Assembly (NCBI GenBank): GCA_964554435.1
Contig: CAZKOO010000004.1
Coordinates: 2,116 to 66,115, forward strand
Direction of reading: 5' to 3'
DNA length: 64,000 bases
From: an uncultured Candidatus Peribacteria bacterium
Lineage (GTDB): Bacteria; Patescibacteriota; Gracilibacteria; Peribacterales; Peribacteraceae
Shown: positions 1 to 64,000 of the stretch, one piece after another
Layout of the letters: each line of letters opens with the position of its first letter
Numbering within the stretch: position 1 is the first letter of the stretch
Made by a program: the position numbers and the translations under genes
The notes under the pieces: generated by a model
The model's input: only the letters and a program-made list of their open reading frames with translations
Databases searched by the model: none
What the model was told of the DNA's origin: nothing

Positions 1-11
1 ATACTGTACAT

Positions 12-281
12 ATGACTACAATCTTAACAGCAACTGAGGCAAGAAAAAATTTTTTTACAATGCTGAAAGACATTGAAACCCCTGGTTTTACCATCACAAT
101 TACCCATGAAGGAAAGCCAAAAGGAGTATTTCTTTCCGTTGAGGAATTTGATGGGCTAATGGAAACGCTTGATATTTTATCGGACCCTGAAGAGGTACGC
201 GCTATTAAGGAAGGGATAGAAGATGCTCGTCATGGTCGAGTCATGAGTTTTGAAGAATTACAATCTCGTCTTGGTGTATGA
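12..281 (+). CDS. Type II antitoxin, Phd/YefM family
   Basis: 89-aa ORF with a Phd/YefM-like N-terminus (TATEARKNFFTMLKD) and an acidic C-tail. Its stop overlaps the next start (ATGA at 278-281). Confidence 0.8.
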   Translation: MTTILTATEARKNFFTMLKDIETPGFTITITHEGKPKGVFLSVEEFDGLMETLDILSDPEEVRAIKEGIEDARHGRVMSFEELQSRLGV

Positions 282-538
282 AGCGTGAGTATCAATTGAT
301 CATCACAGAAAAAATCTATAAAGAAATCGATCGTTTGCCAAAAAGAGATCAACAGAAAATACTCGCATCCCTTGCAAGGCTTATTCATGATCCTTTTATC
401 GGAAAAAAACTTGAAGGACAATTTTTAGGGTACTATTCCCTTCGCATTTGGTCCTATAGAGTGCTATATTCCATCAATAATGTTGCCGTGACTGTGACCG
501 TTATTCGCATCGGTCATCGAAAAAATGTGTATCAGTAA
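278..538 (+). CDS. Type II toxin, RelE/ParE superfamily
   Basis: 86 aa with RelE/ParE hallmarks (KKLEGQFLGYYSLRIWSYRVLYSI...IGHRKNVY). Translationally coupled to the upstream antitoxin. Confidence 0.8.
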   Translation: MKREYQLIITEKIYKEIDRLPKRDQQKILASLARLIHDPFIGKKLEGQFLGYYSLRIWSYRVLYSINNVAVTVTVIRIGHRKNVYQ

Positions 539-558
539 CCCCTTCCCTTTCTAAGTCT

Positions 559-1653
559 ATGTCTCTCCAAATTGGTATCGTCGGGCTTCCAAACGTCGGT
601 AAATCGACCCTGTTCAACGCACTCACGCGTAGCCATGGCGCGCAAGCCGCAAACTATCCATTCTGCACCATCGAACCAAACGTGGGCATTGTGGAAGTGC
701 CAGATGCACGTCTCAAACAACTTTCAGAGATCGTCCATCCTGAAAAAGTTGTCCCAACGATTGTGGAATTTGTGGATATTGCAGGGCTTGTGAAGGGTGC
801 CAGTAAAGGCGAGGGTCTTGGAAACGCATTTCTCTCGCATATTCGTGAAGTGAATGCCATTTGTCATGTTGTCCGCATTTTTGAAAATGATGATATCATT
901 CACGTCGAAGGCTCCATCAATCCTGTTCGCGATCGTGAGATTATTGAAATGGAACTCGTGATGAGTGATCTTGAAAAGGTATCGAAGCGCATCGAAAAAT
1001 TACAAGGTGGCGCGCGCAGTGGTAACAAAGAACAGCTCAAAGAACTTGCAGTGCTTGAAAAAATCAAACTCGTGCTCGATACAGGAAAGCTTGCATCGAC
1101 AAGCATTCTCGAAAAAGATGAGTTGCCATTTCTTGAATCGGCACAATTGCTCACTGGTAAAAAGATGATCTATGCGCTCAACACCGACGAGAAGGGAATT
1201 GGAACCATCTCTCTTGCTGATGCAAAAAAGAAAGCTGGTCTTTCTGACGACGATACTGCCATCATTGTCTCTGCAAAACTTGAGGAAGAGCTCATCACTC
1301 TGTCTCCCGAAGAAGGACAAGAGATGCTCACTGCTCTCGGCATTTCCTCTTCTGGTCTCGATGGACTCATTCGCGCAGCATATAGCGCACTTGGACTCGA
1401 AACCTACTTCACCGCAGGAGTGAAAGAAGTGCGAGCATGGACCATTCACAAAGGCTCCACTGCACCGCAGGCTGCAGGGGTGATTCATACCGATTTTGAG
1501 AAGGGATTCATCCGCGCCGAAACCATCGCTTTTGATGATTTTGTGCGTTGTGGCGGAGAACAAAAAGCAAAGGAATCTGGAAAAATGCGTACCGAAGGCA
1601 AGGAATACATCGTGAAAGATGGTGATGTATTGCATTTTCGATTCAATGTGTGA
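559..1653 (+). CDS. ychF: Redox-regulated ATPase YchF
   Basis: 364 aa with P-loop GLPNVGKSTLFNALT and a YchF C-terminal domain (KGFIRAE...DGDVLHFRFNV). Confidence 0.95.
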   Translation: MSLQIGIVGLPNVGKSTLFNALTRSHGAQAANYPFCTIEPNVGIVEVPDARLKQLSEIVHPEKVVPTIVEFVDIAGLVKGASKGEGLGNAFLSHIREVNAICHVVRIFENDDIIHVEGSINPVRDREIIEMELVMSDLEKVSKRIEKLQGGARSGNKEQLKELAVLEKIKLVLDTGKLASTSILEKDELPFLESAQLLTGKKMIYALNTDEKGIGTISLADAKKKAGLSDDDTAIIVSAKLEEELITLSPEEGQEMLTALGISSSGLDGLIRAAYSALGLETYFTAGVKEVRAWTIHKGSTAPQAAGVIHTDFEKGFIRAETIAFDDFVRCGGEQKAKESGKMRTEGKEYIVKDGDVLHFRFNV

Positions 1654-1724
1654 GAGAAAGGAACAATAGGAACGATATGAGTAATAGAACAAAAAGATAA
1701 AAGTGATTATGATATACTTTTCCT

Positions 1725-2084
1725 ATGCAAGAGCGACCCTATGAAAAACTCATTGCTTGGCAGGAATCATTTTCACTCTGTATTTGGATATACAAAATTA
1801 CAAAAAATTTCCCAAATGAAGAAAAATTTGGACTCATTAGCCAGATGAGACGCTCTGCATCTAGTGTTCCAATGAATATTGCAGAAGGTAATTCACGGTA
1901 TTCAAATAAGGATAAAATTCGATTTTTTGAAATAGCACTTGGATCAATTGAAGAATTACATTGTCAATTACGTATCGCTCTAGAACTTGAATTTATTGAT
2001 ATAAATGTTATGGAAAAAGCAAATAGCCGTATTAATAGAACTGCTTTTCTTATTACAAAGCTTAGTACATCATTTCGAGAATAA
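1725..2084 (+). CDS. Four-helix-bundle protein (23S rRNA intervening-sequence protein / Avd-like family)
   Basis: 119 aa with family motif FPNEEKFGLISQMRRSASSVPMNIAEG. A paralog of roughly 55-60% identity by eye lies at 27711-28067. Confidence 0.85.
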   Translation: MQERPYEKLIAWQESFSLCIWIYKITKNFPNEEKFGLISQMRRSASSVPMNIAEGNSRYSNKDKIRFFEIALGSIEELHCQLRIALELEFIDINVMEKANSRINRTAFLITKLSTSFRE

Positions 2085-2137
2085 TTCTTCTCTCCTTTAG
2101 TTCCTATCTTTCCTATTTTTCCTTTTGTTCCTCTACC

Positions 2138-2446
2138 ATGTTTATCGCTCGCGAAGAACCCTTCATCTGCGAACACTGCGGAGAGCAGGTTCAGCCCTTG
2201 CTAAAGGGAACGTATCGTGACCACTGTCCAAAGTGCCTCACCTCCAAACATGTTGATCGTGATGGCCCTGGCGATCGCCTTTCAGAGTGCCTTGGTCTAC
2301 TCAAACCAATTGCCATTGATAGTGATAGTAAAAAAGGCTTTGTGATTGTGTATGAATGCGAAAAGTGCCATAAAACCCATCGCAACAAAGCAAGTGAAGA
2401 CGATGACCTTATTGGATTTCTGAAGACAATAGACAGTAGATTGTAG
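2138..2446 (+). CDS. RNHCP-domain zinc-ribbon protein
   Basis: 102 aa with CxxC pairs and an RDHCPKC motif typical of the RNHCP domain. The last codons and the TAG stop lie inside a word-repeat tract. Confidence 0.7.
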   Translation: MFIAREEPFICEHCGEQVQPLLKGTYRDHCPKCLTSKHVDRDGPGDRLSECLGLLKPIAIDSDSKKGFVIVYECEKCHKTHRNKASEDDDLIGFLKTIDSRL

Positions 2447-2511
2447 ACACTAGACTTCCTTCTCTATGTAAACCACTATTTTCTAATTTTTTTCTATAAT
2501 CTATTGTCTAT
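2429..2511. repeat. Opposed word-repeat arms forming a long stem
   Basis: Arm 2429-2447 (ATAGACAGTAGATTGTAGA) pairs with 2493-2511 (TCTATAATCTATTGTCTAT). The stem is 19 bp including 2 G-U pairs and covers the stop codon of the upstream gene. Confidence 0.7.
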
Positions 2512-2711
2512 AATCTATGATCTCGTTAAATGTAAGAATTTCCATTGATCACTAAAATTGTTCTTTTAAAAGATTATTGATTAGGGCTCAAGTCCATTTA
2601 CTTGCTCTGTAATAATTTGAGAGTAGAGTTCCGTTCCATGCAGTGGTTCGTCTTCTTCGCCCTCTTCGGCTGTTTGTTCATTTCATTTTAGTTGACACAT
2701 AGAAAATACAC

Positions 2712-2739
2712 TTGACAAAAAGTAATATGTTAGTATAAA
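2712..2739 (+). promoter_or_regulatory. Sigma70-like promoter (TTGACA-16-TATAAA)
   Basis: Lies in a 60-bp module (2669-2728) that is duplicated at 3148-3207. Sits 34 nt upstream of the ATG at 2773. Confidence 0.55.
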
Positions 2740-2772
2740 ATTGTATTAAATTTTATTATAACAAAATTCCAA

Positions 2773-3075
2773 ATGGATTTTCTTAATGAGCGGCCTAATC
2801 TTTTATTTACAGTTCATGGCAATAGTCCTGATTCTAACCAGGTGCGTTATATACATGCTTTTATATCAAACTTTAATAAAAGGGTTGGTGTCTGTTTTGT
2901 CTTGTCAGATGATTCAACACCTTATGGATCTAGTGTTCCTCATCAAACAGCTCTCAAGGGACCAATTTATGAAATAAATAGTGAAAATGCTCAATTAGAG
3001 AATTTAATTAATGAATCTATTCGAATGGCAAGGGGAATATTGATAAAAGCCGGTTATTGGGTACCAAAAGAATAA
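2773..3075 (+). CDS. Hypothetical small protein (AT-rich island)
   Basis: 100-aa ORF behind a consensus-like promoter. Loosely resembles the next ORF in layout. No recognisable domain. Confidence 0.5.
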   Translation: MDFLNERPNLLFTVHGNSPDSNQVRYIHAFISNFNKRVGVCFVLSDDSTPYGSSVPHQTALKGPIYEINSENAQLENLINESIRMARGILIKAGYWVPKE

Positions 3076-3190
3076 ATCATATAAGGAGTCAGCCTGAAAT
3101 TAAAAGAAGTTCATATAAGTATTATGATGATGTATTCTTTTCCTCATGCTGTTTGTTCATTTCATTTTAGTTGACAAATAGAAAATATAC

Positions 3191-3218
3191 TTGACAAAAA
3201 GTAATATATATATATAAT
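3191..3218 (+). promoter_or_regulatory. Sigma70-like promoter (TTGACA-16-TATAAT)
   Basis: Second copy of the 60-bp promoter module. Sits 30 nt upstream of the ATG at 3248. Confidence 0.6.
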
Positions 3219-3247
3219 GGAATCATATTATTTCCCAATATAAAAAT

Positions 3248-3610
3248 ATGTCTCAACATTTAAAAGATACTCCTACTCTCCAGACTTCGAGTGCTGGTGA
3301 ATCTATTGCAGTTATTCATGGAAAAGTACCAGGAAATCATGCTGAAAGTATCCATTACGAAGATGTATTTGCGCATATTATTGATATTTCAGATGGACAA
3401 CGAGCTAAATTTGCATTGTTCTTTACTGATTCTCCAGATTTGAATGCTCAATCATCATTATCAACCGGTGATATGATATCGGCAGCACCATTAGAAGTGA
3501 CTTTTTCAACGCTAGAAACAGGAACCCATGAACCTACTCTCGAACAGGCAATAAAAAATGCAAAAGATCAACTTCAAGCAATGAACTTAGAAGTCGTAGA
3601 AAATGAGTGA
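3248..3610 (+). CDS. Hypothetical small acidic protein
   Basis: 120-aa ORF with a promoter upstream and a perfect palindromic terminator downstream. Confidence 0.55.
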   Translation: MSQHLKDTPTLQTSSAGESIAVIHGKVPGNHAESIHYEDVFAHIIDISDGQRAKFALFFTDSPDLNAQSSLSTGDMISAAPLEVTFSTLETGTHEPTLEQAIKNAKDQLQAMNLEVVENE

Positions 3611-3619
3611 CTTTGAAGC

Positions 3620-3649
3620 GTTAACCCCCGAATTAATTCGGGGGTTAAC
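3620..3649. terminator. Bidirectional hairpin (30-nt perfect palindrome)
   Basis: GTTAACCCCCGAATTAATTCGGGGGTTAAC lies between convergent genes. It forms a 13-bp stem with a 4-nt loop. Confidence 0.7.
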
Positions 3650-3659
3650 TTCGATAACT

Positions 3660-6600
3660 TTACGAACACCCACTCGTCCCTCCACAATCGAGGCACAACT
3701 CACACGAGCCGTTGCGCTTCATCTTGCTCGATCCACACGCAGAACAGGTGGTGCCTGTGTAGCCTTGTAGCTTCGCTTTCTCGAGAGGAGAAAGAGAGTC
3801 GTCATCTGTAGTGTGCGTGTCTGGAGAGTGTAATGCACTGAGAGGCATCTGCTCTTGCATGCCTTCATCGATCACTGGAAGGCGCATGGCAAACGCATCG
3901 CGGCTCTTGGTGCCTTCGCTGTAGGACTTCTCGACAAGCTCTTTGTTGTGGTACTTCATTGCCTTTTCCTTGGTAAGGAACTTGAGAGCAAGCCAACGGC
4001 CGAGGTAATCCATCAGGCTTTTTACCATCGGAATTTCACGGTTTGTGGTCATGCCCATTGGCTCGAAACGAGTGTGTGCAAGCTTTTCACAGAGCACTTC
4101 CAGTGGCACGCCGTACTGCAAGTTCATGGAAAGCGAGAGAGCGAGTGTATCCATCACTCCTGAAAGTGTTGAACCTTCTTTACTCATTTTGATGAAGATT
4201 TCGCCTGGTGTGCCATCTTCGTACATGCCAACGTGAAGGTAGCCATCGTGTCCTGCAACGGAGAACTTATGTGTCAGAGAAAGGCGCTCATCGGGCAGCT
4301 TCCTGCGACGTGGCACTTCTTTGATCACAATTTTTTCCACAATTTGCGTCTCTACTTTTTCTTCTTCCTCCTTCTTTTCGTCCGACGCAGTGCTTAAGGC
4401 TTGGCTCATCTTACTACCATCACGGTACAGAGCATTGGCTTTGATGCCGAGTTTCCAGGAAAGGAAGTACGCACTCTTGAAATCTTCGACTGTTGCTTCG
4501 TTTGGAAGGTTGATGGTTTTGCTGATGGCACCAGAGATGAACGATTGAGCAGCAGCCATCATGCGGATGTGACCTTCGGCAGAGATGGAACGCTTACCAA
4601 TTTTTCCACAACGGTTTGCGCAGTCAAACACTGCAAGATGTTCTGGCTTGAGATGTGGCGCGCCTTCAACGGTCATGTTTCCACAGATGATGGTGTTTGC
4701 TTCATCAATCTCTTTGCGCAAAAAACCAAGTGCAGAGAGAAGATCAAATGTTGGGCTTTCGATTTGCTCTTTTGTACATCCAAAGCGAAGAAGTGCATCA
4801 TCACCAAGGACCCATCTATTGAATGCAAAAGGAATTTCAAACACAGAAGGAAGTGTCTTCTCAATTTTTGCGATGTCTTCATCGGTAAAACCCTTTGCCT
4901 TCAGTGATGTTCGGTTGATGTGAGGAGCTCCTTCGAGTGTGAGCGTGCCAAGAACATACTTCATGATGTCGTTCATTTGATCATCAGTGTAGCCAAGTGT
5001 TTTGAGAGCTGGTTGAATGGATTGGTTTGCGATTTTCATGTATCCACCACCGGCAAGCTTCTTAAATTTGACGAGTGCAAAATCGGGTTCAATACCTGTT
5101 GTGTCGCAATCCATAAGAAGTCCGATGGTTCCTGTTGGCGCAACAACTGTTACTTGCGCATTACGATACCCATGACGCTCACCGAGTGCGAGAGCCTTGT
5201 CCCATGCCTCTTTTGCTGCTTCTTGCAAATCTTTTGAACAAATTTTTTGATCAATACCAACTGGCTTTACCGAAAGCGCTTCGTACTGCGATTCTGGCGC
5301 GTTGTAGGCCGCTCGACGGTGATTGCGAATGACACGAAGCATGTGTGCTTTGTTCTTTTCATACCCTGCAAATGTTCCAAGACTCTCTGCCATTTCTGCG
5401 GATGTGCTGTAGGCATCTCCTGTGAGGATGGCTGTGAGTGAGGCACAAATGGCACGACCTTCCTCGGAATCGTAGGGAATGCCCATCTGCATGAGCATTG
5501 CGCCAATGTTTGCGTACCCTAAACCTAGAGTACGGAAGCGGTAGCTGAGTTCTGCAATTTCCTTGCTTGGAAACTGTGCCATGAGCACAGACACTTCAAG
5601 AACGATGGTCCAGAGGCGAGTAGCGTGGCGATACGCGTCGATGTCGATCTGCTTCTTTCCAGATGCATCTTCTTTTACAAATTTGAGAAGATTCAGAGAT
5701 GCTAAGTTACACGCTGTGTTGTCGAGGAACATATACTCGCTACATGGGTTGCTTGCGTTGATGCGACCATCAGCAGGACATGTGTGCCAATCGTTGATGG
5801 TTGTGTCGTACTGCACTCCTGGGTCAGCACAGGACCATGCAGCGTACGCAATTTGATCCCAGAGTGCTGATGCCTTCATGGTCTTGCACGCCTTTGCAGG
5901 ACGCTGTTCTTTGACTGCCTTGCGAAGCTCTGTTCTCCAATACAAATTCCACTCACTGTCTGTTTCAAGAGCATGAAAAAATTGATACGGAATACGCACA
6001 GAGTTATTGGAGTTTTGGCCAGATACTGTGCTGTAGGCTTCTCCGTTGAAATCGCTATCGTAGCCTGCCTTTACGAGTGCTGCGACCTTCTTCTCTTCGT
6101 CTACTTTCCAGTTGATGAACTGCTCAATATCGGGGTGATCGAGGTCAAGACACACCATTTTTGCAGCTCTGCGAGTGGTTCCACCAGATTTAATGGCTCC
6201 TGCAGCACGATCTCCAATTTTGAGGAAACTCATGAGGCCAGAACTTTTTCCTCCTTGAGACAGTGGCTCTCCATCGCCGCGGAGATTGCTAAAGTTTGTT
6301 CCTGTTCCAGAACCATACTTAAAGAGACGCGCTTCACGAACCCAGAGATCCATGATGCCTCCTTCATTGACCATATCATCATCCACACTTTGAATGAAAC
6401 ACGCATGTGGTTGAGGGTGTGTATATGCATCTTCACTACGACGCATTTCGCCTGTTGTTGGATCGCAGTAGTAGTGTCCTTGTGCAGGACCTGTAATGCC
6501 ATAGGCAAAGTGAATACCTGTGTTAAACCACTGCGGACTATTGGGTGCTGCCATCTGATGTACGAGCATGTACTTCATCTCATCCTCAAATGCTTGCGCA

Positions 6601-7085
6601 TCTTGCTTGGTATGGAAATATCCATACGCCTCACCCCAATAGCGCCAACATCCTGCCAAACGACGAATCACCTGTTTTACTGATCGTTCTGGACCTGTGA
6701 GAATAGAACCATTTGCATCTTTCAGCACATTCCCCTTCTCATCAAATTGTGGAACACCTGCTTTACGGAAATATTTACTCACGACAATGTCGGTTGCCAC
6801 CTGACTCCAACTTTCTGGAACTTCTGCATCTTTCATTTCAAAGACGATGGATCCATTGGTATTCACAATGCGACTTGTGCGCTTTGCATAGACCACCTCT
6901 TCGAGTGGGTCGATGCCTGGAGTTGTGAACAATCGTGAAATTTTCAAACCTTTCTGCTCTTCAGAACGGGTGACATCCTCCTTATCGTCATGTTTCGATG
7001 ACGACAGATCACGTGGGGTTGGCACTTTCTCTTCTGTACGCTGTATATCATACTGAGTGGATTGAAAAGAAGCTTGAGGGTTCAT
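3660..7085 (-). CDS. nrdJ: Adenosylcobalamin-dependent (class II) ribonucleotide reductase
   Basis: 1141 aa with the NPCSEYMFLDNTACNLASLNL active-site block, TVVAPTGTIGLLMDCDTTGIEPDF, and a C-terminal Cys-rich tail CSACGS...CLDCGGTSGCS. Confidence 0.9.
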   Translation of the reverse strand: MNPQASFQSTQYDIQRTEEKVPTPRDLSSSKHDDKEDVTRSEEQKGLKISRLFTTPGIDPLEEVVYAKRTSRIVNTNGSIVFEMKDAEVPESWSQVATDIVVSKYFRKAGVPQFDEKGNVLKDANGSILTGPERSVKQVIRRLAGCWRYWGEAYGYFHTKQDAQAFEDEMKYMLVHQMAAPNSPQWFNTGIHFAYGITGPAQGHYYCDPTTGEMRRSEDAYTHPQPHACFIQSVDDDMVNEGGIMDLWVREARLFKYGSGTGTNFSNLRGDGEPLSQGGKSSGLMSFLKIGDRAAGAIKSGGTTRRAAKMVCLDLDHPDIEQFINWKVDEEKKVAALVKAGYDSDFNGEAYSTVSGQNSNNSVRIPYQFFHALETDSEWNLYWRTELRKAVKEQRPAKACKTMKASALWDQIAYAAWSCADPGVQYDTTINDWHTCPADGRINASNPCSEYMFLDNTACNLASLNLLKFVKEDASGKKQIDIDAYRHATRLWTIVLEVSVLMAQFPSKEIAELSYRFRTLGLGYANIGAMLMQMGIPYDSEEGRAICASLTAILTGDAYSTSAEMAESLGTFAGYEKNKAHMLRVIRNHRRAAYNAPESQYEALSVKPVGIDQKICSKDLQEAAKEAWDKALALGERHGYRNAQVTVVAPTGTIGLLMDCDTTGIEPDFALVKFKKLAGGGYMKIANQSIQPALKTLGYTDDQMNDIMKYVLGTLTLEGAPHINRTSLKAKGFTDEDIAKIEKTLPSVFEIPFAFNRWVLGDDALLRFGCTKEQIESPTFDLLSALGFLRKEIDEANTIICGNMTVEGAPHLKPEHLAVFDCANRCGKIGKRSISAEGHIRMMAAAQSFISGAISKTINLPNEATVEDFKSAYFLSWKLGIKANALYRDGSKMSQALSTASDEKKEEEEKVETQIVEKIVIKEVPRRRKLPDERLSLTHKFSVAGHDGYLHVGMYEDGTPGEIFIKMSKEGSTLSGVMDTLALSLSMNLQYGVPLEVLCEKLAHTRFEPMGMTTNREIPMVKSLMDYLGRWLALKFLTKEKAMKYHNKELVEKSYSEGTKSRDAFAMRLPVIDEGMQEQMPLSALHSPDTHTTDDDSLSPLEKAKLQGYTGTTCSACGSSKMKRNGSCELCLDCGGTSGCS

Positions 7086-7100
7086 GAAGAAGAGGGGAAA

Positions 7101-7148
7101 ACACTAGATATAGTGTTGTGAAACTTTTTAGGACACAACATCTGTGTA
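7101..7148 (-). promoter_or_regulatory. Two NrdR-box-like palindromes
   Basis: ACACTAGATATAGTGT (7101-7116) fits the acaCwAnaTaTwGtgt consensus. ACACAACATCTGTGT (7133-7147) is imperfect. Their centres are about 31-32 bp apart, 16-63 nt upstream of the nrdJ ATG. Confidence 0.5.
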
Positions 7149-7386
7149 TTGTAGAGAAATATTTGGACACCTCAAGTTGATTATTTTTGTTTTTCTGCTG
7201 GAAAGATATATTCACACATTGAGTATTGTTTCTGCTATAGAAAGACATTCTTATGAGGAAAAAAGATTATTTTGTTCAAAAAAGAAACACACACTACGCT
7301 ATATTTGTGAAAAACTTCCTAGACATTTTCCCTTCATCAATTTTTACTCTTCCACTTTCTATTGAAAACATGTGTATACTCATTTC

Positions 7387-8073
7387 ATGAATCTCCTTAA
7401 AAATATCGCGATTGTTGTTGCAGGAACAAATGATGTGAGTAATACGTACTATCTTGCAGAGACAATGGCAGATGCCATGAAAGCAAAACATCCTCATCTT
7501 TCTGTACAAATCATTCGATTGAAAGATAAAAACATTCAGCAATTTACACTTGCATGCTACGGAAGTGAGTGTATATCCGATGATTGTTCTCTCATCCAAA
7601 AAATGATTGTGAGTGCAGATGGCGTCATTTTGGCGACACCAATTTGGAACTTCTCTGTTCCTGCACATCTCAAAAACTTCATCGACTGCATGGGTGTATT
7701 TGCTTTGGATGCAACTCATTCCATTGGTGTGCTCAATAAAAAGCCATTCTTCCTTCTTTTCTGCGGAGGGGCCCCAAAGAGTGCATGGCCACTCCTCAAG
7801 CGCACCACAAGTCACATAGGTGCTGCTGTGAATTATTTTGGAGGGATCATCCTTGGCACGCACTACGAAGGAAGTTGTACAAAAGGAAGAGGGCAATTTG
7901 GACTTGTGGTAAACGAGAGGCCTGCAACACTCAATGCTGTCCGTGAAAAAGCACTAGAATTTATTCGTACTATTGAGACTGTCAAGGAAACAGGATCTCT
8001 TCCTCTTCGCTATCAACTATCATTTTGGATCATTCAAAAAGCACAGAAAGTAAGGAGATGGTTAGGCTTATGA
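7387..8073 (+). CDS. NAD(P)H-dependent FMN reductase-like flavoprotein
   Basis: Flavodoxin-like fold pattern (IAIVVAGTND...ADGVILATPIWNFSVPAHLKNFIDCM). The start was chosen at MNLLKN; the ORF opens at 7372. Confidence 0.7.
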   Translation: MNLLKNIAIVVAGTNDVSNTYYLAETMADAMKAKHPHLSVQIIRLKDKNIQQFTLACYGSECISDDCSLIQKMIVSADGVILATPIWNFSVPAHLKNFIDCMGVFALDATHSIGVLNKKPFFLLFCGGAPKSAWPLLKRTTSHIGAAVNYFGGIILGTHYEGSCTKGRGQFGLVVNERPATLNAVREKALEFIRTIETVKETGSLPLRYQLSFWIIQKAQKVRRWLGL

Positions 8074-8630
8074 AGGATAATATCTCCAATATTGGCAAAT
8101 TTACAAAAGACTTTACTGAATTTTTTAATAACGAAAACTATGAATATGCCTTAATTGCAATATGTCGAGCTATTGATGCAACTGCAAAAAAAATATTTCC
8201 AAAAGAAAAACCAGGAAAAAGAATAAAGAATATGATTAAAAAATACGAAAGATTTATTTATCAATTTTGGACTACAAACTCTTTACAAGTTTCACCTGGT
8301 GCAAAGATCTTTATTGCTAAAGAAAAACAGCTCGATGATTTTATTTATCTTATAATTAGAAACTCATTAATGCATGGTGATGATTTCGATGAAAAAATCA
8401 ATATATCAAAAGAATTGGAAAATGGCATTGCATGGAACGGTGGGAAAGTTGTTATCAACAAAAAATTTGTACTATCATTATTCTTAATCGTGATCCTTGA
8501 TCCTATTAATTCTCATGAAAGGACGGATGATAAAATATGTTTTTATTTTGAAAAAAAAGAATGGATGATCAATAATTTATGGGGTAAATTTGATATTTTT
8601 TTGAAAAATATTAATTGGCCTATTAATTGA
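8070..8630 (+). CDS. Hypothetical protein with HEPN-like RNxxxH motif
   Basis: 186 aa, visibly AT-richer than the neighbours. RNSLMH (8358-8375) sits in a predicted helical context. An ATGA overlap joins it to the upstream gene, and an AAGGAG lies 12 nt upstream of the ATG. Confidence 0.5.
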   Translation: MKDNISNIGKFTKDFTEFFNNENYEYALIAICRAIDATAKKIFPKEKPGKRIKNMIKKYERFIYQFWTTNSLQVSPGAKIFIAKEKQLDDFIYLIIRNSLMHGDDFDEKINISKELENGIAWNGGKVVINKKFVLSLFLIVILDPINSHERTDDKICFYFEKKEWMINNLWGKFDIFLKNINWPIN

Positions 8631-9729
8631 TCATCACCACCTCCTCATCTACCATCCCCGCACTCTGAAAACTCTCCCATGTCTTTGCTCCACCTTCGAC
8701 GAGAATTGAGCTAATGCCAAAGAAATGATCTGTTGGAGTGGTAAGAGCTTTCCACAGAGATGGGTAATCGAAATGATTGTCGTGATATGGGATTTCGATA
8801 ATTCTCACTCCTTTCTCTTGAAGAAATTTCTTTTTTTCTTTGACATCCGCAGGTAGAAACCTGCTCCCATGTTGCCTATTCTTCATCTCATTGATTTCTT
8901 TGTTTTCTTCGATTCCCTTGATTTCTTTTACACAAAGAATTGTCCTCTCCCTCCACTCATCACTCACCACCGTTGCATCGAGTGGGATGCGAAGGTGCGG
9001 ATCGAGAATAATACGATACGGTTGAAATATTCCCTCTCCCCTCGGGAGAGGGTTAGGCCTGCCCGCCGGAGCCCGAATGGCGTAGGTGGGGTGAGGGTAA
9101 CGTACTGTTAACTTCGGATCATCACTCATAATTGTGCCAACACCAACGAGAATGGCATCATGTGTTGCGCGGAGATTGAGATGTGCCCATTGGTCCTGCT
9201 CCTCTGATGTAATCTTGAGCGGAGATCCATCACTATTCGCAATACGCCCATCGCGTGTCATTGCTTTTTTGAGCGTAATCCACGGACGGCCCTTCGTTAT
9301 GAACGACACAAAGCCACGATTGAGGTACTGACATTGAGGCAAAAGAATAGGGCCAATTACTGTTACTCCTGCATCTTTCAACATCTGAATCCCCTTTCCA
9401 GAAACTTGAGGATTTGGATCGTTCATGCCATAGATCACCGTTTTCACTCCCCTTTCGATAACCATCTGTGCACACGGCGGAGTCTTTTTGTTCGTGTGAC
9501 AACACGGTTCTAGGTTGACGTACAGAATATCATCTGAACAAATTTTTTGATCAAATTTTTCCAATAGATGACGCTCTGCATGCGCACATCCAAAGCCTGC
9601 ATGCCACCCCTGCGCAATCACTTTCTCATCTCGCACTAATACAGCGCCCACAAGAGGATTGATGCCCGTCTTTCCTCTCCCGCGCTTAGCAAGAGAAAGG
9701 CAGTGGTGGATAAAATCTTGATGGGACAT
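8623..9729 (-). CDS. ribD: Riboflavin biosynthesis protein RibD (deaminase/reductase), with repeat insertions and a short C-terminus
   Basis: Deaminase Zn motifs (HAERHLL, PCCHTNKKTPPC) and a reductase domain (DPKLTVR...ILVEGGAKTW). It ends at VVMIN, about 45-50 aa before the usual C-terminus. The start was chosen at MSHQDF. Confidence 0.8.
   Translation of the reverse strand: MSHQDFIHHCLSLAKRGRGKTGINPLVGAVLVRDEKVIAQGWHAGFGCAHAERHLLEKFDQKICSDDILYVNLEPCCHTNKKTPPCAQMVIERGVKTVIYGMNDPNPQVSGKGIQMLKDAGVTVIGPILLPQCQYLNRGFVSFITKGRPWITLKKAMTRDGRIANSDGSPLKITSEEQDQWAHLNLRATHDAILVGVGTIMSDDPKLTVRYPHPTYAIRAPAGRPNPLPRGEGIFQPYRIILDPHLRIPLDATVVSDEWRERTILCVKEIKGIEENKEINEMKNRQHGSRFLPADVKEKKKFLQEKGVRIIEIPYHDNHFDYPSLWKALTTPTDHFFGISSILVEGGAKTWESFQSAGMVDEEVVMIN
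8845..8868 (-). repeat. REP hairpin copy (GGGAGCAGG-TTTCTA-CCTGCGGAT) inside ribD
   Basis: Same family as the hairpins flanking the RAYT gene. Translated in-frame as GSRFLPAD. Confidence 0.75.
9032..9097 (-). repeat. GC-hairpin element inside ribD
   Basis: CCCTCTCCC-ctc-GGGAGAGGG (9-bp stem) followed by GTTAGGCCTGCCCGCC...GGGGTGAGGG. Related copies lie at 27396-27434, 28823-28858, 33817-33873 and 50874-50932. Confidence 0.75.
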
Positions 9730-9832
9730 TGATAAAAGTATGGCAGAAAACAGAGAATTACAAAATCCCTCAATCAAATACATTACTGCATTCAATTGAG
9801 GGATGATTGTTGTTGCTACACAGGAATAATAA

Positions 9833-10171
9833 CTACGTTAATACAAAATGATAGCCCTGATCGTATCCACTCGCCTTGAGCGAGCCGATAAGATCATCAA
9901 TGTGACATTGAAATAGATAGATCTTTCTGCCGTCTTTCAGGTCTACCATCCGAAATGGCATCAGATTCGTAGTCCAATCTTGATGCATACCAAGCGTCGA
10001 TTCATCGATTGTGTTGCGTGGATGAATCAGCAATTCTGAATTCTTCTCGATCCAAGACTCAAGCGATGTACCGAGGAGTTCGCACGCATACTCCAATACA
10101 TTTACGAGCGTTTCATTCGTCAATTCCTTGTACCACAGAGGTAGCCATCCGGCCATTCCAATTTGTTTCAT
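9833..10171 (-). CDS. Hypothetical protein (start uncertain)
   Basis: The ORF is open from 10459, but its upstream part overlaps the yerC-like frame. The start was chosen at an internal ATG (MKQIGMAGW). No domain recognised. Confidence 0.35.
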   Translation of the reverse strand: MKQIGMAGWLPLWYKELTNETLVNVLEYACELLGTSLESWIEKNSELLIHPRNTIDESTLGMHQDWTTNLMPFRMVDLKDGRKIYLFQCHIDDLIGSLKASGYDQGYHFVLT

Positions 10172-10268
10172 TCTTTTTCTCCGTTGATGAAAATGATCAA
10201 TGTCTTGTTGTGTAGCAACAACAAAATTCCCCCTCACTACGAGGAGGAACTGACATCGATCTTCTCTT

Positions 10269-10721
10269 CTACTTCTTGCCTTTTTCGAGATATTTTTGGA
10301 GCATCGATACCGGTTTCTCCCCGCGCGGGGAAGTGTGATGTGGCTCTCCATGCTGATTTTCACTCGATTTCGATCGATATTCCTGATCATCACCAACATG
10401 CAGAGCCATGCGATGATGCCGATGGGTATTGAGTACTGCTCGGTACCCACCTTCTCCATTCTCTAAGAATTTGGCAACACGCGAGACAGTCGTTGTACTT
10501 GCGCCAGTGTTTTCTGCAATATCACGATAGAAACGACCTTTGCTTAATTGCTTTGCCACTTCAAATCGCTCACTCCATGCTTGTAATTCGGAGAGAGTGC
10601 CAATATCACGCAGAAAATTTGCGAGCTCTTCTTCTGTCTCACACGATTTCATGGCAGACACCAAGGACTTAAACCACGGTTCTTTACGCCAGCCATCTTC
10701 TGTAAAACGTCGTTTAGACAT
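10269..10721 (-). CDS. YerC/YecD-family TrpR-like regulator (with unusual ~50-aa His-rich C-extension)
   Basis: SERFEVAKQLSKGRFYRDIAENTGASTTTVSRVAKFLENGEGGYRAVL matches the YerC/TrpR-like HTH core. Confidence 0.7.
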   Translation of the reverse strand: MSKRRFTEDGWRKEPWFKSLVSAMKSCETEEELANFLRDIGTLSELQAWSERFEVAKQLSKGRFYRDIAENTGASTTTVSRVAKFLENGEGGYRAVLNTHRHHRMALHVGDDQEYRSKSSENQHGEPHHTSPRGEKPVSMLQKYLEKGKK

Positions 10722-10744
10722 ATGTTTAATAGAGTGTAGGACTC

Positions 10745-10773
10745 ATTGTATTAGCGTATTAATACGCTGTCAA
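10745..10773 (-). promoter_or_regulatory. Sigma70-like promoter TTGACA-17-TACAAT with palindromic spacer
   Basis: The minus strand reads TTGACAGCGTATTAATACGCTAATACAAT, 24 nt upstream of the yerC-like ATG. The spacer holds the palindrome AGCGTATTAATACGCT. Confidence 0.65.
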
Positions 10774-10818
10774 GAGGAAACGTAAAGAAAAAGGTCAGTT
10801 TCCTGACCTTTTTCCTCT
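10773..10818 (-). terminator. Rho-independent terminator downstream of fusA
   Basis: GGTCAG-tttc-CTGACC extended by A/T pairs, with a T-run on the minus strand and outer AGAGGAAA/TTTCCTCT arms. Confidence 0.7.
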
Positions 10819-10859
10819 TGTGTCTATTATCTACTGTCTACTATCTATTTCTCTGCATA

Positions 10860-12956
10860 CTACTTTCCTCCCTGACGTGCTTCGATGATGCCATCGGCAA
10901 CGTTCTTTGGAACTTTTGCGTAGTGGCTTGGCTCCATGGAGTAGCTCGCACGACCTTGTGTCATGGAACGAAGCTCTGTTGCGTATCCGAACATGGATGA
11001 GAGTGGGACTTCTGCGAGGATTGTCTTCGCCATACCACGGTTTCCTGTGTCTTTGATGAGGCCACGACGAGCGCTTAAGTCACCCATCACATCTCCGAAG
11101 TACTCTTCTGGGCTTACTACTTCTACCTTCATCACAGGCTCAAGGATGACAGGGTCTGCCTTGCGTGCTGCTTCCTGTGCACCAATAGATGCACAGATTT
11201 TGTACGCCATTTCAGAGGAGTCTACATCGTGGTAGCTACCATCAGTCAGTTCAACACGAACGTCAACAATCTGGAAGCCTGCAAGTGCACCACGAGAAAG
11301 ACCTTCTTGGAAACCCTTGTTACATGGTTCAATGAATTCACGAGGAATGCGTCCTCCAACCACTTGGTTATCGAACTCATAACCCTTTCCTGGCTCTTGA
11401 GGAATGAGGCGGAACAAACAGTGACCGTACTGACCACGTCCACCTGTCTGCTTGATGTACTTCGACTCATGCTCTACCGCTTTTTGAATGGTCTCACGGT
11501 ACGCTACCTGTGGCTTTCCTGAGTTGCTCTCTACTTTAAATTCACGCTTCATACGATCCATGATGATATCGAGGTGCAATTCACCCATTCCAGAAAGAAT
11601 GGTTTGACCTGTTTCTTCATCGGTACGAACACGAAGTGTTGGATCTTCTTCTGAAAGTTTCTGCAGTGCAAGGCCCATCTTTTCCTGATCTGCCTTTGTC
11701 TTTGGCTCAACAGCAAGACTGATCACTGGCTCTGCAAAGGTAATGCTTTCAAGAAGAACAACGCTATTTTCTGCGCAGAGTGTGTCTCCTGTGCGTGTTT
11801 CCTTAAGTCCAATGACAGCACCGATGTCTCCTGCTTCAATTTGATCAATTTCTGTACGCTGGTTTGCGTGCAAGCGAACGAGACGACCAATGCGCTCCTT
11901 GTTTCCTGTGCGTGCATTAACAACGTACGAACCAGACTTGAGAACGCCAGAATACACGCGAACGAAACAGAGCTTACCCACGAATGGATCTGTTGCAATT
12001 TTGAATGCAAGTGCAGAGAGTGGCTCAGTATTTTCTGGCTTGCGTGTAATAGACTCTCCAGATGTTTGATCTACGCCCTTCACTGGGGGTGTGTCGAGTG
12101 GAGTTGGCAAGAAATTGACAACTGCATCGAGAACAAGCTGCACACCCATGTTCTTGAGAGATGAACCACACAGAACAAGGAACACCTTACCTGACACAAC
12201 GCCTGCGCGAAGAGCCTCTTTGATCTCTTCTTTTGTAAGCATTTCTCCACCAAGGTACTTCTCCATGAGCGCATCGCCACCAAACTCCGCTGCCTTTTCA
12301 ACTAAGATCGTGCGATACTTTGCAACTTGATCTTTCATATCCTCTGGCACAGGGTGATGAACGTGATTTTCACCATGTGCTCCTTCAAAAGTGATCATCT
12401 CCTCTTCAATAAGATCGATGATTCCACTGAAATCGCTTTCTGCGCCTACTGGGAGCTGAATAGCAACAGCGTCTTTACTTAAGCGATCGTGAATGCTTTG
12501 CAGTGACATGTAGAAATCGCCACCAATCTTGTCCATCTTATTGACGAATGCAAGACGTGGAACGCCGTACTTATCTGCCTGACGCCACACTGTTTCAGAC
12601 TGTGGCTCTACACCCTGTGAACCATCGAACACTGCAACACCACCGTCGAGAACACGAAGAGAACGCTCTACTTCTGCAGTAAAGTCCACGTGTCCTGGAG
12701 TGTCGATCAAGTTGATAGTTGTTGTTGTGTCTACGCCACGGAACTTTGACTTCCATGTACACTGTGTTGCTGCAGATGTGATGGTAATACCACGCTCACG
12801 CTCTTGTTCCATCCAGTCCATTGTTGCCTCTCCTTCGTGTACTTCACCAATTTTGTAGTTCTTTCCTGTGTAGAAAAGAATGCGCTCTGATGTGGTTGTC
12901 TTTCCAGCATCAATATGCGCGATAATTCCGATATTACGAACATTTTTTAAATCCAT
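10860..12956 (-). CDS. fusA: Elongation factor G
   Basis: 698 aa starting [21 protein letters not shown], with the full EF-G domain set through to the C-terminus. Confidence 0.95.
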
Positions 12957-13412
12957 ACAAAGAGAGAAAAAGAGATAAGAAACGAAAAAAGTGCACATAG
13001 TGTAGGGAATATGCACGTGAAAAGAAAGAGATTTTATAGATGTTTTTGAGGGAAATATTGACTTATAAAAATATTTTTGTATGATATATTTATGGAATTT
13101 CGTGATACTACAGATGACTGGACAGGCTATCGCGCATTATTATCGCCAGAACAAATAAAAGAAGAAAGATCTCATTGTTTCCCTAGTTCTACAGCATTGC
13201 TTCATTGTGAAAGGATACTTACTGAATCTCAAATTGCTATTCAAGAGTATCAAAGAGCTCTTGGTCTCGTGATTTTTCAAAATACTGCACGCACAAACCC
13301 TCGCTCTCCTCGTTTTGAAAGAACCGCTAGATCTAGGGTTGTGGAAAGTTGTCAAGACGCTACTGGTAGCGTGTCATCATTTTCAAGAACAACACCAACC
13401 TATGCGTAACAC

Positions 13413-13679
13413 TCATCTTCGTTCGTAGATGGCGTGTGTGCCAATGGATATCAACAGATAGGTATTGTCCTCTAATGGCTGTAGAATAATCCGATTTTTT
13501 CGATCAAGCGATATGCTCCAATACCCTGATAATTCTCCTGATAATTTATGAAGACGAAGAGATGGATGCAGTGGATTTTGTAAAAATAATTCGATTGATC
13601 GTGCTGCTTTCTTTTTCATGTCATATGCAATGTTTTTGTGCTGTTTTTTAAATCGCTCTGAATAGACTAATGTCATCAT
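13413..13679 (-). CDS. Type II toxin, RelE/YafQ-like mRNA interferase family
   Basis: 88 aa with HPSLRLHKLSGELSGYWSISLDRKNRIIL, typical of RelE/ParE-superfamily toxins. Lies 10 nt downstream of the antitoxin ORF. Confidence 0.7.
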   Translation of the reverse strand: MMTLVYSERFKKQHKNIAYDMKKKAARSIELFLQNPLHPSLRLHKLSGELSGYWSISLDRKNRIILQPLEDNTYLLISIGTHAIYERR

Positions 13680-13689
13680 ATACTATCAA

Positions 13690-13929
13690 TTACGGCAACT
13701 CAGGCAATAAAAGATCTTGAGGATTCAATAATTTTTTTGTTTTTCCTGAAAGAAAATCTTTCCTTGCTTCTTTCGCATAGAACAACAATTCATCTTCATT
13801 AATAAGATGCTCCTCCTCATCCACTCTTTGTAGAATATAGGCACTAATGGTCATATTTGCTAACTGCGCCTTCTTTTTCAGAGCAGCAAGTTTTTCTGGA
13901 GGAATAGAGATACTAAGGACTGCACGCAT
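13690..13929 (-). CDS. Putative antitoxin (ribbon-helix-helix-like)
   Basis: 79 aa. The N-terminal SISIPPEKLAALKKKAQLANMTISAYIL resembles an RHH DNA-binding fold. Positioned upstream of the toxin. Confidence 0.6.
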   Translation of the reverse strand: MRAVLSISIPPEKLAALKKKAQLANMTISAYILQRVDEEEHLINEDELLFYAKEARKDFLSGKTKKLLNPQDLLLPELP

Positions 13930-13943
13930 AGAAGAAAAAGAAG

Positions 13944-13963
13944 TGTATTACAATTGTAATACA
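13944..13963. promoter_or_regulatory. 20-nt perfect palindrome, candidate TA operator
   Basis: TGTATTACAATTGTAATACA lies 15-34 nt upstream of the antitoxin ATG. Confidence 0.55.
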
Positions 13964-13981
13964 GATTTCTCATAAAATCAA

Positions 13982-14004
13982 GAAAAATCCTTCTTGGAAG
14001 GATC
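13982..14004 (-). terminator. Rho-independent terminator after rpsG
   Basis: ATCCTT-cttgg-AAGGAT stem followed by TTTTT on the minus strand. Confidence 0.6.
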
Positions 14005-14036
14005 TTTCAAGTATTGTTGATAGAATAAGATGAATA

Positions 14037-14495
14037 CTACGCCATCTTTGCAAAGTGGGCGTACGCCTTGTTTGCTTGAGCCATCTTGTACACATCTTCC
14101 TTCTTCTTCACTGCAGCACCTTGTTCTGCAGACGCATCGAGGAGTTCAAGAGCGAGTTTCTCTGCCATGCGAACACCTTTGCGAGCGCGAGCTGCAATGA
14201 GAATCCAGCGAATAGAAAGAGATTGTTGACGCTTTGGGTTGACTTCTGTTGGCACTTGGTACACCGCTCCAGCAACACGCTTTGGACGCACTTCGATGAG
14301 TGGCGTTGTGTTGATGAGAGCTTTGCTAAAGACTTCCATTGGCTCGTCTTTTGTGCGAGTTTTGATGACCGCAAGAGTATCTGCAAAGATCTGACGAGCA
14401 ATAGACTTCTTTCCCTGCTTCATGAGACAGTTAATGAACTTCTCAATGAGAGTGTCGGAACCTTTTGGAATATATGCTTTAGGGAGTGTAGCCAT
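14037..14495 (-). CDS. rpsG: 30S ribosomal protein S7
   Basis: 152 aa, S7 signature throughout (KFINCLMKQGKKSIARQIF...EVRPKRVAGAVYQVP). Confidence 0.95.
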   Translation of the reverse strand: MATLPKAYIPKGSDTLIEKFINCLMKQGKKSIARQIFADTLAVIKTRTKDEPMEVFSKALINTTPLIEVRPKRVAGAVYQVPTEVNPKRQQSLSIRWILIAARARKGVRMAEKLALELLDASAEQGAAVKKKEDVYKMAQANKAYAHFAKMA

Positions 14496-14498
14496 AGG

Positions 14499-14556
14499 GA
14501 GATAGTAGATTGTAGACGGTTAGTTAGTGAGTAGTAGTTAGTGGGTAGTAGATAGC
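14499..14556. repeat. 7-nt-period TAG-word array
   Basis: GATAGTAGATTGTAGACGGTTAGTTAGTGAGTAGTAGTTAGTGGGTAGTAGATAGC. Shares the 14-mer AGTAGATTGTAGAC with 2435-2448. Confidence 0.75.
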
Positions 14557-14569
14557 TTTCTTCATTTTT

Positions 14570-15004
14570 CTATTTCTTCGCAGCGCCTGCTTTTGGTCGC
14601 TTTGCTCCATAGAGAGAGCGTCCTTGCTTACGATCGCGGACACCTTCACAGTCGAGAACACCACGAATGATGTGGTAACGCACACCTGGCAAGTCTTTCA
14701 CACGACCTCCACGCACGAGAACAACGGAGTGCTCTTGAAGATTGTGGCCCTCTCCTCCAATGTATGCTGTTACTTCTTCTCCATTGGTAAGACGCACACG
14801 AGCAATTTTACGAAGAGCGGAGTTTGGCTTCTTTGGAGTCATGGTTGTTACCTTGAGACATACACCACGTTTCTGAGGAGCTCCCTTTGGAAGAGGGATA
14901 GAAGAAAGCTTGAGAGCATTCCAGGTTGCTTGCAAGTTTGGAGCTTTTGTACGGCTCTTTTGAACCTTACGTGGATGACGGATGAGTTGATTAATAGTTG
15001 GCAT
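14570..15004 (-). CDS. rpsL: 30S ribosomal protein S12
   Basis: 144 aa starting [13 protein letters not shown], with ...[19 protein letters not shown]. Confidence 0.95.
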
Positions 15005-15066
15005 GGGCTGATGGATTCTACTGAATCAGAAGGAAAGAGTAAAGAGAAAATGAAGAGTTTATGAGC

Positions 15067-18000
15067 CTAGGCATCTTCATCGGAAGATGTCTCTGCTTGT
15101 TTATCGGCTTTTGCGCCTTCAAGACGGCTGCGGAAGATTTCACCGGCAGGAATAAGGCGACCAATAATCACGTTTTCCTTGAGACCCTTCAAGTAATCGA
15201 TGTTACCTGTTGTTGCAGCTTCGACAAGAACACGAATTGTTTCTTGGAAAGACGCACCAGCAAGCCAAGAGTCGGTAGCAAGAGAAACACGAGTAAGACC
15301 CAAGAGCATTTGTTCGTATGTTGCTTGCTTTGCATTCTTGTTTGTCTTTTTTGCAACTGCATCTGCACGGCGTACGTCGGAAATGTCGACAACTTCTCCA
15401 GCAAGGAGCATGGTGTCTCCACCATCGACAATACGCACTTTGCTAAACATCTTGCGTGCAATGATTTCCAAGTGTTTGTCGTTAATCGTTTGCCCTTGAG
15501 ATGCATAGATGTGTTGTACTTCTTGAATGATGTAGCTCTGCACTGCGTGCGGACCTTGCTTCTCGAGTAATTCTTGCAAGTTATAGTGACCTGCATTGAT
15601 GGCCTGTCCTGCCTTGATCATGTCACCATTCTTCACAATGAGCTGTTCACGAGCATGGAATTCGTAGGTACGATCTTGCATTTCGCTATGCTTCACGACA
15701 ATTTTTCCACCTTCGATGCTGTCTACTGTTCCTCCAATCATGGTCTTAAGAGCAGACTTATCGGTCAGAGAGCGTGCAAGTACAGACTTCTCTTTCACTT
15801 GATCACCTTTTTTCACGATGACTTCGTATCCTGCAGGAATGAAGTAATGATCGAAATCGAGCTCTTCGCCTGAAATTTGCACAGTTGTTTGACCTCCTTT
15901 GTGTACAATTTTCACGCGACCTGAAATATCGGAAAGAGTTGCTGGCGTGCGTGGGGAACGTGCTTCAAAAATTTCTTCTACACGAGTCAAACCTTGTGTA
16001 ATATCTGAGCCTTCTGCGACTCCTCCCATGTGGAAAGTACGCATTGTAAGCTGTGTACCCGGCTCACCAATGGACTGTGCGGCCATGATACCAACTGGAG
16101 TACCCAGTTTAACTGTCTTATTATCGGCAAGATCGCGTCCATAACACTTCTGACAAATACCTCCATCTGTTTGACAAGTAATGACTGCGCGTACATTGAC
16201 ACCATCGATCTTATTTTCGGTGAAGAGATCAATCATTGCTGCATCAATTTCATCGTTGCGCTTTGCAATGACTTTTTTACCAGAAACAACATCGGTATTG
16301 AGCACGCGTCCAAAAATGCGATGCTCAAACTTTTCTCCAATGCGCTCTGAGTCTTCACGAGTAATGTCATATCCAATATCGGTACCACAATCTTCTTCAA
16401 TGATCACGATGTCTTGTACTGCATCGACCAAACGACGAGTGAGGTATCCGGCTTCTGCTGTTTTGAGAGCGGTGTCGGACTTACCCTTGCGTCCTCCGTG
16501 TGTCGCAATGAAGTACTCAAGAATGGTGAAACCTTCCTTCAGGTTACTCTGAATTGGAAGTTCAATGGTGCGACCAGATGGGTTGGCAACAAGTCCCTTC
16601 ATACCAGCGAGCTGTGTAATTTGACCCCAGTTACCACGAGCGCCAGAGTCGATCATGTAGGTAATGCTATTACGATCGTGTGATGTAAATTGCTTAATCA
16701 TCACTGCTGCAACCTCGTTCTTTGTTTTGCTCCAAATGCGAATTGCATGCTGATAGCGTTCATCTGCAGTAATCCATCCTTTCATGAAGAGTGTGTTGAT
16801 GTCTTGAATTTTCTTGTTTGCCTCTGCAAGAATCTCCTTCTTCTCTGAAGGAATGAGCATATCGCTCATAGAAATGGAAAGACCAGACTTTGTTGCGTAC
16901 TTGAAGCCAACGTTTTTAATGTCATCCGCAAGACGTGCTGTTCGCTCTGGTCCAATGAGATCAAGCGCACGAGCAATAATCTTACTGAGAACGCCTTTCT
17001 TGAGGGTCTCATTGATGATGCCAAGTTCTGGTGGAACAATCTGTTGGAAAATGAGCCTTCCTGCTGATGTTTCCATATATTCATACTCCCCTTCTTCGCC
17101 TCCTTGCTTTGGAAAGCGTACTTTAATTTTTGCTTTGAGATCGATGGCACCATGTTCATACGCCATCATTGCCTCATGTGCAGAGCCATAGACGCTACCA
17201 TGTCCCTTGTATCCATCGTGTACTGCAGTGAGGAAGTAGCAACCAAGCACCATGTCTTGCACTGGAGTGATGATTGGCTCACCTGCAGATGGCTTCAAAA
17301 CGCTTCGTGCTGCGCTCATGAGTTCACGAGCTTCTTTTTGTGCCTGATCGGAGAGTGGTACGTGAACGGCCATTTGGTCTCCATCGAAGTCGGCATTGAA
17401 CGCTGTACAAACGAGTGGATGCAATTGAATAGCAAGACCTTCAACAAGACGTGGTCGGAATGCCTGAATACCAAGACGGTGAAGTGTTGGAGCACGGTTT
17501 AAGAGAACGTACTTTCCTTGAATAACTTCTTCAAGGATGTCCCACACACGCTTGCCTCCATCGAACACCATGCGCTCTGCTGTTTTCACGTTGTGTGCCA
17601 ATTCTTCACGAATGAGTTGACCGATGACAAATGGCTTGAAGAGTTTCATTGCCATATCTTTTGGCAAGCCACATTCATCAATTTTGAGTGTTGGACCGAC
17701 AACGATGACGGAGCGACCAGAGTAGTCCACGCGCTTACCAAGCAAGTTCTGACGGAAGCGACCTTGCTTTCCTTTTAACATATCGGAGAGAGATCGAAGT
17801 TTGCGGCGATCTCCTGCGGTAAAGAGTGCCTTTCCTGCACGAGCGGAGTTGTTGAGGAGTGTATCAACCGCTTCCTGCAACATGCGCTTTTCATTGCGGC
17901 AGATCACTTCAGGAGCACCGATGCTCATGAGTTTGCGAAGACGATTGTTACGGTTGATGACGCGACGGTAGAGATCGTTCAAATCGGATGCAGCAAAACG

Positions 18001-18954
18001 CCCACCATCGAGCTGCACCATTGGGCGAAGATCAGGTGGAAGAATAGGCAAACGAGTGAGAATCATCCATTCTGGCTGAATGTTTGCTTGCTTGAGTGAC
18101 TGGATGAGCTTGAGACGTTTCATGATTTTCTTGAGCTTCTGTCCACTACTCTGCTGACGCTCGACCATGAGTGCTTCTACGAGTGTATCGTAGTCCATGC
18201 TTGCGATGATCTCACGGAGAGATTCTGCACCTGTTCCTGCACGGAAGAGATGCCCGAATTTCATGTTCATTTCGCGGAATTTCAGCTCAGATAGAACGGA
18301 GCCAATGTGCAAATTTTCAAGATCTTCAAGAGCATCTTTGTGGTTCACTTTGAGTTGATCGAGACGCTCTGCTGTGGATGCCTCAAGTGCATCGAGCTGA
18401 TCGCGACTTGGGTTACCAGACTTGAGCGTTTTCATGGCATCATCATGCTCACGCTTAATTTGATTGCGGTGTGCATCGTACTCTTTGCTTAGCTCTTTCT
18501 TCACTTCTTCCTTGCCTTCCTCATCGACCGTCACAACGACGTATGCTGAGAAATAGACGATTTGTTCGAGTGTTTTGATGGAGAGATCGAGAAGGAGCCC
18601 AAGACGAGATGGTGAACTACGAAGGAACCAAATGTGCGTCACAGGTACTGCAAGGTTGATGTGACCCATGCGCTCACGACGAACGATGGAACGTGTGACT
18701 TCTACGCCACATTTCTCACATACAACGTTGTTGTAGCGAATGCCTTTGTACTTTCCACAGAAACACTGAAAGTTCTTTGTAGGACCGAAGATGCGCTCAC
18801 AGAAGAGCCCATCTGGTTCTGCACGCTGGGTGCGGTAGTTTACTGTTTCTGGCTTCGTGACTTCACCACGAGACCAACCAAGAACATCTTCAGGACTTGC
18901 GACGCTGAGAGCAACAGCATCGAATGAATCGGACGTGCGAGGAACGTAGGACAT
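15067..18954 (-). CDS. rpoC: DNA-directed RNA polymerase subunit beta-prime
   Basis: 1295 aa with the Zn-finger CFCGKYKG...CEKCGVEV, catalytic NADFDGDQM, and the bridge-helix and trigger-loop blocks. Confidence 0.97.
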   Translation of the reverse strand: MSYVPRTSDSFDAVALSVASPEDVLGWSRGEVTKPETVNYRTQRAEPDGLFCERIFGPTKNFQCFCGKYKGIRYNNVVCEKCGVEVTRSIVRRERMGHINLAVPVTHIWFLRSSPSRLGLLLDLSIKTLEQIVYFSAYVVVTVDEEGKEEVKKELSKEYDAHRNQIKREHDDAMKTLKSGNPSRDQLDALEASTAERLDQLKVNHKDALEDLENLHIGSVLSELKFREMNMKFGHLFRAGTGAESLREIIASMDYDTLVEALMVERQQSSGQKLKKIMKRLKLIQSLKQANIQPEWMILTRLPILPPDLRPMVQLDGGRFAASDLNDLYRRVINRNNRLRKLMSIGAPEVICRNEKRMLQEAVDTLLNNSARAGKALFTAGDRRKLRSLSDMLKGKQGRFRQNLLGKRVDYSGRSVIVVGPTLKIDECGLPKDMAMKLFKPFVIGQLIREELAHNVKTAERMVFDGGKRVWDILEEVIQGKYVLLNRAPTLHRLGIQAFRPRLVEGLAIQLHPLVCTAFNADFDGDQMAVHVPLSDQAQKEARELMSAARSVLKPSAGEPIITPVQDMVLGCYFLTAVHDGYKGHGSVYGSAHEAMMAYEHGAIDLKAKIKVRFPKQGGEEGEYEYMETSAGRLIFQQIVPPELGIINETLKKGVLSKIIARALDLIGPERTARLADDIKNVGFKYATKSGLSISMSDMLIPSEKKEILAEANKKIQDINTLFMKGWITADERYQHAIRIWSKTKNEVAAVMIKQFTSHDRNSITYMIDSGARGNWGQITQLAGMKGLVANPSGRTIELPIQSNLKEGFTILEYFIATHGGRKGKSDTALKTAEAGYLTRRLVDAVQDIVIIEEDCGTDIGYDITREDSERIGEKFEHRIFGRVLNTDVVSGKKVIAKRNDEIDAAMIDLFTENKIDGVNVRAVITCQTDGGICQKCYGRDLADNKTVKLGTPVGIMAAQSIGEPGTQLTMRTFHMGGVAEGSDITQGLTRVEEIFEARSPRTPATLSDISGRVKIVHKGGQTTVQISGEELDFDHYFIPAGYEVIVKKGDQVKEKSVLARSLTDKSALKTMIGGTVDSIEGGKIVVKHSEMQDRTYEFHAREQLIVKNGDMIKAGQAINAGHYNLQELLEKQGPHAVQSYIIQEVQHIYASQGQTINDKHLEIIARKMFSKVRIVDGGDTMLLAGEVVDISDVRRADAVAKKTNKNAKQATYEQMLLGLTRVSLATDSWLAGASFQETIRVLVEAATTGNIDYLKGLKENVIIGRLIPAGEIFRSRLEGAKADKQAETSSDEDA

Positions 18955-19015
18955 AGGGTAGGGGGAGTGAATAGAGGATAGGTGTTAGGTGATAGGTGTT
19001 AGGTGATAGGTTATT
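18955..19015. repeat. 7-nt-period word array (GGTGTTA/GGTGATA)
   Basis: AGGGTAGGGGGAGTGAATAGAGGATAGGTGTTAGGTGATAGGTGTTAGGTGATAGGTTATT lies directly upstream of the rpoC ATG. Confidence 0.75.
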
Positions 19016-19238
19016 GGAATGCTCGACGAGCATTTCTTTTTGTTCATATTGTTCATCTATTTCCTTTTTTTCTTTCCACATAGCAGAGCGAAGCGCATCT
19101 GTAAGCGGAATTCTTTTCCGCGAGGTGCACTCCGATGATAGGCATATCATAGCGAAAAGAACGCCCTTGTAAAGAGATTATTGAGTACAAAAGTTGATCA
19201 ATTTGCTTTTTAATATAATATATGTTTTAATAATATAT

Positions 19239-20237
19239 ATGCCACATACTATTGAATCGCATCGAGAAGAATTTCTACGCACAGTGTCAGATAAAAATCA
19301 TGATAAATGTAATCGAATTTTTGCAATGATGGATGAACATGCTCGATCGACAATGACAGAATGGATGCGTGATAATAGAACCATTGATCGCATCTCTCTA
19401 AGAGAAGCAATAGAAACTGGATATACAATGGGTAGCAATCGATCTCCATATACTAGAAAGAATCAATCTGATAGAACAATTATTGTTCATCCACATGAGA
19501 TTGTAGATGCTAGAACACTCTGCACTCTACGCACTAATGTGAATATTTGTTTTGATAACAGCATAGGTCCCAAGCTTGTGGATAGTATTGTTGGAACGTC
19601 TATAGCAAGAATCGTTACACTCTTTTCTGCAAATCACACAATTGGATGTTTGAGTTCAAGAACAGATAAAAATGTGATTGATAAAGAATATCCTACTATT
19701 CATCAGGTAAAAAAAGTAGTGCAAACAAAGTCAGTACAGTCGGGAGAAATTAAGCAAGAAGACATTGGGAGATTCATCCAACATCTTGATGGACTCCATC
19801 CAGAAGACGAAATTAGTATAAATGGATGTTTTTTTGGTCTTTGTACTCTTGGAACGTTGACATATCTACGACATTTATTCTTAGGAGGAGAAGTATTCAA
19901 TGATCAAGATTATCATACATTCGTAACATTACAAAATACTGCTCATCTGGATAGTACTCCTCATCTCCATTTAGGCGTAGGGTTAGATGCTAGTTTTACT
20001 GGAATGCCATTTAGAGGAGGTACTTCAATATTTGGTTTGCAAATATCACAAGAATCACCTTATGAAATGTCTCGCGATCTTATGGATAAAAGAGCTGAGT
20101 CTTGGCCTACAGATGCTATTATTTCTACATGCCGATTATTAATGGAAGGCAAAAAAGGTACGAACTTTGAGAATATTCTTCATTCTCTTCTCCACAGTAG
20201 AGACGTATTGGGACAATGTATTCAAAATAACTTCTGA
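19239..20237 (+). CDS. Hypothetical protein (orphan, AT-rich)
   Basis: 332 aa from ATG 19239 (the ORF opens at 19194). No motif recognised. Confidence 0.5.
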   Translation: MPHTIESHREEFLRTVSDKNHDKCNRIFAMMDEHARSTMTEWMRDNRTIDRISLREAIETGYTMGSNRSPYTRKNQSDRTIIVHPHEIVDARTLCTLRTNVNICFDNSIGPKLVDSIVGTSIARIVTLFSANHTIGCLSSRTDKNVIDKEYPTIHQVKKVVQTKSVQSGEIKQEDIGRFIQHLDGLHPEDEISINGCFFGLCTLGTLTYLRHLFLGGEVFNDQDYHTFVTLQNTAHLDSTPHLHLGVGLDASFTGMPFRGGTSIFGLQISQESPYEMSRDLMDKRAESWPTDAIISTCRLLMEGKKGTNFENILHSLLHSRDVLGQCIQNNF

Positions 20238-20250
20238 TCAATAGGCCACA

Positions 20251-20817
20251 TTACTCGAAAATGATCTCATCAGAATTGCATACATGCACTCCACAATGGA
20301 GAAATGTGTTTAGGGCATCTATTTTACGATCTCGATACATATCTCCTGTTGTATCTCTTGGTATGATGAGTTGATATCCTAATTTTTTTGCATGCATAGC
20401 AGTTTCTTTGATACAGACAGCTGTTTGAACTCCAGTTAGAATTACTGTTTTGCAACCATCTCTGATAGAGGCTATAACATCTTGAAGACCTCCAGCATGA
20501 AAAATGGAATAGCTATTTTTCATCATCCAAAAATCACCTGCCTCAGGATAAGAATCCTTGTGCCAAGGAGATATATTATTAAAATTCGGAGAACAAATAT
20601 CAATAGAAATTGGAAGGGTTGAAGAAATACGTAAACCATATGCAACATGTAATACTGCTAAATGTGCACTTCTTGCTTTTTTTAGTAATTCATTGATGGC
20701 TCTTTGTGGGAGAAAAAACTCATCTTCATCTTCACGTGAAATATATTCATATTCTATCTCTTGCATATCCACTACTACAATTGCCGTTTCTGCTGCATTG
20801 ACATTGACACTCATCAA
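20251..20817 (-). CDS. Isochorismatase-family cysteine hydrolase (nicotinamidase-like)
   Basis: AIVVVDMQ N-terminal strand and VILTGVQTAVCIKETAMHAKKLGYQLIIPRD (catalytic Cys context). Confidence 0.75.
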   Translation of the reverse strand: MMSVNVNAAETAIVVVDMQEIEYEYISREDEDEFFLPQRAINELLKKARSAHLAVLHVAYGLRISSTLPISIDICSPNFNNISPWHKDSYPEAGDFWMMKNSYSIFHAGGLQDVIASIRDGCKTVILTGVQTAVCIKETAMHAKKLGYQLIIPRDTTGDMYRDRKIDALNTFLHCGVHVCNSDEIIFE

Positions 20818-20930
20818 ATATATATTGACAATTTTTATCTATTTTGTCAAATTGAGCACATTTTTAAATCAATATAACTTATGATAACCGCAGGTGGAAA
20901 ACTTGCTGCTAAAGGAGAATTTTTTTAACA

Positions 20931-20952
20931 AACGCAGGTAGATACCTGCTCC
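20931..20952. repeat. REP hairpin copy
   Basis: AACGCAGGTAGATACCTGCTCC. A degenerate copy lies at 20886-20910. Confidence 0.6.
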
Positions 20953-20984
20953 AATTGTTTTTTACTCTTTTCTCCTCTTGTCTT

Positions 20985-21329
20985 CTATCTTTTATCTTTC
21001 TCTCCAAACATCTTCTCAAAACTTCCACCACTTTCTTTGAGGGACTCTTTGAGAGCAGTGAGATCTGCTTCCGCAACAGTCAGAGTAGACGACACATTGG
21101 TAAACGATGGAACATTGGTGACATCTGCAAGTGCGCCTGCTTTTGTATTAATTTGGAGCACCATAAACGCCGAGCACGATCCGCATTTAATTTCAAGAAT
21201 CATAAAGTCATCACCTGTGACTTTTACTGACTGAAAGTTAATAGGAATGCGAGAGCCACACTGTGGACAACGCACTTGATCACGAACAGTTTCAAGGATG
21301 GTGTTGAGTGCGTGTGGGGTAAGATCCAT
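20985..21329 (-). CDS. Hypothetical zinc-ribbon protein
   Basis: 114 aa from MDLTPH, with CPQCGS...CGSCSA Cys pairs. Confidence 0.5.
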   Translation of the reverse strand: MDLTPHALNTILETVRDQVRCPQCGSRIPINFQSVKVTGDDFMILEIKCGSCSAFMVLQINTKAGALADVTNVPSFTNVSSTLTVAEADLTALKESLKESGGSFEKMFGEKDKR

Positions 21330-21424
21330 GATGCTAGTATAGCACACTTCAATAAAAGAAGGAGGATATAAGACACTATTTTAATTGAATATCAAGCCCT
21401 TTCCTCTACGCAAGGAAGGAGAAA

Positions 21425-22207
21425 TTGAGTACGATAACGACCATGTCTCCTCGCGCATCATCCACTCGCACTCCAACACGTCGTAGTGCGCCAAAAAGTC
21501 CATCTGTACAGAAAAAAAATGTGAAATCTCCTGAGAAGAAGATCTCGGTACAACGTCGCGCGAAGGCAAAGACATCAACAAAAAAGCTTTCTACGATCTT
21601 TGAAAAGAAAGCATCTCCATCAAAAAAAATGACACCAGTGAAGCATGTGACACCTACTACTCATGCACGACCATCTCGCATGAGTTCCATCCTCAAAACA
21701 ATTGGCTTGCAATGCATTATTGCAGGGTCTGCAGCAGTCATTTTAATTATGATGGGGATGATTGAGCGTGATGTGTTTACCACTGGTTCTGGTCGAGCGA
21801 TGAATGTTGTGAGTCCTGCAACCATTGGACTGGAATTTGAGGGACGCCTTGCGCTTTCTTGCGTCGTTGCAGAGAAAGATGAGAATGGATATATCAGCAT
21901 CACCAATACATCGGCAAAGGACATTCATATTTCTCTTCCTTCCTCTTGGTCTCGACTGGAAGTGATGAATGCTTCACTCGAAGAAACAAAAGGCGAACTT
22001 CCTGTATTTGGCTTTACGCGCTATAAATTGCCAAAATTTGCATCCCTCCGATTTGCTGTTCCAGAACTTCCATCAGATTTCTTATTTGACGCTCGTGGCA
22101 CAGGCGTTGCTGCTGTGACAGTAAAGACTGTTCATCTGGATGATTTGAAAACCACCTCTCAGACGGTTCTTGTTCAGAAGCAGACCTTGGTGAGGATTGG
22201 GGAATAG
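21425..22207 (+). CDS. Hypothetical membrane-anchored protein with basic N-tail
   Basis: 260 aa with a Lys/Ser/Pro-rich N-terminus, one TM (LQCIIAGSAAVILIMMGMI), then a globular part. A TTG start follows AAGGAAGGAG; an alternative ATG is at 21443. Confidence 0.55.
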   Translation: MSTITTMSPRASSTRTPTRRSAPKSPSVQKKNVKSPEKKISVQRRAKAKTSTKKLSTIFEKKASPSKKMTPVKHVTPTTHARPSRMSSILKTIGLQCIIAGSAAVILIMMGMIERDVFTTGSGRAMNVVSPATIGLEFEGRLALSCVVAEKDENGYISITNTSAKDIHISLPSSWSRLEVMNASLEETKGELPVFGFTRYKLPKFASLRFAVPELPSDFLFDARGTGVAAVTVKTVHLDDLKTTSQTVLVQKQTLVRIGE

Positions 22208-22247
22208 GTATGACCAAGGTGATAGGTTTTAGGTTCTAGGTTTTAGG
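22204..22247. repeat. Word array (GGTGATA/GGTTTTA/GGTTCTA)
   Basis: Includes the TAG stop of the upstream gene. An opposed partner lies at 22401-22432. Confidence 0.7.
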
Positions 22248-22400
22248 AAACAAAACTCATGTCAAGTTCGTTTAGCGATTCTATACGGCTTTGCCTCAAT
22301 AATTTTGATTCTTCTCTCATAGAGCATTCGTATGAGAAGCCATTATGATGTTTCGGCTACGCCGATATATTCGAAATTATTAAAGCAAATTAGTATAATA

Positions 22401-22432
22401 CCTATGACCTATCACCTAAAACCTAAAACCTG
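22401..22432. repeat. Word array, opposite orientation (TATCACC/TAAAACC)
   Basis: CCTATGACCTATCACCTAAAACCTAAAACCTG. Its units are reverse complements of those at 22204-22247. Confidence 0.7.
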
Positions 22433-22445
22433 ATATTCTGACCTT

Positions 22446-23300
22446 ATGCTTCTTCTTCCCCTCACCACTCCCCTTCTCCGTACTGGTGATGATCTCGCAA
22501 GCATCCTCTTTCAATGCGGATCTCTCCAAGATGGTGATATTCTCGTGCTTTCCTCAAAAGCGCTTGCAGCAGTTGAAGGAGCGCAGATTGATCTGTCTAC
22601 AATGACTGTGACAGATGAAGCGAAGGAATATGCAAAAAAATGCAATCAGGACCCTCGTTTTACGCAGGCGATTCTTGAGGAAACAAAGCGCATGAATGGA
22701 CGAGTGGTTGGCACATGCCCGTACGCACTATTTACCGCACTGAAGCCAAGCGGAATGCAGACTGGAACAATTCTGTGTCCGAATGCTGGACTTGATCAAT
22801 CGAATATCGAGAGTGGTTTTGCCATTGGTTGGCCGAGGGATAGCGTAGGATCGGTAAAACGACTACGAGAGAAAATTATTGGAGCACTGGAAAAGGAAAT
22901 CAATCCGTCTTCGCTCCTGAAGAGCTACGCCGAGATGAATGGAAAAGATACTCTCAACTCTCAACTATCAACTACCAACTTCGCACTCATTCTCTCCGAC
23001 TCGTGTTGCAAGCCTGCGCGTCTTGGAGTGACTGCGTTTGCTCTTGCGTGCTGTGGAATTGACCCTCTCAAGAGTGAAGTGGGCTCGAAAGACATTTTTG
23101 GAAAGCCACTGCGCATGACGCACGAAGCCCTTGCCGATCAACTCGCGACTGCTGGAAACATGCTCATGGGCAACGCAGGGCAATGCACGCCTGCAGCGAT
23201 TATCCGAGATCATGGCATTCCTTTTACGGAGTACAGCGGATGGGTGAATGGCATGGACCCACAGGATGATCTCTTTGCAGATATTCTTCGCTTCGAGTAA
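22446..23300 (+). CDS. CofE/FbiB-like gamma-glutamyl ligase family protein
   Basis: 284 aa. LLRTGDDLASIL...DGDILVLSSKALAAVEG is typical of the F420-0:gamma-glutamyl ligase fold. Contains a translated heptamer tract at 22950-22980. Confidence 0.7.
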   Translation: MLLLPLTTPLLRTGDDLASILFQCGSLQDGDILVLSSKALAAVEGAQIDLSTMTVTDEAKEYAKKCNQDPRFTQAILEETKRMNGRVVGTCPYALFTALKPSGMQTGTILCPNAGLDQSNIESGFAIGWPRDSVGSVKRLREKIIGALEKEINPSSLLKSYAEMNGKDTLNSQLSTTNFALILSDSCCKPARLGVTAFALACCGIDPLKSEVGSKDIFGKPLRMTHEALADQLATAGNMLMGNAGQCTPAAIIRDHGIPFTEYSGWVNGMDPQDDLFADILRFE

Positions 23301-23310
23301 GCTAGCAAGG

Positions 23311-24024
23311 ATGGCAACTCCTCGCTACGAAACAACGTGCATAGAGAAGAAACTTATTGCAACGGACGTGTATCAACTCCGCTTCATAAAGCCTGAAGGT
23401 TTTGCATACAGCGCTGGACAATTTGTGCTGTTCGACACTCCACACGTTGACGATCTGAGCACAACAGAACCACGCGCATACTCCATTGCATCAATGCAAG
23501 ATGAAGAAGATCTTCTCTTTGTCATTAAACTCAAAGATGGTGGTCGGTTTAGTGAATTTCTGCGTCAAAAACTTGATGTTGGTACAGAGATGACATTTGT
23601 CGGTCCACTGGGGTTTTTTACTCCCACGCTCAACGATCACGCGAAAATGCTCATTGGCACTGGAACAGGTATTGCGCCACTCCGAGCTCACCTTCGCTTT
23701 TTTGCACAACATGAGTATTCTCACGTTGTTCACGTGCTCTTTGGCGTACGAGAAAGCACTGACCTCTTTTGGGTTGATGAACTGAAAGCTCTTGGAAGCA
23801 CGCTCCCTTCTTTCTCTTTGCATCTCTGCTTGAGTGCAAAACACATCAATAATGATCATTATCACGGACGCGTGAGCGCACTCCTTCCTTCGCTGATAAC
23901 CGATGCTCTGACGACTGATGTATCCCTCTGTGGAAACCCTGCCATGGTGAAAGAACTGAAAACTCAGTGTATTGATGCGTTGCAGATTCCAAAGAAGCAG
24001 GTACACGGGGAAGGGTATGTGTAG
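23311..24024 (+). CDS. Ferredoxin-NADP reductase-like FAD/NAD(P)-binding oxidoreductase
   Basis: RAYSIAS (FAD RxYS motif) and GTGIAPL (NAD(P) motif). The ATG lies 10 nt after the upstream stop. Confidence 0.75.
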   Translation: MATPRYETTCIEKKLIATDVYQLRFIKPEGFAYSAGQFVLFDTPHVDDLSTTEPRAYSIASMQDEEDLLFVIKLKDGGRFSEFLRQKLDVGTEMTFVGPLGFFTPTLNDHAKMLIGTGTGIAPLRAHLRFFAQHEYSHVVHVLFGVRESTDLFWVDELKALGSTLPSFSLHLCLSAKHINNDHYHGRVSALLPSLITDALTTDVSLCGNPAMVKELKTQCIDALQIPKKQVHGEGYV

Positions 24025-24130
24025 GGAGTGGCTTGTAGCTATTAGCAGTTAGCAATTGGCTTGGCTGGTAGCTTGTAGCTATTGGCAATGAAAGTAGTAG
24101 ATAGTAATTAGTTAGTAGTTGATAGTGGTA
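24022..24130. repeat. Long 7-nt-period word array (two dialects)
   Basis: TAGGGAGTGGCTTGTAGCTATTAGCAGTTAGCAATTGGCTTGGCTGGTAGCTTGTAGCTATTGGCAATG, then AGTAGTAGATAGTAATTAGTTAGTAGTTGATAGTGGTA. It starts with the TAG stop of the upstream gene. Confidence 0.75.
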
Positions 24131-24177
24131 AATATTATCTTTTACAAGAATATCATCACGCTGAAACTACTATAGTT

Positions 24178-24199
24178 TTAGCGTATTAATACGCTGTCA
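24178..24199 (-). promoter_or_regulatory. Second copy of the yerC-promoter core
   Basis: TTAGCGTATTAATACGCTGTCA is identical to 10751-10772. Here it sits in a convergent intergenic region. Confidence 0.4.
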
Positions 24200-24217
24200 T
24201 TTTGTTTTCCTTCCTGC

Positions 24218-24250
24218 AAAAAAGGACCCATTTTTTCATGGATCCTTTTT
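24218..24250. terminator. Bidirectional hairpin terminator
   Basis: AAAAAAGGACCCA-ttttttc-ATGGATCCTTTTT (one mismatch), between convergent genes. Confidence 0.6.
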
Positions 24251-24289
24251 GACCACCCCGAATGAATTCGAGGATTAACACTGAAACGC

Positions 24290-26752
24290 CTAGTTTTGAT
24301 ACTGTGTTCCGTTCACTTGTGTTTCTGGATATTCCACCCAAAGGAATGATGTTTCGCTAGCATTATCTTTATCGAACCACTTAAGATGACTTTCCATAGC
24401 AGATGTTCCAAAGGCAGATGTCATACTATTCTCGAAATTATTCACGCTTACCTGAAGAATAGATGGAAGACTATTTAGTACTTTTGAATTCACAATCGTT
24501 GCTTCAAGAACAAACGTTGCATCGCTTCCTGATTCGATGAATGAATTGATAGAAGAATCCTTCAAGTTTGCACATGTTACTGTTGTTGCTGAACTGAGAG
24601 TGCATCCTGAAGTAACTGTGGGATCGGCTTTGTTGTAGAGCTTGAATGAAGAAGAATCGATAGAAACGTTCTGTGCATTGAGCGTAAAGATGATGCCATC
24701 GAGAACAAACTTGTTCGAGCCATTTTTTGTGTTGTTATGTGCTGCAGTTGCAAACTTAAATTGACCAATAGCCTTCTTCACGCCAGTTGGAATAGCAGTT
24801 CCATTTGCGTTTGGATCGACGCTTGTGATGGACACAATCTTCGAAAGAACAACTGTCTGTGTTCGACTTGTTATTGTGGATCCTGTAGGTGCAGAAAGAG
24901 TGTTAAATGATGTCATGCCACGAGCCTGAGTGAGTGCTGGGTTGAGTGACACTGCAAATTGATGACCAGACACTGCGCCATCCACATCGTAGCGCATGCG
25001 TGCACGAACAATCATTTGTACATCACTACCTTTTTCGATAGTGAATTCCTGATTATTCATCTTCGCACACATAGAATATGAAGGAACACTATCAGATCCG
25101 CAACCAACCAAAGTAGCAACTGCAAATGGAGTTGTTGCACCAACTTTGTAAAGCTCAAGGCGATCAACATCTGTTGTAAAGCTTGATGCATTTGTTCCTG
25201 TGGCAGAGAAGACGAGTGTTGTAACATCGATATCTTCAAATTCTGCATGCGTCGTCAAACGAAGAATGTCATCCGATAGAGTCCCTCCAAGGAGCTGGTG
25301 ACTCTTCATTGGAGTTGTTGCCTTTGTCACGTAGAGGTCACCTTGTGAACGGAGTATGTAAAGAGTGGATGGCACGGTTAAGAGCTGAATTTGATTGCCA
25401 AAAAGAGAAGATCCGTCGGAAGCATTTTCGGCTGCAAGAACAAAAGATGAACTTGTCTTGAATGCAAGTTGCAATTGTGGCTGAGACACATTGAAAGATG
25501 CTGAGATGTCAGCATGGACTTCAAAAATGACAGCTTGATTTTTTGGAATGATATATCCCCCACCAATGATATTGTCAAAACTGACCTCGCCAGCTTGTGC
25601 TGATTTTCCACTTTGCAGAATGGTATCGACAGTTGTATCGTTATTAGTATCGACCCAAAGTGTATAATTTTGCGCATTGATGAGTGTATTTTGTGCACTT
25701 GTTGTAGGGCCATTATTGGTCAAATTTTCTGCGGTAAATGTTGTTCCTGTAAAGAGAAGATCAGCGACTTCATTGGCACGAGCTTCGAAGCGAAGAAGAT
25801 TGACGTTTTTCTGATTTTTTACAACAGTATCAGTCGACGACATCGCTTTTTGTGTAACGGTCAGTTGAGATGGTGTAACTGGACAAGTAATGCCATAGAA
25901 TGACTGCGCTTGGTTATTCATTGTTATTCCATCGGATATAAGACTACTCACCTGAGAAAGAAAAGTAACAGAATGTGGGGTGCAAGGAAGTGTTGTCTTA
26001 TAGGCAATAGGAAACTGCATGGTCTGTCCTACGGTCATAGTCGTTCCATTGCATTGAATAGATCCATTCACTTCTGAACAAAATGGGTATGACCGCTCTG
26101 GAATAAGAGCTAATCCTGAAGGGATAGCCTGTGTCATTTTTACCCCTTGCGCAACGGCTGGACCGTTATTTTTGACAGTCACTGTTGCAATGGTTACATC
26201 TTCACCAAGAATAGAGATAATATTCTGTGTTACTTGCAGATCAGCATTTGTTTGTGATGCACATTGAATAGCTGTATCTGGACGAGCTTTGTTGATGTCA
26301 TTTGTAGCATTGAGATCTGGAGTCAAACGAGAAGCAATTTGTACCTTTGGACTCACTGCAAATGGGCAAGATGTGAGTGTGTCTGGAACGCGGAAAGAAA
26401 TATCTTGGAACTTTGCCTTCCCTGCATCAACACGGAAATACTCACACACAAATGTCTGAGATGGCATGCTGAGGATACAGTTAGAGCCTGCTGCTGGCGC
26501 AACTGGAATGAGTGGCGCAACAGATGATGCCTTCACTGTCGTGTAGACACTATAGGAAGACGCTGTACTTGTTGCTTCATTGAACGCACGAATGCGGTAG
26601 GTCACAATAGATCCTGGAGCGTATGGGCCAGATGTCTGTTCTTTGATAGACACTGAAAGATCTGCAGGCGTTGCAGCGGAAACAGTTGTTGTGAGCCCAA
26701 GACCAAAAACAACAGAAAACACTGCAATCGTACGAACAAAGCGATGCATCAT
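24290..26752 (-). CDS. Secreted cell-surface protein with DUF11-like repeat domains
   Basis: 820 aa with a signal peptide (MMHRFVRTIAVFSVVFGLGLTTTVSA). DUF11-like blocks (ADLQVTQ...VTVKNNGPAVAQGVKMTQAIPSGL). Thr/Ser/Asn-rich beta-type composition. Confidence 0.65.
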   Translation of the reverse strand: MMHRFVRTIAVFSVVFGLGLTTTVSAATPADLSVSIKEQTSGPYAPGSIVTYRIRAFNEATSTASSYSVYTTVKASSVAPLIPVAPAAGSNCILSMPSQTFVCEYFRVDAGKAKFQDISFRVPDTLTSCPFAVSPKVQIASRLTPDLNATNDINKARPDTAIQCASQTNADLQVTQNIISILGEDVTIATVTVKNNGPAVAQGVKMTQAIPSGLALIPERSYPFCSEVNGSIQCNGTTMTVGQTMQFPIAYKTTLPCTPHSVTFLSQVSSLISDGITMNNQAQSFYGITCPVTPSQLTVTQKAMSSTDTVVKNQKNVNLLRFEARANEVADLLFTGTTFTAENLTNNGPTTSAQNTLINAQNYTLWVDTNNDTTVDTILQSGKSAQAGEVSFDNIIGGGYIIPKNQAVIFEVHADISASFNVSQPQLQLAFKTSSSFVLAAENASDGSSLFGNQIQLLTVPSTLYILRSQGDLYVTKATTPMKSHQLLGGTLSDDILRLTTHAEFEDIDVTTLVFSATGTNASSFTTDVDRLELYKVGATTPFAVATLVGCGSDSVPSYSMCAKMNNQEFTIEKGSDVQMIVRARMRYDVDGAVSGHQFAVSLNPALTQARGMTSFNTLSAPTGSTITSRTQTVVLSKIVSITSVDPNANGTAIPTGVKKAIGQFKFATAAHNNTKNGSNKFVLDGIIFTLNAQNVSIDSSSFKLYNKADPTVTSGCTLSSATTVTCANLKDSSINSFIESGSDATFVLEATIVNSKVLNSLPSILQVSVNNFENSMTSAFGTSAMESHLKWFDKDNASETSFLWVEYPETQVNGTQYQN

Positions 26753-27029
26753 ATGAGGGGGGTAAAAGATAGTGTGTGCAGTATATATATTTTTAGATAT
26801 TTGTCAAGTGTTGACACATCTCTTCATGAAGAAAATACTATGATTGTATGCGTTTTTATACTTCTGCTGAAAGAGGGCCTTGTCCACAACTCTCTCCATC
26901 TCTCTGTTGTGGTCCGAGCTTGAATGAAATTAAACGTTTAACAGCAGAAGGGAATGTAAAATATTTTCAATTCCTCATTGACTCCGCTTGGTCTCTTAAT
27001 CAGGGCAATCCAAAACTAGATAGAAGAGA

Positions 27030-27662
27030 TTAACCTGCTATCATCGCAAGAACCTTCGGGTACCACTCTTTTTCGAGTTCTTGCACCTTTTTCTGTAGTG
27101 TTTCCACTGTCTCATCTTCATCAATTGAACACTTTTTTTGTACAATAATTTCCCCTGTATCCACTCCTTCATCCATAAAATGGATGGTAACTCCAGATTC
27201 TTTTTCACCTGTCGCAAGCACTGCCTCATGCACATGGTGACCATACATCCCCTTTCCGCCAAATTTTGGAAGAAGTGCAGGGTGCACATTGATGATCTGT
27301 TTTGCCCATTTTTTGGTAAACCATGGAGAGAAGATCCACATCCAACCCATGCACGCGATAGAAAAGTTGATAGTTGATAGTTGATAGTTGATAGTTCCCC
27401 TCTCCTCGCGGGGAGAGGGGTTAGGGGTGAGGGCATGAATGGCACTATCAATTCTATGATCGTAGCTTTCACGATCTTCATCCTTCTGTTTTTCTACCAC
27501 GATGTAGGGCACATTGTGTGCTTTTGCTTTTTCAATACATCCACGATCGGCGCGATCGGTCACGAGACCAAGGCATGGATTGTTGAGTGTGCCGTTTTGA
27601 ATAGCATGTAGCGTTGCTTCGAATGTTGTACCGCGGGAAGAAGAGAGGACGATGAAGGACAT
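27030..27662 (-). CDS. purN: Phosphoribosylglycinamide formyltransferase
   Basis: 210 aa from MSFIVLSSSRGTTFEA, with INVHPALLPKFGG and GVTIHFMDEGVDTGEII motifs. Carries a repeat insertion. Confidence 0.85.
   Translation of the reverse strand: MSFIVLSSSRGTTFEATLHAIQNGTLNNPCLGLVTDRADRGCIEKAKAHNVPYIVVEKQKDEDRESYDHRIDSAIHALTPNPSPREERGTINYQLSTINFSIACMGWMWIFSPWFTKKWAKQIINVHPALLPKFGGKGMYGHHVHEAVLATGEKESGVTIHFMDEGVDTGEIIVQKKCSIDEDETVETLQKKVQELEKEWYPKVLAMIAG
27366..27434 (-). repeat. Composite element: 4x GTTGATA + GC hairpin + GGTTAGGGGTGAGGGC, inside purN
   Basis: Read in-frame as ALTPNPSPREERGTINYQLSTINFS. A sister copy lies at 28793-28858. Confidence 0.85.
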
Positions 27663-27682
27663 TGTAAGAGGATTCAGAGGAA

Positions 27683-27711
27683 GCAGAAGAGTCAAAGGAA
27701 TCAGAGGAAAC
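27683..27711. repeat. Left inverted repeat of the four-helix-bundle cassette
   Basis: GCAGAAGAGTCAAAGGAATCAGAGGAAAC matches the reverse complement of 28100-28128 at 27 of 29 positions. Confidence 0.75.
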
Positions 27712-28067
27712 TATGATAATGCAGCGCTTAATCGTGTCAAAAGAAAACTGATACGCTTGATTGCGTCATCATAATGCTCAAAATCAGAAATTTTTATATA
27801 GTCTAAATCGGTTGATAGTCGCAATTCACAATGTAATTCTTCAAGTGATGCATGCGCAATTTCTATAAACCGCATCTTTTCTTTTGCAGATTTTTTCGTA
27901 TTTCCTTCTGCGATATTAATGGGGGCACTATATGCCGATCTGCGCATTTGACTTACTAATCCAAACTTTTCTTCAGATGGAAAAGTACATGTTAATTTAT
28001 AAATACTTACACATAATTTGTATGCTTCCTGCCACACTATTAGTTTCTCATATGGTCGTTCATGCAT
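27711..28067 (-). CDS. Four-helix-bundle protein (23S rRNA IVS protein / Avd-like family)
   Basis: 118 aa with FPSEEKFGLVSQMRRSAYSAPINIAEG. Paralog of 1725-2084. Confidence 0.85.
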   Translation of the reverse strand: MHERPYEKLIVWQEAYKLCVSIYKLTCTFPSEEKFGLVSQMRRSAYSAPINIAEGNTKKSAKEKMRFIEIAHASLEELHCELRLSTDLDYIKISDFEHYDDAIKRISFLLTRLSAALS

Positions 28068-28099
28068 AATACTATTATATCATAGGTTCAGGTTCCTCT

Positions 28100-28128
28100 G
28101 TTTCTTCTGACTCCTTTGACTCTTCTGC
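28100..28128. repeat. Right inverted repeat of the four-helix-bundle cassette
   Basis: GTTTCTTCTGACTCCTTTGACTCTTCTGC. Ends 5 nt before the carA stop codon. Confidence 0.75.
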
Positions 28129-28132
28129 ATCT

Positions 28133-29278
28133 TTATAATTGCATCAAGAATTCATCAAACAAATATGCTGCATCTTCTGGCCCTGGTGTTGCTTCGGGGT
28201 GAAATTGAACCGAGAAAAATTTACCAGATTCGTGACGAATGCCTTCCACTGTTCCATCGTTCGCGTTTGTAAACCACACACTCCAACCCTGAGGTAATGT
28301 GGATGCATCCACAGCAAAGCCATGATTTTGCGATGTAATGATGCAACGATCGGTTGCCTTTCCATCTTTCCATTCAATGCATGGCTGATTCAATCCACGA
28401 TGACCATATTTGAGCTTGTACGTATCTCCACCAATCGCAAGCGAGAGAAGCTGATTGCCAAGACAGATGCCGAAGGTTGGAATGTTCTGTTCAATTGCCC
28501 ATTTAATCTGAGTAATTGTTTCGGTGCACTTTTTTGGATCTCCTGGCCCATTGCTGATGAAGAGACCATCGTACTGTAATGATGAATTCTTGAGATCATA
28601 GTTCCATGGAACACGATGCACACGAACGCCTCGAGAAAGCCACGAACGAAGAATGCCACGCTTAATACCACAGTCGTAGACAACCAGTGTTTTTGGCTCG
28701 AGTCCTTCTTCCTTCTTCTCTGGCTCGTAGGTCACAACATCGGTACATGACACCTCCGCAACGAGATTGAGATTGTTCGGATCTAGAAAAGAGTTGGTAG
28801 TTGGTAGTTGGTAGTTGGTAGTTCCCTCTTCCTCTGGGGAGAGGGTCGGGGTGAGGGCACACATTCTCCCCAGCATCACTCCATGTTCACGGAGTTTTTG
28901 CGTGAGAGCTCGAGTGTCGATGCCGGAAATGCCTGGAATGTTGTGATGAACCATCCACTCATGTAGAGAGCTGACGGCCTTATGATGACTAAACTCACGC
29001 ACTTCTGAACTCACGATAATACCACGGACTTGAACAGCCTCACTCTCAAAATTTTTACTAAACCCATACTCATTCTTCTCTTCGCTAGGAACGCCATAGT
29101 TCCCAACAAGAGGATAGGTAAACACGAGTATCTGTCCACGAAAACTTGGATCGGTCATGGAGTCGGGGTACCCAACCATGCCCGTTGAAAACACTACTTC
29201 GCCATCTGTATCAATAGGCGCACCAAAAGACTCACCTTCGAATACTGTTCCGTCGGAAAGAAGAAGAGAAGCTGACAT
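28133..29278 (-). CDS. carA: Carbamoyl-phosphate synthase small (glutaminase) subunit
   Basis: 381 aa with a CPSase small N-domain and a GATase triad context (ICLGNQLL, HGFAV, FSVQFHPEA). Carries a repeat insertion in the interdomain linker. Confidence 0.9.
   Translation of the reverse strand: MSASLLLSDGTVFEGESFGAPIDTDGEVVFSTGMVGYPDSMTDPSFRGQILVFTYPLVGNYGVPSEEKNEYGFSKNFESEAVQVRGIIVSSEVREFSHHKAVSSLHEWMVHHNIPGISGIDTRALTQKLREHGVMLGRMCALTPTLSPEEEGTTNYQLPTTNSFLDPNNLNLVAEVSCTDVVTYEPEKKEEGLEPKTLVVYDCGIKRGILRSWLSRGVRVHRVPWNYDLKNSSLQYDGLFISNGPGDPKKCTETITQIKWAIEQNIPTFGICLGNQLLSLAIGGDTYKLKYGHRGLNQPCIEWKDGKATDRCIITSQNHGFAVDASTLPQGWSVWFTNANDGTVEGIRHESGKFFSVQFHPEATPGPEDAAYLFDEFLMQL
28793..28858 (-). repeat. 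Composite element: 4x GTTGGTA + GC hairpin + GGTCGGGGTGAGGGC, inside carA
   Basis: Read in-frame as ALTPTLSPEEEGTTNYQLPTTNS. Same architecture, orientation and frame as the purN copy. Confidence 0.85.
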
Positions 29279-29326
29279 TAGGTGCAGTGTAGCAAGGAGA
29301 AGGATGATTGGCTAGGGTGTTTTATA

Positions 29327-30069
29327 GAAGCAGGATTCTTTCCTGCGGTCCTTTTTATAAAAAAGATACTTCATATCTTCATTTCTAATGGAGTCACATC
29401 CCATTTTCATGATGCAGAAGACCAAGGATAATCAGATTGACAAAAAGCAATGCCAGCTTTCACAGGATTGGCATGAATGTATGAAAGCACATTGTGTGCA
29501 TCATCTGGAAAAAGAAGGTGAAATCGTGATTGCCAAATTGGTCCTCGATCGATTGCAAATGCAGTTCCCCTTTTGAAGGTATACAATATTTTTGAGATTG
29601 ATCCATTGTCTGGAACACTAACTAAAAGATGTACATGATCTGGCATTATTGCAAATCCATAGAGAAAAAATGGAAAAATTTGCTGAGTACGATAGAGTGC
29701 AAGGACTGCTTCATTTGCATAAGCTGGCACTGAAAAAATAGTCTCTCTGTTTTGGGTATTTGTTATAATAAACATGATGGCACTATGCTGGATAGGATGT
29801 CTTTGAAAAGCCATATGTGTCATTGTAGAACAACCGCGCGAAGGAATCGCGCTCCTGTTTGTGTAAAACTTTGATGATCTCTCAATTTTTTGCTATCTAT
29901 AATCATTTTTTTAGTTCTGTGATGAAAAAGAACAGCTTAAAAAGAAGAAATAGTGTATAAAAGAAGATGCAAGACCACGCGAAAGAATCGCGCTCCTATT
30001 GTAATAAATTGAGATAAACGGTGGCAGGCTTATCATAAAAAACGGGAGCAGGATTCTTTCCTGCGGTCC
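29327..30069 (-). mobile_element. REPtron: RAYT gene bracketed by REP hairpins
   Basis: REPs lie at 29327-29352 (+), 29833-29856 (rc), 29974-29997 (rc) and 30044-30069 (+). The consensus is GGAGC(AGG/GCG)-ATTCYTT-(CCT/CGC)GCGG. Confidence 0.75.
29407..29823 (-). CDS. REP-associated tyrosine transposase (IS200/Y1 HUH family)
   Basis: 138 aa with HUH motif MPDHVHLLV and a catalytic Tyr context SYIHANPVKAGI. Confidence 0.8.
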   Translation of the reverse strand: MTHMAFQRHPIQHSAIMFIITNTQNRETIFSVPAYANEAVLALYRTQQIFPFFLYGFAIMPDHVHLLVSVPDNGSISKILYTFKRGTAFAIDRGPIWQSRFHLLFPDDAHNVLSYIHANPVKAGIAFCQSDYPWSSAS

Positions 30070-30099
30070 TCTTGTAAAAAATCCCCCCCCCACCATCTC

Positions 30100-30128
30100 T
30101 TGACACTTTTGTCAAATTAGCGTATAGT
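30100..30128 (+). promoter_or_regulatory. Sigma70-like promoter TTGACA-17-TATAGT
   Basis: TTGACACTTTTGTCAAATTAGCGTATAGT. The -35 element is part of the palindrome TTGACActttTGTCAA. About a 90-nt leader with two hairpins precedes the ATG at 30226. Confidence 0.55.
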
Positions 30129-30225
30129 ATTAGTAGCTCCTTCACATAGAACAGATGTTGGCGTGTCGCCCTTCTGTTCAAAACGTTTCCGTTTTGTTTC
30201 TCGTTTCCCAGAAAGGAAACACACG

Positions 30226-30846
30226 ATGTCTGCCGAATCAACACCCTCAAAGACAGAGCCAGCAGAGTCCGGAACCGCCCCAGTGGCGGTTACAAACCCA
30301 GGACGACTCATCGTCGTCCTCCTCCTCCTCGCCGCCCTCATCGGCGGCATCTGGTGGCTTGCCACTAGCCGCGGTAGTGGTGGCGACAAGGAAGTCGCCA
30401 CAACTCCTGCTTCCAAACACGTCAAGCCCGCCTTCCTCGTCTCAGCCGAAGCGGCTGGGGCAAAGACTTCCTTCAACCAGGAAACTGGGGATTGGTCCAT
30501 GGAATGGGACCCTGCAAAGGGTCCTGGATTCAAAGAAGAAAACGCTTGCTACACCGATGATGGATCATCGCTTCCAACTGTGATTACGAGTACATGGTGC
30601 TCGCTTTCACTTGTCGGCAATGGCCAAAACGCAAATTACTGGGTAGGGAAACCCAAAAAATGCGAGAAAGAGAAAGTCCTCGACCTCACAGACGATGAAG
30701 AGAAAGCGTGGGTCAATAAGATCTTGAAGGATGGCAAAGGGCGTGATGACGCCCTCGCGATCTTCAAAAAAGCGGCTTCACGCCGCTCACGTGAATTCTT
30801 TTTCCCATCGGCCGGTGGCCCAACAGGGCCACGAAGCGGAAACTAA
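30226..30846 (+). CDS. Hypothetical membrane-anchored protein (GC-rich island)
   Basis: 206 aa from ATG 30226 (an AAGGAA lies upstream), with one TM (LIVVLLLLAALIGGIWWLA). Visibly higher GC than the surroundings. Confidence 0.5.
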   Translation: MSAESTPSKTEPAESGTAPVAVTNPGRLIVVLLLLAALIGGIWWLATSRGSGGDKEVATTPASKHVKPAFLVSAEAAGAKTSFNQETGDWSMEWDPAKGPGFKEENACYTDDGSSLPTVITSTWCSLSLVGNGQNANYWVGKPKKCEKEKVLDLTDDEEKAWVNKILKDGKGRDDALAIFKKAASRRSREFFFPSAGGPTGPRSGN

Positions 30847-30930
30847 GACTTTGCAACGAGACATGTTTTCGTTGCACAATACCCCCCAATCTACTTTTCA
30901 TGAAGGAGTTGTAGAGCGGGGGGATTTTTT

Positions 30931-33387
30931 TTATTGTCTATATTCCTCTAAATTCATTTTCAACGTCGAAAGATTTTTCGTACCATTAATACTTGGTAAA
31001 GCATTAAATGCTTTTATGAATTCAGCGATTAAGAAATTGATGGAATTTTGCGCATCTTTTAGTGGTGTTTTTAGGAAAGAAATCACCTTCATTGTTGGTT
31101 TTAGTGGTGCCCACTCGTCTGCTTCAAAGCCAAATTCAATGAGATCTTTTTTACGAACTGGTTTTTTCAAACTTGGAGTGAATTGCAATGCGTTAAGAGC
31201 ATCAACCATCTTCCTCTCACACATCTTCGTTAACACTTTCTCCAGCGCAACCTTGCCCGAGGAACAGGCGAGGAATTCTTTGAAGGAAAGATACATTGGC
31301 TCAACTCCTTCAAGTCTCATTTCCACACGATCACTCTTATCCTTATCAACTCTCTCAACCCTCATAGAAATAGCCTCTCCATGATAATTCGTCTCTGCTT
31401 CAAGCTCTCGCTTGAGTGTGAAGAATTTTGCATTCTCGGCATCGATGACATCTTGCGTTCGTTTTGGTGTTTTCAGTGCAAGCTTTTTCTGCACATAGGT
31501 CATGAGCTTATCGGAGCTTTCAGTAATGCCTTGTTTCGTAAGCAAGCGCTGACCCTCAAGCATCATTTCTACAAACATTGCATGTGCATTTGTCCATTCA
31601 AGAACACCATCACCATTCACATCATACTGCACAGGTGTATCTGGCAAATTGTTATAGGTACAATCATTCCGACGACGTTCTGCCTCGATAAACGGTACCA
31701 TCTCTCTATACTTCGGGTCGTGATCGAATGCGAGGGAGTAGTAGATAAAACCAAGCCCTTCCCCTGCGCTGAGCATGTTCTCTGTCACAGGGCCCGCAAA
31801 CCCCAATTTTTTTGCTTGTGCTTCAGGGATTGTTGTCTGGCTTTGGGTAAAGAATTGATCGATGGCACGAGGGTCATAGCCCATGCGCTCAAGCATCGGT
31901 CGTGCTTGCTCTTTAAACTCTTTTGTATAATGCAATACCACGCGTCCATCACTCAAAATAGTGGTATAGCGTGCAAGATCACCCAATTTCATTTCAGAGA
32001 GCAGAGAAAAAGCGATGGTCGTGCAATGACAACGGTTGCGTGCTTCTTCTGTTAAGAACTGCTCCATCAAGTCCATGCGCGCAGCTGTTTCTTCAGGTGT
32101 CAATTTCTTGTCTGCAAACTTGATGCCAAGAAGGCGCTCAGTTGGCCCTTGCACGACATCTGTTGCTTTTTGTACAACGCCCCGCGCAAGTGGTGCCCAA
32201 ATTTCATTGAGTGGATCTTCCTGTTTCAGTAAAAACTTCTGGCCAAAATACATCACACCAAGCGTTGCAAACATCTTTGGCATTTTATGGAGCAAAAAAC
32301 CTCCTATGGCAAGCAGTGCTATTTTCTCTGCGCCACCCAAATTGCTAAATGTCTCTCCCAGCGTTTCGCTGTCTCTTTCGCGTGACAACTTATCTACTTT
32401 TGTGAGCTTTCCAAGCTCCTGACGATCGGAAAGCAGAGCAAGTTCACGGTCCATCTTCTTCTGACTGAGGGTATATTCCACTTCTTTGTGCACAGTAGGG
32501 TCCACAATACCCATCAGTGGGTTGAGCACTCCATTGAGAAGTGATGGTTCAAGGGTAGAGCGAAGTGACTGAATAGAGGGCATCATGGCAAAGCCTTTCG
32601 TGTGATCGGCAAGATCTTCATAAAACCCTGCATTCATCTTCCTAGCACTTCTAAGATCTCTATTGCCATACTGTGCCCTCAGTGCCGCTTTTGCAAGAAG
32701 GAATGCAGGTTCAGGAGGAGTGTTTGTTGGGTCAGGATTTTTCTCACCAAGCATGTACTGCAGAGCGATCAGCACATCTTTTTTATTCTCTAGAATTTTT
32801 TCTTTTGTAGAGATCATGTCTGTTTCTGGTCCACTCGCAATAATCAATTGTTGTGGAATGATAGTTCGCACAAAATCCACAAAAATTTGTTTGCGGGCTT
32901 CTGGAGTCTGTCCTGCAAGTAAGCCTTCTGGACCATTTTCCAATGTAAAGCCAATTGATGGATCGGGATTTCTTGGAAAAGTTCCGCGCTCAAAGTATTG
33001 AATCCACTTTCCAAGATTGAACAGTTCTGCACTTTTTTCAAATGATGGTCTTGCTCCTTCTCTGTACCCTTTTTCGATCAACTGCTGAATGCTTGCGGGC
33101 ATCACTTTTGTAAACTCTACGGCAGTGCGCAATTGCTTCTGCTTCAGTGCTTCCGAGCGTCCATCTGCCTCGTACGTTTCTATCCATCCTTTTACGAAAG
33201 AATCATTGAGTCCGCCAAGCACTCCCCGTCCGGCAACCAAGCCTGTGTGAATACCATTTTTTGCTAGCCACCCCGATGCGTACGATAGCCCATACGTGAC
33301 GTTTTCTGTAATACCTTTATTCTCATATATCTCCCTCGCCTCACGCGTGCTATAAGCTTGCCGATGAAGGGAAGAATGAAAAAACAT
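30931..33387 (-). CDS. Hypothetical large protein (818 aa)
   Basis: Long uninterrupted ORF with ordinary codon texture. Its start overlaps the upstream stop (TAATG). No known domain recognised. Confidence 0.6.
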   Translation of the reverse strand: MFFHSSLHRQAYSTREAREIYENKGITENVTYGLSYASGWLAKNGIHTGLVAGRGVLGGLNDSFVKGWIETYEADGRSEALKQKQLRTAVEFTKVMPASIQQLIEKGYREGARPSFEKSAELFNLGKWIQYFERGTFPRNPDPSIGFTLENGPEGLLAGQTPEARKQIFVDFVRTIIPQQLIIASGPETDMISTKEKILENKKDVLIALQYMLGEKNPDPTNTPPEPAFLLAKAALRAQYGNRDLRSARKMNAGFYEDLADHTKGFAMMPSIQSLRSTLEPSLLNGVLNPLMGIVDPTVHKEVEYTLSQKKMDRELALLSDRQELGKLTKVDKLSRERDSETLGETFSNLGGAEKIALLAIGGFLLHKMPKMFATLGVMYFGQKFLLKQEDPLNEIWAPLARGVVQKATDVVQGPTERLLGIKFADKKLTPEETAARMDLMEQFLTEEARNRCHCTTIAFSLLSEMKLGDLARYTTILSDGRVVLHYTKEFKEQARPMLERMGYDPRAIDQFFTQSQTTIPEAQAKKLGFAGPVTENMLSAGEGLGFIYYSLAFDHDPKYREMVPFIEAERRRNDCTYNNLPDTPVQYDVNGDGVLEWTNAHAMFVEMMLEGQRLLTKQGITESSDKLMTYVQKKLALKTPKRTQDVIDAENAKFFTLKRELEAETNYHGEAISMRVERVDKDKSDRVEMRLEGVEPMYLSFKEFLACSSGKVALEKVLTKMCERKMVDALNALQFTPSLKKPVRKKDLIEFGFEADEWAPLKPTMKVISFLKTPLKDAQNSINFLIAEFIKAFNALPSINGTKNLSTLKMNLEEYRQ

Positions 33388-33767
33388 TAGGAATTGGAAG
33401 ATTGAGTACTATGAAATGCAGTATACTCTTTTTCTGCAGATGCAAGAATTTCGTTTCGTGCGCTGGCGAGCGCACCTGCAACACACGTTGTAACCTCAGG
33501 GTTTTGAGTAGTATCCATGTACTTCTCGCACCAGAGAACAATCTGTTCGATGTCACTGCCGTACACTGCCTCGTGCCACTCGCTATAAGCACTGCCCCCT
33601 AGCCTCAGAGCAATTTCTTGACAACAAATCTGCATTGTCTTCGTTGCAAGATATTCCAAGAAATCCCCATCATTCTCGTGTGAAAAAATGGGAAGTTCAG
33701 CAGCTGCTTCACCAACAATTTTGCTGATTTCTGCAGTGAGCGCCTGTGGGGAGAAGAGAGAGTCCAT
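33387..33767 (-). CDS. Hypothetical protein (126 aa)
   Basis: ORF translationally coupled to the 818-aa gene. Confidence 0.5.
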   Translation of the reverse strand: MDSLFSPQALTAEISKIVGEAAAELPIFSHENDGDFLEYLATKTMQICCQEIALRLGGSAYSEWHEAVYGSDIEQIVLWCEKYMDTTQNPEVTTCVAGALASARNEILASAEKEYTAFHSTQSSNS

Positions 33768-33873
33768 GTGTTAGGTATTAGGTGTTAGGTATTAGGGGTT
33801 AGGTATTAGGGGTTAGGGGAGAGGGGTTAGGCCTGCCCGCCGAAGTCCGAAGGACGTAGGAGGGGGTGAGGGC
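33768..33873. repeat. Intergenic composite element (heptamer array + GC element)
   Basis: GTGTTAGGTATTAGGTGTTAGGTATTAGGGGTTAGGTATTAGGGGTTAGGGGAGAGGGGTTAGGCCTGCCCGCCGAAG...GGGGGTGAGGGC. Confidence 0.8.
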
Positions 33874-33883
33874 GGAGGAAGAA

Positions 33884-36800
33884 CTATGCATTCACAAGAT
33901 AGTATGCTCCTACTCCGAGCGGTCCTGCGAGGGCAAAGCACGCCGCAAGAGCAAGGGCTGTTTTCTTATGCGTATTGGCAAATTCTGCTGTCTTTTTTGT
34001 TGCTTTCAATGCATTGCTACCAGACCAGAGTGTTGCCGTGCTTACTCCTGCCCACGTTGCTTTGAGCGCTCGCTTTCCTCGAGTAGTGACGGATTTTTTC
34101 TCTTTCATATCCAAATGATCGAGAATGCGGTTGATGCGTGGTTGGTACTTTTCAGGCGCAGAACCAAGGAGGAAGTCCTCCGTTGCACGTACAATTTTTT
34201 CGTGAGTGTTTCCAAGCTCCTTTCGTTCTTCATCAATCAGATTATAACTTAATTCCTTCGACATCTTTTCTGCGTGCTTCTGTGTCAGTACTTTCGCAAT
34301 GATCTTCATTTCATCACGAATGCGCTTGGAGTCTTTCAAATTTTTTGTATACTCAGGACCCGTTCCTTCGTAAAGTTCTTTGAAGGTAAAGTACGCCGTC
34401 ACAAGGTTAGGGTAACTCGCGCGTTGCCATTGAATGCGACGATCATCGATAGGATCATCTAAAACATTACCCTGCTGAAGACGAGTAAAGCCTGTTGGGA
34501 CTTTTAACATACTTGCCACTCTATTCACTGCATTATGTTCTCTTTCTCTTTGTAAAATATTTGCCTTATCTATAAACCATTCTTCTACTGCCTCCAATCC
34601 TCCCTGTGGCGTACTATCCTCAAGATCATCTGAGAAGATGTTGCCTGACAAGGTGCCTAGAGTTCTATCGAGCTCAGCACTAATGTATCCTTGTGCAAGA
34701 AGTTGCTTCGCACACTTTTCCGATTCCTTTTGCGACAAACCTTGTAACTTAAAATGCTCTGTTGCAATGCGCAGTTGAAGTGCATCTCCAGAGTCTCCTC
34801 CTTTTTCAATCACTTGAAGCTCTGCCTCTTTCTTTTTGATCTTCTCCGTCAATTGATCATCACTTTCCAGCGCAAATTCTTTCTCAAGTTTTTCTGCTAT
34901 CTGTATAGGTGTTTCTTCTGATGTTAATTTTGATGGATCAACTTTATTACCATCAATATAAGCGCTCATCTTCTCTTCCAATTTTGCTTTTTGTGATTCA
35001 ATAAAAATTCGTATCAATATATCAGATGTCTTATCATATTTTGCAATTTCATCACTTACCAATTTTAATTGTCCTGTAATTTTATTTTGTGCATCACGTC
35101 TTTCGGAATCTTTATTCACTCCTGGAGTATTGGGGCCAGTTAAATCTACTGGCGAATTTGGCAAAACACTGCCTTGAATCGCAAAATTACTACTCCAACT
35201 TGTTGCTCTTGTTGTAAAGCCAATTGATTGCAAATCTGTGCGAAGCGCATCTCGTTCTTTTTGCAAGACATCTAGACCCTCTTTCATTGAAGGGCTAAAC
35301 GTTAATTCTCGTAATTTTGAGAGTAATAGCGCAAGATTCTTCTTTGCTTTTAGTCCCACCACTTCTTCCTTTAACTTTTTCGCATCCCCTCCACCTTGCA
35401 CCCTTGCCATGATGCTTGGGTTTTGGAGCGCCAAATGCGCTGCAATATTCGCACCAGTTGTGTTGACACTTCCTTCTTTAAGCTTTTCAACAAATGCCAT
35501 ACTCTCCTCATGCTCTCTTCGGACTTCTTTATGAAGGCCTAAAAGAGAAGTCGTATTTTGACCTATAATATCTCCAGATACTAAAGCGGTATTTCTAGCA
35601 ACACCTCGTATCACTGCATTTAATTGTAAGGCTGCACGATTTGCAAAGTCATCGGTATTAGGGGGGTATGGAGATGTTGTTGTGGGTGCTGTTATTCCAT
35701 GTGGTAAATCCATGGGATTTTTTGTTCCGGCGTCAACATACTTCTTCCAAAATGGGAAATCTCCAGTCACTCCACGGTGGCGCAATAAATCTCGCAATTC
35801 ACTATATGTCAACCCCGCCACTGGTCTATTTTGCAACCCTACTGGTGCATCTGGCCCAGTATTTGCAGCAAGTAGTTCATCAGATTTAATCTTGAGTTCT
35901 ACTTCGCCTGTGAGCGTGACAGTTTCTTTGGTATTTTTCCATTGATACCAATAAGCAGACAATCTTTGTATGACTATTTGTCCATATGGATTATCATTCC
36001 TATCTGTTTCATATGGAGAAGATGTGGTATTTACTAAAATTCTCCAATATGGAAAAGATTGATCAGGTCGAGATGGGCTTGGATTTTCTATTTGAATAAC
36101 TCGATTTAAATCATTCATTGCTAATTCTGCTATTTTTTTACCACGTAAATCCTCTGGAATAAATGCATCATTTCCAATTTTTGTAGATAAAAATAATTTT
36201 GGATTGATTGAATATCTTACGCCATTTAAACTGCAACGATTTACTCTCCAAATTTGAGATTCTTTGATTACCTTTGCTGCTACAATTTCAGAAAGCCTTC
36301 TTGTGCCTGTAGAATCTAATTGATTTGGTCCTTGTCTTGGGTTTCCAGATTTTACAAAACTTTCCCAATATGTATGTCGACCATTTGCAGGGTCTACATA
36401 TTGAAATAATCTTTCAAGTTCTGGTTCTGTTAATTGTGAAATAGGATAATTATTCGGATATGGTGTTAATCCAATATGAGCAAGTGCATTTGGCCCCATG
36501 GTTGCATTCATCATCGCCTCAATGTCCACCTCCAGCTCCACCTGCCGTGTATCTGCAGGCACTCGTTCAGTTAAGACTCCGCGCTTGGGGGGAATGGAAA
36601 TAGTAGAAAAAGATGCATTAGCTATAATATCTGCAGTCGTTTGCTGTATTGGTCTATCTAATGATATAGATGGATGAATAAATACAATTCCAATATTACT
36701 AAGTGTAGTATTTCTTAATGCTGCAGATAAATCAGTGGGATCTCGATAATCTTGTCCTTTCCAAAATGGATGATCTAGATCAAAATGAATATTGTAAGCT

Positions 36801-37366
36801 GTCCCATTAATGTTTGGAAAATTTATCTGAACGATATTAATCATATTATTTCCTTCAATTATCCTTGGCTTTGTCGGAATTCTTAGGCGCAAATACTGAT
36901 CCATAATATCCTCCGGAATTGCCTTAAATACCGCATCAACAAAAGCAGTAATTCTATTATTTCTATTTAAAGAAGGATTTCCAGTATTCAATGCATTTGC
37001 CCGATAATCTCCATCTGTTAATTGCTCCAATCTACTTTGTATTTCTTCATTCAGTACATTATGTAATTCCAGATTTTGCATTGATGCTCTTGTTTGATCA
37101 ACTACTGAAAAAATTTTATCAACAATTACACCACTGTCTAATGTGTCAAAATTAAATGGTCCAAAACACTCTTGAAAAAATCGCTTTTTTGCATTCAGCG
37201 CTTGACTTTGCACGGCAGAACTCTCCTCCTGATCAGTCAGTTCAAAGTGGTTACTTCCAAGGCCGGAATTGGTATTTGGTGAGTACAAGATATTGGTATG
37301 AAATCTCCATATTGTACCACAAAAGACATCAGAAAAAAAGTGGAAATGGTGTAAATTTCTTGACAC
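33884..37366 (-). CDS. Hypothetical giant tail-anchored protein (1160 aa)
   Basis: Long ORF with a C-terminal TM (ALALAACFALAGPLGVGAYYLV) and coiled-coil-like Lys/Glu-rich stretches. No known domain recognised. Confidence 0.6.
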   Translation of the reverse strand: MSRNLHHFHFFSDVFCGTIWRFHTNILYSPNTNSGLGSNHFELTDQEESSAVQSQALNAKKRFFQECFGPFNFDTLDSGVIVDKIFSVVDQTRASMQNLELHNVLNEEIQSRLEQLTDGDYRANALNTGNPSLNRNNRITAFVDAVFKAIPEDIMDQYLRLRIPTKPRIIEGNNMINIVQINFPNINGTAYNIHFDLDHPFWKGQDYRDPTDLSAALRNTTLSNIGIVFIHPSISLDRPIQQTTADIIANASFSTISIPPKRGVLTERVPADTRQVELEVDIEAMMNATMGPNALAHIGLTPYPNNYPISQLTEPELERLFQYVDPANGRHTYWESFVKSGNPRQGPNQLDSTGTRRLSEIVAAKVIKESQIWRVNRCSLNGVRYSINPKLFLSTKIGNDAFIPEDLRGKKIAELAMNDLNRVIQIENPSPSRPDQSFPYWRILVNTTSSPYETDRNDNPYGQIVIQRLSAYWYQWKNTKETVTLTGEVELKIKSDELLAANTGPDAPVGLQNRPVAGLTYSELRDLLRHRGVTGDFPFWKKYVDAGTKNPMDLPHGITAPTTTSPYPPNTDDFANRAALQLNAVIRGVARNTALVSGDIIGQNTTSLLGLHKEVRREHEESMAFVEKLKEGSVNTTGANIAAHLALQNPSIMARVQGGGDAKKLKEEVVGLKAKKNLALLLSKLRELTFSPSMKEGLDVLQKERDALRTDLQSIGFTTRATSWSSNFAIQGSVLPNSPVDLTGPNTPGVNKDSERRDAQNKITGQLKLVSDEIAKYDKTSDILIRIFIESQKAKLEEKMSAYIDGNKVDPSKLTSEETPIQIAEKLEKEFALESDDQLTEKIKKKEAELQVIEKGGDSGDALQLRIATEHFKLQGLSQKESEKCAKQLLAQGYISAELDRTLGTLSGNIFSDDLEDSTPQGGLEAVEEWFIDKANILQREREHNAVNRVASMLKVPTGFTRLQQGNVLDDPIDDRRIQWQRASYPNLVTAYFTFKELYEGTGPEYTKNLKDSKRIRDEMKIIAKVLTQKHAEKMSKELSYNLIDEERKELGNTHEKIVRATEDFLLGSAPEKYQPRINRILDHLDMKEKKSVTTRGKRALKATWAGVSTATLWSGSNALKATKKTAEFANTHKKTALALAACFALAGPLGVGAYYLVNA

Positions 37367-37398
37367 TCGCCTCCAGAAAGGAGTACGATCGTCCTCCT

Positions 37399-37704
37399 AT
37401 GAGCAATGCATCTTCTCCATCTTCGCATGATTTTCAGTATCTCATCGAACTCATGCACCAAATGATGGAAAAGCAAGACATCATGCAAGAGCAACTCGAT
37501 GATGTAAAAGATGAATTAGTGATCATCAATTCTCGTCTTGATTCCACAAATGCGCGTATTGATGGCGTTGAAATAAAAGCAGAGCTTCGTCATTGTGACC
37601 TGATGGATGCACTGAATGAGAAAGTGGAGTTACTGAAAGATACAACCATCAATCATGAGCATCGGATTGTACGCGTTGAGCATAAACTAGAGCTTGCAGT
37701 GTAA
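37399..37704 (+). CDS. Hypothetical small coiled-coil protein, twin 1
   Basis: 101 aa from ATG 37399. Shares a 94-bp near-identical core with twin 2. Confidence 0.55.
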   Translation: MSNASSPSSHDFQYLIELMHQMMEKQDIMQEQLDDVKDELVIINSRLDSTNARIDGVEIKAELRHCDLMDALNEKVELLKDTTINHEHRIVRVEHKLELAV

Positions 37705-37731
37705 TTCTCTTCATTTCTTTTTTTCACTCCT

Positions 37732-38010
37732 ATGAGTACCCACATTACCTCCGACGACTCTCAATACATTATTTCACTACTACATCAAGTCATTGAAAAA
37801 CAATCAGAGCATGATCAGAAATTTGAATCTATAGAAGATCAATTTGATACAGTGAATGCGCGTATTGATGGCGTTGAAATAAAAGCAGAGCTTCGTCATT
37901 GTGACCTGATGGATGCACTCAATGAGAAAGTGGAGTTACTGAAAGATAAGACTCAAAATCACGAGCATCGTATTACTCATATAGAGCATGCACTTGGTCT
38001 TGCTGTGTAA
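37732..38010 (+). CDS. Hypothetical small coiled-coil protein, twin 2
   Basis: 92 aa with the shared core NARIDGVEIKAELRHCDLMDALNEKVELLKD. Confidence 0.55.
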   Translation: MSTHITSDDSQYIISLLHQVIEKQSEHDQKFESIEDQFDTVNARIDGVEIKAELRHCDLMDALNEKVELLKDKTQNHEHRITHIEHALGLAV

Positions 38011-38014
38011 CACT

Positions 38015-38287
38015 CTACTTCTTTTCCTCTTTCTTCGGCTCTTCTTTCTTTGCTTCTACTTTTGGTTCTTCTTTTGGCTTTTCTGCTGATGGCTCTGGCT
38101 TCTTTGGTTCTGACGCTGGAGGTGTAGAAGCTCCTGATAGTAAGTCCTTCATTTTTCCACTACAGTGTGAAAGTATATTTCGCAAAAATTGAGCCATCCC
38201 TCCACCTTTTGGAAGATTTGCTACACCTTCTGTAAGAGATCCTTTCTGTCGTAGATCTGTAAGTTGTGACATTGAACAGTGTCCCAT
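38015..38287 (-). CDS. Hypothetical protein with Lys/Glu/Pro-rich tail
   Basis: 90-aa ORF with a low-complexity C-half. Weak support. Confidence 0.3.
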   Translation of the reverse strand: MGHCSMSQLTDLRQKGSLTEGVANLPKGGGMAQFLRNILSHCSGKMKDLLSGASTPPASEPKKPEPSAEKPKEEPKVEAKKEEPKKEEKK

Positions 38288-38355
38288 ACTTGACAGTATA
38301 TCATTTTATTTTAAATTTATCAAATATTTCTGCATCAAAAGATTTTGAGCTCATT

Positions 38356-40542
38356 CTACAGCCATCTTTTTGAGATGAAGGAACCTGCAATTCCTGCAAG
38401 GAGAGATAGTGCAACAGATGATAGACCTCCTTTTCCTTCTCTCTGTTCTGGTTCTTGTGTCAGTTCAAGTGTTGGCGTGTGCTGCTCTGCAAGAAGATCT
38501 TTCCGATACATCTCCGTGTAATAGACTTGTTTTTTACTGGTTTTCTTTGCAACTTTCTTCTTTACCGCTTTTTTCGATGATACTTTTTTCTCTTTTTTCG
38601 ATCCGTCATCATTCTTTTTCTGCATGGATGTGTCTTCTCCAATCTTTTCTTTAGTCTCATTTTGTACTATTTCTTCCTCATCACTTTCTTGCCATATTCC
38701 AAGGCTTTTTTCTTGAGAATCCTTCTCTGCTTGTGTATACTCTGACCTTCTTTTGTATTCTTTCTTCTTTTCAGCTTCTAACAGACCAATACTGATCAAC
38801 TCTTTCGCACTATCTTTCATGGTAGAATTTGAAAGATATGCTTGTAATTTTCCTTCTTTTGACCACAATTCTGTATCAAATTGTAGTTCAACTTTTTGAT
38901 CTTTTAAAAGGGCTCGAATAGTTTCTACTACTTCACTATTTTCCTCTGAAAATAATGCTCCAATCATCTGAAGAGGAATTTGCTCTTCGTTAAAGTATTT
39001 CTGAGCTGAAAGATCTGGTTGAAACAGGAGTGTTCCGTCGTCAAAGACTTCTACAAGTGTTCCGGTTATTTCTCCATCTCTACAGTCAGCGGAGTAATAC
39101 CTTCTCCCCTCTTCTGCTTTCTCCCAATCAATCGTCGAGACAGAAGCATCGAGTGGTGACACCAGCGTGACATGGCCAATGCTATTTGGAAGACTGATCT
39201 TCATTTCGCTAGAAAACAATATCCGCTCTTCACTTGGTGCAAGATCTCCTGTGAGTGCATACGTCGATAGCGTCGTATTACCAATCTTGAGCTTCCAGCC
39301 ACTCAAATGTACTGTGTCCTCTCCTCTATTTTTAATGATGACGGATTCTTTTCCACTATCGACTGAGTCGGGGTTTGGTAGTGCGGAAACGAGGAATAGA
39401 TTTGCAAAGGGTGAAGGATACGTGATAGGCATGCCGTCCGAGAGTGAGGCCTGCTTTGATGAACTCAGGACAATCTCTTTTGTCAAAATAGATGTTCCAC
39501 AGCTATTCTTCGCCTCGAGCGTCACCTGCGTTGTACCAATCTGGACAAACGCATGCGGTGGTGGATTACAACTCTCACTTGTGTATCCATCGGAAAACGT
39601 CCAATGACATGTACTGTCGGAAATGGACCCTGTGATGGCAACCGCCTGAAAGTTGACAGTGGTTTTATCGATACCAGTGAGTTCTCCGTCTTGGATGATG
39701 ATGGAAAGATTGGGAAGGAAACATTCAGAGGTTATAGGTTCTAGGTGATAGGCACTAGAAGCAAATGATGATTCAGGGGAGACAGATGGAGAAGAATCAG
39801 AGGAAGCAGAGGAAGCAGAAGAGGCAAGGGATGAAGAGGAAGTAGAGGAAAGAGAGGATGTGATTGACGGAGAAGAGACAGATGATGCAGGCGATGATTG
39901 CATACTTGATGATAAGGAACTATCGACGAGCAGAGCGGCATTTCTTGCCGCGATGTCAGATGATACAACAGCAAATGATGACACCGAATTCTGCACACCA
40001 GGCGTTGCAAGAACATTTGCACCGCCATCCATGTTGATTATCTCAATTGCTGATGACCAGTTTGAGGCATCAATTCCTGAGCCAAGTGGATCGATGCGCT
40101 CCATGCTTGCCTTCACTCCACCACTAGGATTGAGCCCTGCAAACGGGTTCCCCACCGCATCATCCACAGTATCAATGAGCAAAGAAGATTGATCAAATAA
40201 TTTGATCAATAATTTTGTATTCGGAAGAGAAATACTTGTAGTGACGAGAAAAGGATCGATGGCAAGACGCGAAGAATGTTGATCTTTATTCGAAAGAATA
40301 ATGTACTCATTGGGCGCGATCACTGACCCACTGGGAAATGTCACCATCACGCTTTCTTGTCCTGTGCTTTTGAGTGAAGTGATGGTGTAGCCAGAAAGAT
40401 CAATTTCAACGTGATCGGGATTATAGAGCTCTATCCATTCATCAGCAGTACTCAGGTCACTCCCCATCCACATCACTTCATTAATCACAACGTGCGCAGA
40501 GCAGAGAGATGGTATCAGAAAGAGAAATGCTGAAAGCATCAT
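38356..40542 (-). CDS. Membrane-anchored lamin-tail-domain (x2) protein with SNase-like C-terminal domain
   Basis: Signal peptide MMLSAFLFLIPSLCSA. LTD motifs VVINEVMWMG...EWIELYNP...LSGYTI and ALPNPDSVDSGKESVIIKN...LSGWKL. An SNase-like block (LQAYL...ELISIGLLEA...SLGIWQ), a Ser-rich linker and a C-terminal TM. Confidence 0.7.
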   Translation of the reverse strand: MMLSAFLFLIPSLCSAHVVINEVMWMGSDLSTADEWIELYNPDHVEIDLSGYTITSLKSTGQESVMVTFPSGSVIAPNEYIILSNKDQHSSRLAIDPFLVTTSISLPNTKLLIKLFDQSSLLIDTVDDAVGNPFAGLNPSGGVKASMERIDPLGSGIDASNWSSAIEIINMDGGANVLATPGVQNSVSSFAVVSSDIAARNAALLVDSSLSSSMQSSPASSVSSPSITSSLSSTSSSSLASSASSASSDSSPSVSPESSFASSAYHLEPITSECFLPNLSIIIQDGELTGIDKTTVNFQAVAITGSISDSTCHWTFSDGYTSESCNPPPHAFVQIGTTQVTLEAKNSCGTSILTKEIVLSSSKQASLSDGMPITYPSPFANLFLVSALPNPDSVDSGKESVIIKNRGEDTVHLSGWKLKIGNTTLSTYALTGDLAPSEERILFSSEMKISLPNSIGHVTLVSPLDASVSTIDWEKAEEGRRYYSADCRDGEITGTLVEVFDDGTLLFQPDLSAQKYFNEEQIPLQMIGALFSEENSEVVETIRALLKDQKVELQFDTELWSKEGKLQAYLSNSTMKDSAKELISIGLLEAEKKKEYKRRSEYTQAEKDSQEKSLGIWQESDEEEIVQNETKEKIGEDTSMQKKNDDGSKKEKKVSSKKAVKKKVAKKTSKKQVYYTEMYRKDLLAEQHTPTLELTQEPEQREGKGGLSSVALSLLAGIAGSFISKRWL

Positions 40543-40699
40543 CCTTTTATTGAACACATTTTTTATACAATAAAGAGAGGAAAGATAGAGGTCTGAAAAC
40601 ATGCTTCCTAGCATGAGAGAAAAATCATCAATTGAAAGATCGGACAAGAAATTTCAAAACTGCATAGTCATTTTTTGCGCAGAAAAATCATCAATACTG

Positions 40700-40727
40700 C
40701 GTTCTTTTTCGAAAAAGAACGTTTTTT
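40700..40727 (+). terminator. Orphan terminator-like hairpin
   Basis: A 22-nt perfect palindrome CGTTCTTTTTCGAAAAAGAACG followed by TTTTTT. No plus-strand gene lies upstream. About 200 nt upstream of rny. Confidence 0.4.
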
Positions 40728-40925
40728 CTCGCCTTCTGTCGAAAAAAAGTATACAATCGCACTATCTTCTTTTGATTTCCCTCCCTCTGACACCCTGCTT
40801 TCTGGATATGAATCAATCCTTTGCTCTCCTCATGACGCGTCTTTTTTCTCTCTATTCTGAGCAATAGAATACTATTCTTGTTTTGTATATCCATCGCACT
40901 GGTGTGAGGGCTTCCCCTCATCCAT

Positions 40926-42476
40926 ATGATTCTCCCTCTTCTTCTTACGATTCTCGGTCTTGGTGCCGGTATTGTTATTGGTCGCTCTCTTTTCTCTGGA
41001 GCAAAAAACATCACTGCTTCTTTGCAGGAAAAAATTACTGCGAAAGAACACGAACTGCAGGATATTACCGTTAAGGCAGTAGAACTTCGTGGTCAACTCA
41101 AAGCGGAAGAAGCTGAAGCAAAAGCACAAGTAAAAGAGATGCTCTCTCAGGCTCGCATCGATGCACAAGCCATGACACAATCTATTGAAAAAGATCGTGC
41201 TCGACTTGAGGAAAAAGAGAAAAATCTTGATAAAAATGTCAAAGATGTTGAAACCCAACGCACTCAATTGCATGCAAAAGAAGAAGAGATGAAAGAGATG
41301 CATGAAGAACTGAAAAAAGCAGTCTCTGAACATCGTTCTTCTCTTGAAAAAGTCGCAAAAATGTCTACAGAAGAAGCAAAAAATGATCTTCTTGCACAAG
41401 TAGAAACTGAATTTGCAGAAGAAATTGCAAAGAAAGTAAAGTTCCTCAAAGACAAAGCAGAGGAAGAAGCGGAGAATTTCTCAAAAAATCTCATTGCAGA
41501 ATCCATTCACCGCTATGCATCCGAAGTAGCAACAGAATCCACGACGACTATTGTTGAACTCCCTTCTGATGATATTAAAGGACGCATTATCGGAAAAGAA
41601 GGACGCAATATTGTGGCATTTGAGCAAGCCACTGGTGTTGACATCATTATTGATGACACTCCAGGTGCAGTGGTCATTTCGGGGTTTGATCTCGTTCGCC
41701 GCTATGTTGCGAAACTTGCTCTCGAGCGCCTCGTGCAAGATGGACGCATTCAACCTGCAAAGATTGAAGAAGCTGTCAATAAGGTAAAGGAGGATGTATC
41801 AAAGATGATGCTTGAATTTGGAAAGAGAGCGGTAGATGAACTTGGTATTGTTGGCTACCCAACCGATCTTCTCAAGATCATTGGTCGTTTACGCTTCCGT
41901 ACCAGTTATGGACAGAACATCTTGAAGCACTCTGTCGAAATGGCTCATCTTGGTCGTATGATGGCAGAAGAAATGGGCGCAGATGTTTCGATTGTCGTAG
42001 AAGGATGTCTCCTTCACGATATTGGTAAAGCCCTTGACCATGAAGTAGTAGGAACGCATGTGCAAATTGGTACCGAAATTGCAAAGCGCTTCAAGGTACG
42101 ACCAGAAGTTGTCCACTGCATTGCGGCACACCATGAAGATATTCCGATCGAAACAGCAGAAGCATTCATCGTTGCTGCCGCGGATGCTATTTCTGGTTCA
42201 CGCCCTGGTGCACGCCGAGAATCCCTCGAAGCGTACATCAAGCGCCTCACTGAACTTGAAGCAGTGGCAAAGAGCTTTGATGGTGTGTCTCGTGCCTTCG
42301 CCATTTCTGCAGGTCGTGAAGTACGCGTATTTGTGGATACAGGAAAAGTCGATGACCTTCGTCAACTGGAACTTGCCAAGGATATTGCAAAGAAAATTGA
42401 AGCAGAACTCACCTACCCTGGCATGATCAAAGTGAATGTCATCCGCGAAAAGCGCGTGGAGGAGATGGCAAAATAG
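40926..42476 (+). CDS. rny: Ribonuclease Y
   Basis: 516 aa with an N-terminal TM, a coiled coil, a KH domain (GRIIGKEGRNI) and an HD domain (LLHDIGKA...AHHED). Confidence 0.9.
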   Translation: MILPLLLTILGLGAGIVIGRSLFSGAKNITASLQEKITAKEHELQDITVKAVELRGQLKAEEAEAKAQVKEMLSQARIDAQAMTQSIEKDRARLEEKEKNLDKNVKDVETQRTQLHAKEEEMKEMHEELKKAVSEHRSSLEKVAKMSTEEAKNDLLAQVETEFAEEIAKKVKFLKDKAEEEAENFSKNLIAESIHRYASEVATESTTTIVELPSDDIKGRIIGKEGRNIVAFEQATGVDIIIDDTPGAVVISGFDLVRRYVAKLALERLVQDGRIQPAKIEEAVNKVKEDVSKMMLEFGKRAVDELGIVGYPTDLLKIIGRLRFRTSYGQNILKHSVEMAHLGRMMAEEMGADVSIVVEGCLLHDIGKALDHEVVGTHVQIGTEIAKRFKVRPEVVHCIAAHHEDIPIETAEAFIVAAADAISGSRPGARRESLEAYIKRLTELEAVAKSFDGVSRAFAISAGREVRVFVDTGKVDDLRQLELAKDIAKKIEAELTYPGMIKVNVIREKRVEEMAK

Positions 42477-42556
42477 TTGATAGTGGGTAGTAAAGAGTGG
42501 GTAGTAAAGAGCGCTGAAAAAGTCTACTAACTACTACCAACTAACTACTACCAACT
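42474..42556. repeat. Opposed word arrays after rny
   Basis: TAGTTGATAGTGGGTAGTAAAGAGTGGGTAGTAAAGAG, then CTACTAACTACTACCAACTAACTACTACCAAC. The first unit is the rny TAG stop. Confidence 0.75.
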
Positions 42557-42681
42557 TTTCACTCAGCTCCCCTTGACTCCCCCTCTACTCTTCTCTAGAA
42601 TCTCTTCATCTTTTTAAGACTCGATTCCTCTCCTTGAGAGGGTCCGTCATTACTCTCTCATTTCTTTTTCCCATCTCTCTT

Positions 42682-43863
42682 ATGGCTGATGCAAAAAAAT
42701 TTGATCGTTCCAAGCCACACATGAACATTGGTACGATCGGTCACGTTGACCACGGTAAGACTACTCTTACTGCAGCTCTCTCTATGAACTTCTCTCCAGC
42801 GGATGAGAAGAAGGGTTACGCTGATATCGATAACGCTCCAGAAGAAAAAGCACGCGGTATCACTATCAACACTGCTCACGTTGAGTACGAGTCTGAAAAG
42901 CGTCACTACGCTCACGTTGACTGTCCTGGTCACGCTGACTACGTGAAGAACATGATTACAGGTGCTGCTCAAATGGACGCAGCAATCCTCGTTGTGTCTG
43001 CATCCGATGGTCCAATGCCACAAACTCGTGAACACATTCTCCTTGCTCGCCAAGTGAACGTTCCATACATCGTTGTGTTCATGAACAAGGTTGATATGGT
43101 GAAGGATCCTGAGCTCATTGAACTCGTTGAAATGGAAATCCGTGATCTTTTGACAAAGTACGGCTTCCCAGGAGATGCTACTCCAATTATCAAGGGTTCT
43201 GCTCTCAAGGCTGTTGAAGGAGACGCTGAAAACGTTCAGAAACTCAAAGATCTTCTCAATGCTGTTGACACCTACGTTCCAGATCCTAAGCGTGAAACAG
43301 ACAAGCCAATGCTTATGTCTGTAGAAGATGTCTTCTCCATCAAGGGACGTGGTACTGTTGCAACAGGTCGTATTGAGCAAGGTATCGTTAACGTTGGTGA
43401 TGCAGTTGAAATCGTTGGTATTCGCGACACAAAGCAGTCTGTTGTTACTGGAGTTGAAATGTTCCACAAGCTTCTCGATCAGGGTATGGCTGGTGACAAC
43501 GTTGGTCTCCTCCTCCGTGGTATTGAGCGCACAGACATTGAGCGCGGACAAGTCATTGCAAAGCCAGGTTCTATCAAGCCACACACAGACTTCGAGGCTG
43601 AAGTGTATATCCTTACAAAGGAAGAAGGTGGACGCCACACTCCTTTCTTCAAGGGTTACAAGCCACAGTTCTACATCCGCACAACTGACGTAACTGGTGC
43701 AGTAGAACTTCCAGCAGGTGTAGAAATGGTGATGCCTGGTGACAACGTAAAGTTCGTTGTTTCCCTTGGTGCTGCTGTTGCTCTCGACGAGGGTACACGC
43801 TTCGCTATCCGTGAAGGTGGTCGCACAGTTGGTGCTGGTGTTGTCACAAAGATTATTAAATAA
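42682..43863 (+). CDS. tuf: Elongation factor Tu
   Basis: 393 aa from [28 protein letters not shown]. Full EF-Tu. Confidence 0.97.
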
Positions 43864-43877
43864 ATGGACTAGATGGC

Positions 43878-43900
43878 GGAGGGAGGCTTGTCCTCCCTCC
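43878..43900 (+). other. Intercistronic GC hairpin between tuf and rpsJ
   Basis: GGAGGGAGG-cttgt-CCTCCCTCC, a 9-bp perfect stem with no T-run. Confidence 0.5.
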
Positions 43901-43950
43901 CCTTCTCTCCTTTTCCTCTCTTATTCGCTCTTTTTTTTACCGCATCTTGT

Positions 43951-44406
43951 ATGTCTCCTACTAAAAAAACTTCTGCAGATGAAGCAACTCCAAAGAAAGC
44001 TCCTGCTAAAAAAACTACTCCTTCAAAGAAGGTCACTTCTGAGAAGAAAGATGCGGCTCCAAAAACAAAATCTGCTGCAAGTTCTACTGAAACAGCAAAG
44101 ATTGCAGGCATTCGCATCCGTCTTTCTGCTTTTGATCATAGTGTGTTAGATGAAGCAGCGATGAAGATTATCGATACTGCTATGCGTTCTGGTGCAGTTG
44201 TACATGGCCCAACTCCCCTTCCAACAAAGATTCGTAAGTTTACAGTCAACCGCTCCACCTTCGTCCACAAGGACGCTCGTGATCAGTTTGAAATGCGCAC
44301 ACACCGTCGTTTGATTGACCTCAGTGAAACAACTTTCAAGACTGTTGACTCTCTTCAGAACCTCAGCCTTCCAAGCGGAGTAGAGATCGAAATTCGCATG
44401 AAGTAA
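43951..44406 (+). CDS. rpsJ: 30S ribosomal protein S10 with Lys/Ala/Pro-rich N-terminal extension
   Basis: The S10 core is [24 protein letters not shown]...GVEIEIRMK. The only in-frame ATG upstream of the core gives a ~53-aa basic extension. Confidence 0.85.
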
Positions 44407-44436
44407 GCTTTAACCCGCGAATTAATTCAGAATTTA

Positions 44437-44461
44437 CAAAAGCCCGGAAGGGCTTTTTTTA
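44437..44461 (+). terminator. Rho-independent terminator after rpsJ
   Basis: AGCCC-ggaa-GGGCT followed by TTTTTTT. Confidence 0.75.
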
Positions 44462-44965
44462 TTGACCAAAGATAAGACGAAGGTTTCTTTCAATCGCTCG
44501 TAGATGCTTTGATACTGGTGATCTATATAATTCTGAATGTGGATTTGCTACTTCACGCACAACTTCCTCTCCTGTTGGAATGGGCTCAAGAGTAAAGAAT
44601 GGGTTTGCACTTGGCTCATTGTTACCCCTTATATCATCTCCATTTTCATCAAAAAAGACTGTCATTCCTATTTTCTCATCAAATCCAGGGCCAACCTGCA
44701 CCTTGACGTCGGGCCTTAGTCCATCTGAGATGACGTGGAATACATTGTCCACTCCTACGACCTTCACAACTTTTGCCCGTGCCGCTCCTGCAATGATTGT
44801 AAGTCTTAGAGCCTGTTGTCTATCATGTTCACTTTTGATAACTAAACCAATTGTAGATCCCGCCAATAATACTAATGCAAAACCTCCTATTATCGATTTT
44901 TCTAGACTGCGTGTGCGTTCTTTGGTTTCTGAAGAATTGTCCATAGGGAGAAAAAGAGTATTCAA
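44459..44965 (-). CDS. Hypothetical N-terminally anchored protein
   Basis: 168 aa with TM IIGGFALVLLAGSTIGLVI. Loosely similar to the next ORF (NGDDIRGNNEPS versus NGDQIFNPGEPS). Confidence 0.5.
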   Translation of the reverse strand: MNTLFLPMDNSSETKERTRSLEKSIIGGFALVLLAGSTIGLVIKSEHDRQQALRLTIIAGAARAKVVKVVGVDNVFHVISDGLRPDVKVQVGPGFDEKIGMTVFFDENGDDIRGNNEPSANPFFTLEPIPTGEEVVREVANPHSELYRSPVSKHLRAIERNLRLIFGQ

Positions 44966-45020
44966 GAATAAAGGGGCAATAGAATGACCGCCCCTTTATT
45001 TTGAAATTGTATATACTAAA

Positions 45021-45656
45021 CTAAGCATCCATATCACTAAGACCTGGCTTCTGTCTTGGTATTTCTGGTAATTGCTTTATTGCTTGTTCAGGTGGGCTGT
45101 TGCGTCTTTTTTCATCCCCTAATTCAGCATCAAGTTGTTGTATTCTGGCGCCTGGATTGTTTAACGGTGATTTTGGATCAAGAAATTGGTCCTCAAATTC
45201 ATGAAATTGATCATTGCTTAGATTCTTAATAAAGTCTGCAGCACTCTGTGTATCTGTAAATTTTGTTTCACCAGATGGTTCACCTGGATTGAATATCTGG
45301 TCTCCATTTACATCTCGAAATGGAGTGACTGTACCAAGAACCATATTACTTTTTGGTGTAATATGTAAGCTTGGATTCACACCAAGATCTCTAGGGACAG
45401 TTGTGCCATCGTTTAACATAGTATAATAATTTTTTTGATTTGGTATCGCAACTGTATTCTGATTCAAAAGTTGCAATGTTGATGCTCGAACCTGTTTACT
45501 TCCTTCTTGTACTTGAGTAACTGCAGCATCTCCATTATTCTTATTGTCTATAGTACTTATTAGTGCTGCCCCACTAAGAAGTAGCACTCCTGCTGCTGAA
45601 TATCCTAATCCGTTCCTAAGTCCTGATTCTGTAGATTTTGGTGTATGAAAAGACAT
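45021..45656 (-). CDS. Hypothetical N-terminally anchored protein
   Basis: 211 aa with TM YSAAGVLLLSGAALISTI. Confidence 0.5.
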   Translation of the reverse strand: MSFHTPKSTESGLRNGLGYSAAGVLLLSGAALISTIDNKNNGDAAVTQVQEGSKQVRASTLQLLNQNTVAIPNQKNYYTMLNDGTTVPRDLGVNPSLHITPKSNMVLGTVTPFRDVNGDQIFNPGEPSGETKFTDTQSAADFIKNLSNDQFHEFEDQFLDPKSPLNNPGARIQQLDAELGDEKRRNSPPEQAIKQLPEIPRQKPGLSDMDA

Positions 45657-45761
45657 ATGATTGGGGGAGGAAAAAGCAAGTATGTGGTTATAATAATCAT
45701 TTTTATTTTTTTGTCAATTAATCTTTGATCTGTAATCTTCCATCTTTTATCTCATACTATA

Positions 45762-46451
45762 TCACCACCCCTTCGCCTTCAGTCCTTGCTTTGCAGCGTC
45801 TTGTTCAGCTTTCTGCTTGGTGTTTCCTGTTCCTTCTGCAATTTTTTCTTCACCAATGTACACTGCGCAGGTGAAGACTTTCTTATGATCGGGGCCCGAT
45901 TCATCGAGTGTTTGATAGGTGGGAGTGATGCCTGTTTTTTCCTGTGCAATTTCCTGAAATGTACTCTTCTCATCTCTGTGTCTGCCTTTTGCTAGTAGTT
46001 GCTTTAAGTGAGTAAGAATGAAGGTATGAATGAAGCGTTTTGCGCAGTCTAAGCCTTGATCGAGATACATCGCGCCAATAAGAGCTTCTACGGCATTCGC
46101 AAGGGTAGAGTCTTTCTCGCGTCCTCCGCTTGCTTCTTCGCCTCTACTTAAGAACAAATATTCTCCGATGTGTAGTTCACGCGCTACTTCGCAAAGATGA
46201 TTGCCTTGCACAAGTGCAGAACGCCAACTGGTGAGTTCTCCCTCTGGTCGATCGGTGAGCTGATACAAATACTCTGTTGTAATGAGCTGCAAGACCGCAT
46301 CTCCTAAAAACTCCAGACGCTCGTTATGCCCTCTTTTCACGCGATCGACCATGGAAGAGCGATGTGTGAGGGCTTGAAAAAGTAATTCTTTATTCCGAAA
46401 TTTTATGCCAATTTTCTGCTCAAGTGGAGCCAAAGAAAGTGGATTTGTCAT
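45762..46451 (-). CDS. rnc: Ribonuclease III
   Basis: 229 aa with the NERLEFLGDAVL signature and a C-terminal dsRBD. Confidence 0.9.
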   Translation of the reverse strand: MTNPLSLAPLEQKIGIKFRNKELLFQALTHRSSMVDRVKRGHNERLEFLGDAVLQLITTEYLYQLTDRPEGELTSWRSALVQGNHLCEVARELHIGEYLFLSRGEEASGGREKDSTLANAVEALIGAMYLDQGLDCAKRFIHTFILTHLKQLLAKGRHRDEKSTFQEIAQEKTGITPTYQTLDESGPDHKKVFTCAVYIGEEKIAEGTGNTKQKAEQDAAKQGLKAKGW

Positions 46452-46873
46452 GCAGGGGAAGAGGAAGTTCGAACAGCTTTTGCAAGTGCATTGAGCACTC
46501 CATTTACAAATTTTTGACTCTCTTCTGGCCCAAATTCTTTTGCGATATCAATCGCCTCATTCATAATGACTGCAGATGGCGTATCGGAGCAATACAAAAG
46601 CTCATGCGCTGCAATCAGTAAGATAGATCGAGTCATGGTATCCATGCGACTGAGTGGCCATTCTGGTGCATATTTCTCTACTGCTGCACAAATTTCTTCT
46701 TTATGATCTACCACTCCACACACAAGTGTTTCTGTTAATTCTCTATCCACTTCACTCTCTTCATATTCCTCTCTATTTTTTTCCATCGCAACGAGTGGAT
46801 CGATGGTCCTGCATTCCGATTCAAAGATGGTCTGCATTGCGATGATACGAGCAACTCTTCTGCGTGAAGCCAT
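46448..46873 (-). CDS. nusB: Transcription antitermination factor NusB
   Basis: 141 aa with an RRRVARIIAMQTIF start and a NusB-like helical core. A 4-nt overlap joins it to rnc. Confidence 0.8.
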   Translation of the reverse strand: MASRRRVARIIAMQTIFESECRTIDPLVAMEKNREEYEESEVDRELTETLVCGVVDHKEEICAAVEKYAPEWPLSRMDTMTRSILLIAAHELLYCSDTPSAVIMNEAIDIAKEFGPEESQKFVNGVLNALAKAVRTSSSPA

Positions 46874-46936
46874 ACAAAAAATAAGGGAAAAAACCTCTCC
46901 TATTATTCATGGAAGTATGTACGATAGCAAGGCTCT

Positions 46937-47122
46937 CTAGGCTTGAATCTTTGTAATCTTCTTCAGAGCCTTTGTTGCTTTGCTCTTCAACGCAACAGGA
47001 CCAGCATAGGGAGATGCTGACAATTCTGTCAAACGCTTGACTTCTTCTTGAAGATACACAGAATGACGACGATTGCTTCTATCTTTACTGAGCCGCTTTT
47101 TGGGGGTGGGTTTCTTAGCCAT
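46937..47122 (-). CDS. Small basic protein, possibly S20-like
   Basis: 61 aa. KKRLSKDRSNRRHSV resembles the S20 N-terminus, but the ORF is shorter than typical S20. Confidence 0.35.
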   Translation of the reverse strand: MAKKPTPKKRLSKDRSNRRHSVYLQEEVKRLTELSASPYAGPVALKSKATKALKKITKIQA

Positions 47123-47166
47123 ACGATGGGGAGAGTGTAGAGAAGAGGAAAGGGAGAGTCAAGAGC

Positions 47167-47227
47167 AACTAGCGACGAGCGAGTAGCGTTTCGTTGGTAG
47201 TTGATAGTGGGTAGTTGTTCGTTATTA
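47167..47227. repeat. Word array
   Basis: CAACTAGCGACGAGCGAGTAGCGTTTCGTTGGTAGTTGATAGTGGGTAGTTGTTCGTTATT. Confidence 0.65.
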
Positions 47228-47255
47228 CAGAGAGGCTTTTCTAGCCGCGATTGGT

Positions 47256-47942
47256 TTACCTTCTTCTGCCCGATGTCGCAAGCATAAAGCGCACGACGTA
47301 GAGGAAAAGATTGAATAAATCGAGGTAGACTGTGAGCGCAAGAAGGAATGGAGAATCGCCCGATCGGCGCAAGACTCTTTGGAAGTCGATGGCTGTATAG
47401 ACTGAAAATATCACAATTCCAATGCCCGATGCCATCACCTCTACAACCCCTCCACGAAGAGATGGAATAAACATCTGTAGTACGCCAAAAATAATCAATC
47501 CTAAGAGTCCTTGAAAGGCAATCCAGCCGTAGGACTGACTCAAATCAGTCTTGGCTTGAGAAGCAATGACTCCAGATGCCAGTGACAGTAAGGCTGTTGC
47601 AATGCTCGCATTGAGGAGAATGGTGGCTCCATTCACGTATTGATAGGATACAGAGAGAAGGAATGGCGTAAGGGAAATGCCAGAAAAGAGAGGAAAGAGT
47701 GCAAATAAGATGATATTGAGCGGTGAGCGGTGCATCCATGCTGGAGCACTCAGAATAAGCGCAATTTCAGCAATCAGTAGAATCATCATCCATCCTGTCG
47801 TGAGGAGATAAGGAGCGAATAATGCGCCGAGAACAACACCAACGCCTGTCAGAAAAAACGCAAGCGCAAGCAAAAAATAGACTGTTGCCATGGCACCTTT
47901 CGTGCGTGGCGTTACGTCGATGATGGTAGAAGAAGTATTCAT
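47256..47942 (-). CDS. Bax inhibitor-1/YccA family membrane protein
   Basis: 7-TM pattern ending in YLDLFNLFLYVVRFM, typical of BI-1. Confidence 0.8.
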   Translation of the reverse strand: MNTSSTIIDVTPRTKGAMATVYFLLALAFFLTGVGVVLGALFAPYLLTTGWMMILLIAEIALILSAPAWMHRSPLNIILFALFPLFSGISLTPFLLSVSYQYVNGATILLNASIATALLSLASGVIASQAKTDLSQSYGWIAFQGLLGLIIFGVLQMFIPSLRGGVVEVMASGIGIVIFSVYTAIDFQRVLRRSGDSPFLLALTVYLDLFNLFLYVVRFMLATSGRRR

Positions 47943-48008
47943 AGGAAAAATGATAGGACGTTTTGTGGAAAATACAAGTTGTTTCATCATCATTTTTCTG
48001 CTATAATA

Positions 48009-48866
48009 ATGAGATTTATGCGCATTCTTCGCGTTTGCCAGTGGCTTCTAATTCTTTCTCTGTTCATTCTCATGCCAGACAGCGTTCTGGCAGGGCCAGG
48101 TGCTATTGCCTTTCGCGACTTCGTGCAAAATCGCATCATTAGTCAAGCTTTAACAGCATTTTATGGCATTACCGCTGTGGGAGTGTTCTATCTTGGGCTC
48201 AAAACTATCGTTGAGTCAGATAAAGAAGACTCCTATTCAACGCTCAATAATGCCACTCTTACCATGTTTATTGGGTTTGGCATCATTGCAACAGCATCCA
48301 TTTTTGCCAACACGTTCACAAGCAGTGGATTTAGTTCAGATGTTGTGTCGAGCATCAATCTGTCTGGCTTAACAGGTTCCATTTATGATGTTGGTCGATT
48401 CTTACGAAACCTTTCATTTGCACTGTTTGTACTGATGATTACGCTTGCAGGCGTGCAAATTGTGTCCAATCCGGGAGATGAAGGCACTGTCAGTTCTCAG
48501 AAAAAAATTCTTACTGGAAGTTGTATTGGTGTGATGATCATGCTCATTGCACAAGCCATTGTGACAAGCGTGAGCTCTACAAGCCCCAATGCCATTCTCA
48601 CCGAACTCGCGGGCATTGCGCAATTTACACTGACATTTATCGGCTTTCTTGCTGGTGCTGCCCTTATTCTTGCGAGCATCTTTCTTATTGTTTCCATCGA
48701 TGAAGGACTTCAAGGAAAAGCCAAAACCATCATCATTGAGACACTCATTGCACTCCTTGTTACCATTGTTTGTTACGGTATCATCCGAACATTTGTGCCA
48801 GAAAATACATTTGTCACATTCCTGATGCACACAATTGCACAACATCCTACCACTCTCTGTACATGA
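48009..48866 (+). CDS. Polytopic protein built of three VirB2/TrbC-like (T4SS pilin-like) modules
   Basis: Signal peptide followed by three TM-loop-TM units with acidic turns (VESDKED, SNPGDEG, VSIDEG), each followed by a K-containing helix and a second TM. Confidence 0.5.
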   Translation: MRFMRILRVCQWLLILSLFILMPDSVLAGPGAIAFRDFVQNRIISQALTAFYGITAVGVFYLGLKTIVESDKEDSYSTLNNATLTMFIGFGIIATASIFANTFTSSGFSSDVVSSINLSGLTGSIYDVGRFLRNLSFALFVLMITLAGVQIVSNPGDEGTVSSQKKILTGSCIGVMIMLIAQAIVTSVSSTSPNAILTELAGIAQFTLTFIGFLAGAALILASIFLIVSIDEGLQGKAKTIIIETLIALLVTIVCYGIIRTFVPENTFVTFLMHTIAQHPTTLCT

Positions 48867-49669
48867 CTTCTTTTGTGATACTTCTTGGCTTTTTCAGTAC
48901 TTTCCTTGTGCCATTTTCTGTGAGCGCAAATGGTACTGACATCTCCAACATTGCAACGGGATTTATTACAACGCTCCTTCCTATTTGGATTCCTGTTGCA
49001 GTCATTGCTATTGTGATTGCAGGGTTTACACTGTCCATTTCGCGCGAAGAAGGCGCAATGGATAAAGCACGCAGTCAAATTATTCTTGTCGTGATAGGGG
49101 GCATGATCATCACCGTTCTTCTCACAATTGGGCCAACAACATTTATCGGAAAATTTTACAATGGAACAATCAATAATACAAATGCCATTCTTTCTGCACC
49201 AAATTTCATCGAATTTGAAACAATTGGTATTGCAGAGTGGATTATTACGATCATTGCTGCCATTGGCATTCTCATGATCATCCTCTCTCTTTTAGAAGCT
49301 GTCACAAGCCTTGGCGATGAAGGTGCATACACAAAAGTGCGCACTGCTGTCCTCAATGTGACCATTGGACTCATGATCATTGTTGCTGCAAAAGTCATTC
49401 GTACGACCTTCTTCCCACTCAATGGAGGTGTTGCCAATCCTGCGCCACTCATGCTCTATGTCATGGGAAAAATAACAATCATCCTCAATTTTATTCTTGT
49501 GATTGCCGTTGCCATTATTATTTACGCTGGCTTTCGCATGGTTGCAAGTTTTGGCAATGAAGATGATTACAATAACGCAAAATCCCTTGTCTTTCGTGTA
49601 CTGACGGGCATTCTTGTACTGCTTGTTAGCTACTCATTGGTACAGATTGTCATCCGTATTTTTTCATAG
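48863..49669 (+). CDS. Paralogous triple pilin-like module protein
   Basis: An ATGA overlap joins it to the previous gene. Modules: IAGFTLSISREEGAMDKARSQI, LEAVTSLGDEGAYTKVRTAV and YAGFRMVASFGNEDDYNNAKSLV. Confidence 0.5.
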   Translation: MTSFVILLGFFSTFLVPFSVSANGTDISNIATGFITTLLPIWIPVAVIAIVIAGFTLSISREEGAMDKARSQIILVVIGGMIITVLLTIGPTTFIGKFYNGTINNTNAILSAPNFIEFETIGIAEWIITIIAAIGILMIILSLLEAVTSLGDEGAYTKVRTAVLNVTIGLMIIVAAKVIRTTFFPLNGGVANPAPLMLYVMGKITIILNFILVIAVAIIIYAGFRMVASFGNEDDYNNAKSLVFRVLTGILVLLVSYSLVQIVIRIFS

Positions 49670-50039
49670 AATATCACCTGAAAATCGTACCTCTTCGTGA
49701 TGTACCTGATGATGCTAGGATGTATGGATCATTCATGATGTCATTCTTTTTCTTGTGTCAGCGTCTTAGAACTCTATTCTTGTTTCTTACTCATTGTTCT
49801 ATGCTATACTTCCATTTGTATGTTCTCATTTTGGAAAAAAAAGGAAGAAAAAAAAGACAATCAATTTATGAAAAAAATGATTGTTGGCTTTATTATTGGT
49901 GGAGCTATTAGCTCTATTGTTGGGAAAAAAGTGCTCGATGAGAGAAGAAAAAAACATTATGGAGAGAAGGAGGGCGAACTGAAGAATGAAGAATAACAAT
50001 AGGCACTACCACCCACTACTCACGTATAGCCAAAAGCCA

Positions 50040-50846
50040 ATGGCGAATAGCCCTCTCATCGTCGGCATTCTGAATATCACTCCCGATTCTTATGTTGATG
50101 GGGGAAAGTACATGAATGTTGAGATGGCTCTTTCGCATGCACAAAAAATGATAGAAGATGGCGCAACCATCATCGACATTGGCGGAGAGTCGAGCGGACC
50201 CTTGTCAAACGATATTTCTGCTGATGAAGAATGTGCACGAGTCGTTCCGGTGATCACAGCTCTCCATCACCATTTTCCGTCGATTAGACTTTCCATCGAT
50301 ACGACAAAATCTGTCGTTGCAACAGAAGCGCTTCTTGCTGGTGCGACGATGATCAATGATATTACTGCTGGACGAAGTGATCCGCATATACTCCACATTT
50401 GCGCAGAACATGGATGTGACGTTGTGCTAATGTATTCAAAAAATTCTTCTGCACGCACAACTATTGAACAAAAAAATTATACAGATATTATGGCGACTAT
50501 TCATACTTTCTTTGAAGGGAGAATAGAGGCCTGTCTACACGCTGGCATCACACGAGAGCACATCATCATCGACCCAGGGCTTGGACATTTTCTGTCGAGT
50601 GACGCTCGATATTCTTTTGAAGTACTGAACAGACTCTCTGAACTTTCTGATCTTGGGAAGATCTTTATTAGTCCTTCTCGAAAATCTTTTCTTGCAGGCA
50701 AACACAACCTCCCTCCAAGTGAACGTCTTCCTGCCACTCTTGCCGCAACAGTCATCGCCCTTCAAAATGGCGCATCGTTCATTCGCACGCATGATGTGTG
50801 GGAGACAGCAGAGGTGGTACGAGTGTGGGAGGCAATTAGCAATTAG
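50040..50846 (+). CDS. folP: Dihydropteroate synthase
   Basis: 268 aa from MANSPLIVGILNITPDSYVDGG, with IIDIGGESS and FIRTHDV motifs. Confidence 0.9.
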   Translation: MANSPLIVGILNITPDSYVDGGKYMNVEMALSHAQKMIEDGATIIDIGGESSGPLSNDISADEECARVVPVITALHHHFPSIRLSIDTTKSVVATEALLAGATMINDITAGRSDPHILHICAEHGCDVVLMYSKNSSARTTIEQKNYTDIMATIHTFFEGRIEACLHAGITREHIIIDPGLGHFLSSDARYSFEVLNRLSELSDLGKIFISPSRKSFLAGKHNLPPSERLPATLAATVIALQNGASFIRTHDVWETAEVVRVWEAISN

Positions 50847-50873
50847 CTTTTGGCTGTTGATTTTCTTGTTACT

Positions 50874-50932
50874 GCCCTCACCTTAAGCTCCCCGCAGTCG
50901 CGGGGGGAGGGGTTAGGGGTGGGGGCTGAGGG
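50874..50932. repeat. GC-hairpin element (intergenic copy)
   Basis: GCCCTCACCTTAAGCTCCCCGCAGTCGCGGGGGGAGGGGTTAGGGGTGGGGGCTGAGGG. Confidence 0.7.
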
Positions 50933-50940
50933 AAGACATT

Positions 50941-50961
50941 CTCAGGTAGATACCTGCTCCC
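50941..50961. repeat. REP hairpin copy
   Basis: CTCAGGTAGATACCTGCTCCC. Confidence 0.6.
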
Positions 50962-51065
50962 TTTGTATCTTTTCTTTCTCTGAATCCTCTGCCTCTTCTG
51001 TTCCTTCTGGAATCCTTGATTTCCTTGATTTCTTGGATCTCATTGAATTCCTTCCTCTGCATCTC

Positions 51066-51641
51066 CTACCTCTCTATCTCCTCCTCGACACGAGCGATGG
51101 TTGCGTCTAAGGCGCCATCTTTATTGATAATTTGTACGTCTGTTTGTGGTGCAATGGAAAGCTCATGGCGCATGCTCTCTATACGACGCTTCAGTTCCTC
51201 ATCCGCAATCGGTGCACGCTTTGTAATTTGTCGAATCAATTGCTCTTCATTTTCAGGAAGAATGAAGATTGTTTTCAGTGGATATTGACCTCCTTCTTGA
51301 AACAAGGGATGTTGTTTCATGGACAAAAAGCCCTGTACATCCACTTCGCGAATGACAATTTTCCCCTCTTCAATGGGAGGAATGATTTCAGAAATCAATG
51401 TTCCATAGCGTGCACTGTGATGTACTTGTGCCCATTCTAAAAATCTCCCTTCTTGCAGCCACTGCGTAAACTGTTCATCGGAAATAAAATGATATAAATC
51501 GCTCCCCTCACCTTCTCGCGGTGCACGTGTTGTCGCAGATTTTGGAAAAACATACTGCGGATGAACGCTTCGCAAGTGTCGTAAAATAGCGCTTTTTCCA
51601 ACGCCACTTGGGCCAATGAGAAGAATGAATCGACCGTGCAT
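51066..51641 (-). CDS. gmk: Guanylate kinase
   Basis: 191 aa from MHGRFILLIGPSGVGKS, with ...SATTRAPREGE. Confidence 0.9.
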   Translation of the reverse strand: MHGRFILLIGPSGVGKSAILRHLRSVHPQYVFPKSATTRAPREGEGSDLYHFISDEQFTQWLQEGRFLEWAQVHHSARYGTLISEIIPPIEEGKIVIREVDVQGFLSMKQHPLFQEGGQYPLKTIFILPENEEQLIRQITKRAPIADEELKRRIESMRHELSIAPQTDVQIINKDGALDATIARVEEEIER

Positions 51642-51720
51642 ACTGGCATCATAGCAAAAAATAGAAGGAAGAAAAATGGCTTGCGAAAAATGAAGCACCT
51701 GATCTGACAGATCTTATCGT

Positions 51721-52848
51721 ATGATACGATGTTCCAGAATGATTGTGTTTGACTCTCTGTCGCTTGGCTCTGGATGTATGTTACATTGTTCTGTCAGTGC
51801 TGGGGAGTCTGTCTGTTTCAAGGCGGAAAGCCAAAATATCCCACTGCTCCATCAGCTTTTTTCACTCTCTCTCCCTACACACAGTGGTGCATTTACAATC
51901 GAAGGAATGGATGCTTCTAGTCTGCCTGCACCTCTCGTTCAGCTCTATCGACGCAATACACTTTTCATGCGCCGAGAGAGCAATTCACAGAAGACTGTTG
52001 CGGATTTTCTCTTTAGACTTCTTGCGTTTAGCGGAGCATCTCTCTCTTCTATTTCTCTAAATGTTGATGCAATGTTGCGTCGACTCTCTCTTTTTGAGCA
52101 AAAACATACACCTGTTGCACAACTTCGATCGTACGATCTTTTTCGACTCTATCATGAGCGTATTTCGCTTTCGATGCCAAAAATGATTGTATGCGATGAC
52201 TTTTTGAACGATTGCACAGTACTTGAAAAAAAGGAGGTCTGCTCCATGCTTCAAGCTCTTTCTTCTGCGGGCGTTACAATTGTGCTCTTCCTTCGTCATC
52301 CGGAGCTCTTAGCATTTCCTTGTCGAGTGATTGATACACTGAATGAAAAAGGAATACTTGCAGCACAACAGAAACCCTTTCCATCGCTTTCGCTCGCAGC
52401 ATCTCACACTCCTTCTCGATCTACTCTTCGCATTCAATCGGATGATGCGCCTATAGAGACCACCCTGCAACCATCCCCTTCTCGAGACGAGGAATCAACC
52501 ATCGCCATCAACAATGATCAAGAACAGACTTCTACTTCGTGCATCATTACCTCAGTTGCAGAGGACACACTTGTATCAGTGCGCATTCAAGAAGAAATGA
52601 CGTCACATGTGCGCGCAACATACTCACGAGTACTCAGGAAGAAAATGGAGCAAGAAGTGTCTGTGCGTGTGCAAAAAAACGCGTCAACTCCTACCTCAAA
52701 GCCTTCTCGGCGTTCACGCAAAGAACGATCTTTTGAGCCCGCTCGCTACGTTCCAAAAAATAAGAAACTTGCAACACCAGTACTCAAAAATGATGTGAAT
52801 CGTGAGGCAAAAAGCTTGCCAGTGTTTTCGAGGAAATTTGACAAATAA
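51721..52848 (+). CDS. FtsE-like ABC-ATPase fold with eroded motifs plus basic disordered tail
   Basis: Collinear with ABC ATPases, but Walker A reads KAESQNIP, the signature reads LRSYDLFR, Walker B reads MIVCDDF and the H-loop reads FLRH. The C-terminal ~170 aa are Ser/Arg/Lys-rich. Confidence 0.45.
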   Translation: MIRCSRMIVFDSLSLGSGCMLHCSVSAGESVCFKAESQNIPLLHQLFSLSLPTHSGAFTIEGMDASSLPAPLVQLYRRNTLFMRRESNSQKTVADFLFRLLAFSGASLSSISLNVDAMLRRLSLFEQKHTPVAQLRSYDLFRLYHERISLSMPKMIVCDDFLNDCTVLEKKEVCSMLQALSSAGVTIVLFLRHPELLAFPCRVIDTLNEKGILAAQQKPFPSLSLAASHTPSRSTLRIQSDDAPIETTLQPSPSRDEESTIAINNDQEQTSTSCIITSVAEDTLVSVRIQEEMTSHVRATYSRVLRKKMEQEVSVRVQKNASTPTSKPSRRSRKERSFEPARYVPKNKKLATPVLKNDVNREAKSLPVFSRKFDK

Positions 52849-52890
52849 GTTTTATATTGTTATAATATAGATATTCTTATTTTTTCTTAT

Positions 52891-53319
52891 ATGTCACAAA
52901 CCTCTCATAACTCCATTAGTTCTTCTGAATTCAGCGCCACAGATCAAATGCCATTTTTCCAGATGTCTGAGGCTATGAACGGAAAAGACTTGGAGTCTGC
53001 AAAAAAATGCCTTGATTCTATTCTCATGAATGGAGAAATAAATGATTTTACTCAAGAATGGGCAATGATAGGAATACCTGAGGCAAACATTACCCTCAGT
53101 GATGATGAGCGTCAGCGAATCTGTGAATCTGGTTTCGCTGCATTGCCAGACGATAGATTCCGTCAGCTTCTTGTCTCTCCAAGTGAATTACTTGCTCTGA
53201 GTGACTATGTTCTTGAGCATGGTGGTCAGCATTGGAATACCGTTCCTGTTTCTGATGAAATTCAAGCTCTAACTCAACAAAGCTGGGAAAAACTTTCTGC
53301 ACACTTAACTGCAGAGTAA
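52891..53319 (+). CDS. Hypothetical acidic protein
   Basis: 142-aa ORF with no recognised motif. Confidence 0.45.
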   Translation: MSQTSHNSISSSEFSATDQMPFFQMSEAMNGKDLESAKKCLDSILMNGEINDFTQEWAMIGIPEANITLSDDERQRICESGFAALPDDRFRQLLVSPSELLALSDYVLEHGGQHWNTVPVSDEIQALTQQSWEKLSAHLTAE

Positions 53320-53662
53320 GAAGAATAATCTTGATTCATTGTATTTTTCCACTCGATCTTTTACTTGTACCGTATATTTTTACATACTGTACTACTACGC
53401 CAGTACAGTAGTATTTGGATCATTTTCATTCAATCAATCTTTCATCATTTTTTTGATGCTAGAATAAGATCTTACTTAAAGCATAATTTGATGATTCTAT
53501 TTTTTGATATTTGTACTTGTGTACTAGTACGATAGTACAGGATTCCGGCAGGTAGTTGGTAGAGCGATGAATCACGTCTCTACAGTCCCTATTCATTTCC
53601 TTACATACCTTACATCCATTATCTTTCCTTTGAATCGTCTGATTCTTTTGTTTCTTCTCAAC

Positions 53663-53729
53663 CCTTCATTCATCATCCGCAGGTAGAAACCTGCTCCCTT
53701 TTTATTCTTACCTTCCTTACCTACATTAC
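53663..53729. repeat. ~70-bp module containing a REP hairpin
   Basis: CCTTCATTCATCATCCGCAGGTAGAAACCTGCTCCCTTTTTATTCTTACCTTCCTTACCTACATTAC is similar to 63293-63369. Confidence 0.7.
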
Positions 53730-53743
53730 TTCCCTTACCTTCC

Positions 53744-54790
53744 TCACTTGCACCACTTCAGCTCACCCTTCATCTCTACTTTCTTTGAACCTCCATCGAC
53801 AATGACTCCAATTTCTGTACATGGCACACCGTGGCCTTCGATGTGTGCAATGATCTCTTCTTTGTGTTGTGGATCGATGGCAATCGTGAGGCCGGCACCA
53901 AGGTTAAATGTTTGGATCATATCTGCATCATCATTCTTCGACCACTCTTTGATGACGCTAAAAATTGTAGGAATCTTGAGGCGAGATGCATCAATTTCAG
54001 CATTCATGGTACTAGGCAAAATGCGATCTAAATTTCCAGGGATTCCTCCGCCAGTAATGTGTGCCATGCCATGCAGTGCAGGATGTGTGAAGAGATCTTT
54101 CATTGTGTGATAGTAACAGCGATGTGGCGTGAGAATGGCATCGATGAACGTTCCATCATCTACTTTCACGTCTGCAATTTCAGGATATTCTTTGAGGAGC
54201 GCGCGAATGAGCGTGTAGCCATTGGTGTGAAGTCCGCTACTTTCAAGCGCAAGGACAATGTCTCCTGCCTGAATCTTGGACCCATCTACAATCTGATCTT
54301 TCTCAGCAACGCCGATGCAACTTGCGCCCAGAACGTACGTCCCTGCTTCGAGTACTGCTGGCTGTTCCGATGTTTCGCCTCCAGTGAGAACTGCACCTTG
54401 CGCCTTGCAGGCAGAAGCAAGATCGCGCACCAAACTTTTCACAACGTCTTGTTCCAATTTTCCGCACACAATAAGATCTTGAACAAATTTTGGATGCGCA
54501 CCCATCACCATGACATCATTCACCAAGTGATGAATGAGATCGTCGCAAATACCTTTTGTTTTCTTGTACTTAAATGCAAGAATTTGCTTGCTTCCTGGCT
54601 CTTCCATCTTACACACAAGCACGGGGTGCTTGAATTCTGGAAAACTTCCATCGCAGAGCGATGCAAACGCACCAATGCTGTTGAGTACGAGAGGATTATC
54701 AGTCTCTAAACTTTCTGCCATTTGCTCTTTTGTGCGGTCTGCGTTTGCAATATCTACCCCCGCAGAACTGTAGGAAATTTTCTGTGTCAT
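53744..54790 (-). CDS. purM: Phosphoribosylformylglycinamidine cyclo-ligase (AIR synthetase)
   Basis: 348 aa with YSSAGVDI, GAFASL and GLHTNGYTL motifs. Confidence 0.92.
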   Translation of the reverse strand: MTQKISYSSAGVDIANADRTKEQMAESLETDNPLVLNSIGAFASLCDGSFPEFKHPVLVCKMEEPGSKQILAFKYKKTKGICDDLIHHLVNDVMVMGAHPKFVQDLIVCGKLEQDVVKSLVRDLASACKAQGAVLTGGETSEQPAVLEAGTYVLGASCIGVAEKDQIVDGSKIQAGDIVLALESSGLHTNGYTLIRALLKEYPEIADVKVDDGTFIDAILTPHRCYYHTMKDLFTHPALHGMAHITGGGIPGNLDRILPSTMNAEIDASRLKIPTIFSVIKEWSKNDDADMIQTFNLGAGLTIAIDPQHKEEIIAHIEGHGVPCTEIGVIVDGGSKKVEMKGELKWCK

Positions 54791-54860
54791 ACATGGAGTG
54801 TACAGGAAAAAAGATCAAAAGAAAAAGGATGAAATCCAATAATTTATGTTGATCAATATG

Positions 54861-55322
54861 CTATAACCTAGCTTCTTCTACCATATATGCATCTGGATCA
54901 TCAGGTGTTCCCTGATGATGTAAACTTACAACTGATGGAAAGGACCCTCCTAGTTCAGTGAGAGCAATAGGATTAATCATTTTCGCACCCCCCCCTTCAT
55001 CTGTATCTAGTCCAAAGCGATTCGCAATACTTGCAACAACTCTTCTAGCCTCGTTTACAGGTACATTAGGAACTGCTAGGTCAACATCAAAATTATCACC
55101 AATTGGACTTCTGTCTTCTGAATCATCATCGCAACGGACAACAGATTCTCCTGTAGTTACTACATGTTCATCAACTTGAGCAAAAGCACCAGTGCCATTT
55201 AAAAAGTCACGAAGATCTTCAGCTGGCATACCAGGCAAACCCCAATGTGGACTTCCTAGACCGTCGACGACTAGGGTTGGATCATGTTCTGATGATGTGA
55301 CACCATCTTCTAAAGTTGACAT
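54861..55322 (-). CDS. Hypothetical acidic protein
   Basis: 153-aa ORF with no recognised motif. Confidence 0.45.
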   Translation of the reverse strand: MSTLEDGVTSSEHDPTLVVDGLGSPHWGLPGMPAEDLRDFLNGTGAFAQVDEHVVTTGESVVRCDDDSEDRSPIGDNFDVDLAVPNVPVNEARRVVASIANRFGLDTDEGGGAKMINPIALTELGGSFPSVVSLHHQGTPDDPDAYMVEEARL

Positions 55323-55361
55323 ACACCTACTTTAGAACATGTCATACTTTCTTGTCAAATG

Positions 55362-56714
55362 CTACTCTTTTGCAAAATGAAGATCAGATTCTTTGGAGAA
55401 TTGTTCAAGAATGTCGCGCCAGATACTGGAGAAAATCTTCTGCTTTGAACCAATGGGTACAGTAAATTTGAGAGAAAGCGTGATGCCTTTGATGTCGATG
55501 CCAATATCCACTGTTGGATCGCGCACTTCGCTAAAGGTAAAAAAGAGTGCGGTACGACGCTTTTGCTGAGAGCGAGCTGCTTTTGCAAAGGATGCAACGT
55601 GCTTATCGAGAATGCTCATGAGAATGGATTCTGCTTTTTTCCAGTTACTACTGTGTGTGAGGACCATCGATAGCTCGACACCAAAGTAGTCCGATGCTGC
55701 ATTGAAGTTAAGAACTGGTTCACGCAGAACAAGTGCGTTGGGCATAAAGAGAATTTTTCCTGCGCGCTCTTGAGGGTTTGCCACTCCTTGCGTTAATACC
55801 TCACGCATAGTCGTTCGCAGCAAACCAATATCAATGACGTCTCCTGTGTACTGACCAATAGACACTCTGTTTCCGAGAGAATAGAGATGGCGATTGACAA
55901 TGATCACCCATCCAAATACATCTTTAATAATGTCTTGCATGGCAATGGCAAAACCAGCACCCACAATGGCCAGTGAAGCAAGTGCGTTTGGATGATCGAA
56001 TAAAATCTTGGTGAGAACAATGAAAATCGCAAACAGATAGATGCTTCCTGAAATGAGTTTTGAGAGTAAGTATCGACGATAGTTATCTTCAATTGTGCGA
56101 ACAAATCGACGCTTAATCCAACGATCGAGAAGAATGGCAACGACAAGAATGAATACATAGTTCAACGCACCGATAAATTTCTCCGCTTGCTCAAAACGCA
56201 CATCCCACTCCAAAGTATTCACTCTTTTTTGGGCGAGAATTAAGCCATCTTCAAATGCATTTTTCTGCTCCTCAAGAAGGGCAACACGTGTTTGCAACTC
56301 TGCAAGTGACTGTGTTATTTTCAATCCTTCAGGCACGCCATTTGTTTTTTCTGTATACATTTTTTGTTCAGATTTTAATAGATCAAGATCAACTTCTTGT
56401 GCACGAATTCGTTCACTGAGAACATCTACTACTTTCTGCGCCTGTTCAAGGAGTTGTGTATTGGAAAGAAGATGATTTTCTTTTTCTGGCTGTGCGAATG
56501 ACTGGATGATTTTTTGCACATCACTCTCCGCTGTTTTTCGCAACTTCATTCGCAAATCGAGAACTCTTTTTTCAAGATACACATCGGGTTTTTGAATGCC
56601 TTCTTGCGTGAGAAAAACATTATACAACACGCGCTCGTCATATGTTGGGCTCCATGCTGCGTATGCAGAAGAACAGTAGAAAAAGAGTGACAGTGCAACA
56701 ACAAATCTTTTCAT
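55362..56714 (-). CDS. Mechanosensitive ion channel (MscS family) with N-terminal coiled-coil extension
   Basis: Signal peptide and TM helices, plus the MscS beta domain GDVIDIGLLRTTMREV...ILFMPNALVLREPVLNF. Confidence 0.8.
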   Translation of the reverse strand: MKRFVVALSLFFYCSSAYAAWSPTYDERVLYNVFLTQEGIQKPDVYLEKRVLDLRMKLRKTAESDVQKIIQSFAQPEKENHLLSNTQLLEQAQKVVDVLSERIRAQEVDLDLLKSEQKMYTEKTNGVPEGLKITQSLAELQTRVALLEEQKNAFEDGLILAQKRVNTLEWDVRFEQAEKFIGALNYVFILVVAILLDRWIKRRFVRTIEDNYRRYLLSKLISGSIYLFAIFIVLTKILFDHPNALASLAIVGAGFAIAMQDIIKDVFGWVIIVNRHLYSLGNRVSIGQYTGDVIDIGLLRTTMREVLTQGVANPQERAGKILFMPNALVLREPVLNFNAASDYFGVELSMVLTHSSNWKKAESILMSILDKHVASFAKAARSQQKRRTALFFTFSEVRDPTVDIGIDIKGITLSLKFTVPIGSKQKIFSSIWRDILEQFSKESDLHFAKE

Positions 56715-56754
56715 GAAGATAGTATACAGAAAACAACAATCTTTTTCTAAGATA

Positions 56755-57447
56755 TTATGAAATTGAATTTACAAATTCCTGCATCCATCTTTTATACCAA
56801 GGCATTGATTTCTCCATTTTTTCAAAACATCTGAGTGCGTCAAGTCGTAGTAATCGTGCTTCCTCATCTGTTACTCTTACTCTTTGTGCTTTCTCTCCAA
56901 TTTTACCTATTACTAATTGATAATAGTGACCATCATTTCTTCCAATGATGACATTCTTTGGGAGAAGGTCTTCTATAGTCAAATCAGCTGTTGCGATATT
57001 TGGCAGAGAAACTACTGCGTCAGCATACTCTGCAGAAACAGTTCCATTATCCCGCACAAGACATGGCAAAGGAAGACGTTGTAATACAAAGCGTTTAATA
57101 AGAGCTACCATCGATACTGATTGAATAGAATCATTTTGAACAGGTTTTTCGACCTCATTTTTCAGATCATTACTCATCAGCATTTTCGCTATTTTTTCTA
57201 CAACAGAAGGGCAGATTGTTTCTATGCAATCAACGCCATATTCAGCAAAAAAAATTGGAAAGAGCAGAGTCTTAATTGCTGCATTTTCAACGAGGTCCAT
57301 AGAAAGATTTTTTCGTTGAAAGAGAGCTTGGATTTTTTGTAACACAACATCACTTTGCTCTCGAAGAAATTCTTCTACTGCATCTAATTTCTGAGCCAAA
57401 AATTCTGGAGGCTGAGGTGAAGTTTTTAGCCTCGAATATTTATCCAT
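56755..57447 (-). CDS. Hypothetical protein
   Basis: 230-aa ORF with no recognised motif. Confidence 0.5.
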   Translation of the reverse strand: MDKYSRLKTSPQPPEFLAQKLDAVEEFLREQSDVVLQKIQALFQRKNLSMDLVENAAIKTLLFPIFFAEYGVDCIETICPSVVEKIAKMLMSNDLKNEVEKPVQNDSIQSVSMVALIKRFVLQRLPLPCLVRDNGTVSAEYADAVVSLPNIATADLTIEDLLPKNVIIGRNDGHYYQLVIGKIGEKAQRVRVTDEEARLLRLDALRCFEKMEKSMPWYKRWMQEFVNSIS

Positions 57448-57517
57448 AAGGTCTTAGTATAAAAAAGGTGACGCCTTCGCGCCACCTTTTTGACTACATT
57501 TTTTGTTCAATCTACTT

Positions 57518-59629
57518 TTATCCAAGGATACCTGTTCCGTAGAGCCCTGCTGTGAGAACAGAAACGATGGACATCAATTTTACAAGAATGTTGAGAGCAG
57601 GTCCTGATGTATCCTTGAAAGGATCACCAACAGTATCTCCAATGACCGCTGCTTTGTGACAGTCAGAACCCTTGCCACCATGTGCACCAGTTTCGATGTA
57701 CTTCTTTGCGTTGTCCCACGCACCACCAGAGTTTGCCATGGACATACCAAGCATGATGGCACTCACGAGTGTTCCTGCAAGAAGACCACCAAGAGCTTCT
57801 TTACCAAGAAGCATTCCAACGACAATTGGAGAGATCATAGCAAGAAGACCAGGGAGAATCATCTCGCGAATAGCGGCGGATGTTGCAATGGCAACACAAC
57901 GCTCAGAGTCTCCATCTGCTGTTCCTTCCATGAGTCCTTTGATCTCCTTAAATTGACGACGAACTTCTTCGATAATTGCCATAGCAGCGCGACCAACAGC
58001 ACGCATAGTCATGGAAGAGAAGAGGAATGGAAGCATGCCTCCAATGAGAATTCCAATGAGAGTTGTTGGACGAGTGACATCAATCACATCGATGTGTGCT
58101 GCTTCCTTATATGCACCAAAGAGTGCCAAGCACATGAAGCCAGCAACCCCAATGGCAAAGCCTTTTCCAATCGCTGCTGTGGTGTTTCCTGCAGAGTCGA
58201 GAGCGTCTGTTGTCTCGCGTACTTCTTTTGGAAGACCACTCATTTCTGCAATACCACCTGCGTTGTCGGCAACTGGACCGAATGCATCAATGGCAAGAGT
58301 CATGCCAAGAGTCATGAGCATTCCCACTGCACCAATTCCAATACCATACATTCCTGCAACTTTGAATGCGATGCCGATTGCACCTGCCATCACAAGAACA
58401 GGAAGTGCTGTGGACATGTATCCAAGTGCAAGTCCTTCGATGAGCACAGTAGCAGCACCAGTCTGAGAAGCCTTTGCAAGAGATTGCACTGGAGCAAAAG
58501 AGAATGATGTGTAGTACTCAGTGATGAGACCGATGAACACACCAGACACAAGACCTGCAGTTGCTGCATAGAACACACCCATTGCAACCTCTGCTGGAAG
58601 AAGAGCTTTTGCAAGGAAGTATGTTGCGATCATTGCGAACACAGAAGAAAGGAGCATGCCAGTCTTGAGTGCGTTTTGCACGCCAGAAACATTCTTTGTG
58701 CGCACAAAGAAGATGGCAAGAATGGTTGCAAAAATTCCTGTTGCAGAAATGATGAGAGGGAAGATGAGTGCGCGTTCTACTCCCCATGTCACAGTGAGTC
58801 CAACAAGCATGGTTGCGAGAATAGCACCAATGTAACTTTCAAAGAGATCAGCACCCATTCCTGCAACGTCACCAACGTTGTCTCCTACGTTATCTGCAAT
58901 CACTGCAGGGTTACGAGGGTCATCTTCTGGAATATTTTTTTCCACCTTTCCGACGAGGTCCGCACCAACGTCAGCGGCCTTTGTGTAAATACCTCCACCG
59001 ACACGAGCGAAGAGAGCAACACAAGAAGCACCAAAACTAAAACCAGTGAGTGCATTGAGAGCAGAAACATTATCGAGAGAGTAGGAAAACATCAGAAGAA
59101 GTGTTCCGACAAATCCGATGAGACCAAGACCAACAACAGAGAGGCCCATGGTTGCACCACTGAAGAAAGACACACGGAGTGCCTTGGTGATGCTTGTGCG
59201 AGCTGCTTCGGTTGTGCGCATGTTTGCAAGTGTTGCTGTGCGCATGCCAATGAACCCTGCAAGAGCAGAGGTGAATGCACCAACGATGAAGCTGAGTGCA
59301 GTAAATGGAATACCCATTTCTGCATCGATGTTTCGATCGATGAAATACCAAATAAGCAGTGCGGCAACAATCATGAATGGTCCAATGACCATGTATTCCT
59401 GCTTGAGGAATGCCATTGCACCAGCACGAATTTTTCCACCGAGGTGACGCATCAAGTCGTTACCATCGGATTGTTTCAGAATATAACTGCGGAAACAAAG
59501 TGCAGTGAGAATAGAAAAAATTCCCGATGCAAAAGTAATCCACAAAAGTGATGTGAATGAGAGAAGAGAGAGTGAATCAAACATAGGATGGGAAGAAAAA
59601 AGCTCCCTATCATTACCTATAGATGGCAT
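57518..59629 (-). CDS. hppA: Membrane-bound proton/sodium-translocating pyrophosphatase
   Basis: GGGIYTKAADVGADLVGKVE and DNVGDNVGDVAGMGADLFES motifs. The start is uncertain (59629 or 59584). Confidence 0.92.
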   Translation of the reverse strand: MPSIGNDRELFSSHPMFDSLSLLSFTSLLWITFASGIFSILTALCFRSYILKQSDGNDLMRHLGGKIRAGAMAFLKQEYMVIGPFMIVAALLIWYFIDRNIDAEMGIPFTALSFIVGAFTSALAGFIGMRTATLANMRTTEAARTSITKALRVSFFSGATMGLSVVGLGLIGFVGTLLLMFSYSLDNVSALNALTGFSFGASCVALFARVGGGIYTKAADVGADLVGKVEKNIPEDDPRNPAVIADNVGDNVGDVAGMGADLFESYIGAILATMLVGLTVTWGVERALIFPLIISATGIFATILAIFFVRTKNVSGVQNALKTGMLLSSVFAMIATYFLAKALLPAEVAMGVFYAATAGLVSGVFIGLITEYYTSFSFAPVQSLAKASQTGAATVLIEGLALGYMSTALPVLVMAGAIGIAFKVAGMYGIGIGAVGMLMTLGMTLAIDAFGPVADNAGGIAEMSGLPKEVRETTDALDSAGNTTAAIGKGFAIGVAGFMCLALFGAYKEAAHIDVIDVTRPTTLIGILIGGMLPFLFSSMTMRAVGRAAMAIIEEVRRQFKEIKGLMEGTADGDSERCVAIATSAAIREMILPGLLAMISPIVVGMLLGKEALGGLLAGTLVSAIMLGMSMANSGGAWDNAKKYIETGAHGGKGSDCHKAAVIGDTVGDPFKDTSGPALNILVKLMSIVSVLTAGLYGTGILG

Positions 59630-59850
59630 GAAGCGCAAGTGAAAGCCATCATCACTGAATTGATATTTTTACTAAAAATGATGAAATAGATATTCCTGTT
59701 TTTCCATTCTCAGAGCCACGATACGTTAGGTCAACTATGCTTTTTATCACTGCATCGTGAAGACGATTTGCGTCAATAGAATTTATGCATCATTCAGAGA
59801 AAAAATGCATATAATGATATCCAGTCTTTTTATTTCTTCCCCTTCTCACC

Positions 59851-60072
59851 ATGCCAGTTAAGAAAACTGCAAAAAAGGCGGCTCCAAAGGCTGCTAAGAA
59901 GGTAGCTACAACAAAGAAAGCAGCTCCAAAGGCTGCAAAGAAAGTAGCTACAACAAAGAAAGCAGCTCCAAAGGCTGCAAAGAAAGTAGCGGCAAAGAAG
60001 CCAGCTGCGAAAAAAGTAGTAGCAAAGGCAAAGAAGCCAGCTGCTAAGAAAGTCGTAGCAAAGAAAAAATAG
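59851..60072 (+). CDS. Histone H1-like Lys/Ala-rich DNA-binding protein
   Basis: 73 aa with a 42-bp tandem unit encoding AAPKAAKKVATTKK (about 3 copies). Confidence 0.6.
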   Translation: MPVKKTAKKAAPKAAKKVATTKKAAPKAAKKVATTKKAAPKAAKKVAAKKPAAKKVVAKAKKPAAKKVVAKKK

Positions 60073-60095
60073 TGCTACCTTCGTTCTTTTTCGCG

Positions 60096-60126
60096 AAAAA
60101 GAGCCTCGCTTGCGGGGCTTTTTTTA
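60096..60126 (+). terminator. Rho-independent terminator
   Basis: AGCCTC-gcttgc-GGGGCT stem followed by TTTTTTT. Confidence 0.65.
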
Positions 60127-60230
60127 GTTTGTAGTTTGTAGTGGGTAGTAGGTAGAATATCCGAAGAAAAAGAGTAAAGATCTCTTTCTGTCTACTATCA
60201 ACTATCTACTATCTACTATTTACTACCCAC
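60124..60230. repeat. Opposed word arrays
   Basis: TTAGTTTGTAGTTTGTAGTGGGTAGTAGGTAGAAT ... GTCTACTATCAACTATCTACTATCTACTATTTACTACCCAC. Confidence 0.75.
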
Positions 60231-60236
60231 TCTCCC

Positions 60237-60713
60237 ATGTCTTCCCTTGCAACCTTTGGCGCTGGATGTTTTTGGGGAGTGGAAGAAACATTTCTTGCAC
60301 TTGATGGAGTACTTGATACACACGTTGGATACAGCGGAGGAAGAACAAAAGATCCAACCTATGAGGATGTGTGCTGGAATGAAACAGGGCATGCAGAAGT
60401 GGTGCAGATTGAATTTGATCCATCCATCATTTCATACGAAACACTCCTCGATGTTTTTTTTGCATCACACAATCCAACGACCTTGAATCAGCAAGGCCCT
60501 GATTTTGGATCGCAATATCGTTCGGTTATTTTCTACCACTCTGAAGAACAGAAAAAAATTGCCGAACAGAGAAGGACAAAAGAAAGCAACTCAGGAAAGT
60601 GGAACGGAAAATCAATTGTGACAGAAATTGTTCCATTTGAAGTGTTCTATCCTGCAGAGGAGTATCATCAGAAGTATCTTCGAAAAAATGGTCGTTCTTC
60701 TTGCCATCTGTAA
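60237..60713 (+). CDS. msrA: Peptide methionine sulfoxide reductase MsrA
   Basis: 158 aa with the GAGCFWGVE active site. Confidence 0.92.
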   Translation: MSSLATFGAGCFWGVEETFLALDGVLDTHVGYSGGRTKDPTYEDVCWNETGHAEVVQIEFDPSIISYETLLDVFFASHNPTTLNQQGPDFGSQYRSVIFYHSEEQKKIAEQRRTKESNSGKWNGKSIVTEIVPFEVFYPAEEYHQKYLRKNGRSSCHL

Positions 60714-60721
60714 CTCTGTCT

Positions 60722-61210
60722 ATGTCATCGCTCTCACTTCTCTTCATCGTTGCATCGACCAGTGGACACACGCAGTATGTCGTCGAACGTGTCACGGAAT
60801 CCATTCAAAAAAACACTTCATACACTCCTCGTATCGTTCGCGCAGAACATGCCGCTATCGATGATCTTTTGTCTGCAGATGTTCTTATTTTTGCATCAGG
60901 TACATGGAACACCAATGGAAAGGAGGGGCAACTGAATCCACACATGCATGCATTCTTCGAAGAGCGATGCAAAGAGATTGATCTGACAGGGAAAAAAATG
61001 GCCTGCATTAGCCTTGGTGATGATCGATATTACTTCACCACACGATGCACCGAACATTTTTTTGCCTTCCAAAAACGCACACATTTGACGTCGCTGTGCA
61101 TGCCTCTTGTCATTGTCAATGAGCCATATGATCAGCATGAGCGCATCGATGCATGGACAAAGAAATTTGTCACAACTGTACAATCTGTAACACCTCTTCT
61201 TCATTCTTAA
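60722..61210 (+). CDS. Flavodoxin-like protein
   Basis: LLFIVASTSGHTQ FMN-phosphate loop and ...LIFASGTWN. Confidence 0.7.
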   Translation: MSSLSLLFIVASTSGHTQYVVERVTESIQKNTSYTPRIVRAEHAAIDDLLSADVLIFASGTWNTNGKEGQLNPHMHAFFEERCKEIDLTGKKMACISLGDDRYYFTTRCTEHFFAFQKRTHLTSLCMPLVIVNEPYDQHERIDAWTKKFVTTVQSVTPLLHS

Positions 61211-61231
61211 TTCTTCATTTTTCATTTCTGT

Positions 61232-61747
61232 ATGGACATTCACCCAATCGTCGTGCATTTCCCCATCGCACTTCTCACCATCTATTCTGGCATGGAATTG
61301 TTTGTCTATGGAACACTTCAACAAAAACTGTGGTGGGTGCCAATGAAAAGATTTCTCCTTATTATAGGAACCATTGGAGGTTTTTTTGCGATTCTCACAG
61401 GAGGAGTTGCGGCAGATGTGTATGAACAAACCGATACCATGGCACTTGTAGAAATGCATGAACTCTTCGCACAACTTTCCATTGGACTCTATGCTCTTCT
61501 GATGATTCGCGAGTGCCTTCTTTTAAGTTTGGAAGAAGGATGGATTCACGAACCACTGCGTCTGTGTGGATGTCCTTCACAAAAGTTTGAAACGATGATT
61601 CATCGCTTCTTTCCATCACTTCTCACCCCCTTCTTTTCGAGCATTGCATTCATCGCACTCTCCATTACAGGTGCACTTGGCGGGGCAATTGTGTATGGAC
61701 CAAATGTGGACCCTATTGTGTCATTTTTCTATCACCTCTTTTTCTAA
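61232..61747 (+). CDS. DUF2231-like membrane protein
   Basis: MDIHPIVVHFPIALL start and 4 TM segments. Confidence 0.6.
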   Translation: MDIHPIVVHFPIALLTIYSGMELFVYGTLQQKLWWVPMKRFLLIIGTIGGFFAILTGGVAADVYEQTDTMALVEMHELFAQLSIGLYALLMIRECLLLSLEEGWIHEPLRLCGCPSQKFETMIHRFFPSLLTPFFSSIAFIALSITGALGGAIVYGPNVDPIVSFFYHLFF

Positions 61748-61750
61748 GAG

Positions 61751-62614
61751 ATGTCAGAAGTAGATCTTTACTATGATGCACTGGGCACGACATTTGATGT
61801 GCATCTTTTTTCAGATCATGAGCAGGATGCCGTTGATCAATCTATTCGAGACTATTTGATTCTCTTTGAAAACAACTACTCACGCTTTCGCAATGATTCA
61901 CTACTTTCCTCTTTTGCGCATCAAGTAGGCATCATCGAGGTACCTGAAGAATGTGTGTCGATGATCCAATTTTTTGAAACGATAGAATCTCTGACAGATG
62001 GCATCTTTACACCCTGCATTGGCAGAGCATTGCATGACATTGGGTACGATCGAGACTATTCTTTTGTCGAAAAAAAAGAGAAGATGATCATCCCTCGACT
62101 CTCTGATGTTGTGCGGATGATTGACGAACAGCACATCGAACTACTGCAACCATTCCTCTTTGACTTTGGAGGCATTGCAAAAGGATGGTGCATCGATTCT
62201 ATTGCAACAATTCTTGAGCGCTTTCATCACAGTTCTTTTTTGATCAATGGAAGTGGAGATGTGCTCTATCGCGGAGAAAAAACTCTCCGATGTGGGCTCG
62301 AAGACCCTCACGATGCATTGAAAGCAATTGGCATCTTTCCTCTTACTCACGGCTCTCTCTGCGGATCATCTGGGAGTAGGAGAACGTGGGAAAACCATCA
62401 TCATATTGTGAATCCACGTACGCATGAGTCGCCAACAAACATTCTTGCAACGTGGGTGTGGAGCGAGCGAGCTCTCATTGCCGACACACTGGCAACATGT
62501 CTTTTCCTTGTGGAGCCAGATCTTCTCAGTGAGCATTTTTCTTTCGAATATTGCATTCTTCGAGAAGATTTCTCTGTGTCTTGTTCTCCGCATTTTTCTG
62601 CGGAATGGTTGTAA
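61751..62614 (+). CDS. apbE: FAD:protein FMN transferase (ApbE family)
   Basis: 287 aa with the FDFGGIAKGWCID motif. Confidence 0.8.
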   Translation: MSEVDLYYDALGTTFDVHLFSDHEQDAVDQSIRDYLILFENNYSRFRNDSLLSSFAHQVGIIEVPEECVSMIQFFETIESLTDGIFTPCIGRALHDIGYDRDYSFVEKKEKMIIPRLSDVVRMIDEQHIELLQPFLFDFGGIAKGWCIDSIATILERFHHSSFLINGSGDVLYRGEKTLRCGLEDPHDALKAIGIFPLTHGSLCGSSGSRRTWENHHHIVNPRTHESPTNILATWVWSERALIADTLATCLFLVEPDLLSEHFSFEYCILREDFSVSCSPHFSAEWL

Positions 62615-62639
62615 TGTTGCTGTTCTTTTGCATTTCCTC

Positions 62640-62668
62640 TTGCAAAAAAAGAGAGAAAAGACTATACT
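62640..62668 (+). promoter_or_regulatory. Sigma70-like promoter TTGCAA-17-TATACT
   Basis: Lies 26 nt after the apbE stop. No credible ORF follows. Confidence 0.5.
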
Positions 62669-62674
62669 GGTAAG

Positions 62675-63173
62675 ATTTGTTCCTTCACAACAATCTCTTC
62701 CTACTCTCCTGTTACGCTTGATGAGGTGTGCGCAGGGAGAAGGATGGAATCCTCACAAATACACATACACATTTGTCACGCTACTCTCTCTCGGGGGAAA
62801 GGTGGGTAGCATGATTCCATCTTCCTCCCTGCTTCTAGCCTCTGTACGGAAACGATGAGTCAATGCACTCACGCACGTACTCGACTTCAAGCTCCCAACC
62901 ACTCGTGTTGGGATGACAAACACACATAAACGGCACACTACTAGCCGATAGTAGTCGCGACTTTCAGCGCATGAAAGACTACACAAATACACATATCGAC
63001 GGCGCGGTACCGTCATTAAAAAAATCGCAGGACGGTGTAGGGAGATACTCATCACTGCTTTGTCGACAGAGGTGAGGCATCGCTCAATTCACCTCAAACG
63101 AATTGAGTTTTAAACCGGGCATTCGGTCTTGGTATTTTCTTTCGAGAGTATCAGCACCGGATGCCCGTTTTTT
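62675..63173 (+). ncRNA. Candidate structured noncoding RNA (unclassified)
   Basis: Contains a 20-bp long-range stem (62732-62751 with 62813-62832) and at least 8 further hairpins. It ends in a 12-bp stem plus T6. No plausible ORF. No tmRNA, RNase P, SRP, 5S or tRNA motifs were seen. Confidence 0.3.
63116..63173 (+). terminator. Rho-independent terminator (long hairpin + T6)
   Basis: CGGGCATTCGGT (63116-63127) pairs with ACCGGATGCCCG (63156-63167), giving 12 bp including one G-U, followed by TTTTTT. Confidence 0.65.
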
Positions 63174-63277
63174 GGTAGGTAAAGTAGGTATGGAAGGTAG
63201 AGTAGGTATTGTAAGTATGGAAGGCGACAAAAGAATTTTTTCCTTACATCCCTTACCTGCCTGACCTACCTTACCTT
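63174..63277. repeat. Opposed word arrays (GGTAGG/GGTAAG dialect)
   Basis: GGTAGGTAAAGTAGGTATGGAAGGTAGAGTAGGTATTGTAAGTATGGAAGG ... TCCTTACATCCCTTACCTGCCTGACCTACCTTACC. Confidence 0.7.
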
Positions 63278-63292
63278 CTTTTGCATCTTCAT

Positions 63293-63369
63293 CCTTCATT
63301 CATCATCCGCAGGTCATCTGACCTGCTCTGTTTTATTCTTACCTCCCTTACCCACCTTACATACATTAC
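63293..63369. repeat. Second copy of the ~70-bp REP-containing module
   Basis: CCTTCATTCATCATCCGCAGGTCATCTGACCTGCTCTGTTTTATTCTTACCTCCCTTACCCACCTTACATACATTAC. Confidence 0.7.
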
Positions 63370-63470
63370 CGTCGTCTGTTTCTTCTTATTCCCCTGACTC
63401 TTCTGCTTCCTTATTTCCAACTGTCTCGGCATAGCTCTTTGAGAGCGACGACGGATTGATTTCATTAAAT

Positions 63471-64000
63471 TCATCCCTCTGTCTCTCCTGTATCTGTTAC
63501 TGCTACATCCCCTGCTTGCCCTGTCTGTCTGTTTGCATTGGAGTCCCCGACAATGGACGATTCTTCATTTCGTAAAAAGAGAGGAATAAACTCTTCCCAT
63601 GGAATACTGATTCTCTTTTTTTCCTGATCACGCAATACCACTGCATCCATTCTTACTACATCAATAGCATAATTGACTCCTCTGTATGACAATTGATGAG
63701 AGCGCATCATCCAACGATGTACTCTTTCTCGCTCTTTATCTGTAAGAGTAAGAAACGCCTGAGCATGCGCTAAATAGCTTGGTATCGGTTTGCCTTCTTT
63801 CATATGAGAGTTTTCAGGATGATATTCTAGTGTGCCCTCACTGAGTCGCATACCTGAAACTCTCTCTTTTAAACCATGATATCCTTTTGCTAACTTCTCT
63901 ATTCCACCTTCTTCTTTTATAGCATACATCTGCAGTATTTCCTTTCTTACTGCACGCATTGTAGGGCGATTATTTGGATTGTATGATAGCATTTTTGCAA
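63471..64000 (-). CDS. Partial CDS (5' end outside window), possibly the C-terminal region of a Ser/Thr protein kinase
   Basis: The frame is open to the window edge. LSYNPNNRPTMRAVRKEIL resembles kinase subdomain XI. The remaining ~160 aa are unassigned. Confidence 0.35.
   Translation of the reverse strand, partial: AKMLSYNPNNRPTMRAVRKEILQMYAIKEEGGIEKLAKGYHGLKERVSGMRLSEGTLEYHPENSHMKEGKPIPSYLAHAQAFLTLTDKERERVHRWMMRSHQLSYRGVNYAIDVVRMDAVVLRDQEKKRISIPWEEFIPLFLRNEESSIVGDSNANRQTGQAGDVAVTDTGETEG

Follow-up and report, generated by a model that had tools for sequence, protein, structure and literature searches.

A coupled pair of Peribacteria genes encodes paralogous proteins of three fused T4SS_pilin-type modules

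Our analysis identifies two adjacent, overlapping genes, here called A and B, whose products each carry a signal peptide followed by three hairpin modules of the T4SS_pilin family joined in a single chain, and which together form a core locus passed on vertically in Peribacteria and related families. The pair lies in the window, the whole 64,000-nucleotide stretch of DNA analysed, which belongs to a Peribacteria (Patescibacteria) MAG of 979 kb in 51 contigs that is rated 100% complete. We consider the architecture of A and B and their T4SS_pilin identity secure, and their parts are laid out as follows.

48002..48007, + strand: TATAAT hexamer, a weak candidate -10 box picked out by eye, immediately 5' of the A start codons
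48009..48866, + strand: gene A, 285 aa, signal peptide and three T4SS_pilin-like hairpin modules; alternative start at 48018
48009..48092, + strand: A signal peptide, residues 1-28, ending ...SVLA before GPG; seen by hydropathy, with the P...A site before G kept in orthologues
48093..48332, + strand: A module 1 (A-M1), residues 29-108; PF18895 is the top match at 16.6 bits, below cut-off
48333..48584, + strand: A module 2 (A-M2), residues 109-192; loop SNPGDEGTVSSQKK; PF18895 31.0 bits, above cut-off
48585..48863, + strand: A module 3 (A-M3), residues 193-262, with a 23-aa non-conserved tail; loop SIDEGLQGKAK; no Pfam match alone
48863..48866, + strand: ATGA overlap of the stop TGA of A and the start ATG of B
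48863..49669, + strand: gene B, 268 aa, signal peptide and three T4SS_pilin-like hairpin modules
48863..48928, + strand: B signal peptide, residues 1-22, ending ...SVSA before NGT
48929..49162, + strand: B module 1 (B-M1), residues 23-100; loop SREEGAMDKAR; PF18895 18.2 bits, TrbC 18.3 bits; AF2 hairpin
49163..49420, + strand: B module 2 (B-M2), residues 101-186; loop SLGDEGAYTKVR; PF18895 28.5 bits, above cut-off
49421..49666, + strand: B module 3 (B-M3), residues 187-268; loop SFGNEDDYNNAK; PF18895 19.6 bits; AF2 hairpin, pLDDT 88.8

The preliminary description had read this region as an ATGA-coupled pair of 285 and 268 aa, and both the coordinates and the overlap are confirmed. The start of A is ambiguous, with orthologues aligning to the second ATG at 48018 (an invariant M4), and its last 23 aa show no conservation among orthologues. 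If the TATAAT hexamer is the -10 box of A, the transcript would have a very short leader or be leaderless; the consensus promoter scan, which requires both hexamers, did not call it, and the promoter and terminator scan as a whole stayed at background (7 sites against 5.3 expected, no terminator). Reassignment of TGA (code 25, as in Gracilibacteria) was considered and rejected, since table 11 gives neighbours and orthologues of normal length and the relatives are Peribacteria.

The likeness to pilins proposed in the preliminary description is borne out by profile searches. Against Pfam gathering cut-offs of 26.6 bits for PF18895 (T4SS_pilin) and 27.9 bits for PF04956 (TrbC/VirB2), the whole proteins exceed the first, at 33.1 bits for A with two match stretches and 42.3 bits for B with three, and neither reaches the second. 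When the modules are cut out singly, PF18895 is the best or joint-best match for five of the six, and A-M2 and B-M2 pass its cut-off alone; B-M1 is the joint case and the only module to match TrbC/VirB2 (18.3 bits, against 18.2 bits for PF18895, both below cut-off). A-M3 has no Pfam match by itself and aligns in hhalign with A-M2, B-M1 and B-M3 at E 1e-6 to 5e-8, and when profiles of the six module types are compared, most pairs align with E values from 1e-5 to 1e-12. At E<=1e-3, PF18895 matches 22 of 24 A orthologues and all 40 B orthologues, and PF04956 matches 4 of the 40 B orthologues. Neither protein matches TrbL/VirB6 (PF04610) in Pfam, their NCBIfam matches are all sub-threshold (NF045849, the Mbov_0395 family, gives 17.8 and 17.9 bits on A and B modules against a cut-off of 40), and no pilin came up when PDB sequences were searched with profiles of the full-length B family and of module 3.

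Whereas proteins of the PF18895 type are single modules of about 100-150 aa, and the single-module paralogues in the same genome measure 105-147 aa, A and B carry three modules each. The family profiles of A and B are collinear from the signal peptide to module 3 (249 columns, probability 99%, E 4e-18). Such collinearity across all modules points to A and B as paralogues whose common ancestor, as read from these alignments, already possessed three modules before the pair split.

Kyte-Doolittle hydropathy shows six hydrophobic helices after the N-terminal signal-like segment in A and B alike, with likely small-x-small cleavage sites at the signal peptide ends. AlphaFold2 (AF2) on B, run on a 40-sequence alignment, returned the hairpins H24-59/H63-98, H114-148/H155-183 and H195-228/H233-267 (pLDDT 76, pTM 0.57) joined by low-confidence linkers, and B module 3 alone gave a confident hairpin, H8-42/H47-81. 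The PF18895 stretches and the hhalign scores make the repeat more than a chance likeness, and the suggested hairpin topology of T4SS pilins holds as three hairpins per protein, from hydropathy for both and from AF2 for B. The proposed loop motif, aG..x.S.G[DN]E[GD], stands out in four of the six modules and is degenerate in A-M1 and B-M1, and the short K-containing helix described with it is not a separate one: its K/R residue opens the second long helix. Foldseek comparison with the PDB retrieved only generic helical proteins for the whole B model (best E 0.74) and, for the single-module model, generic helical hairpins with no pilin (best E 2.4); a fold as plain as two helices cannot tell families apart, so Foldseek is uninformative here.

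Conservation peaks in the loops, reaching 0.81 in the A-M3 loop (the family maximum), and indels are absent from helices and loops across orthologues. The linkers, 6 to 35 aa long, are the least conserved and share no common motif; those of B lack AxA, and small-x-small sequences stand after certain second helices in A (such as AFA before N, or A-V-A before D, in orthologues). Position-specific module identities are retained across the class. This conservation pattern fits rigid units held by flexible tethers that would lie outside the cell and keep no processing motif, and variable, motif-free linkers lean weakly against cleavage.

The homologous loci come from MAGs of Candidatus Peribacteria, Peribacterales, Peribacteraceae. 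Around the pair the order rpsJ-rnc-nusB-Bax1-I-A-B-folP-gmk is kept in 25 of 25 related loci, which sets A and B among housekeeping neighbours (S10, RNase III, NusB, a likely L32 and a divergent Bax1-I on one side; a small protein, FolP and Gmk on the other), and the same gene order persists in distant relatives whose B identity falls to about 35%. The small protein between B and FolP is conserved and has a single helix. An A-type ORF of 229-281 aa stands immediately upstream of B in all 25 loci; one A-type ORF among them, cut by a contig end, has only 204 aa. The B profile finds full-length, three-module matches in 7/7 family genomes of a phylum-wide sample, in 16/16 of a class-wide sample and in 40 of 135 other class genomes, where they span at least 15 other families and a few have an in-frame TGA, so that 56 of 151 class genomes in total carry A/B. 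In the rest of the phylum, matches to the B profile are mostly single-module. When 1.84 billion cluster representatives were searched without a filter, 15,160 matched at E<=1e-3; the number drops to 734 at E<=1e-10 and to 107 at E<=1e-30. About 120 of the top 150 are 255-322 aa long and align as a single stretch spanning all three modules. The A-B pair belongs to the core loci of Peribacteria and related families and is inherited vertically.

Among the representatives, A and B are also found fused in frame (P0062/P0188, P0064 and P0078; 557-595 aa), with the A-M3 signature S[IV]DE[ST]LKDRA followed by a degenerate remnant of the B signal peptide and then the three B modules. The P0062 fusion sits exactly in the syntenic A-B slot, and open frames of 484-572 aa enclose the B match in about 10 of the 56 genomes. 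These fusions constitute Rosetta-stone-type evidence that A and B act together. Concatenation of pilin modules extends beyond the pair: P0036 has three near-identical modules, an independent triplication three genes from a T4CP gene; P0063, P0075 and P0135 are homogeneous with six or seven modules; P0061 is a homogeneous poly-pilin of 820 aa; and P0106 reaches 1775 aa with at least 10 matched stretches. The homogeneous poly-pilins are evidently recent in-gene amplifications in other lineages, and the source genome itself has a two-module pilin of 199 aa within a three-gene pilin array. Fusion of pilin arrays is therefore recurrent: some products are ancient triples with differentiated modules, others are recent, homogeneous repeats that reach 1775 aa.

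The surroundings of the pair say little about a secretion system. VirB4, VirD4 and VirB6, reported as missing nearby in the preliminary description, are indeed absent from the window's 68-kb contig, and the suggested search of the genome for T4SS ATPases located both kinds elsewhere: a VirB4-like ATPase (C14:15494-17428, 644 aa; P-loop_TraG 86.8 bits, AAA_10) and a coupling-protein (VirD4/T4CP)-like ATPase (C6:40125-42830, 901 aa; TrwB_AAD_bind, T4SS-DNA_transf). The conventional three-gene pilin array of this genome lies about 6 kb from virB4, so that A and B are not required as 'the' pilins. A VirB4-like ATPase is present in 31/31 family genomes and in 145/151 class genomes, and its co-occurrence with A/B is uninformative because it is nearly universal, against 56/151 for A/B. 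TrbL/VirB6 (PF04610) exceeds its cut-off in 0/31 family genomes, a count to be read with the caution that Pfam TrbL may miss a monoderm PrgH-type VirB6. In seven single-contig genomes the A/B locus is 240-1090 kb from virB4, and no T4SS genes lie near the pair in any genome examined; this missing linkage is likewise uninformative because T4SS genes are generally scattered in the class (PMC12102498). What would tie A and B to a T4SS is their homology.

Two studies (PMC12102498, PMC12857230) give this homology its setting: the Patescibacterial T4SS is related to monoderm MPF_FATA systems and has tandem arrays of 2-11 divergent VirB2-like pilin genes. Ca. S. epibionticum, the only strain so far examined by genetics, cannot do without its T4SS or its pilin array (PMC12857230), and the components in Gracilibacteria are poorly clustered, with VirB6 scarce or absent (PMC12102498). 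In the literature passages found, fused pilins are not described, and the original Peribacteria genome paper makes no mention of A/B-type genes. The preliminary description knew of no triple-fused pilin, and we found no paper on one, yet hundreds of such proteins are present in public sequences.

We hypothesize that A and B are uncleaved, covalently concatenated VirB2-like pilins that form an A+B unit of the lineage's T4SS-like apparatus, a reading to which we give an even chance. Both would be Sec-exported membrane proteins, each with three VirB2-like hairpins joined covalently. VirB2-type pilins sit in the membrane with both ends outside and the loop inside; because A and B have one cleavable signal peptide and six helices, we infer that, once the signal peptide is removed, every hairpin would likewise have both ends outside and its acidic/basic loop (D/E-E/D-G...K..K/R) inside, leaving the variable linkers outside the cell. 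A three-module ancestor was duplicated to give the A-B pair, and the chains would stay uncleaved and co-assemble into a six-hairpin unit of fixed order and stoichiometry. This unit may act as a pilin or as a conduit part of a chromosomally encoded T4SS-like machine that has its VirB4-like and VirD4-like ATPases at other loci, and the pair would then correspond, in frame, to the divergent VirB2-like pilin genes that other Patescibacteria keep in tandem arrays. The combination of conserved loops, indel-free helices and variable linkers favours uncleaved concatenated pilins. A bolder form, in which the uncleaved six-hairpin unit polymerises into the Patescibacterial T4SS filament or replaces a missing VirB6 platform, with the giant poly-pilins as pre-threaded pilus strands, strikes us as unlikely.

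The same conservation pattern bears on the possibility that A and B are polyprotein precursors, inserted by Sec and then divided into three pilins of about 8 kDa when signal peptidase I or some other protease cleaves the outside linkers, the fusion doing no more than guarantee a 1:1:1 supply. Known VirB2/TrbC pilins are matured by proteolysis, the second helix of each module would be oriented from inside to outside like a signal peptide, small-x-small sequences follow A-M1 and A-M2 in many orthologues, and P0061, P0063, P0075 and P0106, with 6 to more than 10 near-identical modules, resemble multi-copy precursors. Linkers so variable in length and sequence, without AxA in B, nevertheless lean against processing, as do the B signal peptide, degenerate rather than preserved inside the A-B fusions, and the class-wide upkeep of module identities by position; we judge such precursors decidedly improbable. 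The fixed module number and differentiated modules, as in a folded polytopic protein, are also what one would expect if A and B were pilin-derived proteins working outside any T4SS, as a 12-helix membrane complex (a channel, a scaffold or an envelope-homeostasis factor) in a housekeeping role. To this may be added the slot amid translation genes, flanked by Bax1-I and folP/gmk, that is fixed in all loci, the vertical inheritance of a core locus, the separate conventional pilin array near virB4 in the same genome, and a pair never linked to virB4, although the last point loses its force where T4SS genes are scattered, as they are in the class (PMC12102498). The retained pilin-family signature, including the loop motif, and the scores of both proteins above the PF18895 cut-off speak against a role outside the T4SS, as does the lack of a confident compact bundle in the AF2 model of B, and we hold that role to be doubtful, if deserving of some weight.

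A further candidate role follows from the VirB6 count, since a VirB6 function may be vacant in a family where Pfam TrbL finds none: the six-helix chains might be a membrane platform that assembles single-module pilins in place of the lacking VirB6. The family genomes do have VirB4 throughout with PF04610 below cut-off, VirB6 is scarce or absent in Gracilibacteria (PMC12102498), A and B are six-helix polytopic proteins, as VirB6 is, and single-module pilins coexist in the genome. All this is circumstantial, however; the Pfam model may overlook the monoderm PrgH-type protein, and A and B have no sequence similarity to VirB6/TrbL. We regard this platform as very improbable.

Set against known systems, A and B resemble most directly the VirB2-like pilin gene arrays of Patescibacteria (Ca. 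Southlakia epibionticum ML1 and TM7x; PMC12102498, PMC12857230), with which they share the PF18895/PF04956 families, the phylum and the placing of several divergent pilin units side by side. In those arrays, which are chromosomal and without an associated relaxase, each pilin is a signal peptide with a two-helix hairpin. In A and B, by contrast, the units follow one another in frame behind a single signal peptide, with three in each protein and six where A and B are fused; the locus is far from virB4, and module number and order are fixed class-wide. With VirB2/TrbC/TraA of diderm T4SS (PF04956) the common ground is a signal peptide, two hydrophobic helices, a short charged loop, a predicted topology with both termini outside and a weak profile similarity. 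A and B differ in scoring below that family's cut-off, in having several modules and in showing no detectable similarity to solved pilins; cyclisation, phospholipid binding and pilus formation belong to the VirB2/TrbC/TraA side of the comparison. VirB6/TrbL is likewise a polytopic inner-membrane protein with at least five helices, but A and B lack a large extracytoplasmic loop domain and are built of pilin repeats. The Mbov_0395 family of Mycoplasma ICEs offers a parallel in small two-helix pilin-like proteins of wall-less/monoderm conjugation; the Mycoplasma proteins are single-module and ICE-encoded, and the scores of A and B against their profile fall far below the cut-off.

That VirB2-like pilins of the Patescibacterial T4SS occur in multi-gene arrays is known already. 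New relative to the literature searched are a fixed, differentiated three-module fusion, its occurrence as a coupled paralogous pair and its place in a core locus across the class, and so are the six-module A-B fusions and the giant poly-pilins elsewhere. A large part of bacterial diversity belongs to Patescibacteria, and the pair bears on whether and how these monoderm cells build a pilus from several different pilins: three pilin units, or six in the fusions, hard-wired in order amount to a natural experiment in which stoichiometry and neighbour relations are fixed. A and B are also bigger and easier to handle in expression work, topology mapping and cryo-EM. If the bolder form, with the uncleaved six-hairpin unit as filament or platform, is real, it would represent a new mode of conjugative-type pilus construction and would place geometric constraints on the order of divergent pilins in filaments, because neighbouring subunits must sit within reach of a linker. 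If A and B are not parts of a T4SS, they would instead show that pilin hairpins have been co-opted to build a new polytopic membrane protein.

The syntenic slot of the A–B pair is occupied, in one related locus, by a single reading frame that joins both proteins:

L049:2762-4477, natural in-frame A–B fusion P0062

Together with P0064, P0078 and P0188, P0062 belongs to a set of natural in-frame A–B fusions of 557–595 aa with six modules, in which the signal peptide of B is reduced to a degenerate remnant between the A half and the B half. Many tandem pilin-like hairpins, with 5–10 matched stretches, are found in P0106 (1775 aa), P0109 (1147 aa), P0125 (966 aa) and P0061 (820 aa). P0109 and P0125 are described by length and stretch counts only, and the sequences of P0106 and P0061 were read; within each of the latter two the modules closely resemble one another, which suggests that recent in-gene amplification lies behind these arrays.

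Around the pair itself, we delineated the following features in the window:

48002-48018, TATAAT hexamer and start codons of A
49820-49996 (+), small Lys-rich single-helix protein, core VGFIIGGAISSIVGKK, between B and folP
46937-47122 (-), 61-aa basic protein, MAKKPTPKKRLSKDR...RHS, between nusB and Bax1-I

Since the hexamer lies one base 5' of the first start codon of A, and the second ATG (48018) is the one to which orthologues align, the A transcript may have a very short leader or be leaderless. The start of Bax1-I, divergent from A, is tentatively placed at 47993. The Lys-rich protein has clear homologues of 51–59 aa near the A–B pair in four loci (L019, L021, L048 and L049). The 61-aa protein, kept between nusB and Bax1-I across several loci, looks like ribosomal protein L32; a Pfam search returned no match for it at E ≤ 1e-3.

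Pilin modules also occur close to T4SS-related genes, both in the own genome, outside the window, and in another CPR genome:

Own genome, C14:7823-9292, three-gene T4SS_pilin array (products of 147, 199 and 141 aa)
L047:3700-9884, T4CP and P0036 neighbourhood

The array, a conventional one whose 199-aa protein nevertheless contains two hairpin modules, lies ~6 kb from a VirB4-like gene (C14:15494-17428). In L047, P0036, a recently triplicated pilin, sits beside the T4CP (DUF8128 + T4SS-DNA_transf). Two proteins of a cell-wall-binding or lytic type (DPBB_1, PG_binding_1) also lie beside it, and the whole looks like a compact T4SS-related neighbourhood.

In other Patescibacteria, single pilin-like modules are found inside very long open frames of 3034–3342 aa:

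G253:C4:52075-52410, single module in a long open frame
G223:C18:10178-10378, single module in a long open frame
G138:C1:501436-501630, single module in a long open frame

The pilin hairpin of these frames may serve as a membrane anchor for giant surface proteins.

Follow-up and report, generated by a model that had tools for sequence, protein, structure and literature searches.

A structured non-coding RNA of about 500 nt, very probably a new family, with homologues in Peribacteraceae

The window (the whole 64,000-nt stretch of DNA analyzed here) carries a non-coding RNA of about 500 nt on its plus strand, at 62672-63173. This assignment rests on its fold (z -7.5), on nhmmer matches to homologues, and on the absence of any Rfam, tRNA, or tmRNA match; both ends are predicted. 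We are highly confident that the locus is a true structured RNA gene and belongs to a new family. The initial annotation had proposed a discrete, structured, possibly novel non-coding RNA bounded by a promoter and a terminator of its own, and the folding, the homologues, the covariation, and the lack of an Rfam match all support that proposal. For the fuller statement, that this is a stand-alone, trans-acting, highly structured RNA acting via protein docking, we consider the chances evenly balanced. We found the family in Peregrinibacteria (Peribacteraceae plus the window's relative). Our search of the literature on non-coding RNAs in Peregrinibacteria or the candidate phyla radiation (CPR) found no description of it.

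Transcription unit and predicted fold

All features described here lie on the plus strand. A sigma-70-type promoter occupies 62640-62668, with a -35 element TTGCAA (62640-62645), a 17-nt spacer, and a -10 element TATACT (62663-62668). It begins 25 nt downstream of the apbE stop (62614), on the same strand; the near-consensus promoter claimed at 26 nt after apbE is present. A single match of this kind is not above chance, with three promoter-type matches found in 2.5 kb and 4.1 expected. In the homologues, either a -35 element (TTGCAN or TTCCAN) with a 17-nt spacer and TAnnAT, or a TGn-extended -10 element, precedes the conserved 5' motif at the same distance of 5-6 nt, and the position of the promoter relative to the RNA 5' end is kept. 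Transcription is predicted to start at about 62672-62675, although no expression data are available. At the other end, the proposed plus-strand terminator at 63116-63173 proved to be a two-part hairpin of 12 + 11 bp (63116-63167; inverted repeat I1) followed by T6 (U6 in the RNA; 63168-63173). A G+C-rich hairpin plus U run forms the 3' end in 10 of 10 family members. The gap between apbE and the RNA holds only a weak A/U-rich hairpin (I5) without a U run. The unit had also been described as GC-richer than its surroundings, which is true, but the difference is modest (0.48-0.51 versus 0.375-0.45 in the flanks). The flanking DNA at 63174-63385 carries repeat elements.

The minimum free energy (MFE) of 62675-63175 is -180 kcal/mol, compared with -130.8 +/- 6.5 for dinucleotide shuffles, and the fold z is -7.5 on the plus strand and -4.6 on the minus strand. 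Every structural element listed in the initial annotation was found where it had been placed or within a few bases. The RNA opens with a conserved 5'-terminal motif, GAUUUGUUCCUU (62674-62685; family consensus GAUUYGNUCNUU), whose invariant columns in the 10-sequence alignment are G3, T5, T6, G8, T10, C11, T13, and T14. In the MFE fold, the closing helix P1 pairs its 5' strand, CUUCCUACUCUCCUGU (62697-62712), with 63027-63044 (RNAduplex -22.5 kcal/mol, z -2.3); its 3' strand (63027-63045) includes the conserved f block, GUAGGGAG (63037-63044). The long rod P2 is formed by block b, GCAGGGAGAAGGAUGGAAUC (62732-62751), and block c, GAUUCCAUCUUCCUCCCUGC (62813-62832), which constitute inverted repeat I3. 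As claimed, these 20-nt arms form a long-range stem enclosing two hairpins; they are 90% complementary, and the only irregularity is one 1x1 A-C mismatch, with no central bubble. The P2 apex contains an (A-N)9 tract (copy 1, 62755-62771), present in the window's member only, and an apical hairpin (62780-62810).

Downstream of the rod, a hairpin at 62844-62880 is followed by UCGAC (62881-62885), a merely suggestive partner for the GUCGA loop at 63062-63066, and by a second hairpin at 62893-62913. Linker L1, a single-stranded (A-N)8 tract with the sequence GACAAACACACAUAAAC (62915-62931), and linker L2, a single-stranded (A-N)7 tract with the sequence CACAAAUACACAUAUC (62982-62997), flank two hairpins (62937-62977, comprising 62937-62955 and 62961-62977) with the conserved CCGAUA at 62945-62950. 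Hairpin Hf (62998-63014), which has a covarying stem, comes next. The hairpin at 63048-63076 displays the loop UUUGUCGA, which corresponds to nUGGUCn in the homologues. An extra hairpin (63083-63107) is variable, and several homologues lack it. The five stems predicted earlier between 62844 and 63014, as well as the pair of stems proposed within 63069-63107, are in or compatible with the MFE fold.

Homologues, covariation, and conserved unpaired elements

We found nine further distinct sequences on Peribacteraceae contigs, giving a family of ten with the window's copy. One (L021; fold z -9.7) was found by a two-motif DNA pattern in a genome scan, in which 13 other loci were CA-microsatellite junk. 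The other eight were found upstream of gmk, and their fold z-scores range from -3.3 to -12.2 against mononucleotide shuffles. A profile built without the window sequence matched the 64-kb window only at 62673-62742 (nhmmer E 5e-3) and 62823-63172 (E 5e-4), and these two matches are collinear. The family blocks are, in order, GAUUYGNUCNUU, arm b (GCAGGGAG..), arm c (..CUCCCUGC), L1, CCGAUA, L2, the f block (xAGGGAG), and the terminator; the window's copy has every one of them in the same order. Members range from minimal to elaborate versions of 320-500 nt. The RNA is single-copy per locus, with no further copies in the window. A metagenome scan with TCCTCCCTGC-N{66,96}-ACAAAYACACATA gave only 3 matches, all low-complexity, eukaryote-like junk. 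In viral-contig scans, two patterns found nothing, and one over-loose pattern gave 120 chance matches, none of which fitted the profile of the family at E<=1.

All nine Peribacteraceae gmk loci having usable upstream sequence carry the RNA. There, it lies upstream of gmk in divergent orientation, unlinked to apbE, between gmk and DUF389 or other genes (peptidase S51, asparaginase, tRNA genes). In the window, its neighbors are apbE and a Ser/Thr kinase gene, the next gene is convergent, and the gmk gene (51066-51698) has no room upstream for the RNA. The closest apbE relative (L004; 69% ApbE identity) shares the msrA-flavodoxin-DUF2231-apbE operon but has no copy of the RNA behind apbE, and a more distant one (L005-7) has no homologue there either. 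To the question of whether homologous regions always follow apbE or move independently, these data answer that they move independently: the different gene contexts, together with the closest apbE relative lacking a copy, indicate an independent gene rather than a 3'UTR.

Covariation provides strong support for the rod. Across 10 sequences, P2 comprises 19 pairs with 94% of cells paired, and 11 of the 19 pairs have changed on both sides; none of 500 shuffles reached the observed value, and slid controls gave 46-62%. The window's arms (GGAUGGAAUC/GAUUCCAUC) differ at many positions from those of other members (AUGAGAAGUG/CACUUCUCGU), yet all 19 pairs are maintained with the register unchanged. 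A four-way junction caps P2 in most members. For rod and junction together, in an unfitted MAFFT alignment of 7 sequences, 90% of cells are paired over 55 pairs, 26 of which changed on both sides, a result that no shuffle out of 500 reached; slid controls gave 39-49%. The homologous Hf hairpins differ in their stems, where both partners have changed in all six pairs, and RNAalifold recovers Hf from an unfitted alignment. The stems of Hf, H2, PK3, and L1L2b likewise differ in sequence at homologous positions. Read on the opposite strand, twelve G-U cells of P2 would become A-C mismatches, which supports the plus strand. The ten distinct sequences are phylogenetically related, so the shuffle statistics overstate their independence. 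In the 3' domain, MAFFT and RNAalifold misaligned the full set of 10 sequences; a 6-sequence subset yielded only two hairpins plus a long-range helix of 5 bp involving the f block, which is doubtful.

Several further pairings were considered. P1 was rejected as a universal closing helix, being significant only in the window's copy, L039, and L045 (3/10); L032 and L042 give it marginal support, and L021, L026, L029, L034, and L035 lack it. The f block can pair with rod arm c in 98% of cells, as well as the 5' arm b does, and changes in the f block track those in arm c. Two kinds of pairing by the 5' motif were discarded: that with the f block covers 76% of cells and is broken in L026 and L029, and that with the CA linkers or with the loop of Hf proved, on inspection by eye, inconsistent across members. 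The homologues carry complementary loops, GACCA and UGGUC, both of which are missing from L039. Covariation between the loops is weak, the observed double changes being reached by 35 of 500 shuffles. The window's copy has a palindromic loop, GUCGAC, and the partner UCGAC was chosen there by complementarity. A GACCA x UGGUC contact is, on these alignments, suggestive only.

The unpaired CA-rich linkers, two per RNA and three in the window's copy, show a regular pattern. Adenine occupies every second base, as (A-N)5-11, in 20 of 20 linkers, compared with a shuffle mean of 3-5. At the N positions, C accounts for 55%, A for 28%, U for 16%, and G for 1.5%. A tract 13-mer occurs three times in the window (0.21 expected), each time inside the RNA; the copies are spaced 161 and 67 nt apart and sit in different structural contexts. 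In Gram-positive Hfq, each hexamer offers six R-L sites for (A-N)n, which together take up 12 nt (PMC3505971). The register of the tracts fits this R-L motif and not the AAnAAnAA motif of CrcZ. Using tblastn with three Hfq proteins, we found no Hfq or Sm-like gene in 285 kb, and no other candidate partner gene was found in the same 285 kb, a sample too small to be informative in either case. No complementary targets of the CA motif were found within the window. CsrA-type binding through GGA motifs was rejected; only one AAGGAU is present per RNA, and only in a subset of members.

Proposed mechanism and alternative explanations

A possible mechanism has three inferred steps, given here in decreasing order of certainty. 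The GACCA x UGGUC contact would compact the fold; the RNA would then serve as a rigid scaffold displaying the (A-N)n tracts; and the tracts might be docking sites for an adenine-reading RNA-binding protein, for example, an Hfq/Sm-like ring. The RNA could thus be the core of a ribonucleoprotein (RNP) or, like CrcZ or CsrB, a decoy that titrates a protein. The function is unknown, and we put protein docking forward only tentatively and would not call it probable.

The main rival requires no protein partner, the RNA being a self-folding or self-assembling 'ornate' RNA or a ribozyme. The (A-N)n tracts, the GACCA/UGGUC loops, and the duplicated GGGAG blocks would then make intra- or intermolecular RNA-RNA contacts, as in the homo-oligomers of OLE, ROOL, and GOLLD. 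Such a role would suit a large multi-domain RNA with a four-way junction, conserved internal loops, and complementary conserved loops that are lost together in L039. The near-complete pairing of the f block with arm c resembles an intermolecular or switching helix, and the palindromic loop in the window's copy points the same way. There is also precedent, since 'tertiary' contacts predicted from covariation in OLE, ROOL, and GOLLD proved to bridge separate molecules, kissing loops and A-A pairs among them (PMC12286853). The every-second-A pattern could equally serve RNA tertiary or quaternary contacts. No direct evidence of multimers or catalysis exists, however, and the loop-loop covariation is weak. 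A strict every-second-A register with almost no G at N is also more typical of a single strand read by protein than of the known tertiary motifs of RNA. We consider an RNA acting alone to be a serious possibility, but not a likely one. A broader conjecture, which we regard as speculative and improbable, is a lineage-wide RNA machine of essential type, either a particle or ribozyme assembling itself through the GGGAG blocks and loops or the hub of a post-transcriptional control system specific to the CPR and based on (A-N)n recognition; if true, it would represent a biochemical role so far unseen in bacteria.

Other explanations fare worse. CPR bacteria are known to have unusual RNAs, and presence at all nine gmk loci with a strong promoter and terminator is what would be expected of an essential RNA, so a very divergent RNase P RNA, tmRNA, 6S RNA, or SRP RNA might have escaped the Rfam models and ARAGORN. 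We scanned the whole window with Rfam 15 (4227 covariance models) and obtained no hits at the gathering score, while nine homologous loci gave only tRNAs, outside the RNA. At E<=10, the window, L021, and L045 returned only microRNA, terminator, and hairpin noise far below threshold, with no RNase P, tmRNA, 6S, or SRP match. ARAGORN found no tRNA or tmRNA in the window and nothing in 10 members. The earlier failure to recognize tmRNA, RNase P, SRP, 6S, 5S, or tRNA signatures is thus borne out. Together with a 3' end formed by an intrinsic terminator, and a size of 320-500 nt and an architecture that fit none of these RNAs, this leaves a disguised housekeeping RNA distinctly unlikely. An even smaller likelihood attaches to a cis-acting part of the apbE transcript, such as a structured 3'UTR, a 3'UTR-derived sRNA, or a stabilizer or terminator region. 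The RNA does start just downstream of apbE on the same strand, and the weak hairpin separating them, lacking a U run, makes read-through possible. In nine other genomes, however, the RNA lies apart from apbE and divergent from gmk; the closest apbE relative, despite sharing the operon, shows no trace of it; and the RNA's own promoter is conserved in place. By synteny, this interpretation appears largely refuted. Least credible of all is a non-functional region folding by chance, be it a decayed protein gene, a mobile-element remnant, or a repeat or REP-like region. Public gene callers do place ORFs there, for example, one of 81 aa in L026 and another of 203 aa in L032, and the adjoining 63174-63385 contains repeats. 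Yet the longest ORFs over the window's RNA (144 and 100 aa) have no Pfam hits, and similarity between homologues is scattered in short pieces over all six frames with none conserved, in agreement with the initial view that only implausible ORFs are present. HMMER searches against 1.84 billion proteins matched just two, both giants (5253 and 1519 aa), and revealed no comparable family, and the translated search gave no sign of a degraded gene remnant. Compensatory pair changes and conserved unpaired motifs reflect selection on RNA structure, and each locus has one copy, with none elsewhere in the window. Covariation has already refuted the non-functional explanation.

Significance and comparison with known RNAs

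Large bacterial RNAs with complex folds are rare, and those with known functions are ribozymes, RNP cores, or global regulators. The present RNA adds a new class from the CPR, where, to our knowledge and in the literature searched, no lineage-specific structured RNA has been characterized. These bacteria have tiny genomes, in which keeping 0.3-0.5 kb of conserved non-coding DNA comes at a cost; the RNA is therefore probably important. Spurious ORFs of up to 203 aa overlie it in public gene calls. Its anatomy is testable, from the rod and the four-way junction to the two (A-N)n tracts, the candidate loop-loop contact, and the possible alternative helix, and with a natural series from 320 to 500 nt, structural and biochemical work can begin now.

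Like RNase P RNA, tmRNA, 6S RNA, and SRP RNA, the new RNA is single-copy, has a strong promoter and terminator, occurs in every related genome examined, and contains long-range helices and possible pseudoknots. The differences are specific to each. A tmRNA has a tRNA-like domain (acceptor stem, T-arm, and 3' CCA context) plus a tag reading frame, whereas the present RNA ends in an intrinsic terminator and has no T-arm or acceptor stem. Bacterial RNase P RNA contains a P4 helix with conserved GGAAAGUC and ACAGAA-type motifs; no conserved P4-type GGAAAGUC or ACAGAA motifs are found here, nor was there an RNaseP_bact_a/b match at E<=10 in three members. A GGAAAGG string was seen in the window's copy only and is not family-conserved. 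6S RNA is a rod of about 180 nt with a large central bubble, and SRP RNA has a domain IV motif with a GNRA loop; the family matches neither model, and its rod P2 lacks a central bubble. Two other groupings found no support in the gene neighborhoods. No reverse transcriptase, IscB, or TnpB gene is adjacent in the window or the homologous loci, as would be expected of a retron msr-msd, a DRT ncRNA, or a HEARO/omega RNA, and there are no tandem repeats upstream of a same-strand toxin gene, as in type III toxin-antitoxin RNAs; the 13-mers are dispersed and the next gene is convergent.

The regulators CrcZ/CrcY and CsrB/RsmZ offer a parallel as stand-alone RNAs (about 0.1-0.4 kb), each transcribed from its own promoter to its own terminator, with repeated short single-stranded motifs on or between hairpins; the known ones bind a global RNA-binding protein. 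CrcZ and CrcY titrate Hfq in Pseudomonas, whereas CsrB and RsmZ titrate CsrA; in CrcZ, A-rich motifs are read by the Hfq distal face. In contrast, the new RNA has just 2-3 tracts, below CrcZ's six sites and far below the number in CsrB. Its fold is much more elaborate, combining a 20-bp rod with a four-way junction and a candidate loop-loop contact. It has no identified partner protein, and it shows no sequence or covariance-model match and no sigma-54/CbrB-type control element.

The function of OLE, ROOL, GOLLD, and raiA remains unknown and is a long-standing puzzle. No Rfam model of these RNAs or of HEARO matches the new RNA, whose hosts are CPR/Peregrinibacteria; OLE's oapA-C genes and HEARO's IscB gene are not nearby, and we know of no periodic (A-N)n linkers in any of the five. 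What the new RNA shares with OLE, ROOL, GOLLD, raiA, and HEARO is a length of 0.3-0.6 kb, an unknown biochemistry, a strongly covarying multi-domain structure with conserved unpaired nucleotides, loop-loop complementarity, and a lineage-restricted distribution.

Locus, homologues and gene neighbourhoods

Our analysis establishes a previously undescribed RNA family of Peregrinibacteria, independently transcribed and under structural constraint, whose member in the window is a predicted non-coding RNA of ~500 nt (62672-63173, + strand). It lies in an intergenic region of 857 nt, bounded on one side by apbE (+ strand, stop at 62614) and on the other by a convergent gene (- strand, end at 63471) for a 761-aa cNMP-binding Ser/Thr kinase, a complete copy of which is present in contig L001. 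The initial annotation had described a hairpin-dense unit, richer in GC than the intergenic norm, running from promoter to terminator with only implausible ORFs, and each of these elements was recovered: a promoter-like site, TTGCAA-17-TATACT (62640-62668); a 20-nt inverted repeat (62732-62751 / 62813-62832), read as a long-range stem; a series of hairpins after it; and a two-part terminator hairpin (12 + 11 bp) followed by T6 and ending at 63173. GC content is 0.48-0.51 in the RNA region versus 0.375-0.45 in the flanks, and the overlapping ORFs of 144, 100, 71 and 53 aa all lack a Pfam match. The fold of 62675-63175 reaches -180 kcal/mol, and dinucleotide shuffles give -130.8 +/- 6.5 (z = -7.5 for the + strand, -4.6 for the - strand). 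The 13-mer ACAAAYACACATA occurs three times, always within the unit and on the + strand, with 0.21 copies expected by chance.

The identical locus is present in three other public contigs. To find more distant relatives, GTDB species genomes were scanned for two 13-mer copies at 40-70 nt spacing; apart from 13 CA-microsatellite artefacts, the scan yielded a single true match, contig L021 from an uncultured Candidatus Peribacteria MAG. This homologue (~480 nt, + strand, fold z = -9.7) lies between gmk and a DUF389 gene, both on the - strand, and shares with the window the order -10 box, 5' motif, GCAGGGAGAA ... UUCCUCCCUGCUU, 13-mer pair, GUAGGGAG, terminator; in both, two 13-mer copies flank two hairpins. 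Further homologues were sought through the L021 gmk, on the contigs of eight more gmk proteins (65-81% identity). One of these contigs, L025 (gmk protein P0063), breaks off 62 nt upstream of gmk, where just the promoter and the beginning of the 5' motif are preserved; at every other gmk locus with upstream sequence, an RNA homologue lies opposite in strand to gmk, with DUF389, peptidase S51, asparaginase or tRNA genes as the other neighbour. RNA relatives are found in related Peribacteraceae contigs, and only 10 distinct sequences of the family, mutually related, were obtained (320-502 nt, GC 0.43-0.63). All 10 fold better than their shuffles (z -3.3 to -12.2). A profile built from the nine non-window sequences matched this locus alone in the window, with two collinear matches (E 5e-4 and 5e-3).

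The window gmk (51066-51698, - strand) is ~60% identical to gmk of the RNA-bearing Peribacteraceae, of which the window organism is a relative. A gene at 51721-52848 (+ strand) starts 22 nt upstream of the window gmk, and the RNA is therefore located 11 kb away, after apbE. As the RNA lies upstream of and divergent from gmk in nine Peribacteraceae loci but not in the window, we infer from gene order that it was relocated within the same chromosomal neighbourhood.

Pairs of tRNA genes were also seen 0.1-2 kb from the RNA locus in five Peribacteraceae contigs (L032:1205-1458, L035:362-634, L039:2660-2918, L045:4100-4332 and L026:1008-1177). Separately, G/T/A-rich tandem repeats of the GTAGGTA / GGTAG type (period 7, 9 or 14 nt) mark gene boundaries in the window (63174-63280, 63331-63385, 18977-19011, 22223-22247, 33770-33831, 42482-42556 and 53707-53759) and in the related genome L004 (885-1040), and often precede their own complement (CCTTACC...), forming long imperfect hairpins. 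The pattern GTAGGTANNGWAGGTA has 11 matches versus 0.19 expected. One repeat pair starts directly after the RNA terminator in the window, and the order terminator then repeats recurs in L004; since homologues lack them, the repeats do not belong to the RNA. Their possible identities are REP-like elements, terminators acting in both directions or a protein-binding array. Elsewhere in the window, a 73-aa Lys/Ala-rich ORF (59851-60072, + strand; KKAAPKAAKKVATTKKAAPKAAKK...) with 42-nt tandem repeats (2.9 copies, 93% matches) has no Pfam match and resembles a DNA-binding protein of the histone-H1-like or Hc1-like kind.

Independence from apbE and coding potential

In the nearest ApbE relative, P0002 (contig L004, 69% identity), the msrA-flavodoxin-DUF2231-apbE operon is preserved, and downstream of its apbE there is just 300 nt of unrelated DNA with no RNA homologue. 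Since the RNA's neighbours vary by genome and this relative carries no copy after apbE, a 3' UTR or other cis-element of apbE, which the initial annotation had left possible, is ruled out. Homologue promoters have a -35 element (TTGCAN/TTCCAN)-17-TAnnAT or a TGn-extended -10, placed 5-6 nt upstream of the conserved 5' motif GAUUYGNUCNUU, and all 10 sequences end in a G+C-rich hairpin with a U run. We regard the RNA as an independent transcription unit, with ends that are predicted and without expression data.

A degraded gene, another reading that would have refuted a structured RNA, is not supported: translated similarity is scattered as short pieces over all six frames, and stop-free stretches vary in frame and strand from member to member. 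When the 100-aa ORF was searched with HMMER in a set of 1.84 billion proteins, only two matches came up, to giant proteins of 5253 and 1519 aa (no aligned stretch was reported for the former), and no protein family of comparable size. With no consistent frame or strand and no ORF family, the protein-coding reading was rejected. Public gene calls over the RNA or the terminator/repeat region, none with a Pfam match, are almost certainly spurious database proteins: 81 aa (L026:2565-2810, -), 203 aa (L032:1417-2028, +) and 71 aa (L001:6307-6522, -, equal to window 63084-63299).

Conserved helices and candidate long-range contacts

Covariation supports the structural reading. For the long rod P2 (arms b, 62732-62751, and c, 62813-62832), the outermost 20 nt of both arms were taken from each of the 10 sequences, joined and aligned gap-free. 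Pairing holds in 94% of cells over the 19 pairs, 11 of which changed on both sides (21 cells); none of 500 shuffles equalled this, and sliding the partner by 1-3 columns reduced pairing to 46-62%. A conserved 1x1 A-C mismatch breaks the rod. The + orientation is supported by twelve G-U cells, which on the opposite strand would become A-C. For the whole P2 domain, seven Peribacteraceae sequences were aligned with MAFFT in the ordinary way, and RNAalifold predicted the rod topped by a four-way junction (P2a, P2b, P2c); 90% of cells are paired over 55 pairs, 26 of which changed on both sides (0/500 shuffles equal; slid controls 39-49%). The window copy has a simpler three-way apex bearing a third CA tract, and L045 a single hairpin. 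In L021, L026, L029 and L034, P2a contains a conserved A/G-rich 2x2 internal loop, CCGUAC-AA-GCAUGG facing CCAUGU-AG-GUACGG (for example L021:6553-6566 / 6625-6638), likely a protein- or tertiary-contact motif; the window copy lacks it.

The hairpins of the 3' domain occupy the same places between conserved flanks in each member, with different stems. Pairs changed on both sides number 6/6 in Hf, 5/5 in H2, 5/5 in PK3 and 4/4 in L1L2b. The arms were drawn from each sequence's own fold, which by itself ensures a high paired percentage; the evidence lies in positional homology combined with sequence turnover. Several helix tests relied on hand-extracted arms; Hf and L1L2b also came out of an unfitted alignment.

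Complementarity links two loops, one (consensus GACCA) in a hairpin that follows block c and the other (UGGUC) in the hairpin that follows the f block, with 81% of cells paired over 7 positions. One flanking pair appears as U-A, C-G and A-U, and L045 replaces C-G by U-A; both hairpins are missing from the minimal member L039. The statistics are weak, as 35 of 500 shuffles equalled the observed number and some partners were picked by complementarity, and this contact is probable rather than demonstrated.

In the closing helix P1 (62697-62712 with 63027-63044), a CU-rich 5' segment is the partner of the f block. The pairing energy of P1 is significant for the window copy (-22.5 kcal/mol), L039 and L045, and not for five other members. 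The f block (xAGGGAG; window 63037-63044, GUAGGGAG) nearly duplicates the first 8 nt of arm b (GCAGGGAG, 62732-62739) and can pair with arm c (CUCCCUGC, 62825-62832) in 98% of cells across 10 sequences. Changes in f track c: L034 has A in both b and f opposite U of c, and in L026 and L039 f begins with A opposite the terminal U of c. This pattern suggests a helix that either competes with the rod (a switch) or forms between molecules; the alternative is an internal duplication of old date.

Adenine-register linkers and possible function

In every member two unpaired CA-rich linkers flank the two-hairpin module; in the window these are L1 (62915-62931) and L2 (62982-62997), with the third tract at 62755-62771 (all + strand). 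Their common trait is a register, A at each second base, rather than a fixed sequence. The (A-N)n run has n = 5-11 (median 7-8) in 20/20 linkers, and composition-matched shuffles average 3-5. At the N positions C accounts for 55%, A for 28%, U for 16% and G for 1.5%, and the tracts are unpaired because G is almost absent and U scarce. In Gram-positive bacteria the distal face of Hfq reads (R-L)n or (A-N)n, each hexamer covering 12 nt with its six sites; high-affinity binding is predicted for (AC)n, (AA)n and (AU)n (PMC3505971). At the level of sequence, and without binding data, the linker register is the motif read by this face. No Hfq gene was found in the 285 kb of DNA examined, a sample too small to inform, and the literature searched gave nothing on Hfq in these bacteria.

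The mechanism we prefer, held as no more than a possibility, is that an adenine-reading protein ring docks on the (A-N)n strands. A rigid scaffold of rod, junction and hairpin array, the array perhaps clamped by the loop-loop contact, is inferred to display two or three such strands, and the RNA would serve as an RNP core or titrating decoy, by analogy with CrcZ/Hfq and CsrB/CsrA. The main rival, an RNA-only function in which tracts, loops and duplicated GGGAG blocks form tertiary or quaternary contacts, we hold with only slightly less confidence; it has precedent in OLE, ROOL and GOLLD, where contacts predicted by covariation turned out to be intermolecular bridges (PMC12286853). That the family is a divergent housekeeping RNA is unlikely: several members were compared with RNase P, tmRNA, 6S and SRP without matching any of their models or motifs, although ordinary copies of those genes elsewhere in these genomes have not been established.

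The novelty proposed in the initial annotation was supported. No Rfam 15 model matched at gathering score across the whole 64-kb window, where E<=10 gave microRNA-type noise only; ARAGORN found no tRNA or tmRNA in the RNA or anywhere in the 64 kb; and the literature searched contained no description of the family or of ncRNAs in Peregrinibacteria or CPR. New RNA class here means a family without detectable relative, and does not necessarily imply a new principle: in its working principle the RNA may be like the protein-sponge RNAs, and in appearance it is like the large ornate RNAs, while being a member of neither group.
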